A stretch of DNA of 64,000 bases from Octopus bimaculoides (GCF_001194135.2 NC_068981.1:154332741-154396740); one strand, 5' to 3'; shown: positions 1 to 64,000, numbered from the stretch's first letter. A program made the numbers and translations. Notes: generated from the letters alone by a model not told the origin.

Positions 1-56
<56 letters not shown>
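1..56. repeat. (TA)n microsatellite, representative of many (TA)n, (CA)n, (GA)n, (TATG)n, (CCT)n and (CTA)n tracts (e.g. 3294-3427, 5253-5378, 5959-6190, 9257-9370, 16342-16405, 30493-30978, 37941-38008, 43581-43770, 45115-45165, 53832-54612, 60386-60455)
   Basis: Direct inspection. Most N gaps are bordered by these tracts. Confidence 0.95.
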
Positions 57-60
<4 letters not shown>

Positions 61-1058
61 TACGTGACCAACTAGACTATCAGATGTTGTTACACATTGC
101 TGGTTACAATGCATTTTGTATTGTTTTAGCCTTCGAATGATGCCACCTCATTGACTAGGCAAGCTGGCTAACATTCCCCACTGATTGAAAGGGAGACTGA
201 AATAAAGTGTCTTGCTGAAGAACACAATGTGCTACTTGGTCTGGGAATCAAACCCTTGATCTAGTGATCATGAGTGCAACAGCCTAACCGCTAGGCCATG
301 CACCTTCACACACACAAACACACACACACATCTCCCTCTATCACTATCTATCTGTCTGTCTATCTTTGTTGTTTCTTTCTTTCTTCATTTAACATCCATG
401 TTCCATGTTAGCATGGCTTAGATATTTTGACAGGATCCGACAGGTCAAAAACTGCAACATGCCTTACTATCTACTTTGTTATGGTTTCTACAGCTGGATG
501 CCCTTCCTAATGACAACCACATTATAGTGTGTGCTGGAGGTTTGTTTTTTTTGTGCTATTGTCACTGGTGAGGTCACTGTGCAGCTTGCAGGACTATGAA
601 CCCAGGGAGAGTGATTTTATACTAGGAGGTGAGGGATAAGTCTTCATAGAAGGGGCCTGAGTAGAAAAGGTTTCTTGCTGTAGAGAGGTCCTCATGATTA
701 CACACATTTTAGAAGATAGAGAGGGGTGGGATAGGGAACTTAGTTTTAGCGTCCTTACAATTGTTATTTTTAAAATATGTTCAGAAGGAAGAAAAATACC
801 CCAGCAAATGTAGGAATTAATTGTTTATTACAGTTGATTAAACACTAAAATAAAAGTTTGCTGTTTTCATGTTTGTCCCTCTGTATGACTAATGCAAACA
901 CAACTTGATGCTCTCAAGCATTATCATGTGTGACTGCTTGATTTGTTGGTACCTTCAGTGGTCTTTTTCACCCCCCCCCCNNNNNNNNNNCCCCCCCCCC
1001 GCGCATGTGTGTGTGTGCCTGTCTGTCTGTCTGTCTGTCACTCTCTCTCTCACTCAGT

Positions 1059-1135
1059 TGTTCGCCATTTATTATATTTGCCTCTATTCCCATCTCTTAT
1101 TAACTTATCCACTCACCCTTTCCAATCTTCTGTCC

Positions 1136-1183
<48 letters not shown>

Positions 1184-1296
1184 ATGTTTGCCATTTGTTA
1201 TATTTGCCTCTATTCCTATCTCTAAGTGTCACTCTCCTCACACTCTTATGAACTTACCCACTCACTCTTTCCAATCGTCTGTCCATAATCTCTCTT
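1059..1296 (+). repeat. Imperfect direct repeat (~90-110 bp units) separated by (CT)n
   Basis: tgtt(c/t)gccattt...tttgcctctattcc...ctgtccataatctctct at 1059-1145 and 1186-1296. Confidence 0.7.
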
Positions 1297-3296
1297 ACAC
1301 TCACCTTCTTGTACCTTGAAAGTACACTCTGACCTAGTCACCATTATCTTCATCTCTCTTTCCTGCTATTCCCATGCACTCTTATATAATATGGTGTAGT
1401 CATGTATCTCCTCTATAGGATGACACCTATTCCTGTCTCTCTATCGTACTAAGCATAAAGCCACCTCTATCACATTAGGCATAAAGTCACCTTCTTCTCT
1501 ACTACACCCACACTTAGTTGAGGAGGCTTCTTTGTCTTGTGAGTTACTACTTGTCAACCTCACTAGCATTGGTGCCTTGTAAAAAGCTCCCTGTACACTC
1601 TGTAAAGTAGTTGGTGTTAGGAAGGGTACCCGCCTGTAGAAAGTCTGCTAAAGAAGACATAAGAGCTTGATACAGTACTCTGGCTTGTTGCATCTGTTGA
1701 ACTGTCCCACTCATGCCAGCATGGAAGACAGACGTTTGATGATAATAATAATGATGATGTGATAGAGAGCCTGTCAACATAAAAAGAATGGGCGTATTTT
1801 CATCTCTGGCATTCACTTCTTTGAGTTTTCTTTGTAACATTCTTCTTTCTGTGTAGAATATAACTTTGTGGATATTTTCTTGATGTCTGATTGAAGTCTT
1901 CTGTCATATGTACAGTTTATAGTAGTTGTAGCTCATTGTGTCTACATTGATTAATCAATTAATAGAGAATGTGAATAAAGCCTTTGCTAAATATATTATA
2001 CTACAGGTTTGTTTAGCATAGATTGAATTTTCAAATTCTCCACTAGAAGATTGTTGCTGTTTATGCTAGTCTACCAGGTCATTCCACTGCAGTTTTCCTT
2101 GAAATAACAACATGAAAATTAAATATTCTGTCTGACATCATTGACTCAGTGAATTAGAATACATTGCTTTTCCTCTCATATAATTTTAGATTTTATTTTA
2201 TCAATATCTGCATCACTTTATAAAGTTTATATTTTTGCATTATATTAAAGTCAATAGCTAACTTGATGGGCATTATCTTTGAAATAGGTCTACATGAAAC
2301 ATTTGATGAATCTACGATTCATATGAATATACCTGTTTATTTTCTTATTTGGAACTAAAACCTGTTTTTCTTGTTAGTGAATAGAACTAAAATGTTTCTG
2401 AGTTGTTGTTCAGAAGGTAGTAAACACTACAATGCTTTTATTCATTTCTCAAAATACACATTTTCTTTATTTTGTGATCAAACTGGGTGCTATTGGATAT
2501 ATTCAAGTGTAAAAAATAAATGTATTTAAAGATTATTATATTTCTTTTAGCTAATAACTAGTTGTAACTAAAATTACATAAAGATAGCAACTAAATATAC
2601 TTGACTGTTTCCTTTGTCAGTATATTTCCATTCAATTGGCTGAGTTAAGACCTGTGTGTTTCCTTTCTTTGGGCTGTCTGATAACATAACAAACAGCTGG
2701 CTCTGCCTGCCTAATGCTTTGTTTCCCTATCCCTGAAACTCTTATAAGTTGGTCAGCAAACAAAAACAAAAAAGGGCAGTCTAGTATTGATATTAAAAAG
2801 CAGACCACTATGTGAATGTGAGTGTTTACATTTATTACTATTAATTACCATCGGATTTAGGCTTAACTTTTTAAAAGAGGAAGAGCATGGATGTTGTGTC
2901 GCACTTAAAGTGTTATGGTAACATGTTTTTTTCTATTGATTTTTCTGCTACTTTATATATTTTTTAAAGAAGCTAAAGCTACGTAAGCTACACGCACATA
3001 TGCAGAAGTGTACAGTAAGTTACAACACAAGTTTAATAACTGTCAGTGAGTTGTCAAGAGTTATATGTTATCAAGAATATTATTTACAAACATGATTTAA
3101 ACAAATGCATTAGCACAGTGCATAGATGTGACAATTATAGATTGAGCTGTTGTCTTTATGATTATATGTATACATATTTATTAAACAAGAATATTATTGA
3201 CAGTGACTTCGAAGTTTCAACCAGCTAATCCAGCGCCCAATGATGACTGAAACTTCGAAAAGAAACCAAATATTTTATTTTATTTATTTATGTATG

Positions 3297-3327
<31 letters not shown>

Positions 3328-5250
3328 TGTATGTATGTATGTATGTATGTGTGTGTGTGTGTGTGTGTATGTAAGTATGTATGTATGTATGCATGCATGC
3401 ATGCATGTATGTATGTATGTATGTATGTTCTGTAATAGATTGATATCATCTAGTTGAGTTCATGAATAAAAATGACATTGATCAATTTATTATCAAAAGT
3501 ATATCTCTAGAAATAAAATCAAATATTTTAGATGTTATGTGCTATCCTTTATTCTGTGACTGGTGTTCACTTCTTCAATCAATAATGAAAATAAAACTTT
3601 ATTTTGTAGTATTTATTAATTTCTTAGTTATCAAGTGTCCTTTGAATTATTTTAACTATGTGTTGGAAAATATTAGGATATTTTAATATTATCAAAAATC
3701 GAAATAACATTAACGAGAGTATACATTTGTGAACACATACATGCAAATAAGCATGTGCGTGCTTGAGATTTTTTTCTCATGTTATTTTACTTGTGGTAGA
3801 GGGTCACTCCCTTCTAAGACATAGTTGATTACATTAACACCACTGCTTATTTAATCAACCTTGGTAAAATGAAAAGTTAAATTGGGGCTGATATATTTCA
3901 GCTCATACAAAAGTATATAACTAACTCCTTACAAGATATTTGTCTAATGTTATTTGGATTTTGCAATCTATCCGCCCTCTCTCTTCCTCACTCTCTCTTT
4001 CACACACACACACAGCCACACACCCACACCCACACCCACACATACACACACACACACACACACACTATCCAGGATGGTAACTTAACACTTAAATTCATAC
4101 CATCTATCTAATGGTACATTTTCCATTTAATTACTGATAGCATGCATTGTAAATTGTTATTATGGATAGCATTGCTGGTCTGTCAGACAAAATGACTATG
4201 CTAGTAATGTAGTACCTATTCCCAACAGTTAGCTAAACTAATATTTGTGTAATTATGTTTGTTTCTCAAATAGACATCAAAGCATAAACAAATTTGGAGT
4301 GGATTTGTGTTGCTAGTCAAATATTTTAATCACTTGGACAATTTCCTTCTCTCACCTCTTTCTCCATTTCCTCTCTTTACTCCTCTTCAAATGCGTATGT
4401 TTATTTGGGAAATTAAGTTTGTTTCTAAACGAATTTGCCAGACGGAGACTGTGTGGAAGCCTTAACTTTGTGTATATATATGTGTGTGTATGTATGTTCA
4501 TGTATCTATGTATTTGTGAGTGTGTTTGTGGATGCTGATGTAAGTTTGTGAATCAATTGTGTTGTGTCCCTTTCTGCTCAAAAAGTTAAATTATAAAAAT
4601 GAGACTGAAACGAAAGCTCTGAAAATCAGTGTTTCAGCATAGCTAAATTGCCATAAATACAACCGGCAAAATCGTAGACTATTATGTCATTTTCATAATG
4701 CTTGTGAAGCAGCATTTTAGGAGATTAGCTTAGTTCTGCTTTTTCCTGATTCTTCTGCTGAATTGTGTTAAGCACAGTCACAGATGCACCACATATCTTG
4801 TTATTGTGTGACATTATTACATCATTGTTTTCAAAGTTAATAATATTTCAGAGTGATGCTACTCACATTTTCAAAGGGAGGGAAATATAAATTGTGGGTT
4901 TTTTTTATGCTTTTATTTCCAACCTTGAATTGAAAGCAGGCCACAGGTTCGGTCACTGGCATCTTACTTTGCACTTATGACTCTTACCTTTTAATTAGAG
5001 AGCAGTTGCATTAATATCCAGTTATGATGTTTGTGGCTGTTTTTATCTTCTTGTAGACATGCTGGCTATTGCTTAGAATTCTTCTTTTGTCACTTTTATA
5101 GTAGTCTGGGAAAACTGTGTCATTTTAATTTTGTAGATGCGATCATATTTATTCATGAATGTTAGGTATATTTAATACTATATCAACACACATTATAAAT
5201 TTATATTTATATTCATGTAAATTGCTGTGTTGTGCTTCTAATAATATAAT

Positions 5251-5284
<34 letters not shown>

Positions 5285-5331
5285 CAGTCTGACCCATGCA
5301 CAGCATGGAAACGTGAATGTTATGATGTAAA

Positions 5332-5380
<49 letters not shown>

Positions 5381-5957
5381 CACACATACAAACATATATA
5401 TGTATTTGCATATAGATGTAGCCTTTCTGCTATAGGCACAAGGCCAGAAATTTTAAGGGAGTGAGGTAGTTGATCACATTGAACCCAATGTTCAACCAGT
5501 ACTTATTTTATCAACCCTCAAAAGGGATGAAAGGCAAAGTTGATCTCAGCAGAATTTGTCTGGCATGCTAATGATTCTGCTAGCTCTGTGCCTTATGTGC
5601 ACATATATATCTCCACTTCAGCAGGATACCTGTACCTTCCCTCTTTTACCTCTTTGTATACAATACTCCATTCCACTCAGTTGACAGGTCTTACCTTGCA
5701 AGTACTTGGTGACCTCACTAGTGCTGGTACTAGAAAAAATGCACCTAGTTCACTCTGTAAAATAGTTGGCATTAAGAAAGCATCCAGTTGTAGAAACTAT
5801 GCCAAAGCAGATATTGTAGCTCAGCATAGTCTTTTGGTTTGTTGGTTCTTGTTAAACCTTCCAACCCATTCCATCATCGAAATCTGATGTTAAACAATGA
5901 TGATTATGATGATGGTATCCACACATTCAAGTGTATATACATGCATGTGTATGTATG

Positions 5958-6016
<59 letters not shown>

Positions 6017-6060
6017 CATGCATATATATATTTATGTGTTTTAAGCCATGCCAGCATGAA

Positions 6061-6104
<44 letters not shown>

Positions 6105-6135
6105 ATATATATATTTTTATATGNNNNNNNNNNNN

Positions 6136-6178
<43 letters not shown>

Positions 6179-8310
6179 ATATATATATTTTTATATGTAT
6201 ATAAAGTATATGTATATGTGTAAGAATACATATATCATTATCATCATAATCACCATTGTTTTAATGTCCACTTTCCTGTGCTTGTGTAGTTCAGTCAGAG
6301 TTTATTGTAATAAACTTTCTGTGGCTGTATGCTCTTCCTGATGCCAACCCTTCTCTGTTTCTAAGTCAGGTAATATTTCCCTATAACCAAATATTTTTCC
6401 ATGGATGACTAGAAACGAATGCCTGATGGTAGCACACATTTACCACTACTTTGCAATGTCAAAACGAGGACACACACACACACACGCACATGCACACAAG
6501 CGCGCGCGCGCACACACACACACACACACACGCACACAAAATGGGCTTCTTTCAGTTTCTGTCCACCAAATCCACTCACAAAACTTTGGTTGACCTGAGG
6601 CTTTAGCAGCAGGTACTTGCCTTAGTTACCATGCAGTGAGATTGAACCTAAAGCAAACTCCTGATCCACACAGCTATGTCTGTGCACCTAATACATAAAA
6701 TCATCATCATTTTGCATCTCTTTTTTCATGCTTCTATAGGTTGGATGAGTCTCACTGCATCTCACTTCTTGTCATTGTTTTCCCTTATCTGGCACATACA
6801 TACTTCAAGAAAGAATATCACTGATCTTTGTTCTTTGTATTTCAGCTTTTTGCTTGTCTTGAGCTGGCTTTTATGAATAGATACCCCATCTTATCACCAC
6901 TTTACAATCAGATCTCAATGTATTTTATCTTGCCACCCAAAGTAGAGCGGTAGACTGCAGCAGTTTTTCTTTATTCAGTCTTACTGCACTGTTAGATGGG
7001 TTGCTTATCTTGTGACTTGCATAGTCCTATTCTCCTCTGTTGGTTTGTTTTCATTTTTTCTTGGCATGTTTTTACTGCTGGATAACCTTCATATTGTCAG
7101 CCACTTAATAGTGTGCACTGTATAAATTTCTCCCTACTTTCTACCACTGATCTATACTATCTGTAAACTACTTAATTATTTGAATTTTTTGTTGTTAAAC
7201 TTTCAAACTATCCCACTACTACTGCTGTTAGAAAAATTCTATCATAGTCTTCCACAGTTATGGAAAAAAAAAAGAAGGCACAGTTATAAGTTTAAAAAAA
7301 AAAATTAAAGCTTTCAAATTTAGTGACCTTCAGAAAGACAAATCTACTGTGATGATGAATATATTTTGAAATGTGTCTCAATGATTGGAAACTATCTTGT
7401 TAAAATCTTCATAATTATAAATATTCTATATGCAGGATGAGATACAGTTGAGCTAATGCTGTATATTGAATAAGTTTAGAGAGATGTAAATACAGTAGGT
7501 ATCAGGTTAAATGGAAGTTTTTGCTGCTGATTTTCAGTTGAGAGAGTGGAATCAGGCACAGTGCTATTTTTTAGAAAGTAGTTATAATATAAAGTATGGT
7601 TTGGACAGCAGAAATGGGCTAGAGACAGAGGAGGAGAAATTCATGTTTCAGGGTTGAGTAAGATGTGTAGTTTGCATGTTAATAGGAAATACAAGATTGA
7701 TTAATGTTTGATCAACACAAGTCTATGGATATTGGTGTTGTGTTACAGCTCATAATTGGCTATTCTTTCTCTCTGTATTCTTACTGTATTTTTGTTTTTC
7801 ATGTAAAATATTCTATTTATGATTATTATATTGTATACAATAGGTATGATATTAAGTTTTACAACAGTGTTTCTGTAATTGATTTATAAGAAATGTTACA
7901 TTAGAGAAGCATATGCCATGATCAAATACCAATTGTAAGCAGTAAGCATTGAATGTATTTCTGTCAGTTTTGATGATAAAAATTTAGTTTTCTGATCGAA
8001 TTACTTGCTCATTGTATTAACATGTTAGTTGCTGAGCATTCCACAAACATATGCACCTTTAATATAACCCTCAGGTCAAATCAGCATGACACAGTGTGTG
8101 AGAAGGCTATACCTTTGAATTATAAGTCCAATCCATCTGATGGGCTTTTATATGCTTCTGTCTACTCAATTTCAATCACAAGGTATAGGTTGATCTGGCG
8201 CTGTAGAAAAGGGCATTTGCCTAAGATGTCATGCAAAGGGTGAAAACTTGGATCTTATGGTTGTGAAGTGAACTCCCTAAACATTTAGCAATACCACACC
8301 TAAACACACA

Positions 8311-8420
8311 CATGCATGCACACTCACACATGCACGCTCACACATGCATGCATGCTCACACATGCATGCATGCTCACACATGCATGCATGCTCACACATG
8401 CAAGCATGCTCACATATGCA
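8311..8420. repeat. 18-bp minisatellite (catgcatgctcacacatg) grading into (CA)n
   Basis: About 5 near-perfect units; produces the spurious HAHTCM ORFs. Confidence 0.85.
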
Positions 8421-8780
8421 CTTGTGCATCGTTCATGTGCACACACACATACACACATACACACACACACACACACATACACACACACACATACCCACAC
8501 ACACACACACACACACACATACACACACACACACACACATGTATGCAAAGTTAATAGATTTTCATAGTTTTAGTGATGAATATTTTGCTGTTTAATCTTT
8601 GATCAACCAAACTCCTACGTACTCATTGAATTAAGCATGTAAGTGCTGAGTACTCCAGAGATATGTGGATGTGTGCAATATGCATACATTGGAATATTGT
8701 GCATACTTCTAAAAATTCAATCTTCAGTATGTATACTAACTGACTTCTTGCTTCTTTCCACCTCAAGGTAGATAACTTTC

Positions 8781-8822
8781 CGTCTTTCCGACGAAGGGCT
8801 CCGCCCGAAACGTCATACTCTC
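8781..8822 (+). ncRNA. Degenerate minimal hammerhead-like motif (second family)
   Basis: CCGACGA-a-GGGC-tcc-GCCC-GAAA-CGTC. Stem II and GAAA are intact, the core has U4>C, and stem I is not recoverable. Directly abuts a scaffold gap. Confidence 0.4.
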
Positions 8823-8925
8823 TNNNNNNNNNNNNNNNNNNNNNNNNNNNNNNNNNNNNNNNNNNNNNNNNNNNNNNNNNNNNNNNNNNNNNNNNNNNNN
8901 NNNNNNNNNNNNNNNNNNNNNNNNN

Positions 8926-8962
<37 letters not shown>

Positions 8963-9280
8963 TGTGGTGACTAATATGGACACCAACGAGAACAGCAAGA
9001 ACAGAGATTTATTCAGGGTAGGCAGTCAGTATTAATAAAGTAAATTGTGAATAAATTAAATTACATAAAAATATTTTGACAACAAAAAGCATTTACTTTC
9101 TCTCTCTCTCTCACCCACACACAGACTTACAAACAGACAAGACACACATGTCTATAGGGATAAAAATAGTTTAGTGGGTTGTACCTACATATGCTTTAAA
9201 ATAACACACACACACACATACACATTCACATTTTGGGATTTTTATTTTATAATTATACACACACACACACCCACACACAC

Positions 9281-9347
<67 letters not shown>

Positions 9348-11838
9348 TACACACACACACACACACACACATATGTTCATAATCACTGTTTCATACACGG
9401 TAGTGAGCTGGAAAAATTGGTAGTGTTAGAAAAAATACTTTGTAGTATTTGTTCCAGCACTTTACATTCTGTGTTCAAATCCCACCAAGGTCAACTTTGC
9501 TTTTCATCCTTTCAGAGTTGATAAAATAGAGTACCATTCAAGTATAGGGGTTGATGGTATCAAGTAACCTTTCTCCTCAAAACTGCTGGTCTTGTTTTGC
9601 CGGCCAAAATCAGTAACCATTATTACTGTTTATACATTCATATGGAATAAAATGTCTCTGAAGACATGCTCAATCACCAAAGACAAACTCACATATACAC
9701 TGTAACACAGACATTCCTCACTCTAATATTACACTGATCTGTAAGCAGATATTATTTTGCTCCTTTATTCTTTTTATTTCATTCTAGAGCCAAACTTATG
9801 GCATTTAGATCTAATAGGGTTGTGCGTAGTTGAAAGACTGCAGCTATTCTACCTAACAGGAAAATAATGGCAATTTACTGAATATACACTGAATTCCATT
9901 TATTAAATTACTTTTTTTTTATAATGGATTGAAAATCATTTACTTTTTCATATTTAATAATTAATATATTTTAGCCTGGGTAGGCACTACCTACCTTGCC
10001 TACCGAGTTGGCACATCTCTAACATTAGATCTGAAAAACATTAACATAGAATGTCTTGATACATATTTTTTGTGGTACAAGAAAATGTAAGTAATCTAAT
10101 TGTAAACTGTGTTCAAGAAAGATAGACATTGGCTTTTATCCACCCTTTGAAATTAGACATTAATACTTGCAAAAGTTAATTACACATGGCAAACTTAAAC
10201 AAGTGCATGTTAACCGAATGGTTAAAGTACTTAACTTGGTCTAGTCTATATTCTACATTGTCCTGTACTTGTTTTTACTTCAGCCCTGTATTAATCCCAC
10301 TTCAAAATTCATTAGTTGGAAGCTAATCTTAAAGAGATCATTAGTTACAAAAGAATAGATGTAAATATTAATACTTTCCTAATTGATATGAACTTGGTAT
10401 CTGTAGTGGCAACTACTTTTGTTAAATATTCTTTTTCCAGTTTTATATTCGTTTGTGCAAGTTTAAATCTTTAAGTTTCACTTTCCTAACAATTTCATCT
10501 GTTCAAAAATGTTTACAATTGTGTTATAGATTGCATGTTTCTATTTCTCAAGACTAGAATTCATATGGTTTCACGTAATAAAAAAACCCACGAAAAACAC
10601 CTAATTGAAATATTTATTTGTTATTTCTTATTTTTTAATGGAGTTTCATCAACAAATTACTCTTGTTTTTATGAAACTTATGTAATAGTAATAGATTTTT
10701 ACTTGTCTTTTTTTTAAACCTTAATAACAAAAGCGAGTTAATAAACATTAAGCTTAATAACTTTACTATCAAATACAGCAAAAGTGATATAAAGCTGCCA
10801 GAGATATATTTTCCTACCCTAAAGATAACAAGCCTTTCTGTAACTTGTTTATCCACTTCATACTGAAGAACAATCTTCTCTTATACTTATCTATAAAATG
10901 ATTGTTCTTGGGGATCTAAAACATTTCTGATTGGTAGTGTTTTGATATTTTGTTTTTGTAATTCGTTTTGCAAAATTTTTGATGTGAAATTGCGTGCTGA
11001 AATGTGCTGTATCTTAGGAAGAATTATTTGCTATCATCAGTGACATTTCTAAGTTATTTCTGTTATTTAGACTCTCAGAAAAACATCTAAGTTAAAGAAT
11101 AAAGATGTAGTTTATACTCACACTTATAGAAACAAACACCTGTCCCAAGAGTTATAATGCAAAGGTATCTTTGTATGCATCCTCTTCTTTAAAAATAATG
11201 ATAATGATCTCTAATATTGGCATAATGCTTCGATTTTGGAAAAGGCATAAACTACATTAACTCCAGTATTTTACTGGTACTTGAAAGGATGAAAAGCAAA
11301 GTTGACAGTACATCAGTTAATTTATTCAGATTCATCTTTGTTTTCTGAAAATTCCTTTTTGGATTTTGTTCCTTGTAAACAACTGTTAATTTTTTAAACC
11401 CAGGCCATATTGTCAATTTATGAGAAGCCAACAGAAATCAGCACATCTTTCATATCATGTCTAATCACTAGCTGTTTAACTTACAGTTTTGGTTATATAC
11501 CAATGAGTAACAACACCTAGTAGGTGAAATCATCTAGTCAATCTTCTTTGCAGAAAGGTATTACTTCCCATTGTTGGTGTAGTAGTACTTCTATTAAAAG
11601 CCACACTAAGTTAATGTGTTGGTGCAAAAGTGCAGTTCTGTTTTGGAACTGTGATAAACTTGTGAGTATACAGTATTGGATTATGAAGCAAATTAAAATG
11701 TTCAGAGAAGTGTGACTTTGTTAATAGCTTATTCTCAGTCAATTAGTGATAACATCAGATAATTTGTTCCTTTATGGGACTCATTCACATTCTCCCTGTG
11801 AAGCTTCAAAGGTAATTAAATTCATTAATGATTATATA

Positions 11839-12634
11839 TTGGGTCATCCCATAAATAATGTTTTTTTTTTATACTTCTTTTATTTTCAAAATTGAAATTA
11901 AAAGAAGTTCTTTTTTAATCTAAAATATACTCTCCTTCATTTTCTACAATGCTCTTCCATCTATCTAGTAGACATGCAAGGCCCCTCACCCAAAATTCAC
12001 TTGTCCATGATGAAAAATACTCCTCCAGTACTGTTCTGATCTCATCTACAGAATTCATATATTTTTGTCCAAATGATTTTGAAGACTGCGGAATAAATGA
12101 TAATCAGATGGGGCAATGTCATCCTTGCTGTATGTGGCTGAGCATTATCCTGATGGAAGAACACCTTTTGTCTTGAAACCAAAGATGGTCATTTTTCTTC
12201 TAGTGCTGACTTAAGCTGATCAAGCTGCTTGCAGTAGATCTCCTTTGTTACCATTTGATTTAGGCTTAAAAGTTCAAAGTGGACTAAACCTTTCATATCC
12301 CACCAAACATATAACAACATCTTACGTGGGGGAAGATCTTCTTTAGCCTGGGGTGCTGGTGTTTCTCCTTTTCCTACCCACTATCTTCAGCACTTGACAT
12401 TTTTATAGAGAGCACATTTCTCGTCACCAGTCGCTTCTTTGTCACTTCCATTACAGCTTTGAAAAAATAACTGTTAAAATCAAACTGCACTCTTTGAAAC
12501 TTGCACTAAGAATAAGTACAGAGTAAAATTACTACCTGCTTTTATAGCAAGTTGATGCAGTTAGTTTATCCCACCCCCCTCCGACTTTTAGTTCATGCAA
12601 TTGAAAAAACCGCATTATTCATGGGATGACCTAT
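11839..12634 (-). mobile_element. Internally deleted mariner (Tc1/mariner) element with both TIRs and TA target-site duplication
   Basis: TIRs ttgggtcatcccataaataatg (11839-60) and cattattcatgggatgacctat (12613-34), each flanked by TA. The minus strand encodes VTGDEK..., KMLLYVWWDMKG..., HQDNAQPH and a C-terminal ...EGEY-like remnant with stops and deletions. Confidence 0.88.
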
Positions 12635-13065
12635 TAGGATATAAAGGAAAACTTAATTCCCCGCTCCAAAAAAATGTCAATATCATTGAGACACTTTTTT
12701 TTATTGTCTTATCAGTTTCAGTCATTAGACTGTCACCATGCTGAAGTACTGCCCTCAAAAGAAATAAGTCCTGATTGATGCCATTACTTATTTCAGTTTG
12801 GTACTTATTTTATCAGTCTATAATTAATCTAGTGGCCAAGGTACCTTTATGACATACCAATTTTAAGTGATAGTGCTATATCAAACCTATAAACAACAAA
12901 CATGGACACATGCACACATACATGCACATACATTATACACATACACACACATCCACACACACACTATATATCAGGTTGAGTAAAAAGTAAGCAACATTTT
13001 GAACTATGAAGAATTTGTACTGGATTTTTGCAGAGTTTTAAAATTAAAAAAAAAATTCATTGCAG

Positions 13066-13724
13066 ACTAGTGACTGAGACCATTGGAAATATGCAGTGCG
13101 TGAGAAGACCTGGCAAACCAAGTGAGACCATAATCTGTGGCCTCTGCCAGTGGTGTAGCCAGCCCACTTATTCGTACCTTTACTTCATTGGACACTAAAC
13201 TCTGCTTACGAAGACCTGTTGGGGCAAGTGAAATCGAAATCGTAATTGAACAAAATTTGATGTCTGGCACTTGTGGAGCGCTAACAGTACCATCTGAGCA
13301 TGATCATTGCCAGAGCAGCTGTCTGGCTTCCGTGCCAGTGGCACGTAAATAGCACCATTTGAGCAGGATTGTTACCAACGTCTCTTTATTGGCACTTGTG
13401 CTGGTGGCATGTGAAAAAACATTCAAGCAAGGTCGTTGCCAGTGCCGCTGGACTGGCTCCTGTGCAGGTGGCATGTGAAAAACACCATTTTGAGCATGGC
13501 CATTGCCAGTACTGCCTGACTGGCCCTCATGCCAGTGGCACGTAAAAGCACCCACTACACTCTTGGAGTGGTTGGCATTAGGAAGGGCATCCAGCTGTAG
13601 AAACTCTGCCAGATCAGATTGGAGCCTGGTGCAGCCATCTGGTTCGCCAGTCCTCAGTCAAATTGTCCAACCCATGCTAGCATGGAAAGCAGATGTTAAA
13701 TGACGATAGTGATGATGATGATGA
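13066..13724 (+). mobile_element. RTE-clade LINE 3' end (last codons, 3' UTR with internal gccagtggcacgtaaa repeats, (GAT)n tail)
   Basis: ORF-end-like ...atgcagtgcgtgagaagacctggcaaaccaagtgag, followed by the high-copy aggaagggcatccagctgtagaaactctgcc segment and a GAT-repeat tail. The RTE assignment rests on the related copy at 16406-17510. Confidence 0.7.
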
Positions 13725-13740
13725 TATATATGACCATTTT

Positions 13741-13868
13741 CATTGTCATCATCTGCTTCCCATGCTGGCATGGGGGAGACAGTTTGACTAGAACTGGTAA
13801 GCTGGAGAGCTGTACCAGGTTCCAGTCTGATTTGGCTTGATTTCTATAGCTGGATGTCCTTCCTAACA
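13741..13868 (-). mobile_element. Short inverted copy of the same RTE-type 3' end
   Basis: Reverse complement of the terminal ~130 bp of the element at 13066-13724; diverged. Confidence 0.7.
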
Positions 13869-15446
13869 CTGGAATGATTGCTGCAGAGACAATTATGATG
13901 GATGTGGTTTCCTAGTGTTAATTGTAAATACTTCATGGGATGTTTGGTTTAACTGTTTGTCTGTTCTTGTATAACTGGGATTTAATTATTTGTTCATGCA
14001 TGGTTGAGATTAGTATATGGCTGTGTCTGATGTGCTTTGATAAGTATATTGTCATCTGGTCAGATTTTTTTAGTTATGTTATTATTATTTGTTTATGCTA
14101 TCTGTATAGTCTATTCAGCATTAATGTCATTAACATGAGAATGTCATTTATGCTGAGGAGAATAGGTGTTAAAGCAAATATTTGACATGTTTGCTTATCA
14201 CAAGTTGATAAGAAGAATTCTTTCTTGTTAATCTAATAATTCTATTGTTGTTTGTTGTGTGGAGCCCACATCATTGTTGATCAAGCTGACCTATTATAAA
14301 ATAGGTTCTTACCATGACTGTCCTACCTATTTTTTCAGGTATAATGTACCATTGATGACATTATCAAATATGTATATACTTTTTTTAATGACACTGGATG
14401 TACTTTGAGAGATTTGACTACTATTTCTAGAAAGTTGAGTGACCATGTAGAAGCATCATCAACAGCTTTTAATAATTATATTTAATTTAATATATATGTG
14501 AAGGAAATTTCTTATTAAATCGTTCCATGTGCTTGGTGGGTTGTAAAAGAGATTGAGCAGATAAAGGATTATGTTAGAGTATAATAAGCTATATGCTATA
14601 TTTATATGTGATCTCAAATTAAATACTTTACGGTATCTTGTTCAAGTAACTAATCCTGGTAGGATTGACAAGGGCTTTTGGTTTTCAGTGGTTACATTAG
14701 TTCTTGAGTTGTATCATCTAGCTATGTTCTTCCATTTATTGTGTGTAGTTGAAATAATAAAAAAAAAAATTATGGTATAATGATGTTTATAGTTATTCAA
14801 ATAGTTTTACTATTTATTTTATAATTTTTCCTCCCTTCAGTTGTGTAAATAGATGAATTTTGAGTTTTCTGTGCAAAAGTCTTATGCAAGTTTCAACATC
14901 ATACTTATTTCAAAGTTGCTCTTAAATATTTTCTTGAAATTTGGGAAGTATTTCATAATTGTTATTTTATTTTTATTGGTTTGGTCTTGAAGAAGGGTCT
15001 GTGCTCAAGGCCTTTGCAGGTACTCCAAAACTGGTAACTGATAATCATTTTATTATTTGAAGTTTACTAAGGGAGCAAAATAATAGAATTATTACATGCT
15101 TTGTGGCATTTATTCAGGCCTTTTATATTCTGAATTCAAATCCCATCTGGGTAAACTTTGCCTTTCTTCTTTTTGGGGGTTGATAGAATAAAATACCACT
15201 TGAGTCAATAGTATTGACTTAACTCCTCCTCTCGAAATGGTTGACCTTGTGCCTAAATCAGAAATCATTATTTGAGGCTTACTGATTAGAGGTTTACTTT
15301 TGAAACTTGTTTGTTCTGTATTTCAGCAAAGTTAGCAACCAGTTAACAATTACTAAATCACTTTGGTGATTTACAATTAAAAATACCAGCTGAACATTTA
15401 TCTTTGTATTTGTTTTTACATTTTATCACTCTGTTTTACTTTTCAG

Positions 15447-15472
15447 ATTCTGAGGAAAGAGAAGCTTCAGAA
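15447..15472 (+). CDS. SVIL: 26-nt coding microexon of the supervillin-like gene ((G)AT TCT GAG GAA AGA GAA GCT TCA GAA = DSEEREASE)
   Basis: Strong acceptor (ttttatcactctgttttacttttcAG, 15445-46) and consensus donor GTAAGT (15473). Enters in phase 1 and exits in phase 0, which matches the phase-0 start of the next exon at 19318. Confidence 0.6.
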
Positions 15473-16365
15473 GTAAGTAATCTTGCTTTTTCTAATTTCA
15501 TATTAAATCCTCTTATGTAGGATATTCATTTTAAATCAAATTTATGTTGTATAAATGAAATTTTAATTTGAATCTGTAGATTTTAAATCCTTTCTTTCTG
15601 TTGTGTCTTTTTCTGCATTTAGTTCTTTACTTTATTTAGAAAAGCACAGTGATGGTGATAAATAAGTGCTAACTTTTATTTCCTCATATAGACTTAAGCT
15701 TAAACTTAGATCCTTCCACATTGTGAAATTCATAAGGCAATAATCTTCCTCCAGTGTGGTTGATCTGCAGTTGTTCCTGCTCCTGCAGGTCCTTGTACAT
15801 TGAGGTGTTCTTAGAATGTCCAGTTCCAAGTGCTCTTGACTCTTCTCCTATTTTCTTTTTTCCAGTGTCTATGTTAGTGCCATATTTACATGTTGAGTGA
15901 TTGGCATGCAAATGTGACTTGCCAGACAAAGCCAAAGCAGCACCATGATTTTTTGCAGTGGCTGGGATTTAATTCATAGAGAGGATTTTCTCAATTGAAG
16001 TCTGTCCCACCAGCTAACTCTGATGTTTTTCATTAGACATCATTGATACAATATGTCTAACTTTTTGGCCAACTTCAACATTTTTTATGTGTCACAAACA
16101 TACAAAACCATTAGCAGAACTAAAGCCATATTTTCATGTCAGCATTGATGCTTGTTGTCAGCAAGATTTAATGCAGTTTCTGAAATATGGTCTGCGTTTT
16201 GCCAATTCTGCAATTTACATTACTTTCTAGGCTTACATCACTACTGATTACACAGCCTAGGCAAGAGAAATTGTCCACATTTTCCATATCTTACTGCCTG
16301 ATGAAGAAGGCATGATGGTTTGTGGTTTTAATCTGCATTCTCTCTCTCTCTCTCTCTCTCTCACA

Positions 16366-16405
<40 letters not shown>

Positions 16406-16407
<2 letters not shown>

Positions 16408-17510
16408 ACCATCATCCTCATTTAATGTCCACTTTCCATGCTGGCATGGGTAGGATGGTTTGATAAGGAATGTTGAGCTGCAAGATTACATTGAGCTCTA
16501 GTGTCATCTTTGACATGGCTTCTATTGCTGGATTCCCTTCCTAATGCCAACCACTTTCCAGAGAATGTACTGAGTGCTTTTTTCATACTACTTGCACTAG
16601 TGAGATTGCTGTGTAACTTGTATGACAGCAAAAAAACAGAGTAAAAAGAAAAGGAAAAAGCTCCTACTATTAAAAGGGAATATTTGGGATGGAAAGGTGG
16701 TGATGGGTGGCTGTATGCCAGTTGTTGAAAGGGAGAAGCACAGGTGTTTTGTTATAGAGGAGATAAGGCAAAAATAATGATGGGGTACTAGAACAAACTC
16801 TCAAGGAACAAGAAGGTGAACATAAGAAGAGACATGCACAGTGGATCATGGGAGGGGATGAGAGAATGGATGCTTTAAGAGTGTGATGAGGGAGTAAACA
16901 AGTGGAGGTAGGGGTTAATGTTAAATTTTTGGAGGGGATAAAATGTAATATTTGTGATATTGCCCTCGGGTGAGTACAACAACTGCTTAGTACCACAAAT
17001 AATGGGGAAGAAATGCTTGATGTGTCAGGGAACAGGGTTAGGGTTAGGGTTAGGGTTTGTTGGGATTCCTCAAGAATTGCCTACTGCAGGAAAGATAACT
17101 GAGACAGCTGTAGTTACTACAGTTGCAAGTATAGATCCAAGTGACAGGGCTTTTAGGATACAATTTTTGTTGTAATGAGTGGTTTTAGGATATAATTTTT
17201 GTTGTAATGAGTCATCTTGAGCACAGTAAAACATCACTCATCTTGGTCCTTTGTCATCTCCTCCATAGGGCTCAACATCTTGAAATCAGCCCTCAGTATT
17301 TCACCCCATGTCTTCCTGGGTCTCCCTCAACCACGAGTTTCATCCAATTCAAGCAATTGACACTTATTTATGCAACTGTTGTCATCCATACACATCACAT
17401 GTAGTCATCTCTCTTGCATGCTACATATAATTCCTCTTATGACTAACATTTTTCTCAATACATTTGCGCTTTATCAATCAGGCACACTCACATTGCGCAT
17501 CTAGTGGAGT
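16406..17510 (-). mobile_element. Old RTE-clade LINE 3' fragment, interrupted by the telomere/exon insertion
   Basis: The minus strand of about 17300-17420 gives LHVMCMDD and RG*GRPRKTWG (RTE C-terminal GHV-x-RM...GRGRPRKTW pattern). 16406-16630 is the inverted 3' tail. Confidence 0.65.
17032..17149 (+). other. Composite insertion: ACAGGG + (TTAGGG)3 + exact 87-bp copy of exon sequence 21511-21597 + G + ACAGGG
   Basis: Base-by-base comparison shows 17056-17142 is identical to 21511-21597. TTAGGG occurs at 17038-43, 17044-49 and 17050-55. ACAGGG occurs at 17032-37 and 17144-49. Confidence 0.9.
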
Positions 17511-19317
17511 GTACTAACTCCATTCCTGCATTCAGCGTCCACGTCTCAGTAAACACATGCATGTGTGTGTGTGCGCGCGCGTGCACACACACACACACAC
17601 ACGTACATACATGTGTGTGTGTGTGTGTTTTGCAGTAGAGGAGGAACCTGTCTACCTCAGGTGAAGAGAAATATAAGATGAAGATATGATCGGTATATCC
17701 TCAAGTTACGGGAAGGTGTATATGGTGAAGTGGACTGAGGATGGGAGGGGTGAGTGGGTGGATAAATTCTGAGATTGCAAAACAGAGTGGGAGATGGAGG
17801 AGGGAATGTAGTGAATGGGCACAGGTAGAGAGATGGGGTATTAGGAGGATATGTTGTGGGGAAGATACACACAAATGTACTCAGTTTTATTAAGTGGTAA
17901 GGAAAGACAACAAATGTTTAATTTTAGAGAATACATTACCTTTAGTATTGGTGTGAACTAAGAAAAAAAAAATGCATGTGTCAAGCTAGCTATTAGAACT
18001 GAAATCAATCAGAAAATATATTGATGAAAATTAAAGATGGCATTAACTCTCCACTCATTATTCTATTTATTACTAGCTTATTTCAGAATTGTATCGACTA
18101 TTATTAGCATAAGCCTAAGTTATCAATGGTATAAAAATACTAAATATTAACTGAACTTTATATTTTAGCTTCTTTTGCAACTATTATAAAAGGATTTACA
18201 AATTAGAAATTGTTACATTTTCCTAATTAGCTGCTTCAGATTGTTGTTTACATTTATTACTTGTTTCTAATTCATTACATTACTCGGGTGTTTATCTATT
18301 TCTAAAATTTATTCAAACTGTCAAATCTTGGATCATTCACACAATTTTCCTATCTGGTACCTGATATTAAACTGTAAATATTTTATGTAAGACAGCACTT
18401 TTTGTTGCAGAAATGTGATAAATACATTTATTTTTTATATTTATCTGTTAGCTATAAATACAATGCTGTTTTGTTTGTTTCAAAATATTTAAGGCCAAAG
18501 CGGATGGGATTGGCTTGTAACCTGTTGAGATATTTCTAGGGAGGAAAGATTTAGTATACTTTCATTTAGGTTACTTTGGTTTTCCTTGAAGCATTGTAAA
18601 TTTACTGTCGTAGAAGAAAACAGGCAAGTGAGGTTGTATTACAGTCTATACAAGATATACGCATGTTTTAATGTTTTTTTTAATAAATGTTTCCTTACAA
18701 CTGTTGAGTTATATATATTTAACTAGTACAGCAAAGTTTATATATGTTTTATGAACTAAAAGGACACTATGTAGCTAAAGTATATTATTCCCATTGCTTA
18801 GTTGTCATATTTCTTTCTGTTTTCTGTAATCTTTGATTGGAATAGATTGTATCTATATTTTGTTTTTACAACTTAATACTGATGAGAATAGAACTGAAAA
18901 GTGTGTTTTATTTTCTCTCCTTTATATTTTAAATGTTAGTTGTAATTGTGTTAGTAATAATGAGTTGCTGAGGTTAATGAATGTCAATTCGCTTCTAGCA
19001 CCTGGGTGATGATGCTGTTTAATATACAAATAATTTCTCACCAGAACAACCAGTGCGTAACTCATTAAAGGATCTTGCCCTTATTTGTTTCATAGATCTA
19101 GCATTTGTCCATTCTCTATCTGTTAGTGTTTTGTATATTCTCAAAGAGAATAATTTAATTGTATATTTTGTAAACTTTATCATTTATTCTATTAAATTCT
19201 ATCAACTATCTTTTAAAAGTTTATCTGTATATAATGATATTCTGTGGCCACAGTTCAGTGGCTGGAGCTAGTAAAAGAATATTCATTTTGAATTTTTTTT
19301 TTTCTTTTAACTTTCAG

Positions 19318-22300
19318 TATTTGTCTGTTTCTGATGGTTCAACAAGTAATAAGACATTTTCTGAACCTTCTAATGTCAATGTAATGAGCTCACAAAATGC
19401 TTATTATGCAGCACGTAATATACCTGGTACTTCTGCTACTGGTTTAGAAGGAAAGAGAATTAGTAATATCACTACTTCAGAATCAGAAAGAGAATTAACA
19501 AGTGAAAGTGAAAGATTTATTTGCAATGCAAAACCTAAGATACCATCTTATGCAAAAGTGCGAAGCACTAGTTCAAAAGCTATGGATTCTCAACAGCCAA
19601 ATATCTCTTCAATACCCACTGAGCCTCAGAAGAATGATTTTACCACAGATCATGTTCAACAATCTCTTTATTCATCAAAAAATGCAATAAAATTATCAAA
19701 TACTGCAGAAACAACTCACAATATACATTCTGGAGGACTGTCTATAAAAAATAAATTGGTTCACACGAATAAAAACGAAGATGTAGATTTACGATCTAAA
19801 CTAGTTTCTCATGATATATCAAAAACCATTGGTGCTAAGGTGACTAACAAAACACCATCTGTTACAACCAAAAGTACTGATGGTGCAACAGTTCCAAAAA
19901 CAGTACCTGGTGCAACAAAGAGCATTGATGCTTTAGGAGTTTCTAAAACAGCACTAACTGCTGCAAAAACTACAACTACAACAGTAACTCCTAAAACATC
20001 ACCAACTGTAATGAAAACCACCAATACTGCAGTGGTTTCCAAATCAGCACTTGCTGCCAAGAAGACCACTGATGCTACATTGGCTCCTAAAGGAGCTCCT
20101 GTTGTAACAAAATCTACTGATACTACAGTAGCTTCAAAAACATCATCTGTTACAACAAAAGCTCCTAGTACAACAGTGGTCTCCAAAACAGCACCTGTAG
20201 CAACAAAAACGATTGATGCTACAGTGGCTCCCAAAACAGCACCTGTGGCAACAAAAACGATTGGTGCTACAGTGGCCCCCAAAACAGCACCTGTGGCAAC
20301 AAAAACGAATGATGCTACAGTGGCCCCCAAAACAGCACCTGNNNNNNNNNNTGGTGCTACAGTGGCCCCCAAAACAGCACCTGTGGCAACAAAAACGAAT
20401 GATGCTACAGTGGCCCCCAAAACAGCACCTGTGGCAACAAAAACGATTGCTGCTACAGTGGCTCCTAAAACAGCACCTGTGGTAGCAAAAACTGTTGATG
20501 CTACAGTGGCCCCCAAAACAGCACCTGTGGTAACAAAAACTGTTGATGCTACAGTGGCCCCCAAAACAGCACCTGTGCCAATGAAAACTGTTGATGCTGC
20601 AGTAGCTCTTAAAACGGAATCTGTTGTAACAAAAACCACTAATGCAACATTGGTTCCTAAAACAGCTCCTGTTGCAATAGTGGCTTCCACCACTCCAACA
20701 AATATCAGTGATACTAAACTAGCTGCTGACACAACACCTTCATCAACAAGCGTCAGTAATACTACACTGATTCTAAAGACACCAACAACAGTACCAAAGA
20801 CAACAGACTCAGCAATAGGTCCTAAAATAGCAACTACTATGACAACGACCACTAAAACCTCTAGTACAACTGACCCTCTTCAGACTTTGACCTCTACAAC
20901 AAAGAGCTTAGATACAACGATGGCCCCTCAAGCCTTACCAACTGCAACAAAGCTCATACATACAACAGTGGCTTCAAAATCAGAACCTACAGCAACAGAA
21001 ATTACAGATTCTACAGCAGCTTCTCAAATACCATCAACTGTGACAATGAACACAGCTACAGAGGTGGATCAAAAAGTTCCTTATACCCTAATGGCTCCTG
21101 TAATAGCATCAACTAAAGCAAAAACCACAGATATCAAAACAGCATGCTTGGAAACAAAACCTACAGAAATTACAGCAATTTCTAAACCAACACCTACTAC
21201 AACAAAAATGTTAGATGCCACAACATCTTCAAGTACAATTCAAACTACAACAAAATCCACAGATAGCACAGTTTCTCTTAAAACACTTCCTGTTACAACA
21301 ACAGTCACAGATGCAAGTGTAACATCAGCTTCTAAAGCAATGCCTGCTACAATTACTAATGCAAATAACGTTGTACTTAGCAAAACAACTGGTATTACTT
21401 TAAAATCTCCAGAGACTACAATGTCTCCCAAAATAATACAAACTACAACAAAACCTATAGATGCTACTGTGACTGATAACTTGACCTCTGTTGTAGAAAA
21501 ACACACTGATTTTGTTGGGATTCCTCAAGAATTGCCTACTGCAGGAAAGATAACTGAGACAGCTGTAGTTACTACAGTTGCAAGTATAGATCCAAGTATT
21601 AAGACCAAACAAATAATTTCTGAACCTAAAACTGTAACTACCTCTGTTGAAAGATCAAGTGCTACTGACTCAATTACAGGACCAAAAGCTAGTGCCACAG
21701 CTGTGATTCCAACACCAGTTGCATTTACATCTGAAGGTATAGCTGTAGCCTCAAAAATAGTGACTACTGCAAGTAAGAATACCGACACAATCACAATAAC
21801 AACAACAAAAGCACCAATATCTAAAACAACAGAAACAGTGACAGTAACAAAAAGTATGACCACTCCAACTGAAACTTCATCCACCAGCACAGCTGTCACT
21901 CAGCCGACTATAACTAAACCCACTGATATTACGAAATCTGTGGATAAGATTCAAGGTGTGAATTTAGCAGCAATGAATGGAACTGTTGAAAAAATGAAAA
22001 CAGCAACTATAGAAGCTAATAAAACATCTAAGGAAATCCACAAAGCTAATACTGTTGAAACCAGTTCTATAGTGCAGAGTACTGTAAACATTAAAGATCT
22101 ATCAACTCCATCTGACATCAGTAGTATGGACAAGTTTTCTGAGACACCAACTGTGAAGTCTGATATGACAATGAACAGTAATGTATATGCACCTACAGCT
22201 GCTGATTTAGATAAAACAAATATTTCATCAATGGCACAAACTAATATTTCTTTATCTAAAACCACAAAAACATCCCTTCCTACACAAACATCAGCGACTT

Positions 22301-22829
22301 TAACAGGAACCTTAGAAAATATAGCAGTCACTGAATCTAAGGATACAGCTCACACTAAAGTATTATCTTCTGGCACTAAAACAGATGTTTCTTCTGATAC
22401 TAATGTTGTAGGCCTCACTGGGGCTTCAGAGAAAATCATAGACACTAATAAAAAGACACCTTTTTCAACATCTGACATAAAAGACAAATCATTAGAAAGA
22501 TCTGTATCAACTACTTCCTCAACGCTCATCATGTCAACAAAAACATCAAAAGACAATGATGAGAATAGAGATGAGATAAAAAAACCAGCTACTCCAAATA
22601 CTGTATCACAAATCTCTAAACATAGGAAAAGTGAAGGTTCAATTGATACTCCTCACTTAAGCATTCATCGAGGTATCTTAAAGCGCACTTCTTCTCTGCA
22701 CAAGCAAAATTCATGTTCTGAAGAATTGGATCCAGAGTTAGCAGAAGTCTTCCAGTCCAGGAGAAGTAAAGAGGAAATTGATGATTATACTTCTGAACAA
22801 GATGTTTTTGATGAAAGTCAGTTTCTTCG
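19318..22829 (+). CDS. SVIL: Giant 3512-nt coding exon (about 1170 aa; Thr/Ala/Pro/Lys/Ser-rich, repeat-containing) of the supervillin-like gene
   Basis: Lies in the uninterrupted ORF 19234-22833. Acceptor ttttttttttcttttaactttcAG (19316-17) is codon-aligned (YLSVSDG...). Donor CG|GTAAGT at 22830 (phase 2) matches the phase-2 acceptor at 25073 (CG+A = Arg). Confidence 0.8.
19828..20690 (+). repeat. Coding 48-bp (16-aa) tandem repeat, consensus (I/N/V)DATVAPKTAPVATKT, about 18 units as assembled
   Basis: gatgctacagtggcccccaaaacagcacctgtggcaacaaaaacg recurs with a 48-nt period. Central units are near-identical and flanking units are degenerate. A 10-N gap lies at 20342-20351. Confidence 0.92.
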
Positions 22830-25072
22830 GTAAGTTTACTGATACTTATGATAATCAGTGTTATACTTTATTTAAAATTATGATTCTGGAGTAAGCAATG
22901 TTTCTCCTAAGATTAAAATAAATGCTCCATCTAGCTTTAAAAACTTTATTAAAACTTTTTTTGATATTTCACAACTGAGTTTCTCTGGCTGATACCAATA
23001 TGTTAAATCTATAATATTGTTACTTGCTTAATTCCCATCACTAATTACTTTTCCTAAGTCTTAGAAATTGTTGTTTCCCTGTGACCCATTATAGCTATCA
23101 AGCATCTTTAACTTTTGATTGTCCAGCATATCAGTTGTCTAATCACTTTTGATAAATTAAAAATTTTGATTCAGTAGATTTTAACTTAGAACCTTACCCA
23201 GAGTATATATTATTGTTGCCCATTTCTTTCCTACAGATTAACTTTATATTGTATTTCTAGTAATCATCAACTACATATGCATTTCAGTTTTTAAAATAGT
23301 TAAGATTTTAGGCAAGATAGGTTTTAGATAATTATTATAACATTTTAATTTATTGATATAATGAGCTGATATTTAGAATAAAATTTAGCAATAGAATTCC
23401 TACATGAAATTATGGAATTTTTGAGGATTTGTTATATGTGACCATCGACATTCTCAGCCAGATTGGCACATAAAGGGCCAAAAATAATTCCTGAATTGTT
23501 AGGACATGGAACTCCTGCATATTCAAGGATTTTGACCAGAAGCTGTTCTTTTAAATTCAAATAGTTGTATGTTAGCAAATTAATTAACAGAGATTGCCTG
23601 AAAATAGAAACCATGTTTACCCCAATGAACATTTCACAACCAAATATGAAGGTAATGAATTAATGCTAGAAGAATCTTGATGAAGTCTAAGAAGCTGAGA
23701 ATAAAATGAACTTGAAAAGCTTCATTAAACTGATTGCTAAGGTGAATTTATGTGCACTTTTTTCTAATTTCTTTATTAATAAGAATCCAGATATTTCCCT
23801 TACAATTTGTCATTACTGATAGGGAGTCAAATATTGGTCCCATTCCTTTTATCACTATGTTTTCTTTCTCAAAGGTAAGTTAGTATTATAAGGTATTGGT
23901 TACTGAAACATTTCTCAGATGACTGTCAAGATTGATTATAATGTCAGTAGTTTCATAGTATGAAATTGATTCCAATGAATAGTTAATTAAGCACTTAAGG
24001 AGAGATCTGAACTACTTTACTCCTCTATTAGTGTGACCACTAATAGAGTAGTAAAGCACTATCATTATGCTTAATTTGACCTATTAAATACACTTCTTTT
24101 TATTAATTTAAGCAGCTAAAAATAAAATGTTTTTCACTTGGTAGAACAATGACAGCATAGATTAATGCTAATTACTATTTTGTGTCTGTATCAAACTTAA
24201 CCAATTGCTTTTTTTATACAATCTTGTGCATTCTTTATGTTATTTCTCAAATCAAACAAACAACAGGAGGAATCCAATAAAAGCAAGCTAACTGTTGACC
24301 CATGACTTTAACTGTGCCACAGCCACAAAAAAGGGAGCCTACATTATGTCCCCTTTTCAGTTTGGAGTCCATATACCCCAAATACAGTGAAGGATCATTT
24401 AAGAGTTTCCCTCTTGACAAAGATTTAAAATTTATCAAGCTCTCTGACAAATTTTGAATCTTTCAAATCTTATTACTAACATGGATTATCAAAATAGAAA
24501 AATAACATTATTTATTTGTTTTATTCATAGCATTTCATTCGTGACAATAGCCTTTCTTTTTTTTTTACCTTGATTACTTTTTTATTGAAAAATTCTTCAG
24601 GCTAACATTCTAACATTTATAAACTGAACTCATTTAGTTTCTTAAATCAAAAGTGCTTAGATTCTCCTCTTCTCCCCATTTCATATATATGCTCACATAT
24701 ACATGATTATGTATATACACATGTATTAAAACAAGCTTTTAGAACTTAAGTGCAAGGGGAAAAAATAAATTTAGTACTTACATCCATTACCAATTGAAGC
24801 TTTTTGATTTACATGACTTGTTTATGAAATTTCGCTTCTTTATAATCTTTATAAATTCATGCACTCCTTAATTAAAACCTTTGCATAATTGTATGCATAT
24901 AAATTTATGAATTTCTTTTTTCAGTTATACATTTAAATACTGTTTAATGCATGTTTTGGGGGATATAATGCAATCTTTTTATTTGTTTCTGTTTTGGTAT
25001 TCAGCTGGTAGTATAAAGAAATTGTTCTCTATTGTATCAAGATCTTACATCTATGTTTCTTATATATTTTAG

Positions 25073-25210
25073 ACAAGATTCTTTACAATCAGAGGTTATT
25101 AATGAAAAACCTGAAGAAAAAACGCTGTCAGTATCAGAAAGAATTTCTCAAATGGAAACTCAAATTTCATCAACATCGGGAGCTGCTACTCCAAAAACAC
25201 CGAGATCAAG
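25073..25210 (+). CDS. SVIL: Coding exon (RQDSLQSEVINEKPEEKTLSVSERISQMETQISSTSGAATPKTPRSR)
   Basis: ttttAG acceptor at 25071-72 and AG|GTAAAT donor at 25211. 138 nt, phase 2/2. Overlaps ORF 25032-25214. Confidence 0.85.
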
Positions 25211-26369
25211 GTAAATTTAATTGTTATGTGTTTTACATTTTGTATTTTAATTTATTTACTGATTTTTCTCTTCTTCTTTCTCCTTTATTACCTTTGATGT
25301 CCTATATCTGAATTGCTATTGATGTAGTCATCCCATTTATTTTCCACATTCAACAACCTCTTCACATATTACTTTCACCTTCCCTTACTTCTATAAGGCT
25401 ACACAACAAATTGTCTCATTTTGTCCTTGATGCAGATCAGTCCTATCATATTGCATCTTGCTTTTGCTGCTTTGCAGAACTAAAAATATTTATCCATGAC
25501 CACTGACTCGTCTATAGCTTCTTTGTCCTCATGTCTTTTCTATTGTCAAATGAAGTGAAGTAACTCAGAAACAAGCAGCTGAGAAGTACACAATTCATTG
25601 TTCTCTTAACAGATATACTAAAAATATTTGTCAATTTTCTGACTCATCTTAAACCTTTGCATATATTTGAATTTTTCGGGATAATATTAATTAATCAAGA
25701 AAATAACAACAAATAATTAATGACTGTTGGAATCTACTACTTCCTGTCTCTCATGTTTTTCTTACTATTAAATAACCAAGTGAAGTGATACACAAATAGT
25801 TGATAAAGAAAGCATTCATTTCTTTTGAAAATAAATATGCTGTTAAATATAAGGGAGATAATCCATAATTTTCAATTGGTTTCTAAAACTTGCTTACTAA
25901 TTGTAAGGTATTGTAAGTTAAGTTGGGTGGGGTGGGGTGGGGGTAAGTAGTACATTTTATTAGATAAAGAAGGAAAATTGATAATTTAAAATAACTAAAT
26001 CTTTTTATTTTTCCAGTTTTGATTTTTAGTTTTCAAACTTTTAGCATTTGGGATAAGGACATTTTCTGGTAGATGGAACATGTAAAGAATTTAAGTGCAA
26101 TCTTTTCCTCACTAACACGAGTCCAAAGAATGAGGGGATTCCTAGAAGGTGTCTTTACCTCTCTTTGAGATAGCTAGGTGATTATGGCATGTAACATTAA
26201 CTACCCTGACTAGAATTAATAACAGTCCACATTATTTCCTTGTGTGGAATTAGAAATTTATGGCAAAGCTTTCCATCTACAGTTTCAACTTAATATAGCT
26301 ACCTGGATTGGAAGATTTCTAACAGGTTGCCCCCTTGTAACACTTTTTTGATGGAGCTCTCATAACAGC

Positions 26370-26820
26370 TAGTCTTTATTCCAAAATTCTTTATTTCCTG
26401 TCATACCTACAGATGTTTCATTTGAATTTAAGAGGCTTCAGTTTCCAGTCAAACTAAGTTTTGGTATTTCAATTCACAAATATCAGGATCAATCCCTTAA
26501 TGCAGTTGAGCTTCATCTCTCTAGTACATACTTCGCCTATGGCCAACTCTATGTTGGTTGTTCATGAGTTGGAAGCAGCAACAATTTACTCATTTCGATA
26601 CCAACAAAAAATTACACAATGAATATTGTTTACTCTGAGGTGCTTCAAGATTGACAGATTTTCAGTTTTAAATTCTATTGTCATTAAAGTTTGGATATTT
26701 TAAAATAAAATATAGATATTTTGAAATAATTATGAGAAAAAGAATATATCTTCATATTTATTGTTTACTAATCTGAATAAGAACAGCAGTAACCTGGGCA
26801 ATGCCGGGTAATTCAGCTTG
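26370..26820 (+). mobile_element. Helitron 3' end: Pif1-like helicase C-terminus, terminal hairpin and CTRG-like end
   Basis: Reading from 26403 gives IPTDVSFEFKRLQFPVKLSFGISIHKYQDQSL...FAYGQLYVGCS*VG...NIVYSEVLQD*. Hairpin ACCTGG-GCAAT-GCCGGGT at 26792-26809, then CTTG|T at 26817-21. Confidence 0.85.
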
Positions 26821-27406
26821 TACATTATATAATGCTAACAAACATGCCGATTCATTATATTACAATGGACATATATAATCTGACTTTGGGAGCAAAATAA
26901 ACTTATGGTATCGTGGAAATTGGTATAAATTGCATAGTTATTAAGTCGGTAATTTACAAGAAAATGTGACATGATGGGAAATTTTTGTTATAAAATTTGA
27001 ATTTAGCACAATCAACTTCATAATAAAATGTACATGAGAACTATGTTTTTTTTTCTTGACCCTGAAATTTGTTGTGCAGTGTAATTGATCTTGTGCTAAA
27101 GTAAAGAAATCTTCATTATTATTATTACTTTCTTTTTTATGTTGTTGTTGTTTGTAGTAGGAAATTTCAAAATATTTCAATTGATCTCAACTCCTTTTTA
27201 TGCTTTTTTAAAAAAATAATATGCTTCTAGACAATTATTATTGTTATCTTTGCATCATCACTATTGTTACTTGGGTTTCTGTTTTGTAATCCTTGTTTTG
27301 GTTAAACAGATCTAGTTTCCTTTCATTTAGTATTTCCTGTTAGAAACAATCCCAAACTCTCTTTTCAAATACATTTTTAACAAAATTTTCTAATTCTAAA
27401 TTTCAG

Positions 27407-27607
27407 GTTAGGATCTGTTAGTAGAACTTACTTTGAAGATGTTCAAAAGAAGACTATGTTACCTGAAGAACTTTTTAATAAATTAAGTGATTTGGCTCTT
27501 AGTAAAGAAGCCTCCCAGGAAAGGAGGAAGAAATATCAACGGGGTCGAGATGACTGGCGGTCCAGGACACAACCCGTTACACAAGAAGAGGTGAAAGAAG
27601 CTGATAG
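27407..27607 (+). CDS. SVIL: Coding exon missed by the ORF track (LGSVSRTYFEDVQKKTMLPEELFNKLSDLALSKEASQERRKKYQRGRDDWRSRTQPVTQEEVKEAD)
   Basis: tttcAG acceptor at 27405-06 and AG|GTAAGA donor at 27608. 201 nt, phase 2/2, no stops. Contains the supervillin-type R-x-x-TQPVT motif. Confidence 0.9.
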
Positions 27608-28317
27608 GTAAGAATAGTTATATAGTAATAATCCTTAGCATGAAGTTTGTCACCTTCGATGTTGTAGTACAATACATATTGTATATTTTCAAGCATCCTT
27701 TTTGTTTAAATTTAGTTTTTACATTGGTAATTACAATGCAAACTTTTAAGTTTATTGCGATGGCAAGTATGTGTCTGAATACATAAAAGGAAACTATTTC
27801 GCAATATTTTCTAAATATTCTAATTAGAAAGAATTATGATTGTTTATAAGTAATACTTAATTAATTATACAAGATAATATTGTCTTCTTTTACATTATTA
27901 ATTTTACAAGAGTTATGGGAAAATGGTTACTTTGTTTTAAGATGTTTCTTGTATATTATGAAATCTTATTATTTTTTCTTACATTTGTTATATATTTAAA
28001 TTTTGTTTTGTTCAAATTATAAGTTTTACTTTTTTGGCTTTTACTTCAAATTCTTTGTTCAAACCAAACAAACAATTGTTATAAATAGATAAATAATTCT
28101 GAAAGGTTTAATTTAACCATTTCTAGCAATTCAGTATTTTATACTTATATATTTTATATAAAATAAAAGTAAATGAGACTAAAATATAAGTAAATTTGTG
28201 TTATAAATAATCTGAGAGTTCAAAGGAAAATTAGCAAAACAGTTTAATGCAGTTTTTAATGATAATTTCTTTATTAACGACTAAGGGTTGCAGTTTTTAA
28301 TGATTGTTTCAAATTTT

Positions 28318-28510
28318 GGCACAAGGCCAGCAATTTTCAAGGGAGGGCTAAATCGATTACATCAACTCAACTGATACTTATTTTATCGACTCTGAAAGGA
28401 TGAAAGGCAAATTCAGCCTCAGTGGTATTTGAACTCAGAATGTAAAGACTGATGAAATGCTGCTAAGCATTTTACTTGGCGTGCTAACAATTCTGCCAGC
28501 TTGCTGCCTT
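28318..28510 (-). mobile_element. tRNA-derived SINE (same family)
   Basis: Reverse complement of the 42061-42230 family body. Confidence 0.75.
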
Positions 28511-29665
28511 AGTAGTTTTTAATAGTGGCAATATCAATAACATAGAAATTATTTCTCTGTGTTGTTTCAAAATATAAATCACTTGTATCCTTATACCATT
28601 TTCTAAATGTTGATAAAATTTAATAGAAATTAGAATTTTAAAAAGAAATTGGGAAATGTTAAACCAAAATGTTTTCTAATTCATGTTAAAATGTGTATAG
28701 TTGAGAATATTAATTCTCATAGCTTTCATTTAGTGTTTTAGCATTTTGTTCTTTTGGATATAGGACTGGAATTATATGCAACATAATGAGTTGAATAGCA
28801 TATTTCAAACATTATAAATTTTATTTTTAAAGAATCAATTGATAAAAATTTGGCAGAATAGTTTACAACTGAATTCTTTTGGTCATTCTTAACAATTGCT
28901 GGAGTTAGTGTTTATTAATGATTGCAACTTCTGATACTGAACCTTGATTACATGGTTTAGAAAATAATTTGTACAACTACATCAAAAGAGTCTGAGAGAG
29001 TTTCAATAGAAATGCTCAAGATGATCACCTAATTAATTAGAAAACAGAAGAATAAATATATAGAGTATTTATTTTGCTTTGTATTGAATGAAGAAGAAGA
29101 GGACTATATTTTCATCTTAGACACTTTGTACACTGAACAGGTCTTTAATTTATTAAAATTTAGAATTATGGATTTTACTTTAATCTTTTAAAAATGTTAG
29201 AATTCAGTTTTACATTAACTAATTAATTACTATCATATGTATTATATTTTTACATTTAAATTTTGACAAAAGTGTTAAAACAATATCATTACTTGCAGTC
29301 ACATACTGATGCCTATTATAAATATAATTGGTTTGCTGTGATATTAATGTGTAACCAATTCATTATATACCTATCTTATTTTATCTAATTTTATAAAATT
29401 TACTTGAATAAATAAGTAAACTTATGCTGGGCATTTAACCATTTATTTCTACCATGTAGATTAAACTAAAAATATTTCATTTTAAACTTATTTGGTTGTA
29501 TAAATATTTTAAATATGTTTTATTATTTTTACGTTCAAATTAAGTTTTATTTTATGATTTTCGTATTTAATGCACTTAAGAGAATCTTCTATACATAAGC
29601 TTAGCTCTTGGGGTTTAGAATCTTGTATTATAATAGTTCCTGATCAGATAGTACTTTTTTTACAG

Positions 29666-30412
29666 TTTGGAAACTGTGAGTAATTTCCGAGCTTTGGTGA
29701 TGAAACGGTCATCTATTAACATCTTTGAACAATTGAAAGATCAAGAAAAGCAACGTAAAACATATCCTGGGAAGAAAACTGAATATCCACAGCCTTACAT
29801 ACCTGAGAAAATGTCAGAGAAAAAGAGAGAGAGGTATAAAACTCTGCCAGTTACAGCAGCTGAGCTAATGGCCATCCCTGAAGGAGAGACTGTTGGGTTG
29901 GATAACTTTAAGTCTGCAATGCAAGCTCTAAGGGATTATAAAACTGATTCTGGAATTGTTTCATCTTGCTCAGATTTTGAGAGAGACTCTCAGGGTTCTG
30001 ATAGTATGAAAAACCTAGCAATTGATGCTGACATAGAAGACGATGACATTACTCATCTTAGTGTTGCTGCCAGAGCCTGTATCTTTCAAAAGCTAGAAGA
30101 AAAATCCAAAAAGTGTGCTAGTGGAGCAAAGCGTTACATCGACAGAAAGAAGCGAGAACGTTATAAAACACAGCCAGTTACTGAAGATGAAGTGAAGACT
30201 GCCTCTGAAATTGCCGAAGAAAACGTTAGTGACAGGAAACGTAATAGTATTACTGAGCAGATTGAGTATATGGAAAAAGTACATGAGGCCGAAAGGACAT
30301 CAAATACTGGATTTAAAGCATTATCAGCTGCTCCCAGTTTAGAGTCATTGTTACAGAGTGAGAATTACGAAGAAGATACGGATCACGCCACTCATAGTGA
30401 TGACCTTACCAG
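29666..30412 (+). CDS. SVIL: Coding exon with RYKTLPVT, LSVAARACIFQKLE and RYKTQPVT motifs
   Basis: tttttttacAG acceptor at 29664-65 and AG|GTAACT donor at 30413. 747 nt, phase 2/2; ORF 29667-30416. Motifs resemble the LSVAAK...F and RYQTQPVT segments I recall from the supervillin N-terminus. Confidence 0.9.
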
Positions 30413-31535
30413 GTAACTGTAACATTTCTGCCATCAAGTTTTAATACTATTAATATTTGTTGTCACTATCATCATCATCACTATCATTATTGTCCTCCTC
30501 CTCCTCCTCCTCCTCCTCCTCCTCCTCNNNNNNNNNNNNNNNNNNNNNNNNNNNNNNNNNNNNNNNNNNNNNNNNNNNNNNNNNNNNNNNNNNNNNNNNN
30601 NNNNNNNNNNNNNNNNNNNNNNNNNNNNNNNNNNNNNNNNNNNNNNNNNNNNNNNNNNNNNNNNNNNNNNNNNNNNNNNNNNNNNNNNNNNNNNNNNNNN
30701 NNNNNNNNNNNNNNNNNNNNNNNNNNNNNNNNNNNNNNNNNNNNNNNNNNNNNNNNNNNNNNNNNNNNNNNNNNNNNNNNNNNNNNNNNNNNNNNNNNNN
30801 NNNNNNNNNNNNNNNNNNNNNNNNNNNNNNNNNNNNNNNNNNNNNNNNNNNNNNNNNNNNNNNNNNNNNNNNNNNNNNNNNNNNNNNNNNNNNNNNNNNN
30901 NNNNNNNNNNNNNNNNNCCACCACCACCACTACTACTACTACTACTTCTACTTCTACTACTACTACTACTACTACTACTACAACATTTTTGGTCGCTTAG
31001 ATGCACTTTAACAAAGCACAGATTCCTTCTTCTAGCCTGCTATTTGCTTCTCTTTAAAAAAAATCTAAAACTCAAAGAAAAATACAGCAAAATAATAACT
31101 TAGTAGTTTGCTTCATTCAACTTTTCTTGCCTTAATTTTGGGACTTTTCACATTGATTCAGTCACTAATCATATGTACATTATTTACATTATTTATATTT
31201 GGTGGATATTTGTCCTCATCTTGTTTGTTGTTAACACAACTTTTTGGCTGATATACCCTCCAGCTTTCATCAGGTGTCTTGGGGAAATTTTGAACTTGGG
31301 TTCTTATTCCTAAGGTATTTTTTGATGTTATTATTCAGGACATTGCTTGGAATCGAACTTGGAATCTTGGAGTTAATAGCCTGTGTTCTTAACCACTACA
31401 CCATATGCCCATGGGCAATTATGGAGTGAATTTTAGGGCTTATAAATCTAATATTTTCCTTTCCTTCCTTAATACCAGTTCGCATATGCTATTCATATCT
31501 TGAAGGAGATATTTGCGAAGAAATGATCAAGATAT

Positions 31536-32130
31536 TTGCGAAGAAATGATCACGAAGAAATGATCAAGCTCAGTAACAATCTATTAAGCAACAACTACCC
31601 CAAAAACATACTATCCACTCCAATTATGAAGAAAAGAGAGGATGAAACCAATAAACTGTCCACAGTCTGTCTACCCTATGTGAAAGGCCTCTCCGAAAAG
31701 ATACAAAAGATTTGTGGCCCATATGACATCAGGACAGTATTCAAGAATAATACAACACTTCGCAAATATCTCCTTCGAGTAGAACCACCAACAGAAGAGA
31801 ATATGACCAAAAACTGTGTGTACTCCATCCCATGCAGCTGTGGTAGGTTATACAAAGGTGAAACATGTCACCCCCTCAAAATAAGGGTAGAGGAACATCG
31901 CAAAGCTGTGACATGAGGAGATATTGATAAATTGGGTATAGCTGATTATGTATGGAAAAATGGATACCCCCCCACCCCTGTGGGATGAAGTTAAAATGAT
32001 AGACAGAGAACACCACTGGAAAATATGAAAACTAAAAGAAGCAACACATATGCTAGGACACAACAATCTCCTAAGCAGACCAAATGCAGATATGAGTAGC
32101 ATATGGGAACCGGTTTTCAGGAAGGATAGG
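31536..32130 (+). pseudogene. Disrupted Penelope-like ORF C-terminus (GIY-YIG endonuclease)
   Basis: The VYSIPC-x-C-G-x-x-Y-x-GET motif and downstream LWDEVKMIDRE...EA...M...W-x-P pattern are recognisable. In-frame stop at 31914-16 and further lesions. Confidence 0.85.
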
Positions 32131-32178
32131 AGAATATTAGATTTATAAGCCCTAAAATTCACTCCATAATTGCTCACT

Positions 32179-32250
32179 GGCATATGGCATAGTGATTAAG
32201 AGTGCAGGCTACTAACCCCAAGATTCCAAGTTCGATTCCAGGCAGTGACC
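32179..32250 (+). promoter_or_regulatory. tRNA-derived segment with Pol III A and B boxes inside the PLE terminal repeat (inverted copy at about 31337-31410)
   Basis: A-box-like TGGCATAGTGA (TGGTGTAGTGG in the inverted arm) and B-box GTTCGATTCC at tRNA-like spacing. Not a canonical functional tRNA. Confidence 0.7.
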
Positions 32251-32321
32251 TGAATAATAATAATAATAATAATATCGAAAAGTACCTTGGGAATGAGAAC
32301 CCAGGTTCAAAATTTCCCTAA

Positions 32322-32367
32322 GACACCTGATGAAGGCTGGAGGGTATATCAGCCAAAATGTTGTGTT
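32322..32367 (+). ncRNA. Minimal type I hammerhead ribozyme fold, degenerate (G12>A and loop C>T)
   Basis: Stem I GACAC/GTGTT; core CTGATGA plus an extra A; stem II GGCTG/CAGCC; AAAA where GAAA is expected; TGTT where palindromic (AA)CGTT is expected. Located in a PLE terminal repeat, where such ribozymes are known to occur. Confidence 0.65.
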
Positions 32368-32597
32368 AACAACAAGCAAGATGAGGACAAATATCCGTCA
32401 AATGTAAATAATGTACATAATTCCTCATCTCTTAAATATAGAACTAATTATATGCTTTAACTTGAAGTCATAAGATTTTATTTGAAAGTACCTATTCACA
32501 TTAGAAAATCTGATTAAGGTGCAATAAGACTTTAATACTCAACTTTATAGATATATTTTGAACAATTATGATAATTGTCTTAGTTAAAATACTTTAA

Positions 32598-32795
32598 CCC
32601 TTTAGCATTTAGATTACTCTGTCAAATGTAATGCTTATTTTTCATATTGTTTTGAATTAAACATGCATTATCTTGTAACTTTGAGATTTGAACGATAGAA
32701 TGACATTGTAGGGTAGTTGTGATAGGCTGGATCTGTTTGGATGTAAAACAAGCAGAGTATTTGGGCTGAATATAGCCAGTTTAAATGCTGATGGG
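32598..32795. mobile_element. piggyBac-like MITE (198 bp)
   Basis: TTAA-CCCTTTAGCATTTA ... TAAATGCTGATGGG-TTAA: TTAA TSDs, CCC/GGG termini, 12/14 TIR match. Confidence 0.75.
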
Positions 32796-33302
32796 TTAAA
32801 CAGATTCCTTTATTACCCTAATAGCTAGTGAATTCAATAAACTAAACTGATCATTGGAAAATAGAAGGATTTTTATTAAAGGCAGTGCCCCATTTTGTCA
32901 CAGTTCAATGAGTTAAATTAGAAACAACAGGCAAAAAGACTAAAAGAATGCAATAATAATGTAAAAAAAGATATTGCTATAAAAATAAATGTGAAAGAAC
33001 AAATTTCAATTGTTTGGATGTAAAACTATGTAACTACAACATTGTTCACAGATGAACACTGTCAACCACTTGATTCCAGAATTCCTTTTCCTGCATTGCT
33101 CTTGGTTGGTCACTCTTCAGAAAACCAGAGTCTTCAACCAGTTGGTCAATAAATGTCCTGGCAAGATGACTCTTCAGTTGCTTTCCCTGTGTTGGTTCCC
33201 ACATCAATATTTTAATTCACTACTTCATCTTTGCTACAAAAGGAGAGCCTGGAGAATCTCAGTCTTTTTTTCTTTATGGTGGAGGTAACTCTTGGAAGAT
33301 TA

Positions 33303-33525
33303 CAGTAATCCCTCACCATATCGCAGTTCACCTATTGCGGTTTAGTATCTAAGCTTACATGGATTCCTCCATGGTGTTGTTTTGCATTTATAATGAAATA
33401 AATGTATACAAATTATAAAAATAATTTTAATAATATACCATACAATACTGTTTCTACTTCGCAGATTTTTACCTATTGCGGGGGGTTTTGGAATGTAATG
33501 CTTGTGATAGTCAAGGGATTTGTTG
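33303..33525. mobile_element. Tigger/pogo-like MITE
   Basis: TA-CAGTAATCCCTCACCATATCGC ... GTGATAGTCAAGGGATTTGTTG-TA: imperfect TIRs with TA duplications and no ORF. Confidence 0.7.
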
Positions 33526-35117
33526 TATGGGACTACCATTTAATGTTAAATGCTGCTCTCAGAAGTCTTGTGTATGTTCCAGTTATTTTCTTTCCAGTGC
33601 CTTAGCTGGAGTCCATGTAGTGCAATCATATAAGAGCACAGTTTCTGTTGTGCTTGAAAGAAGTTAATCTTAAGCTCTCTGTTTAGATTTGATTTCAAAA
33701 TGGTGTCCATCTTTCACAGCGCTGCCATGCTTTAGCAATGCAAATTGTGATGCCCTTCTCACTTGTACCAACTCACGAGCCCAAATATAAGAAATCATTT
33801 ACTTTTTGCAACTTGTATCCATTCATATGAAGGAGTGTGGACCAGTAATAAGGGGATTGCACTTATGATTGCTAGATTGTGGTTTTGATTCCCAAACTCA
33901 AACTGCTTCAGTGCTCTCAGCTGTAACCCAGTGACACACCTCATTTCACATTACTCCAGTGTACTCACCTGTAACTCTGCAACAGACTGGTATCCTGTTA
34001 AGAGGGAATGTTGGCTTGCCTACCTATCAAACAGAGTGGCATCATTTGAAAGCTAAAACAATTTGTGGAAACACATTGTGACCAACAGTGCATAACCACA
34101 TCCGATAATCTGGTTGATACTGTGTTACAGTGAGACACAATAAGACTATATAGTCTGAAGTAAAATAGAAATTGATTTATGCATTGAGATATTATTTAAA
34201 TTTAGATTTTCTTGCATTCATAATGAACATATGTGATGTGCTATCTTGTTTTGTTAAATTATTGAAAATAAATCTTACAATGCCTTCATGAAGCATACTG
34301 AAAATGAAGAACATAAATTTGATAGCTTTTGAATGAATGATCAGAAGAATTGTAGAAAGCAATTACAGAACCAAAATGTGAACACATGAAAAATGATATT
34401 AAAAGACATGAGGATGTATATATTTATGCATACCTTCCAAAAGATAGATCAAATATTTATCAAATCAACATCACTACATCTAATATGAATGGCAACTTGT
34501 TAACAGTTTACTAATGTCATTGAATAATCAGTTGGATAAGTGAAATCTAGGCCATAGCTTAAGATTTGATTGTCACTGTTCCAATTTTAATATCAACACA
34601 CTTCTCATTTTTATCCTGCCCTTATACTTCAAAATTATTCTGTATAAGGCTTTCTTCTGCTTAGCATTTGTAGAAAGACTGCAATGGAAGAATGGTTTTA
34701 AAACTTTACTGCTCAGCCATGGTCCAGGGTTATCTGTTTCTTTATTTTAGAGAAGATGAATGAATAAAGAAAGAGAAACATTAAACAGTGGCATTGAATA
34801 ACTATCTGATTATAAAGAGAGATATTCTTGAAGAATAAAACAGATTTTTAAAAATTGTTCACTTTCTTATTTATTTTTATGCAATTAAATTTTCACCTTG
34901 TATTGTAACATTTGATGTAAAGTTGCTCAAGGATGAAATTTATATTATTTATGAAAAAATTTTTAAGCTATTGAATTTTTTCTTCTTTGCTTACCACTGA
35001 AACTATTTTTTGTTTGCTTTGATAACTACAAAATATTTTTAGGCTATATCATTGGAGAAGAATTTAATCTATATTTCTAATAGATTTTATTAGTTTTTTT
35101 TCTCTATTATCTGTAGA

Positions 35118-35454
35118 GTGAAGGTGCATGGCTCAGTGGTTTGAGCATCAAGCTTATGATCGTGAGGTTGTGAGTTTGATTCCCAGACCAGGCTGTGTGT
35201 TGTGTTCTTGAGCAAGACACTTTATTTCATGTTGCTCCAGTTCACTCATCTATAAAAATGAGTTGGGACGTCACTAGTGCCAAGCTGTATTGACCTTTGC
35301 TTTTCTCTTGGATAACATTGGTGGCATGGAGAGGAGAGGCTGGTATGCATGGGCAACTGCTGGACTTCCATAAATACTCTTGCTTGGACTTGTACCTAGG
35401 AGGGGAACTTTATAACTGCAATCTCATGGTCATTCGTGACAAAAGGGGGTCTTT
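35118..35454 (+). mobile_element. tRNA-derived SINE, second family (related heads at about 58-308(-) and 33830-34130(+))
   Basis: A-box TGGCTCAGTGG and B-box GTTTGATTCCC, then gtgttcttgagcaagacactttatttc, which resembles conserved central SINE domains. Confidence 0.75.
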
Positions 35455-36236
35455 ACTATTACTTGTACTAATGGAATTAAATAATTTATGAGGTATTTTA
35501 GTTGTATTATAAGTACTATTATTGTTTGAATTGTCCTCTATGTATCTTAGTATACACATACTTTACCATAGATTATTTTAATGGAAACTTTTTTCTCAAT
35601 TTTAAAAAAGTTTCTAGATATTAATTATTAAAAATATGGTTAAATATTTTTATCAACTATTATTAGTATGTTTTAAAACTTTAGTTGACAATTACATAGT
35701 ATTATAAGTTGGTAAGTATTTTTAATATTGCAGTTTTTACTTTCTTGTTTATATTGTTGCATTGTGTTAATATTTTGTTGGGAATGCAGTCATTATCATT
35801 GTTTCTATCACCGCTGTCCTTGTTGTTCAATTACAATATATTGTCATGTATTGATGGCTGAAGTTTTAAACCTTCAACTGCTTTCTACATTTTCTTGCTT
35901 GCAATTTACATCTCATCTTTCCTGCTATTACTAATATTCAAATCATGCACCATTTAAAAAATGATATATTTGATATTTTCATATTTTGCTTGATATTGTC
36001 TACTGTATTGCTACTATATTTTTGCCTTGTCTCTTTTTGGTTTAGATCTTACTAGGGTCAACTTTGCCTGTTATTTCTTTGAAGTCAATAATAAATATAA
36101 GTAACACACTAGTTTATATTAGGCCAGGATCAGTTCCATTACTGGTGATGGAAACCTGCTACTAGTAATCAGGTAATCCAGTACTATCTGCCCGTTGTCT
36201 AATGTTTGGCAACCAGACTGCACCCTTCCACCCTTT

Positions 36237-36453
36237 ATTCTTTTCTACTCTAGGTACAAGGTCCGAATTTTTTGGGGAGGGGGCCAGTCGACTAAATTGA
36301 CCCCAGTACGCAACTGGTACTTAATTCATCGGCCCCGAATGGATGAAAGGCAAAGTCGACCTCGGCGAAATTTGAACTCAGAACATAAAGACGGACGAAA
36401 TACCACTAAGCATTTCGCCTGGCGTGCTAACATTTTTGCCAGTTCGCCACCTT
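36237..36453 (-). mobile_element. tRNA-derived SINE, well-preserved copy. Other copies at about 5436-5583(-), 9404-9600(+), 15100-15250(+), 28318-28510(-), 38735-38870(-)
   Basis: The minus strand has A-box-like TGGCAAAAATGTTAGC and B-box GTTCAAATTTC, followed by the shared gtcgactttgcctttcatcc body. Confidence 0.8.
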
Positions 36454-37936
36454 CCTTCCACCCTTTATTGGCTTACCCAGTATGGAGAGAGTGTGAGCAT
36501 CCAGTAAGATTAAAAAGCAAGGCTTGTCAAACACAGATGAGCTCTTTGAGTCAACAGCAGCCATATCCTGTGGATGAGATGGATGCTACCAAGATTACTA
36601 AGTCCACTGAAATACTTTGATGGAAGTTAAACAATATCTGACCCTATACTGGACATAAAAGAGAGCCTAAGACCAAGTAAAGTATAAAATATTGCTAAAA
36701 AAATTTCAGGTGCCCCATAGTAGAAATTCTATGGGAATGACTTGACTTGAATATGCTAGCAATTATTTTTATTGACTCCCAGATACATCTATAAATGATG
36801 ACATTGCACTCAAGGAAACAATATAACACCAGCATTATAAACCTGTTAATTTCATGCTAACATGGAAAGTAATTGTCAAAATAAGAATTAAGGGCCTTAA
36901 AGAAATTTACCTCTGATTTTCTGGTCAAGAATATTTCATGAATTTTGATTGCATTCTGTTATTAATAATGCTGTTTCTAACTTCTCATGGTCCAGTGTAT
37001 TTTATGTGAATATTCAGAGCTAAAAGGAAATCTGATCCAGTATCTATGTGCCTTACAATTACAAGTCTAGTACCTCTTTGCATTATGGAAATAGATTATA
37101 TATCATATAACAAGTTAAATTGAAGCTTAGTAACTTTATATGACTGGGAATGATGAAATTAACTGAACATTACTTTACTGAACCATTGTATACCGTTCTC
37201 ATCTACACAGATGATATCTTGTATCTTCAAACTAGTATAACATAATGAGATCTAATTTCATTTCACAATCTGTTTCAGAAATAAAGCCTCAGAAACTAAT
37301 GTATTTCTTACTATTTGTATTTAATATTAAGAATGTTTGATATAAAGGATACATTTCTTATCCTTTTAAAGGAATTACTTTTATTTGCTCCAATACTTTA
37401 TAGTTTATAAGAATATATTCATTATAGGACTAAAGATAATATTTTTATATTCATAGTTTTCTTTCTTTTCAAGATAGTTTTTCCTTATAGGAAAACAGAA
37501 TATTAAAAAGTACCACCAACAACAATATATTCATGAACGTATTTATATATCACAAAAAAAGGGCCAAATGAATAAAAAATACTCTACCATTATGCTGATA
37601 CAATGAAATAAATTGGTTATTTGGGTACTGAAGCATTGCAAATCTAATGTAATAGCTACGTAGGTAGCTGCTAAGATATACTTGAGTAAATCTAACAGAA
37701 GGAAGGGCTGGCTAGTTAACTATGAAACAGTTAGAATTACTGTACCTCATTTTCCGATATATACAATCAAGTAGTCGGCATTTTGCCAAATTTTGACCAA
37801 GCCCTTCTGAATGTTAGCATTCCTTTCTATATTTAACATTGTTTGCAGGTCATAATTTAAAACATATAAAACTATTACAATAAAAATAACAGACATGTAC
37901 ATGATTTCTAGAGTATCAAATAATTATTTAAATGTA

Positions 37937-38011
<75 letters not shown>

Positions 38012-38210
38012 TCAATTGACATATATGCCTAGTTCATAATAACTTTTGTGTTATTTGTAAAATACATTTGAAATTCATTCTATAGTATTAGATTTTTATC
38101 AAAATGTTTGGCACCCTAGATTCCTCAAATGTTGGATTAATCACCATCATCATCCAGTATTTTAAATCTGGGTTTTGTCCCCGTTAACAGGGGTGGCTGG
38201 ATCTACGTCA

Positions 38211-40206
38211 ATTTTTCGTTTTCTTCTATACTTTTACTCAGTTTGAAGTATAATTTGCAGTATCTTTCTCAGTAAATTTATGCAAATCACTGTACATATA
38301 TATAAGAATTGTGTCTAGCTTTACTCTAAAGCAATTTTGGTGCTACAAAAAAGAATATATAAGGCTAACAACCAAAAAGTCCTAATTTTAAGTTGCTTCT
38401 CATTTAACTGTCATGCAATTAGAACCTACACATGCAGTCATTTGTGCTGTTAGTCCACACATAAGAAAAGGGATACAAGGTAACCAATATATGTGTTTGT
38501 AAAATCTTTTGTTTACATAGTATGACCACTTAGAATAAAATACTCAAAGTATTATTACTGAGTATGAACATTTTGTTGGCTCCACTGTTTTAATTATGAC
38601 ACACACATACAAACATAGGGATATATGTATATATATATATATATATATGTATATGTTTATATACTTGTGTGCACATAAACTTTTGAAATATTTGAAATCT
38701 CAAAAGTATAACCTTATAAGTTATTGATTTCTGACACTGGCACAAGTTCAGATATTTACCAGGGACAAGGAATAGTTGATAAACAATCAACCCAGTATAT
38801 GACTGATAGTTATTTTATTGAACATGAAAGGCAAAGTCAGTCCCAGCAAGATTTATGCTCAGAATGTAGAAGGATGGTTTTAATACTCCATAATTTCTAC
38901 TATTCCATTCACCTCATTTATAAATTTATAATTTCTTCTTTGTATTCGTCTTGTTCATTGATTTTTATATATTCAATAATGATCAGATTGTTTAGTCTGC
39001 TCATTAATCACTGTGTATCTTGTATTATAAAACAACGTTTGCTAAACTAAAAGACATGTACATTTCTCATTAAATCTAAGTTTCATTCTGTATTTGAAAT
39101 GCTCAGGCCATCAAAAATTTCACATTGTTAGCTCTACACTTTGAAAATCATTGGATTATTAAAAGTGTTGAGAGAAGTAGGATGTGTTATTTAGATGAAG
39201 CAACTTGTTACATTGCTGGTTGTCAGATAAAAGGCAAAATTTATTTTGAAAAGGTTTGAAGTGAAAACTGTATCACCATAAAGCTTCTACACCTTTTCTC
39301 TCTCAAATTAAAACAACAAAGTTTCGAATCAAAACAAATGAATTATAATTTAAATTTTAGGAACTTTACAATTTAAATCAGATGAACTTTTTATTTAAGT
39401 CAATTTAAAATATACGGAAGTCAGTTTAAAACAGAGCAACTTTTACTCAACACAGACAAAAGTTAAAATAAAGTATATGCAGTTAAAAATTTTAAGAGTG
39501 AAATTAATTCATAAATAAATGAAAAGGTGTGAACTTTTGTGCCAAAGCACTAATTAAGTTATTTAGTGCAATCATCCATTTTAAAGTCTGATAGGGTAAA
39601 ATTTGAACATGTGGCTGCTATATCTAGCTGTTTGAACACTCTCATAGAAGTACTCTTGTTTGTTATACTTAGTGATAATACCCTCCCATCATTTTAGTTA
39701 ACCCATAAACTGTGATAGGCCACCTCAGTGGCCAACGCGATAGTGTGATAGGCCACCTCAGTGGCTAACGTGACAGTGCGATAGGCCACCTCAGTAGCCA
39801 ACTCGACAGTGCGACAGGCCATGTGTGTGGCCACGGAAGTAGGGCATGATCTGACCTAATTTTGATGATGTATAATGTATGCACACGATACCCTTTCACC
39901 CCAGAAAAAGTGTAGTCAATCACAGAAGGTGTTAAGAAACACTGAGTATTTTTTTCGAGTGATAGATCAATGTTGACGTTTACCCAAAATAGGTTCAGCA
40001 GTTTGTGTTACATACAACAAAATCCCAGCAGTTTATGGGTTAAGGGTGTACTTAAGTTGTTTTTAACTTTCAGCCCTATTTCTACTATCCTAGAGGACTA
40101 ATCTTTGTAAGAAGAATGCACATTTTTTGTTTTCTTCTATACTTTTACTCAGCTTGAAGTATAATCTGCAATATCTTTCTCAGTAAATTTATGCAAATCA
40201 CTGTAC
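38211..40206 (+). repeat. ~85-bp direct repeat pair (38211-38296 and 40122-40206)
   Basis: ttttcttctatacttttactcag...cagtaaatttatgcaaatcactgtaca is present twice with few substitutions. Confidence 0.85.
39702..40039. mobile_element. piggyBac-like MITE (338 bp) with a subterminal 33-bp tandem array
   Basis: TTAA-CCCATAAACTG ... CAGTTTATGGG-TTAA is a perfect inverted match. The unit tgtgataggccacctcagtggccaacgcgatag starts at 39711, 39744, 39777 and 39810. Confidence 0.82.
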
Positions 40207-41685
40207 AATTGTTTTTAATTGTCAAAACATATTTTATGTTTTTGAGACATTCAAAATCACAATTCTGAAACATTTGGTTTCAGTTTTAATGCACTTGATG
40301 GCACAACGATAAGCATATATGTAAGGAGAAATTAATTTTTTTATTTTTAATTCTCTCTTAAAATAGCTGTCTTGTTTTATGGATTTTTTATATATTTGTT
40401 TCTTCAATAAAATCCAGGTCAAAAGTTGAGCCAACAGTGTGTTAAATTTAAATGTTCATAAGTTTAAAAAGCAGGCTAAAACATTTTTAGTAAATAGTTT
40501 TTTTTTTTTTTTTTGCCTAGTTTCATATAACACTAAATAAGATGTAAGTAATATATACATCTGGAGTGCTTCTTTTTATTCCATTTCAAAAGGGTTTTCT
40601 ATGAAATTGTCCTATTTGTATTTGGAAAGTAACATGCTGTTTATATGGAGTTGTGCTTAGGCACTTGTATGATAAAAAAAATAAGAAAGGTTAGAACATT
40701 ACAATTTCATGGAAAATCCTGGATATATGCAAGGTTCTGCATAATTGGTGCCAAAAGATGCAATATATATTTAGCAGAGAAATATATTCTATATCACTTA
40801 ATGCCCAGTCTATATCTGCTTGCCAATTGAAGTTGATATTTTTACTGATAAACTGCATTTGTAATTAAAAAAAACTCATGAATGCCATTGGTTACTTATC
40901 CATCATTTTCATCACCATTCCTTCACATCATCCATGATTGCAGGTATATACTTGCATACTTATGTGAACCCTTGATATGATTTAATTATATAGATCCTAA
41001 TAATGGACACTGTTACACATAATGAACACTACACACTTTTGAGCATTTTAATTATGTATGCAAACAATAATACATAATCTGTATATATTAACTTTTGGTT
41101 ACATACCAGTCTTCTATAAAAGTAAAGTCCAAGCTTGGAATGCAAGAAGAAATTACCCATGCCTAAAGTTTTTATTTCTACAACTGAAAATAATGTTACT
41201 AAATTGCAACATTTTCATCTATGCTTTAATAAGCATGTAAGAAAAATATCTATAAAAATGTGTAAATATTGCTTATCTTCTGAAGAGAGTTAAATAGAAC
41301 ATTAGAACTTGGCATTGCTTCAGTATGGCCATAACCATAATAAATATAAAATAATGAAAAAAGGTGCTAAAACTTTTCAATTTAAATTTATACTTAAAAG
41401 TAAATTTTTGGAATGTGTTTCAATATACAGAACATAATTTTTTTTTATCAAATTCACTTTAGTTGGTATTGAAAATTGATATAATCATAAAGTTGTCATT
41501 TGTTGGGTTTAAAATATTCTTTATTTTAATATTTGGGAAATTATTAGATACATGTGTCTTGAATCGCCTTTGTTATCAATTTTTATTTTCCATTTTATCA
41601 TTTAGTAATTATAATTTTCTCTTGATATTCATTCCAGCTGAAATTTTTCAATTTTTATGTTTTTGTACTATATTTTCTTTTCTAG

Positions 41686-41812
41686 ACAAAGTTTGGCTGA
41701 TAAAGTAAAACTCTTCTCTTCTACCAAAACATCAACTGAAAAAGCAAACCGTTCTGACGCTCCTGTTATTCGACGAAAAAATCGAAAAGTTGCTTCTCGC
41801 TTCAACACTCAG
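41686..41812 (+). CDS. SVIL: Coding exon missed by the ORF track (RQSLADKVKLFSSTKTSTEKANRSDAPVIRRKNRKVASRFNTQ)
   Basis: ttttcttttctAG acceptor at 41684-85 and CAG|GTATTT donor at 41813. 127 nt, phase 2/0. SLADKVKLF...RFNTQ resembles supervillin LAEKLALF...RYQTQ (from recall). Confidence 0.9.
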
Positions 41813-42060
41813 GTATTTAATAATATTTAAATTTGCTACTATTTTTGTTTCCTTTTTTTCAAAACAATTTTTTGATATTTTGATTTAAATTTTAAAAAGA
41901 AGCAATAACTAAGTATACTACATGATACATGCTGGGGAAGGTATCTATATTAGATTGTTTCCTGTATGTTTTATGATTCTGATCATGTGGAAGTGCAAAA
42001 GTGTAGAAGAATAACAAGAGTGAGACAGATTCAGCAAATTTATGTTATATTATTAATCCA

Positions 42061-42230
42061 AAGGCTGTGAGCTGGCAGAATTGTTAGCATGCTGGACAAA
42101 ATGCTTTGCGGTATTTTGTCCGTCCTTGTGTTCTGAGTTCAAATTCCGCTGAGGTCGACTTTGCCTTTCATCTTTTTGGGGTTGATGAAATAAGTACCAG
42201 TTATGCACTGGGGTCAATGTAATCTTGTAA
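42061..42230 (+). mobile_element. tRNA-derived SINE (same family as 36237-36453), abutting the mariner relic
   Basis: gagcTGGCAGAATTGTTAGC ... GTTCAAATTCC ... gtcgactttgcctttcatc. Confidence 0.82.
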
Positions 42231-42972
42231 CCTTGAAGATCATGAGCATAGTGGATGCCCATCTGTCATCGATGATGTTCAGTTAAAGACCGTCATTGAG
42301 AAAGATCCACGTAAAACCACTTGAGAACTGGCAAAAGAACTTCAAATTAGCCAGAAAACTGCCTGCAATCCTTTGCATGTGATTGGAAAATCAAAAAAGC
42401 TCGATAAATGGGTACCACATAATTTGAATGAAAATCAGAAAATGTGCAGATATGAAATTTGCTTGTCACTTCTCTATAACCAGACCGTTCCATTTCTCGA
42501 ATGTATTGTAACTTACGATGAAAAGTGGATTCTGTGCAATAATAAAAAAATGTTCTTCGCAGTGGTTGGACCAAAATGAAGCATCAAAAATCTTCCCTAA
42601 ACCCAAATACTTCAAGAAGAAAGTTATGGGGAGTGTTTGGTGATGTACTGCTGGATTCATCCACTATAACTTCTTAAAACCTAGAAAAAACCATTACTAC
42701 AGAAACATATTGCCATGAAATTGCCAAAATGAACAAAATACTGCTATTCCTCTGTTCCAGCATGTATCATGTAGTATACTTAGTTATTGCTTCTTTTTAA
42801 AATTTAAATCAAGAGAAGAGAGCCAATCATTCTTCATGACAATGCTCGACCACACGTTTCATTAATGACTCTCCAGAAATTGAAGAAACTTGGCTACAAA
42901 GTTCTTCCCCACCCAGCTTATTCCCCAGACCTTTTTCCTACCAACTACTACTTTTTCAAGCATCATGATGCT
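42231..42972 (+). mobile_element. Mariner transposase pseudogene fragment (D,D34D type), truncated by a gap
   Basis: KWVPHNL, IVTYDEKWI, ILHDNARPH and HPAYSPDL motifs across ORFs 42373-42579 and 42865-. Contains frameshifts and stops and runs into the N gap at 42973. Confidence 0.93.
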
Positions 42973-43720
42973 NNNNNNNNNNNNNNNNNNNNNNNNNNNN
43001 NNNNNNNNNNNNNNNNNNNNNNNNNNNNNNNNNNNNNNNNNNNNNNNNNNNNNNNNNNNNNNNNNNNNNNNNNNNNNNNNNNNNNNNNNNNNNNNNNNNN
43101 NNNNNNNNNNNNNNNNNNNNNNNNNNNNNNNNNNNNNNNNNNNNNNNNNNNNNNNNNNNNNNNNNNNNNNNNNNNNNNNNNNNNNNNNNNNNNNNNNNNN
43201 NNNNNNNNNNNNNNNNNNNNNNNNNNNNNNNNNNNNNNNNNNNNNNNNNNNNNNNNNNNNNNNNNNNNNNNNNNNNNNNNNNNNNNNNNNNNNNNNNNNN
43301 NNNNNNNNNNNNNNNNNNNNNNNNNNNNNNNNNNNNNNNNNNNNNNNNNNNNNNNNNNNNNNNNNNNNNNNNNNNNNNNNNNNNNNNNNNNNNNNNNNNN
43401 NNNNNNNNNNNNNNNNNNNNNNNNNNNNNNNNNNNNNNNNNNNNNNNNNNNNNNNNNNNNNNNNNNNNNNNNNNNNNNNNNNNNNNNNNNNNNNNNNNNN
43501 NNNNNNNNNNNNNNNNNNNNNNNNNNNNNNNNNNNNNNNNNNNNNNNNNNNNNNNNNNNNNNNNNNNNNNNNNNNNNNNNCACACACACACATATATATA
43601 TATATAGGGAGAGAGAGAGGACGTAACCATGAGTGTGTATGTGTGTGTGTGTATATATATATATATATGTGTGTATGTATATATGTGTGTATGTATATAT
43701 GTGTGTATGTATATATGTGT

Positions 43721-43772
<52 letters not shown>

Positions 43773-43998
43773 TGTCTGTTTCTGTAATGTAAAAATTGTC
43801 AGGAAATTATTTGTCAGGCAGGAAATCTATATTATTTTTATTTATTTGTATAAAAATTTTCTTGTTTATGCAGATATAAATCTGCTTACTGTAAAGTTAT
43901 TTCATTTTTGAAAATATACCTCGTATCACATTGTAACTTTACACATCTTAAAATTTCAGAAATTATTTTGTTGTATAATTTTACACACGTCCACGCAA

Positions 43999-44049
<51 letters not shown>

Positions 44050-44088
44050 GTATGTATGTATCTATGTATCTGTCTATCTACCTATCTG

Positions 44089-44469
44089 TTCTATATTTAA
44101 GAGATGAGGAATTATGTACATTATTTACATTTGACGGATATTTGTCCTCATCTTGTTTGCTGTTAACACAACGTTTTGCCTGATATATCCTCCAGCTTTC
44201 ATCAGGTGTCTTAGGGGAATTTTGAACCTGGGTTCTCATTCCCAAGGTATTTTTCGATGTTGTTATTATTATTATAAATCTAAGGAAGGATAGGAAAATA
44301 TTAGATTTATAATAATAATAATAATAACATCGAAAAATACCTTGGGAATGAGAACCCAGGTTCGAAATTTCCTAAGACACCTGATGAAGGCTGGAGGGTA
44401 TATCAGCCAAAACGTTGTGTTAACAGCAAATAAGATGAGGACAAATATCCATCAAATGTAAATAATGTA
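44089..44469. mobile_element. Non-coding fold-back (palindromic) derivative of the PLE terminal repeat
   Basis: Arms at about 44117-44283 and 44301-44469 are reverse complements around a 17-nt spacer (ggaaggataggaaaata). The sequence matches the PLE repeat at 32121-32444 minus the tRNA-like segment. Confidence 0.88.
44376..44421 (+). ncRNA. Minimal type I hammerhead ribozyme fold, one substitution from consensus (G12>A)
   Basis: gacac-CTGATGA-a-ggctg-gagggtatat-cagcc-AAAA-CGTT-gtgtt. Stems I and II and the palindromic AACGTT are intact; putative cleavage triplet GUU. Confidence 0.7.
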
Positions 44470-45109
44470 TGTATGTATGTATGTATCTATCTATCTATCT
44501 GCTTGTTGTTCCTACACCTATCTTCGTCTTTTGTTTTCTGTAAATTTGAACTATGTGTGTTTATATATAAACCCTATAATTTCTGATTCAGTCCTATTAT
44601 GTGGCATTTCGAGCAAGTGTCTTCTACTATAGCCTAGGGCCAATCAAAACCTTGTGAGTGGATTTGGCAGATGGAAATTGAAAGAAGCCCATCTGTGTTT
44701 GTACCCCACCATCATTTGACAACTGGTGTTGGTGTGTATATGTGCTTGTAATCTAGTAGTTCAGTAAAGGAATAAAGAAACTGATAGAATAGGTACCATG
44801 CTTAAAAAATTGGTACTGGGCTCAAGATAGGGCCTCAACATTGCTGTAGTCTAATGACTGATATATATACTTAGATAAGTTTTGGCCAGTATTGGCCCAG
44901 GCCTGAGTTGATGTAAAATATTGCACCTGTTTAAATTTTACCTGATGATGGTGGATTGTATATTATATAACCTTTTATGAATGCATTAATAAAATTCTAT
45001 TTTCGTAAATTTTAGAAGCTATTTGCATTTATATATAATATATACATGCACACAAACATACACTCTCACATATATATGTATTTGCGTGTGTGTGTCTATG
45101 CATATATAC

Positions 45110-45165
<56 letters not shown>

Positions 45166-46173
45166 NNNNNNNNNNTGGGTTGGATGGTTTGACCAGGGCT
45201 GGCAAGCTGGAAGGCTGCACCAGACTCCAGTCTGATTTAGCATGTTTTCTATGGCTGGATGCCTTTCATAATGCCAACCACTCCAAGAGTGTAATGGGAG
45301 TTTTTAGGTGCCACTGGCACGGGTGCCATTTGCATGACACCAGTATCTGCCATGCAAAGATGTAAAATAGCTGATGTAAAATTCCAGTGTATTCATCTTG
45401 TACTAGAAACATTAGTATTATTGATTATTTGTATTATGCTAGAAATTATTTAATTAAAAAAAAAATGTTTTTGTTTGTGTGAGTCAAGGCTGTGGGCAAT
45501 TTGAGGTATTATGATAGCCTCTTTATAGTAGAAATGAAACAGTTATCTTTGAAGGCTTCCTGCTGGATAGGAGGCCACTTCATTGCAAGGTTATCTCCAA
45601 TTGTTGGTACCCATGTTTTGCTGAGTGGACTAAAGCAGTGGGACAGGAAGTGCCTTTCTCAAAGACACAATGCACATTTTGTTCTGGGAATAGAATGTAC
45701 AATCTTATGATCATGAGCCAACATGCCAACAACTGGGCCATGCTTCCTATATTTAGCATTAATTTAGTTTATGTGAAATTTTTGTTCCTTGGAATGTGCA
45801 GAAACATTTGACTTGAAGATATTGGTGTAAAATATGAAACATATTATTTTCTAAACAATATTGTCATAGAAAGTTTTAAAAAAACATGTGGGAAAAAGCT
45901 AAAATGATATATGAACATGATCAAATTTCATCTTCTGTTTTAAATTTTGTATACTTACGTTTCTTCTAAAATCACTAAGTGTGATGTATTTCATTAGGTG
46001 CTAACTGATAAAAAGCTTCTCATTAATGCCTGTCAAACTCCCCAATTTTTTTTTAATGTAACAGCAGTTTTGGGATTATTTTATACTGAACAAAGATTAT
46101 GCAGATAAAGAATATCATTTGCTATTGAGTCCTTATTACACATTAGAAAATTGGTTTTATTGGAAAAAATAAA

Positions 46174-46628
46174 TCATCATCATCATCGTTCAACATCTGC
46201 TTTCCATGCTAGCATGGGTTGGATGATTTGACTGAGGACTGGTGAACCAGATGGCTACACCAGGCTCCAATCTGATTTGGCAGAGTTTCTACAGCTGGAT
46301 GCCCTTCCTAACGCCAACCACTCCGAGAGTGTAGTGGGTGCTTTTACGTGCCACCGGCACGAAGGCCAGTCAGGAGGTACTGGCAATGGCCACACTCGAA
46401 ATGGTGTATTTTACATGCCACCTGCACAGGAACCAGTCCAGCGGTACTGGCAACGAACTCGCTCGAATGTCTTTTCGCGTGCCCAAGTGCCAGGAAGGCG
46501 ATATTGGTAATGATCATGCTCAAATGGTGCTATTTACGTGCCACCAGCATGGAAGCCAGACAGCTGGTGCTCTGGCAACGATCACGCTCGGACGGTGCTC
46601 CTAGTGATCTACTGGTACAGGTGCCATC
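46174..46628 (-). mobile_element. RTE-type 3' UTR/tail copy in inverted orientation
   Basis: Closely matches the reverse complement of about 13260-13720; (CAT)n tail at 46174. Confidence 0.8.
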
Positions 46629-49600
46629 ATGATTGAAAACCAATAATATATACGTAGTAAATGATTGAGCACAGGTTTATTGAGTAACTGTATGTTCTTA
46701 AGAAATTAGTAACTAATATAAAACCATTTCACATTTATTAGATGAAGAAATGAAAGTTAATTTTATTTAGAAATCAAATATTATTTTTCTAGACTTTTTA
46801 ACTGTTCTTATAAAAATAACTGATTAGTATAACTATCTTAACTAATGCTTTGCTTTCACAATATTCCTGTTTTCTTTGCTTCAACTACTTGATAAATCAA
46901 AGATTATGTCTTTAATTAAATTTATTCTTGAGATGTATAAACTTATATTTTTATTTTAGTTTATTTAATTTACATTTAATCATAATCAGTTATTAGACTG
47001 TGTAATGTGAAGACAGCTGATTCTGAATATCTGGCTTGTACTTTAAATTACAAGCTGTTGAGAGACAGGAATACATTCCAGTTGGCTGCTATGCAAATTA
47101 AGAAATTTGAAACTCAGCAGAAGATATAACTTATGTATGAGCTTTTAGGTTATAGTCTGAAAGTTTTTAGGTACAATTTGAAAATGATATTATGTAGAAG
47201 AATCAGCTGCCTAGTACCAGGCAAATTATTATTATCTAGTGTAATAAAATTTAAATACTCTCTGAGAGGATAGGGTGAAAGACTGATAGTTAATAAAATT
47301 AGCATTTTGAGTTGGTCTGTGAAACTTATGCATACTTTTTCTTAGATGACTAATAAATTCATACAAGGGTAGTGTTATAGCAATAGAAAAACTATCTAAT
47401 TGCAACATTTTGTAATGGATATAAACAATTAAAAATGGATTGAAAGTATTCTAGCAAAAAAAAAAAAAAACCCAATTCAGTTAAATTATGCAAATATAAA
47501 GATTTGCAAAACACATCCTTCCTGAAGTCTGGAGAAATAGATACAAAAAAGTAATTAATAATAAAATATTCTGAATTCGAATATATAATGCCAAATGTGG
47601 TATTTATATATAGTTCAGTTGAGATGCAGATAGAACAAAATCTATGAAGATTGTTTGTGAACAATTTGTTTGAAAATTTCCAAATAGAAGCAAACTTGAG
47701 GAAGAGGCAAGTGTATTTGAGACTTGAAACTACTAAAATAATTCTATCAGGGTTTTACTCAAAGATTACTGTGAGTTCAATGTATATTTTTGTATGAAGG
47801 TGCCACAAGACATTTCAATGAAATTATTTTGGGCATATATCTCTAAATATTGTATGAACATCTCAAATCAATAAAGATTTTAGAGAATATTATTAATTAT
47901 TGTTTTATTTTCCTGTATATCAGTTACTAAATAAACATATGAATTATATATTTGATAAGGATTTTTCAGTGCAAAGCTTCAAGATTTGAACAGAAAAATT
48001 CTAACCATCACTATAACTCTGGCTGCCTCACTATAACTTTTGAAATCACAATTTAACATCAATAACAATTTTCTTTGCTTTTACTCTCTCTCTTTTGCTG
48101 TTTGGATATGATCATGCACCACTGCATTTTTCCATTTCCAGGCTCAAAAAAATAGGGTTTCTCAGGTAACTGCTTTCTCTATTCACAGGCATGCATAAAG
48201 CTCATGACCTATTTCACTAATTTTAGCTAGCACTGGATGCATGTTTGTGCTTAGTTTATGTACTTCTGTAATGATGGAATGTATTTGACATTACTGTAAG
48301 GAATAACATCTTCAATCAACTCAAATCATGTGATTTATAAGTAAGTTTAATTTGAAGGTTCATTACACACATTTCTTCCAATGACTTCAAATAGAATTGG
48401 AATTATAAACTTATATTGCCTTGAATACATTAAATTGTTTCTAAACTGGAACACCAATGATGTAAAAGTTTTTATATGATGCCTGTAAACAATTATTGTT
48501 TTTGTTTTTCTTTCAACCTGTAAAACAGAGGTGTACAGATATTTAACAGTACTATATATTTACATGTTATACACATATGGCTGAAATATAACCCTTTATT
48601 AATAGCTTCAATAATGTCATACACATCTCTCACATTATTACTATCATCATTATCAGCATCATCAAAATCTTGTGATTCATTTAACATCTGTTTGTTCATA
48701 TCTCTGTGAGTTAGGTTACACCTATCCTATTATGTTAATAATGTGAACTACAAAAGTGGGGTTGGTTGCTATTTTCAGTTTGATTGATTGAAGCCATGCC
48801 CTAAAGTGTAGGGAAGTACTTGTAGCGGAGTTTTAGATGATTGTTTTTGCACTTAGTACAGTAACCACTTATCTACTATGCCTTTATACAATTCTACAAA
48901 ATGAAAACAAACAACGAAATACTTAGTAAATAAAAGAAGTATTTGTAAGAAAGAAATAATTATGTTTAGAAGATACGTATGCCAATTGAGAAAGGCTGTT
49001 GACAATGCTTCAAATAATATCTTCAAGAGAGTTCAGGTTGACTGACACATTCCTTTAGTTATTAGAAAATGAAAAATAAAAAGGGGGAATTTTAACTTTG
49101 ATAGGAAAAAAAAATTTGAACAATTTTTAATTAATATGTTGGAAAACAATGTTAATGTATCTTAGTAAAAAGGTCATTTGAATTTGCAGAGGTGTATAAA
49201 TTATTTGGGTGAGAAGAGTCTATGCATTATGAAAGGGTATTTAGTGAAGAATAATTATATTTAGTAAAATATTACTACTAAGGGGAATTAGTGAAAGCAT
49301 GTCTGTTTAATCATGAGCAGATGAACATTGAGAAGATAACAACTGAAGAGACAGAGAGCTGCACCATCATGTGGCTTGTACTGATTTATGGCTGTGTAAA
49401 CTGGAGCAATATAAAATGAAGTGCTTTGCTCAAGGACATGATGCACCATGGAGAGGAACTAAACGCACAATCTTATAATCACAAGCTCAATAATCTAACC
49501 ACTAGGCTATGCACATCCACTTCAATTCCATAAATCGAAGAGAGCTTAAAATTAATTTAATATAACCACCTTGATTCTTTTGTCATATTGAGTGTAAAAT

Positions 49601-52600
49601 GTGTGTATGTGTGTGTGTGTTTATGTAAAATTTCAGCTTTTAGTTCAAATATATATATTGAGATATGCATATGTGTATATATTTGTATATCAGAGTTATG
49701 TTGAAAGTAACAATATGGAAGACAAAGTGAGAACAAAGTGTAATTATCAGTTTGACATTGAATGAGAGGTAATGAAAATGTGCCATTTATGTTTTGAGCT
49801 TAAGCTGTTCAGAAAGTTTGATAGAAGGATAAATGTGGAGATAGGAAAAAGAAATGCAAGTAACTGAGAAGTATATGTTAATTTGTGTCAGGTCATGCTG
49901 AAAATAGTGGATGTTGAGTAACAAGAAGTGAAGAAGAAGAAAGGTACTATCATATGAACAAGAGCTACTGGGGTGGTTATTGTTAGTCAGTGTGCAAATT
50001 ATGTATGCATGTGTCAGTGTTAGTGTGCACATTGGGAACTTAATATATATATATATGGACTAGTATGTATGGCTAATGATTGAGTTGAAAAGTGTGTTTT
50101 GATGAATGACTTTGATTTGTTTGATGTATGTGCATGTATTTTTTTGTTATACGTGTGCTGTGTGCATTGCGAAATTAATATTATGGAGTAGTATATGGAT
50201 AGAGATTGCTTTGAAAGTTGTGCTTGCTGTGAGAGTGACTTTGTCTTGTTTAATGTATGTGTGTAGGTTACTGCGTTGTATAAGTTGCTTGAAACTATGT
50301 ATGAATATGTCTATTGTGTTTGTATGCATCTAATCTGTGTGTGTGTGTGCATGCCTGTATGATTGGCTTTATGGGTTGTATGTATGTGTGTGTATGTGAT
50401 TCACTTTAGGGGTTGTGTGTATGTGTATGATTGGCCTTTTGGGTGTGTTTTTGCAGTAGTTGTGAAAGTGATATGACCAGTTTATGTCTCATTCTGGGTA
50501 TTATTGCTATGAGTATGTATGTGTGTGTGTGTGTGTGTGTATGCATGCATGTATGTATGTATGTATATAGACATACATACACACATACACAGACTGCTTA
50601 AAATGCTCCTTTTCTGAGCATTTTAAGCAATAAATAAAGTTGGTAGAGAAATGTAGATGCAAGAGTTGGTTATGTTGAAATAATTGTAGTTGAGTTCAGA
50701 AGTTCAATAAATAAGATGATATGTGAAGAAGGCTGTGTCAAATTTAATTCACAAAATATTGTTCTTTCTCTTACTCACTTTATAAAAATCATTCACTTTT
50801 ATTCCCTGTGTGAAACCCTAAGTTATCTTGTTTAGTTTTATTTCAAAACAGTAGCATGTGTCTATGTTCTACTCATAGGCAAAATAGTTTCAGATCACAT
50901 AAAATTTATATCATTCCAATACATGAAAATGCATGTTATTCTGATTGCTGACACTTCAATAAATTTCAAACACTAACATCAAAAATATGGTTTCACTTTC
51001 ACATCCTGATTTCCATTTTAATCAGTTATCATGTTGTTTGCATTTAATTTTTATGCAATTTATAATAAAATGATTTATTATTTTGCTAAGATGCATTTCA
51101 TTTTTAAATGTCAAATTTAAAATGTTGGGATTCGAATATAAGATGACACTGAAGCAGCTGTTATGAGTTTTAATAGGGTCTTTTGAAAATTTTTTGTATT
51201 TTAAGAAAGCAAGTATATTAGTATATTATTAAAAATTTCTTATATTTAATATATTTTGTACAAACTAAAAAAAAAAAAAGAACTTTTTCAAATGAAGATA
51301 GGATCAGTATTGAAAAATGTTGAATGAATTGTCGATGCAATCTTTTTCAAAATCTTCTTACTTGTAGAATATTTTTTTACAACAATTGAAATTTTCATTA
51401 ACATTTTATATTTCTGGAACAAAATTTTAATAGACATACTCATTTCCTTAAGTCTTGATGTAGTGGTCATTTAACAACAAAATTAATTGAAAATAAAAGA
51501 AAGTAATTGTTTTAAGCAATATAAATATGAAAGTAAATGACTACCTCAGGATTTAAAGTGAGCAGTAGTAAGAATTCTAGCTTGCATGCAATATTGTTCC
51601 ACGTCCTTTTGTATTATAATTTTCATGCATCAACAATAACAAAGAAGTATCTCTGTATATCATGCTATAATTTAGTAAAACTATATGCTACAGTAAAAGA
51701 GTATGTTGTGAGTTAATCTTCAACAAGCAATGTAAACAGCATGATTATGATATGTGTGTCAAACTGGTATTTACTCTTCAAATGCAGAAAGTTATACAGC
51801 TTTACTTTTTGATCAACAAAGTTTGTTGCTAAGGTCACTTGCAAATTAAAGTAGTAATATTAACCGGAAGGAGAGCAGAAAATCTTTGTTTAATTTTGAC
51901 AGTCATTAATTTACAAAATTGTTTTTTCTTAAAATGTCTTATGTATAACTATATAAATAATAACTTAATTGGGTCAGTTTTAGTATAAACTGTTACTTGT
52001 ATAATGTCTATGTCAACATTGAAATAACCTATTGCTATGAAATGTGATAAATGAAAGAAGATTTACAGTCTAGAAGGAACTGATTTATATAATTTCATTT
52101 TATATTTGAATTTGAGGGCTTCTTAAAATGATATTTTAATGCTAATGTTTGCATTTGAATTTTGGGTATCACATTTATAATAAACTACAATGAACTAGTT
52201 AAAATTTATTCATATCTTAATCTTTCATATAAAAATCACTTATTAAGTCAAAACCTAAGCAAATTATATGAAGTCATCCTTTACTATATTCTTCAAATAA
52301 TTTTCACCATCAACTTCTAACAATCAAAAGTTAAGTCATTCTCATTGTCAGCATCTTAACATTTATTTTTCCAAGCTGGCATGGATTGGACAGGTTTGTT
52401 ATATACATATATCACAATGCCATTTATTGCAATTTCTTAATGTCATGACTGGCCTTGTTTTCCAACTCTAAGTATTTAAATGAACTTTATGGATATTCCC
52501 AATATTATCTCAAGTAATATGGTTTATTATAAGAATTAAGTAACTAAGTTTAAATAATATCTTAGACTAAGGAATGTTTTTTGTATAATTCACTAAACGT

Positions 52601-53034
52601 TTAACCAATGTTATTTATGTGCTGTAATTTAATAAAATTAAAAATAAACAAACATGGTTTGAATTTTTCAGGGATATTGTAGTCTCTGTTCTTTAGTAAA
52701 CTATGATGACATTATATTTATACTGCTAATATCTATAGCATTAATTAAATTTGCTAAATTAAAATTTAGTTTTAACTTTTTTTTACAGTTTATTTGATAA
52801 TTTTTATTTTCAGCTACTAATAGTTGACATAAACTAAAATATTCTAACACTTGGAATATACTGAAGAAATATTACATGGATGAAATAAAATGCTTGTTTA
52901 TTTTTATTTCATGTTTAACTAAACTTAATTTTGAGTGTTTTTTTATATTCCTTGCATTAAATAGTTGTGTAAATTAATATATTGTTAATAAAAAGTAATA
53001 AATTTTATTTGTTATTTCTATTTTTCCATTTTAG

Positions 53035-53281
53035 CCTGTTACTTCTGAAGAAATGGAGAGTGTGTTTCGTATTTCTCCTTTGGCAATGAGCCTTGTAAAA
53101 CCACCAGATCCAGAAATTTTGAAAGGATTGCCATTAAATGCTCAAAGAGAGCTCATTGCCCAGCATGCAGAAGCTTGTTTATCTCAACAAGGGTCCAGAG
53201 CAAACTCACGTCCAGGATCACAAGCTGGTTCCCGAAGAGGATCTCTTGAAGAACATGAGCAAAGTAAACTAGAAACAAATG
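53035..53281 (+). CDS. SVIL: Coding exon (PVTSEEMESVFRISPLAMSLVKPPDPEILKGLPLNAQRELIAQHAEACLSQQGSRANSRPGSQAGSRRGSLEEHEQSKLETN)
   Basis: tttttccattttAG acceptor at 53033-34 and G|GTATTG donor at 53282. 247 nt, phase 0/1. Completes the RFNTQ|PVT motif begun in the previous exon. Overlaps ORF 53053-53340. Confidence 0.88.
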
Positions 53282-53829
53282 GTATTGTATTAATGAAAAA
53301 TTTATTCTTTCTAAACTTATATTTCAGTTTACAAAATTGAATACATTATATAGTAATGAGATGAGGTGAATTTTGTAAAATCTAGAGTTGTTGCCTTTCA
53401 TATAAAGGACTCTGCTTGAAAGGTTAAAATTCATTTCTTCTCATGGCACACAAATTTATACAAATTTGCTGACTTTATTGACTGATTTTTATTGCTGCAA
53501 AACCATCAATTTTTTTTTCTTTTTTGTTCAGTCTGCTGTATTTTTTGTTTTATACCTTCACTCTAATCTTTAAATATTTATTTCATTAATTATCTCTGGA
53601 TTGAAAGTTAAATGATCAATATCTGTAAAAATTGGGTTACTTTAAACACTTTCTATATAAACTTAAGTGTCTTATTTTCTATTTTTACTCTCTTGCACAA
53701 TAGCTCTATTTAAGACCTTGGTTATGGTTATTTAGCTAGTTAGCCTAATTATAGTCAGATATCAACTGATTTGGTAGGCCTTAGATAATTCTTTAAGTTT
53801 TATTTACTTGCAAAAATATACCTAACAAT

Positions 53830-53882
<53 letters not shown>

Positions 53883-54532
53883 NNNNNNNNNNNNNNNNNN
53901 NNNNNNNNNNNNNNNNNNNNNNNNNNNNNNNNNNNNNNNNNNNNNNNNNNNNNNNNNNNNNNNNNNNNNNNNNNNNNNNNNNNNNNNNNNNNNNNNNNNN
54001 NNNNNNNNNNNNNNNNNNNNNNNNNNNNNNNNNNNNNNNNNNNNNNNNNNNNNNNNNNNNNNNNNNNNNNNNNNNNNNNNNNNNNNNNNNNNNNNNNNNN
54101 NNNNNNNNNNNNNNNNNNNNNNNNNNNNNNNNNNNNNNNNNNNNNNNNNNNNNNNNNNNNNNNNNNNNNNNNNNNNNNNNNNNNNNNNNNNNNNNNNNNN
54201 NNNNNNNNNNNNNNNNNNNNNNNNNNNNNNNNNNNNNNNNNNNNNNNNNNNNNNNNNNNNNNNNNNNNNNNNNNNNNNNNNNNNNNNNNNNNNNNNNNNN
54301 NNNNNNNNNNNNNNNNNNNNNNNNNNNNNNNNNNNNNNNNNNNNNNNNNNNNNNNNNNNNNNNNNNNNNNNNNNNNNNNNNNNNNNNNNNNNNNNNNNNN
54401 NNNNNNNNNNNNNNNNNNNNNNNNNNNNNNNNNNNNNNNNNNNNNNNNNNNNNNNNNNNNNNNNNNNNNNNNNNNNNNNNNNNNNNNNNNNNNNNNNNNN
54501 NNNNNNNNNNNNNNNNNNNNNNNNNNNNNNNN

Positions 54533-54584
<52 letters not shown>

Positions 54585-57344
54585 GAGAGAGAGAGTGTGA
54601 GAGAGAGAGAGAGTGTGTACATGCATATGCATGGTTAGTCTAATGTAACTAATTGTTATAGCTTGATACTAGTAGGGTAAATATGTGGGGCAACAGTCTA
54701 GAAGGTAGAACTAGGCAAAGTGTTTAAAGTATTACCAAAAAGGAATGGCAAGATGAAGTGAATGTTAATGTTGGTGCAATAGAAAACAAGAACATTCAAA
54801 ACAGTAGAGGCCATTCTAGAAATAGTAGAAACAGAAATTTATCAGTATGCTAAAGAGTTTGCAATAAATTTGACAGTGTTGTCGGTATGTAATCTCATAT
54901 TATGATTACAGATATATCATTGTCCAATATGTTGGACAGTGTTGTTGTTGATGGTCAACTCCGATCAAGCAGACCAATGATGAAAAGTGCTTCCTTGTGA
55001 ACAATTTTTAATATTGTAGGGTATGATTTAAAGGAGATTTGGTTACTGTTTCTTGCTAGTCAAGTGACTATTTAGAAGAACTCCCCCTCCCTTGTGTCAT
55101 ATAAGAGCATGAGTAGTACACCATGGTGCAACATAAATCAACCTCATAAGAATTAAAAGTTTAACTGTTTTGTATCTGTAAAGGTGCTTGGTGTTGGTTC
55201 AGCTATCTTGAAGACAAGACCTGATGATTTCTCATATTTACTAACAATTGATTGGATGTTCTTATGGAGGAGAGAATTAGTGCAGTTGTACTGAGCATGT
55301 ATAGGAATTTTAAAGTATTTTTTAGTGACTTCATAAACAGAGTAATGATCTTTTGTAAAGATGAGTAATGGTTGTTTTATTTTGCTATGTCTTGCCAGAT
55401 TATAGAAATTTTATTGTTTAACCATCAGTGTTGAATGTATAGGCTGTGTGAATATTATTTGTGATTGCATAGAGTGAGAATATGAAAAATAATGTAGCAA
55501 AGGTTTGATGTTAGAGACACTGACGATGTGATTATGAATGTAGAAGAACAAGGAAAAAATATCTTTCTAGCTGGGAAAGCCATGTATCTCTTCTTCAATA
55601 CGACACCTATTCCTGTTTCTCTATTATACTTTCATCTCCCTCAATGCTATACCCCCACCCCCACTCATTTGAGACGTCCTATCTTGTGAGTTACTCGGTG
55701 ACCTCACGAGTGCTAGTATCATGAGAAAGTACCCAATACACTGTAATGTGGTTGGCATCAGGAAGGGCAACCACCTGTAGAAACCATGCTAAAGCAGACA
55801 TTGGATCTCTGTACAGCCCTCTGGCTCGTTAGTCTCTGTCAAACTGTCCAACTCATGCCGACTTGGAAAATGAACATTAAACAATGATGATTTTTGTAGC
55901 TGATGAGTTTTCTGCAAGAACATTGCAAATTTGCATGATGAGGTCAGATTCTAGTTTCTAGTTTATGAATTTAGATGGACATTTATCATAGTTGTACTTA
56001 CAGTATGCTTTTATCTGAAGCACCAAAGGGAAACTTTCACATGTTATAGAATTTATTCATACACTGTTCTTTCACACTGTTAGTATACATTTTGTGGGAG
56101 GCTGGTTAATATGTTTTGCTAAAGTGTAGGATACTGAGAAATATGTCAAGGAGAATTGTTTCTGTAGAAAGTTTGATAGTCTCTAAACATTTAGCATTAA
56201 AAAGTGATAATTATAAACACATGTCTGCATGAGTTAACTATATTTACTTATTAGAGCAAGGGTTCCCAACCTGCACTGCTCACAACCCCTGGAGCTATGA
56301 GATGGCATTTCAAGAGTGTGACAGAGAGAAAGTATATACTTTGTTAAAATTGTTTTTTTAAAATAAGATTGAACTAAATTCTAAAAATAACTTCATTCTA
56401 TTAAACACACAAACTTTATTATTCTACTCATGTAGTTTTAACCCTTAAGAGATTATGATTAAAGAACTATGTCTTAATTCCATTTACAGCAACATATGTG
56501 TGAATCTAGATTTAGTTCTCTTTTGTCAATCAAGACTAAAATCTATCTATGAATTGGTTAAATCCATAGGCCGATTGCAATTAGCAAGAAAATTCCAGAT
56601 TTTGATTAGTAATGAATGAAAAACAGGAACAAAGAAGTCATTGAATTCTGTGTTCACAATTTTGTTTGATCTCACTGTTAATTTTTTTAGTCACTCAGTT
56701 TACATTTGCATTTTATGCACTTTGTCAAAAGCTTGTTATTTTGAGTTCAGTTTATTCACACACAGTATTGTGTGTGGTTCAAAACAGAGATTAGTTATCA
56801 GAAAATTGACTTTTTTACCTTTAAATATGATATTGATTTTGTATGGGATGTGAAAATTGATCTGACATTTCCTATCAGTGTGGGGTGTTGGGGCATAGAA
56901 AAAGTTGGGAATAACTGTAATAGAGTATCCACCAAAAAAAAAAAAAAAATCAAGGTTGAATTCTGAAAGTAAATCTTTATTGAATATTAGTGAATATTAT
57001 CTTTCACTCCACACATCATTATATCATTTATTTTGTAAGCTTTGATACTTATGTATTGAGGAGGTGTGGCTTTGTGCCAGTTGAGATATCTTCTATCTTT
57101 TACTTGTTTCTGTCATTAGACTGTGGGCATGCTGTGGTGCCACCTTGAAGGACTTTTGTTGAATGAATTGACCCCAGTACTTCTTATTTTTTTATGCCTG
57201 GTACTTATTCTATCAGTTTCTTTCACCAAATTGCTAAGTTATGAGGACATAAATACACCAACAGTGGGGGTAGGAGACAAACACAAACTTGAAGACATAC
57301 ATACATATACAACAGTCTTCTTTAAGTTTTCATCTACCAAATCT

Positions 57345-57513
57345 ACTTACAAAGCTTTGGTAAATTTGAGACTGTAGTAGAAGACACTTGCCCAAGGTGC
57401 TATGCGGTGGGACTGAACCTGGAACCATGTGGTTGGGAAGCAACCTTCTAACCACACAGCCTTGCNNNNNNNNNNTGTGGTTGGGAAGCAACCTTCTAAC
57501 CACACAGCCTTGC

Positions 57514-57516
<3 letters not shown>
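57345..57516 (-). mobile_element. tRNA-derived SINE head, third family (related copies at about 6540-6680, 44600-44700, 59975-60110); part is duplicated across a 10-N gap
   Basis: The minus strand reads ggctgtgtggttagaag...GGTTCAGTCCC...accttgggcaagtgtcttctac. The 38 bp at 57428-57465 is repeated at 57476-57513. Confidence 0.7.
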
Positions 57517-57551
<35 letters not shown>

Positions 57552-59601
57552 CTGAAGCTATAAATATTTGTCGTATAATGCTGACTTAATTTCTGATTAA
57601 CTTTATAACCTCTATGGTACTAGCTGAAATCTATTTGTCATTATATTCATATTAATTAGTTTAATTATCCAAGTTTAATTACAGTACCTTTACAAAGAAT
57701 AAACTATATGCAACTTTCAGATAATCTGGAGATTAATATTTTTGGAATATTGTAGTTAGATTTATTAACATATGCCTATATTAGTAATTAAATTAAGATT
57801 ATTATTGCAATCTTTGCATAAGATTATTATCGCAACCTTTGCTGTTGGTAAAAATTTAATTAGAACTAATTTTCAACTTGCGTTATATTACTTTAATTTA
57901 TTAATAATTAAAACATGTTCATGTTTAGTACAGCTTTTTAAAACAAAAAAAATTAAATAAATTGCTTCTCATCTTATGTAATATTCTACTTAATAATATA
58001 AAATGTAAATTGACTTTTAAGGATTGTTTATTAAAATGTATTTTAAGTATCTCAACGGTATTATTTCAAACTTCCAGTCCAGGAAAATTACTATTCTACA
58101 AATAGTTTTTGAAAAGAGACATATCATTTAACTGCGACTGCTCTTGCATTAAATCTCACTGTCAAAGTTTTCTCCACTGACTGTCCATTTACTGCTTAAA
58201 TTTCGTTGTTTTAGTCACTTCTTTATCTATATGCTTATGTTTCACTCTCTGAAAGCAGGGTGTAATGTTGGTAGCAGTAGCAGGAAGTTTGCTTTACTTG
58301 CCTGACAGTAAACTGTAGGACATTTCATAGTTATGCTATCAGTCATACTACTTAGAAGGAAATAGCTGCCTTTCACAAACTACCATATTTTAAGAGGCTT
58401 ATTTTTTTTATTCAGTTTCTCTTTGTATAAAAAGGGAACCTGTGGAATTTAGAGGTAAGTTAGACATGGATGTTTATAACTTTTCTTTAATGTTGCATAA
58501 CTGAATAAAGATAGTACATGTTACTATTGGTATTTATATATGCATACAGTTAAAAAAAAAAAAAACTTTTTAAAATGATATTTGTCAGTTCATCTCATTG
58601 ATAGCAAACTGTTGATTAATAATATTTATTTTAAATAGTTTGCAGCATATGTACAGTATGTTTCAGTACTATATATTATATTTGTAGGGCATTAACAAAA
58701 GAAAACACTTATAAATTGCTTCCCCTCCCCAAATGAAACAAAAAAAAATAGTTGACAATAGCTGAAGGGAAAGTAGTTTATCTTTGATTCAAATATCTGT
58801 GGCGTATACACTCTCAGTGGTTGGCTGATTACTTTCAATTTCCAGTATGACTATAGTCCCGCTGCTGATAAATTTATTGTTATAAATCTCATTCAATTAA
58901 GTTTTACAAGTTGTATCTTTCTTTTTGTTTTCTTTCTTTTCTTTTTTCGTTTGTTAATTTGAATTGAATTATCATTTTACTTCTCAAGTAAATTAGCAGT
59001 CTCTGGTTTTATATGTAATTTTTACAAATCTTAAAATTTGTAAAGCACCGTATCTGTAAATATCCTGTAAAAAGTATATATATTAATTGCTATGGTAGAA
59101 AAGAATAAAAATAATTTTCTTGATTTAATATAATGTTTACATTCTTATCAAATTGTGTTCCAAAAATCATGACTGGAGAGTGAATATTTAAAAACATCTA
59201 CTTGCTTTCGTATTTTAATTTTCATACATATGAAATTAAACTGTCATCTTTTTTCTCATCATCATTACCATCAACACTGTGGTGGTGGTCATCATCATCA
59301 TCATTATCACGGTGGTGGTGAATATGATGATGCTGATGATATTTGCTTTCCATGTAGACATGTGTGGGACATGCCATTGTGGATTGAGGATTATGTCTTA
59401 CTCAAAAATGTTTTTAGAATGGCTTCTATTGACTGGATGCCCTTCCTAGTACCAACTGATTTACAGAATGCTGTGAACAGACATCAGTTACAATTCTAAA
59501 CTTAGACAACTCTTATTATGTTACCATTAGTATTTTTTTTTTTTTGCAAGTGGTTAGAATGACATTGCACACGTGTGTGCACGCATACACACACACACAT
59601 T

Positions 59602-60382
59602 TTATTGATAATTCTCATTAGAGTCAGTTAATTAATACTTCGTTCCCTGGGTAATCTACTTAATGATGGCAGTGGCTTTGGTTAAGACAAAGTTGCTAAA
59701 GTAAAATAGGTGTGCAAGATCAAGGAGCAGTTGCTTTTACTAACAGTCTCCTCATGGTAGAGTAGATTGTTTTCCTTGTGTGGCATAATACTTCCATGAA
59801 ACAATAATTGCAATAATATCAACATATTTCTTGTACATTATCCATGAAATGCTTGAAGTATCATGCTTATTCATTTTTCTGTACAGAATTACCAAATGGA
59901 AAGTTAAATTTTTCATATTTTTCCTTCATCATATAATGTATAACGGTATGAGAATTAGTAATTATAAAAGGTGTAAGCATGATTGAGTTGTTAAGAAATT
60001 TGCTTCCCAACCATGTAGTTGTGGGTTTGGTCCCACTGCAGGACACCTTATGCAGGCTGACCAAAGCCTTGTGAATGGATTTGGTTGATGGGAACTAGGA
60101 GAGGTCTATGTGTTTGTTTACATATACTCTGAATATCATAAACTACATGCAGTAAAGCTTTTGTCATTTTTCCTACCAACAAATTGTCTGCTGACATGGG
60201 AAATAAAAAATCCTTTATTTGAAAAACAGGTAAGGACAGCCAACTGTCAGGAAGGGTATCCGACTGTATAACAATGCCTCAATTATACATTTGTCTAATT
60301 CATGCTAGCATTGAATAAACATATGTGAAAATGAATGAACAAATGAATGAAAAAACAAATGAATGAAAATATCTTTTGCTTT

Positions 60383-60466
<84 letters not shown>

Positions 60467-62289
60467 TGTATGTATATATGTATCGGATAGATAGATAGAT
60501 ATACACACATATGGATAATATTTAATTGATCGAGCCTGGTGCAGCCTCTGGCTCACCAGTCTTCAGTCAAATCGTCCAATCCATGCCAGCATGGAAAGCG
60601 GACGTTAAACGATGATGATGATGAAATCTCATTACTCACCTTGCTTTATAAACAATGAAAAATGTCAGCATTATTGTAAGGAGGTGACTTAAGGTTATTT
60701 TAATTATTCTTCACAATTCTTTCACCTAGGAATTTTAATTATTTTGCACAATTCTTTCTCCGAGGAATTTTGGTCCTCACAGTGACTGTCATATTTTTAG
60801 GGTTCTAAACTCGAGTGTAGGGTATGGATATGGTTAAAGTGTAATAATGTATAGTGTAATGTGCAAAAGGTCTGCCGTTGTCATTTACACACTGTTTCTT
60901 CTTGCTATTAACCTGAAACCATCCTGTGAGTTTCTTTGTGTTGTTGTTCTACCATTACTCTGAAATGTTTGTGTCCATTCTGACATAGCAATGCTCTGTC
61001 TCCATAGAAAGTGACCTCCTCATGGTAAACAAGAACTATTAATTTATCATTTTGCATTCCAATTCTAAATTTTTCATGTTCAATTTGCTGCTCCATTACA
61101 CTAATTACTAATAAATAGTGAGTGTAAACTATTTTCTGTATAAATATCTAAAAGCAGATAAATTTCATAATTTAGATCTAGTTATCGTAAGTAACTTTTT
61201 CTAAGCATGTAAATTTTTAAAGATACATAAAGAATGTTAAAAAAAAGAGCTATATGTCAATTTATTAAATTGATAAATTAACTAGGATGAGATAATTACA
61301 AAATCATATGTTTTGTTTCCTTATTTATCTCTATTCTGAAATGTTGTTACCAATATTTAGACTCGTAGAATGTTTTCCTGATCTTAGAATGTTTAATTCT
61401 TTTGAACCAACTTGCCTGAGACTGTCTTTAGTTATCTGATACAAAGCCACCAGTTTTAAACTGTTCATCTGCTTGAGATTGTTTCCTGTAATAGTGGGTA
61501 TTTATCTTCTGTTATTTATCATTAGCTTTTTATTATTATTTTTTTGTCTGATCAACACCTGCAAAGTGGATCTAAGAAGCAGCCCAAACCACTTGTAGCT
61601 TTGTAAACATTTACCTTGACTATTGAAAGTTTCCTATGCAATAAACTGTATTGATTTTTCATATATTACTATAGTAAAGTAAGTTGCATTAAATGGTCAT
61701 CATCATTATAATTCTCCTTCTCCTCCTCCTCACCACCACCACCTCTTCTACTGTTATTGCCATTCGTGTTTTTCTCTGCTTGCTTGAGTTGAACAGATCT
61801 TCTCTGCTCATTTTCACCTATTATTCTATCTCTGAAGCCAGCATGCTGAGATCTGACCTTACCATTTCTTTTCATGTCTTCTTAGACATGTACTCTTTTC
61901 ATCCTGTGCTCATTGTCCCCTCACATTATGCATTCATGTCAAAAGTCATCAATTATCTTAAAAGCTCATTCACTCTCTTGGTTCTCATATGCTTCACCTT
62001 TTAAACTAGTTAACATTCAGTAGACCATTCTTACCTCATTTCCCACTAACCTCTATTTTCCCACATTTAATAGCTATGTCTCATTATCATGCAACATCAT
62101 GCTTCATACAGTCTGTTATTTGCACTAAAAGAGAAACCTTTTGTTGTCAGTAAAGGCAACTGCTCCTTGATCTTGAACACCTATTTTACTTTAGCAACTT
62201 TGTTTTAACTAGAGCCACTTCCATCATTAAGTAGATTACCCAGGGAATGAAGTACTAATTAACTGACTCTAATGAGAATTATCAATTAA
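59602..62289. repeat. Pair of ~145-bp inverted repeats (59602-59745 and 62145-62289)
   Basis: ttattgataattctcattagagtcag...gttgcttttactaaca matches the reverse complement of tgtcagtaaaggcaac...ctctaatgagaattatcaattaa with only scattered mismatches. Confidence 0.85.
60531..60622 (+). mobile_element. 5'-truncated RTE-type tail (identical twin at 63190-63281)
   Basis: gagcctggtgcagcc...atggaaagcggacgttaaacgatgatgatgat. Confidence 0.8.
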
Positions 62290-64000
62290 ATATAAAAAAT
62301 AAAATCCTCAGATATTATAAAACAGCATCCATTAGATTTCTATATTTCTGAGATGAAGTTTTGTATTTGTCGTTAAAATGCATTATTCTATTATCAATGT
62401 CATCTTTTTATTTACACTATCCTTTGGTCAGTACATTCTCTGGACATCTTCAGATTTAAAGTCAAAAGCCAGCAGTCCCTTTTTAAATTACAAGTATCAA
62501 CCGCCACTCAGTAGAATCAATAACAGATTTGTAAACTGCTTTAAACAGCAGGCAAATCCAACAGCATCAGTGATGATTCTTATAAACAAGAACTTTGCTA
62601 TCGAATGAATATATTCCTGAGGCACAAATATCTAGCACATTGTTTAATGATTGCATTCATTACAAACATGATTCAAAAGCAAAATTCTAATTCCTTGGTG
62701 TCACTTTGTTACTGGTTGGGAAGACACACAGAATCATCTGTGGTTAATAGCTAGCCAAGAAGTGACTGGAATAAAAGTAATTTATTCCTCTCACTTCTTG
62801 ATTTTATATCAATGTTTGTGGAAGAGTGAAAAAATAACTTGTTAGGATTTAATTTAAAGAACATTAGAAAGTTGTGATCAAAGGGAAAATAACAACATTG
62901 TAACTAGTTGAATATATATGTTGAACACATATGGAACAAAACTGAATGTTACATTCTATATGGAATGTGATTTCATTTACAAAGTACCTTAGTAGACACA
63001 AAAAAAAGTTATGGTGACAAAATATATCAAATTTATAGTTTGATCTATAGGCATATTTCACCCTTTAATGAAATTTTTGACTTATTTCTATTCATAGAGT
63101 ATAAAATTGTTGAAAGTCTAATGTTTATTAGATATGTGCATATAAAAAAATGTATAGATAGATATACATTTGGATAATATTTAATTGATCGAGCCTGGTG
63201 CAGCCTCTGGCTCACCAGTCTTCAGTCAAATCGTCCAATCCATGCCAGCATGGAAAGCGGACGTTAAACGATGATGATGATAGAACTAGAAAATGATCTG
63301 ACAGTACACCCATAAAAATACAGTTTAAATAAAGCAAAAACAAAAAAAAAACATCTCCAAATGACTAATATCATTATATAACATATAGTGTAATATGTTG
63401 TTTTTATATGTGTTCAGGAATTTTTCAATGTACATTTTCCAACTCTGCAAAGAATGCCCAGTCTTCATGAAGCCGTTTAACCATAATAAGCTTATGTGTG
63501 TTGTTCCAGAATCAGTTGATAGAAATAATTACTCTTATGCTTTTGTAGCATAGAAGAATTTATCAATTAGGAGTTGCTCATAAGAGGAAGTATATGGTGT
63601 GTTGTTAAATGCAATATCAGTATATGAATCGTCAGTATATGAAAGAAATCTATTTTGTTATAGATCTTGTAGTAAAAACGGTAAGGTTTTGTTTTGGCTA
63701 TTATTAAATATTAGTGATTTCTTGATTCCTATTATTGATGATGAAAGTTGTTGCAACTGCTAATTAATGTTTCAAAATGCTGCCATGTAATGTTTAGCTA
63801 TACAGAGTTTAGTGCAATAGTTCAAGTATGTTTCATCCACTTTGCTGTCGGGCTAATGTGGTGTGGCAAAAAATTCATTGGTGATTGCAATGGTGGTGGG
63901 CAAAGTGACTTGGCTAGTGTATAGTAGTTTCAAAGCTTTAAAATGTTGTTAACCTTGGAGTTTAGGCAAGAAAAGAAAACCAATTTTATAGTTCTTTTGG

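What the first reader, a model, noticed from the sequence alone, without database searches (positions are those of the whole stretch)
17032..17149. Telomeric repeats fused to an exact 87-bp copy of the gene's own exon, inserted in the upstream intron
Seen: ACAGGG-(TTAGGG)3-[87 bp identical to coding exon 21511-21597, codon-aligned FVGIPQELPTAGKITETAVVTTVASIDPS]-G-ACAGGG. The 106-bp insert has a 6-bp direct repeat flank and sits about 4.45 kb upstream of its donor, inside an old RTE LINE. The left flank ends in ...AGGG, which could pair with a telomerase template, and the TT shared by TTAGGG and TTTGTTGGG is a junction microhomology. Established: TTAGGG is the ancestral metazoan and molluscan telomere repeat, and short interstitial telomeric arrays at repaired breaks have been attributed to telomerase in mammals. 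Inference: a double-strand break was healed by telomerase on one end and by copying the locus's own pre-mRNA/mRNA or nearby DNA on the other. That would be a cis-templated, possibly RNA-templated repair scar involving telomerase or a telomerase-related (Penelope-type) RT. 100% identity implies a recent event.
Basis: partly seen in the sequence, partly recalled or inferred. Interest (0 to 1): 0.85.

Follow-up and report, generated by a model that had tools for sequence, protein, structure and literature searches.

The report
Telomere-repeat plus exon-copy repair scar
A 106-bp patch made of three telomere repeats and an exact 87-bp copy of a nearby exon sits between two copies of a 6-bp target sequence in non-coding DNA. 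It looks like the scar of a recently repaired chromosome break, of a type already described in mammals, and shows no sign of a function.

Summary
The telomeric register is perfect for 24 nt. It takes in AGGG of the left flank and TT of the copy. The donor lies in frame in a 3,513-nt exon with canonical splice sites, in a supervillin-like gene. Just to the right, on the minus strand, lies a decayed LINE ORF2 C-terminus.

The best reading is a young germline repair scar. A staggered break left a 3' end ...AGGG. That end received telomeric repeats, probably from telomerase. Then 87 nt were copied from nearby sequence after a 2-nt microhomology switch, and the ends were joined with one filler base. 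This matches the known mammalian class of short interstitial telomeric insertions with added sequence and target duplication.

Nothing supports an RNA template or a Penelope-type enzyme. The donor lies within one exon, and that exon makes up 28% of the neighbourhood.

No same-species reads, empty allele or LINE consensus could be obtained. The junctions and the single-ACAGGG empty site therefore remain unverified.

Verdict: real, but an ordinary single example. Interest is low to moderate.

The parts
17032..17037 (+). Left copy of the 6-bp direct repeat ACAGGG. This is the inferred 3' end of the break. [quoted passage not shown]
17038..17055 (+). (TTAGGG)3, G-strand orientation. It is the only tandem telomeric repeat in the window.
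   Evidence: (0.00 expected)
17056..17142 (+). 87-bp exact copy of exon sequence 21511-21597, in the same orientation. Its first TT continues the telomeric register (2-nt junction microhomology).
   Evidence: (family D4)
17143..17143 (+). Single G matched by neither donor nor flank. It is either a filler nucleotide or a terminal misincorporation (the donor has A here).
17144..17149 (+). Right copy of ACAGGG, read as a target-site duplication or a templated copy of the flank.
21511..21597 (+). Donor: 29 in-frame codons (FVGIPQELPTAGKITETAVVTTVASIDPS) inside the giant exon.
19318..22830 (+). Giant 3,513-nt exon, phase 0-0, of a supervillin-like gene. Acceptor ...ctttcag|TAT, donor CGG|gtaagt. 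It contains 48-nt (16-aa) T/S/P/K-rich tandem repeats from 19818 to 21502.
   Evidence: gene identity
17237..17470 (-). Decayed C-terminal end of a non-LTR retrotransposon ORF2 (...GRPRKTWGEILRADFKMLSPMEEMTKDQDE). The insertion lies about 90 nt 3' of it on the minus strand, in or at the end of the element's 3' UTR.
17146..17209 (+). Two 32-bp tandem units (3 mismatches) directly next to the insertion. They are older than the insert and probably belong to the LINE tail. They contain TTTTAGGAT, a telomere-like seed.
   Evidence: (D5)
20342..20351 (.). 10-N assembly gap between the insertion and the donor, inside the tandem-repeat part of the exon. It makes the 4.45-kb distance approximate.

Best explanation
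This is a neutral, recent germline repair scar. It belongs to the kind called a short interstitial telomeric sequence (ITS) inserted at a double-strand break, in the sub-type that also shows added sequence and a target duplication.

Inferred sequence of events:
1. Non-coding DNA just 3' of an old LINE fragment, probably within an intron, read ...GTCAGGGAACAGGG|CTTTTAGG... It suffered two nicks 6 bp apart, or a staggered break, that left 3' overhangs ACAGGG-3' on the + strand and CCCTGT-3' on the minus strand.
2. The G-rich + strand end, with AGGG in register with the repeat, was extended by three TTAGGG repeats plus TT. Telomerase is the most likely enzyme.
3. The same 3' end switched template at a TT/AA microhomology onto nearby sequence of the same locus. 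The most likely template is the minus DNA strand of the exon about 4.5 kb downstream. A repair polymerase copied 85-87 nt (polymerase-theta or MMBIR-like synthesis).
4. The end was released and joined to the right-hand end with one filler base. Both overhangs were filled in, which produced the ACAGGG duplication.

What is shown: the sequence anatomy, the microhomologies, the donor identity and the relative ages. What is inferred: the enzymes, the order of steps and the template strand. No function is implied.
For: - Exact anatomy and uniqueness of every part.
- A perfect 24-nt telomeric register that uses 4 nt of the flank. In mammals, 1-6 in-register nucleotides at the break are strongly over-represented: 78% observed versus <=25% expected in horse (PMC7215372). 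An AGGG case is illustrated in mouse (PMC2246262).
- The same papers list 'addition of sequence' (17-20% of loci) and 'duplication' (about 4.5-16%) as standard modifications. They attribute the duplications to staggered breaks. They also describe complex ITS insertions that carry 38- and 53-bp duplications of local sequence.
- Telomerase adds repeats to programmed breaks in human cells (bioRxiv 10.1101/2022.10.31.514589, abstract).
- TTAGGG is the only experimentally determined cephalopod telomere motif (PMC13218726). The window looks cephalopod, but that rests on recall only.
- The donor is the only other copy of the 87-mer in the window, lies on the same scaffold and has the same orientation.
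- The insert lies more than 3 kb from any N gap. Its three junctions share only 0-4 nt of overlap. A k-mer graph cannot create such junctions without reads that contain them (inference).
- Zero differences in 87 bp, against 5 stops in 103 LINE codons and 3/32 mismatches between the neighbouring tandem units, mark it as a separate and much younger event.
Against: - No independent sequence of the locus was available. There were no same-species reads, no second allele, no sister species and no LINE consensus. The single-ACAGGG empty site and the junctions therefore rest on this one assembly.
- The species is not identified by any tool, so 'TTAGGG is its telomere repeat' is an assumption.
- In-register microhomology is equally expected if a telomeric DNA fragment or a TERRA cDNA was captured by microhomology-mediated joining.
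- A 4.5-kb jump is long for classical polymerase-theta templated insertions, which usually copy sequence close to the break (own knowledge).
- The right junction has no microhomology.
Confidence: 0.6

Rival explanations
1. Two-ended, RNA-templated repair. Telomerase extends the left + strand end. The right minus-strand end (CCCTGT-3', plus a C) is extended by a reverse transcriptase that copies the gene's own sense pre-mRNA or mRNA. The enzyme could be TERT, a LINE RT or another. The two new 3' ends then anneal through TT(T)/AA(A). This parallels the published TERC-ITS model, with local transcript taking the place of telomerase RNA.
For: - The geometry works. 3' overhangs on both ends, as in target-primed reverse transcription, give the 6-bp duplication.
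- The copy is in the sense orientation of a gene that spans the site or lies next to it.
- There is precedent for both break ends being extended on RNA in TERC-ITS loci (PMC2246262).
- There is precedent for RT-dependent sequence patches at I-SceI breaks, three of which were TTAGGG repeats (PMC5110952).
Against: - No diagnostic feature of RNA origin is present: no exon-exon junction, no poly(A), no transcript end.
- The donor lies inside one exon, and that exon is 28% of the +-5 kb neighbourhood. Neither 'exonic' nor 'sense' is significant.
- There is no microhomology at the supposed priming site on the right junction.
- DNA-templated copying explains the same sequence with fewer special assumptions.
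Confidence: 0.15
2. The scar is the same, but the telomeric repeats were not made by telomerase at the break. A fragment of telomeric DNA, or cDNA of the telomeric transcript TERRA, was captured and joined through AGGG/CCCT microhomology. Alternatively, a LINE reverse transcriptase jumped templates from local RNA to TERRA.
For: Both Giulotto-group papers list this as an open alternative. The 4-nt and 2-nt junction overlaps are what microhomology-mediated joining of a captured fragment would also give.
Against: - Only three perfect repeats are present, exactly in register with a G-rich 3' end.
- TERC-ITS loci and the in-register statistics in mammals favour telomerase.
- A captured double-stranded fragment would be expected in either orientation. 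The G-strand orientation seen here continues from a 3' end, as telomerase requires. With a single case this is weak evidence.
Confidence: 0.15
3. The break and the 6-bp duplication come from a mobile element, not from a random staggered break. Either a DNA transposon with a 6-bp target duplication excised and left both copies, with the gap filled by telomeric repeats and a local copy as filler DNA. Or a LINE endonuclease made the two staggered nicks and target-primed synthesis went astray.
For: - A duplication of 5 bp or more is the hallmark of element-made staggered nicks. Class 1 templated insertions are defined by it.
- The site is next to a LINE tail, and the window holds mariner and SINE copies.
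Against: - No transposon end, inverted terminal repeat, poly(A) or LINE 3' tail sequence lies between the two ACAGGG copies.
- The neighbouring LINE is long dead.
- Families with 6-bp duplications are uncommon (own knowledge).
Confidence: 0.08
4. An artefact: a chimeric molecule or a mis-resolved assembly graph placed exon sequence and telomeric repeats in this contig.
For: - The scaffold comes from a gapped assembly with 9 N runs.
- It has at least one clear overlap artefact, a 38-bp duplication around the 10-N gap at 57466-57475.
- No independent sequence could be obtained.
Against: - Three junctions lie within 118 bp and are framed by a precise 6-bp duplication of a hexamer that occurs 3 times in 64 kb.
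- The site is more than 3 kb from any gap.
- The exon path through the shared 87-mer keeps its reading frame, and the other path restores continuous flanks. Both resolutions of the repeat are therefore self-consistent.
- Random chimeras do not make target duplications.
Confidence: 0.06

Closest known systems
Short interstitial telomeric sequences inserted during double-strand-break repair (Nergadze et al. 2004, 2007, PMC2246262; Santagostino et al. 2020, PMC7215372)
   Same: A short perfect TTAGGG array at a non-terminal site. [quoted passage not shown] Complex horse loci also carry duplications of local sequence.
   Different: - It is in an invertebrate, apparently a cephalopod, rather than a mammal.
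- The array has only 3 units; the mammalian surveys required at least 4.
- The added sequence is not 'apparently random'. It traces at 100% identity to a coding exon about 4.5 kb away, in direct orientation.
- No empty orthologous locus has been examined here.
TERC-ITS loci (telomeric repeats co-inserted with retrotranscribed telomerase RNA; PMC2246262)
   Same: Telomeric repeats are joined to a second templated segment within one repair event. Short microhomologies sit at the switch points.
   Different: The second segment here is host exon sequence, not telomerase RNA. There is no evidence that it was copied from RNA.
Templated sequence insertions at breaks, class 1 and class 2 (Onozawa/Aplan; PMC5110952)
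   Same: A patch of about 100 bp copied from elsewhere in the genome fills a break. Junctions show microhomology and a filler nucleotide (class 2 traits), together with a target duplication of 5 bp or more (a class 1 trait).
   Different: It fits neither class cleanly. It has a duplication but no poly(A), no polyadenylation signal and no known endonuclease motif. The donor is local, in cis, rather than distant.
Polymerase-theta end joining and MMBIR templated insertions; filler DNA (PMC7165422, PMC8421209)
   Same: A template switch at 2-nt microhomology, copying of nearby same-chromosome sequence, and release followed by end joining.
   Different: 87 nt copied from about 4.5 kb away is longer and more distant than typical polymerase-theta insertions (own knowledge). 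It is combined with telomeric repeats.

Membership tests
Short ITS inserted at a double-strand break | Short, perfect array of the species' own telomeric hexamer at an internal chromosomal site | tested here: met
   (TTAGGG)3 at 17038-17055, with a 24-nt perfect register at 17034-17057. It is unique in the window, with 0.00 expected. Caveat: the species was not identified by a tool. TTAGGG as its telomere motif rests on the cephalopod literature and on recall that the window's SINEs look octopod.
Short ITS inserted at a double-strand break | An orthologous, allelic or repeat-consensus empty site shows that the array was inserted into continuous sequence | not testable with these tools
   No same-species or close-relative DNA was reachable. 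Protein searches, the exact-ORF look-up and two metagenome scans found nothing. No second copy of this LINE part exists in the window.
Short ITS inserted at a double-strand break | [quoted passage not shown] | tested here: met
   AGGG (4 nt) of the left ACAGGG continues the register. This depends on the empty site reconstructed from the duplication.
Short ITS inserted at a double-strand break | End-joining type modifications of the flanks (deletion, addition, duplication) | tested here: met
   An 87-bp addition plus 1 filler nt, and a 6-bp direct duplication.
TERC-ITS | The co-inserted segment is homologous to telomerase RNA outside the template | tested here: not met
   The segment is 100% identical to exon 21511-21597. 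Rfam finds no telomerase RNA or any other family in the window.
LINE-mediated retrocopy / class 1 templated insertion | Target-site duplication of at least 5 bp | tested here: met
   ACAGGG on both sides.
LINE-mediated retrocopy / class 1 templated insertion | Poly(A) or the LINE's own 3' tail at the 3' junction, and a polyadenylation signal | tested here: not met
   The copy ends ...CCAAGT-G-ACAGGG. There is no A run or repeat tail on either strand, except the (CCCTAA)3 read on the minus strand.
LINE-mediated retrocopy / class 1 templated insertion | Evidence of an RNA intermediate (spliced donor) | tested here: inconclusive
   The donor lies wholly inside one 3.5-kb exon, so no junction can be read.
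Polymerase-theta / MMBIR templated insertion | The insert is identical to nearby sequence in cis, with microhomology at the template switch | tested here: met
   The donor is about 4,455 bp downstream on the same scaffold, with a TT overlap at the switch. The right junction has no overlap.
Polymerase-theta / MMBIR templated insertion | Dependence on the polymerase or on replication restart | not testable with these tools
   This needs genetics or break-repair assays.
Penelope-like element insertion | Element sequence (RT, GIY-YIG, pseudo-LTR with hammerhead ribozyme) within the insertion | tested here: not met
   Telomeric repeats, the exon copy and 1 nt account for the whole 106-bp insert. 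There is no hammerhead or other Rfam hit in the window.
DNA transposon or gene-fragment-capturing element | Terminal inverted repeats or other element termini inside the duplication | tested here: not met
   No inverted repeat involves 17038-17143. The region's predicted folding energy is no lower than that of shuffled sequence (z = 0.45).

The most novel reading that the evidence does not exclude
The 87 nt were reverse-transcribed from the gene's own nascent transcript at a break inside that transcription unit. The enzyme was telomerase acting off its normal template, or a LINE RT. Telomerase also extended the other end. That would make this a natural, germline, cis RNA-templated repair event in an animal, analogous to TERC-ITS but using host pre-mRNA.
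Probability: 0.12. Interest if true: 0.7.

Novelty: new member of a known kind. Interest (0 to 1): 0.3.

Why it matters
If it is confirmed with reads and an empty allele, it would be a clean sequence-level example outside mammals of telomeric repeats being laid down at an internal chromosome break. I found no report of repair-type ITS insertions in molluscs in the held literature.

Its added sequence is also unusually informative. It can be traced to a local donor, which shows that telomeric-repeat addition and template-switch copying can act in turn within one repair event.

As a single scar it opens no new question. It cannot separate DNA from RNA templating. A genome-wide census of such patches could do so.

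Tried and rejected
Searches that found nothing:
1. Independent sequence of the locus.
   - Protein search with the donor-containing part of the exon: no hit at all.
   - Exact look-up of the 73-aa ORF that reads across the insert: not on record.
   - Metagenome scans for the left flank and for the LINE-tail unit: 0 matches each.
2. An empty site reconstructed from the LINE consensus.
   - No second copy of this LINE part in the window.
   - The word-indexed protein search with the remnant found nothing.
   - The exhaustive phmmer search confirmed a non-LTR ORF2 tail. Its hits cannot be turned into DNA with these tools.
3. Upstream exons, to prove the site is intronic. Related-species loci L001-L006 align only to exons from 27405 onward.
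4. Species identification from sample accessions or cluster names: nothing.

Readings considered and rejected:
5. Extended homology around the copy, which would indicate gene conversion: the match ends abruptly on both sides.
6. Secondary structure, a promoter or a known RNA at the site: none.
7. The insert arose together with the LINE insertion: rejected on age. The copy has 0/87 differences, while the LINE remnant has 5 stops in 103 codons.
8. A cryptic new exon (cag|GGAAC...CCAA|GTGACA): the pyrimidine tract is poor and the 112-nt length is not a multiple of 3. Not pursued.

Full report
**Observation**

Reading the window and extending the match computationally gives this + strand order:
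- ACAGGG, 17032-17037
- (TTAGGG)3, 17038-17055
- 87 bp, 17056-17142, identical at every base to 21511-21597
- G, 17143
- ACAGGG, 17144-17149

The identity stops abruptly on both sides (G versus T on the left, G versus A on the right). The flanks of the copy and of the donor show no further similarity, so this is not a conversion tract. The repeat finder reports the pair as a two-member, 100% family spaced 4,455 bp apart. A self-comparison of the whole window finds no third copy.

(TTAGGG)3 is unique on both strands, with 0.00 matches expected in shuffles. Tandem Repeats Finder reports four perfect AGGGTT units at 17034-17057. The telomeric register therefore uses four bases of the left flank and the first two bases of the exon copy. 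ACAGGG occurs three times on the + strand in 64 kb, and two of those are the flanking pair. One caveat applies: a 10-N gap at 20342-20351 lies between insert and donor, so the 4.45-kb distance is approximate.

**Context**

The donor lies in a 1199-codon open frame in DNA of 32.5% G+C. A canonical acceptor (...ctttcag|TAT at 19317/19318) and donor (CGG|gtaagt at 22830/22831) bound an exon of 3,513 nt in phase 0-0. The donor starts on a codon boundary. The exon carries 48-nt repeats that encode 16-residue T/S/P/K-rich units. It has no detectable homologue or Pfam domain.

The next large ORF (29667-30416) carries DUF4695. It has relatives at 40-72% identity in unnamed ENA and Logan assemblies. 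One relative is a transcript-like contig, L002. It aligns to window exons at 27405-27605, 29664-30413, 41681-41770 and 53035-53252, and continues into gelsolin repeats. The gene is therefore supervillin-like and runs on the + strand to the end of the window.

The giant exon begins at an acceptor, so at least one exon lies upstream. The insertion, 2.2 kb upstream of that acceptor, is probably intronic. I could not find the upstream exon.

**The LINE claim**

On the minus strand, 17470->17237 translates to ...SANVLRKML...GRPRKTWGEILRADFKMLSPMEEMTKDQDE, with five stops in 103 codons counted back to 17545. An exhaustive phmmer search gives 70 hits at E<=1e-3, the best at 3e-15. In the longer hits the matched stretch lies about 95 residues after a Pfam RVT_1 domain and ends about 11 residues before the protein's end. 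This is therefore the C-terminus of a non-LTR retrotransposon ORF2.

Its stop would fall near 17200. The two 32-bp tandem units at 17146-17209 would open the 3' UTR. The insertion site is then 50-90 nt into that UTR, or at its end. The RTE clade was not tested, and neither was whether the left flank is still LINE sequence. The LINE is far older than the insert. With zero differences in 87 bp, P(0 differences) is 5% at 3.4% divergence and 0.02% at 10%. The two events are separate.

**Is it an artefact?**

The site is more than 3 kb from any N run. The three junctions share only 4, 2 and 0 bases, which graph-based assembly cannot create without reads that contain them (inference). Both paths through the shared 87-mer are self-consistent: the exon keeps its frame, and the other path is framed by a rare hexamer duplicated exactly. 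The assembly does contain a genuine overlap artefact elsewhere (38 bp duplicated around the gap at 57466-57475). No independent reads could be reached. I put the artefact reading at about 6%.

**Mechanism**

Both ACAGGG copies can be kept only if the two strands were cut 6 bp apart, so that each end kept a 3' overhang: ACAGGG-3' on the + strand and CCCTGT-3' on the minus strand. That geometry also underlies target-primed reverse transcription.

A single-stranded 3' end ...AGGG is an ideal telomerase primer, and the repeats continue it in perfect register. After three repeats plus TT, the sequence switches to the exon copy at a point where the donor reads TTTT. This is a 2-nt microhomology switch. 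Copying ends after 87 nt, and one unmatched G precedes the right-hand ACAGGG.

The simplest path has three steps:
1. Telomerase extends the + strand end.
2. That end then primes on the minus DNA strand of the nearby exon and is extended by a repair polymerase.
3. The product is end-joined and the overhangs are filled in.

In this one-ended path the template cannot be the sense mRNA. In it, the right end is extended on the sense transcript and the two new ends anneal by TT/AA. Nothing in the sequence favours it. The donor lies within one exon, that exon occupies 28% of the +-5 kb neighbourhood, the orientation is a 50:50 feature, and the right junction shows no priming homology.

**Comparison with what is known**

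Nergadze et al. 2007 (PMC2246262) and Santagostino et al. 2020 (PMC7215372) showed the following in primates, rodents and horse:
- Short ITSs were inserted at break sites.
- Flank modifications were none, deletion, addition of 'random' or telomerase-RNA sequence (17-20% of loci) and direct duplication (about 4.5-16%, attributed to staggered breaks).
- In-register nucleotides at the break were far above chance.
- Some complex events carried 38- and 53-bp duplications of local sequence.

Onozawa and Aplan (PMC5110952) describe templated patches at breaks, including TTAGGG inserts at I-SceI sites. They distinguish class 1 (duplication plus poly(A), LINE-1-made) from class 2 (end-joining features). 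Telomerase adds repeats at Cas9 breaks in human cells (abstract).

The present locus has every sequence feature of the ITS-at-break class that I could test. It fails the tests for TERC-ITS, a LINE-made retrocopy (no tail), a Penelope-like element (no element sequence, no hammerhead) and a transposon (no termini). What is new is modest:
- The setting is an invertebrate. TTAGGG is the reported cephalopod motif (PMC13218726), but the assignment of this window to a cephalopod is my recall of octopus-like SINE tails, not a test.
- The 'added sequence' can be traced to a local donor.

I found no mollusc report of repair-type ITS insertions in the held literature.

**Verdict**

The repair-scar reading with telomeric-repeat addition is supported by analogy with a well-described class. 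The RNA-template and Penelope suggestions are unsupported.

This is a new member of a known kind, a single and apparently neutral event. It is of interest mainly as a seed for a genome-wide census that could test RNA versus DNA templating. Interest 0.3. The exotic reading, cis pre-mRNA-templated repair, has a probability of about 0.12.

Noticed in passing
window 42757-42812 (+) and 41880-41935 (reverse complement): A second exact local duplicate: 56 bp at 100% identity, inverted, about 820 bp apart, with unrelated flanks. The copy at 42757-42812 interrupts a mariner transposase reading frame (...YCHEIAKMNKILLFLC | 56 bp | RREPIILHDNARPH). It may be another templated (snap-back type) insertion, which would suggest that local copy-patches recur in this genome. 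Simple removal of the 56 bp does not restore the frame, and no second mariner copy was available for comparison. It lies 160 bp from a 608-N gap.
   Followed up: partly
window 57428-57465 and 57476-57513: An identical 38-bp sequence (SINE tRNA-like part) lies on both sides of a 10-N gap. This is a typical unmerged contig overlap, that is, an assembly artefact.
   Followed up: yes
window 19318-22830: A giant 3.5-kb phase 0-0 exon in a supervillin-like gene. It encodes about 25 degenerate 16-residue T/S/P/K-rich repeats (48-nt period) plus unique sequence. It has no homologue in 5.8 billion proteins and no Pfam domain. It may be a lineage-specific, mucin-like insert, and could be a cassette exon because its length is a multiple of 3.
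   Followed up: partly
window 17146-17209: A 32-bp tandem duplication (3 mismatches) lies immediately right of the insertion, at the start of the LINE 3' UTR. Each unit contains TTTTAGGAT. Together with TCAGGGAACAGGG on the left, the target was flanked by telomere-like seeds. It is unclear whether that attracted telomerase or is coincidence.
   Followed up: no
window 63154-63285 vs 60495-60625; also 16493-16626 and about 8 other sites: Multiple copies of a SINE end in ...CCAATCCATGCCAGCATGGAAAGCGGACGTTAAACGATGATGATGAT, and (CA)n or (TC)n microsatellites are frequent. From memory this resembles octopus SINEs, which is the only clue to the organism. It was not verified with any tool.
   Followed up: no
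window 16954-17175 (+): The insertion creates a 73-codon open frame that reads through the telomeric repeats (GLGLGLG) into the exon-derived FVGIPQ...IDPS peptide. There is no evidence that it is used, and no such product is on record in the assembly collection.
   Followed up: yes
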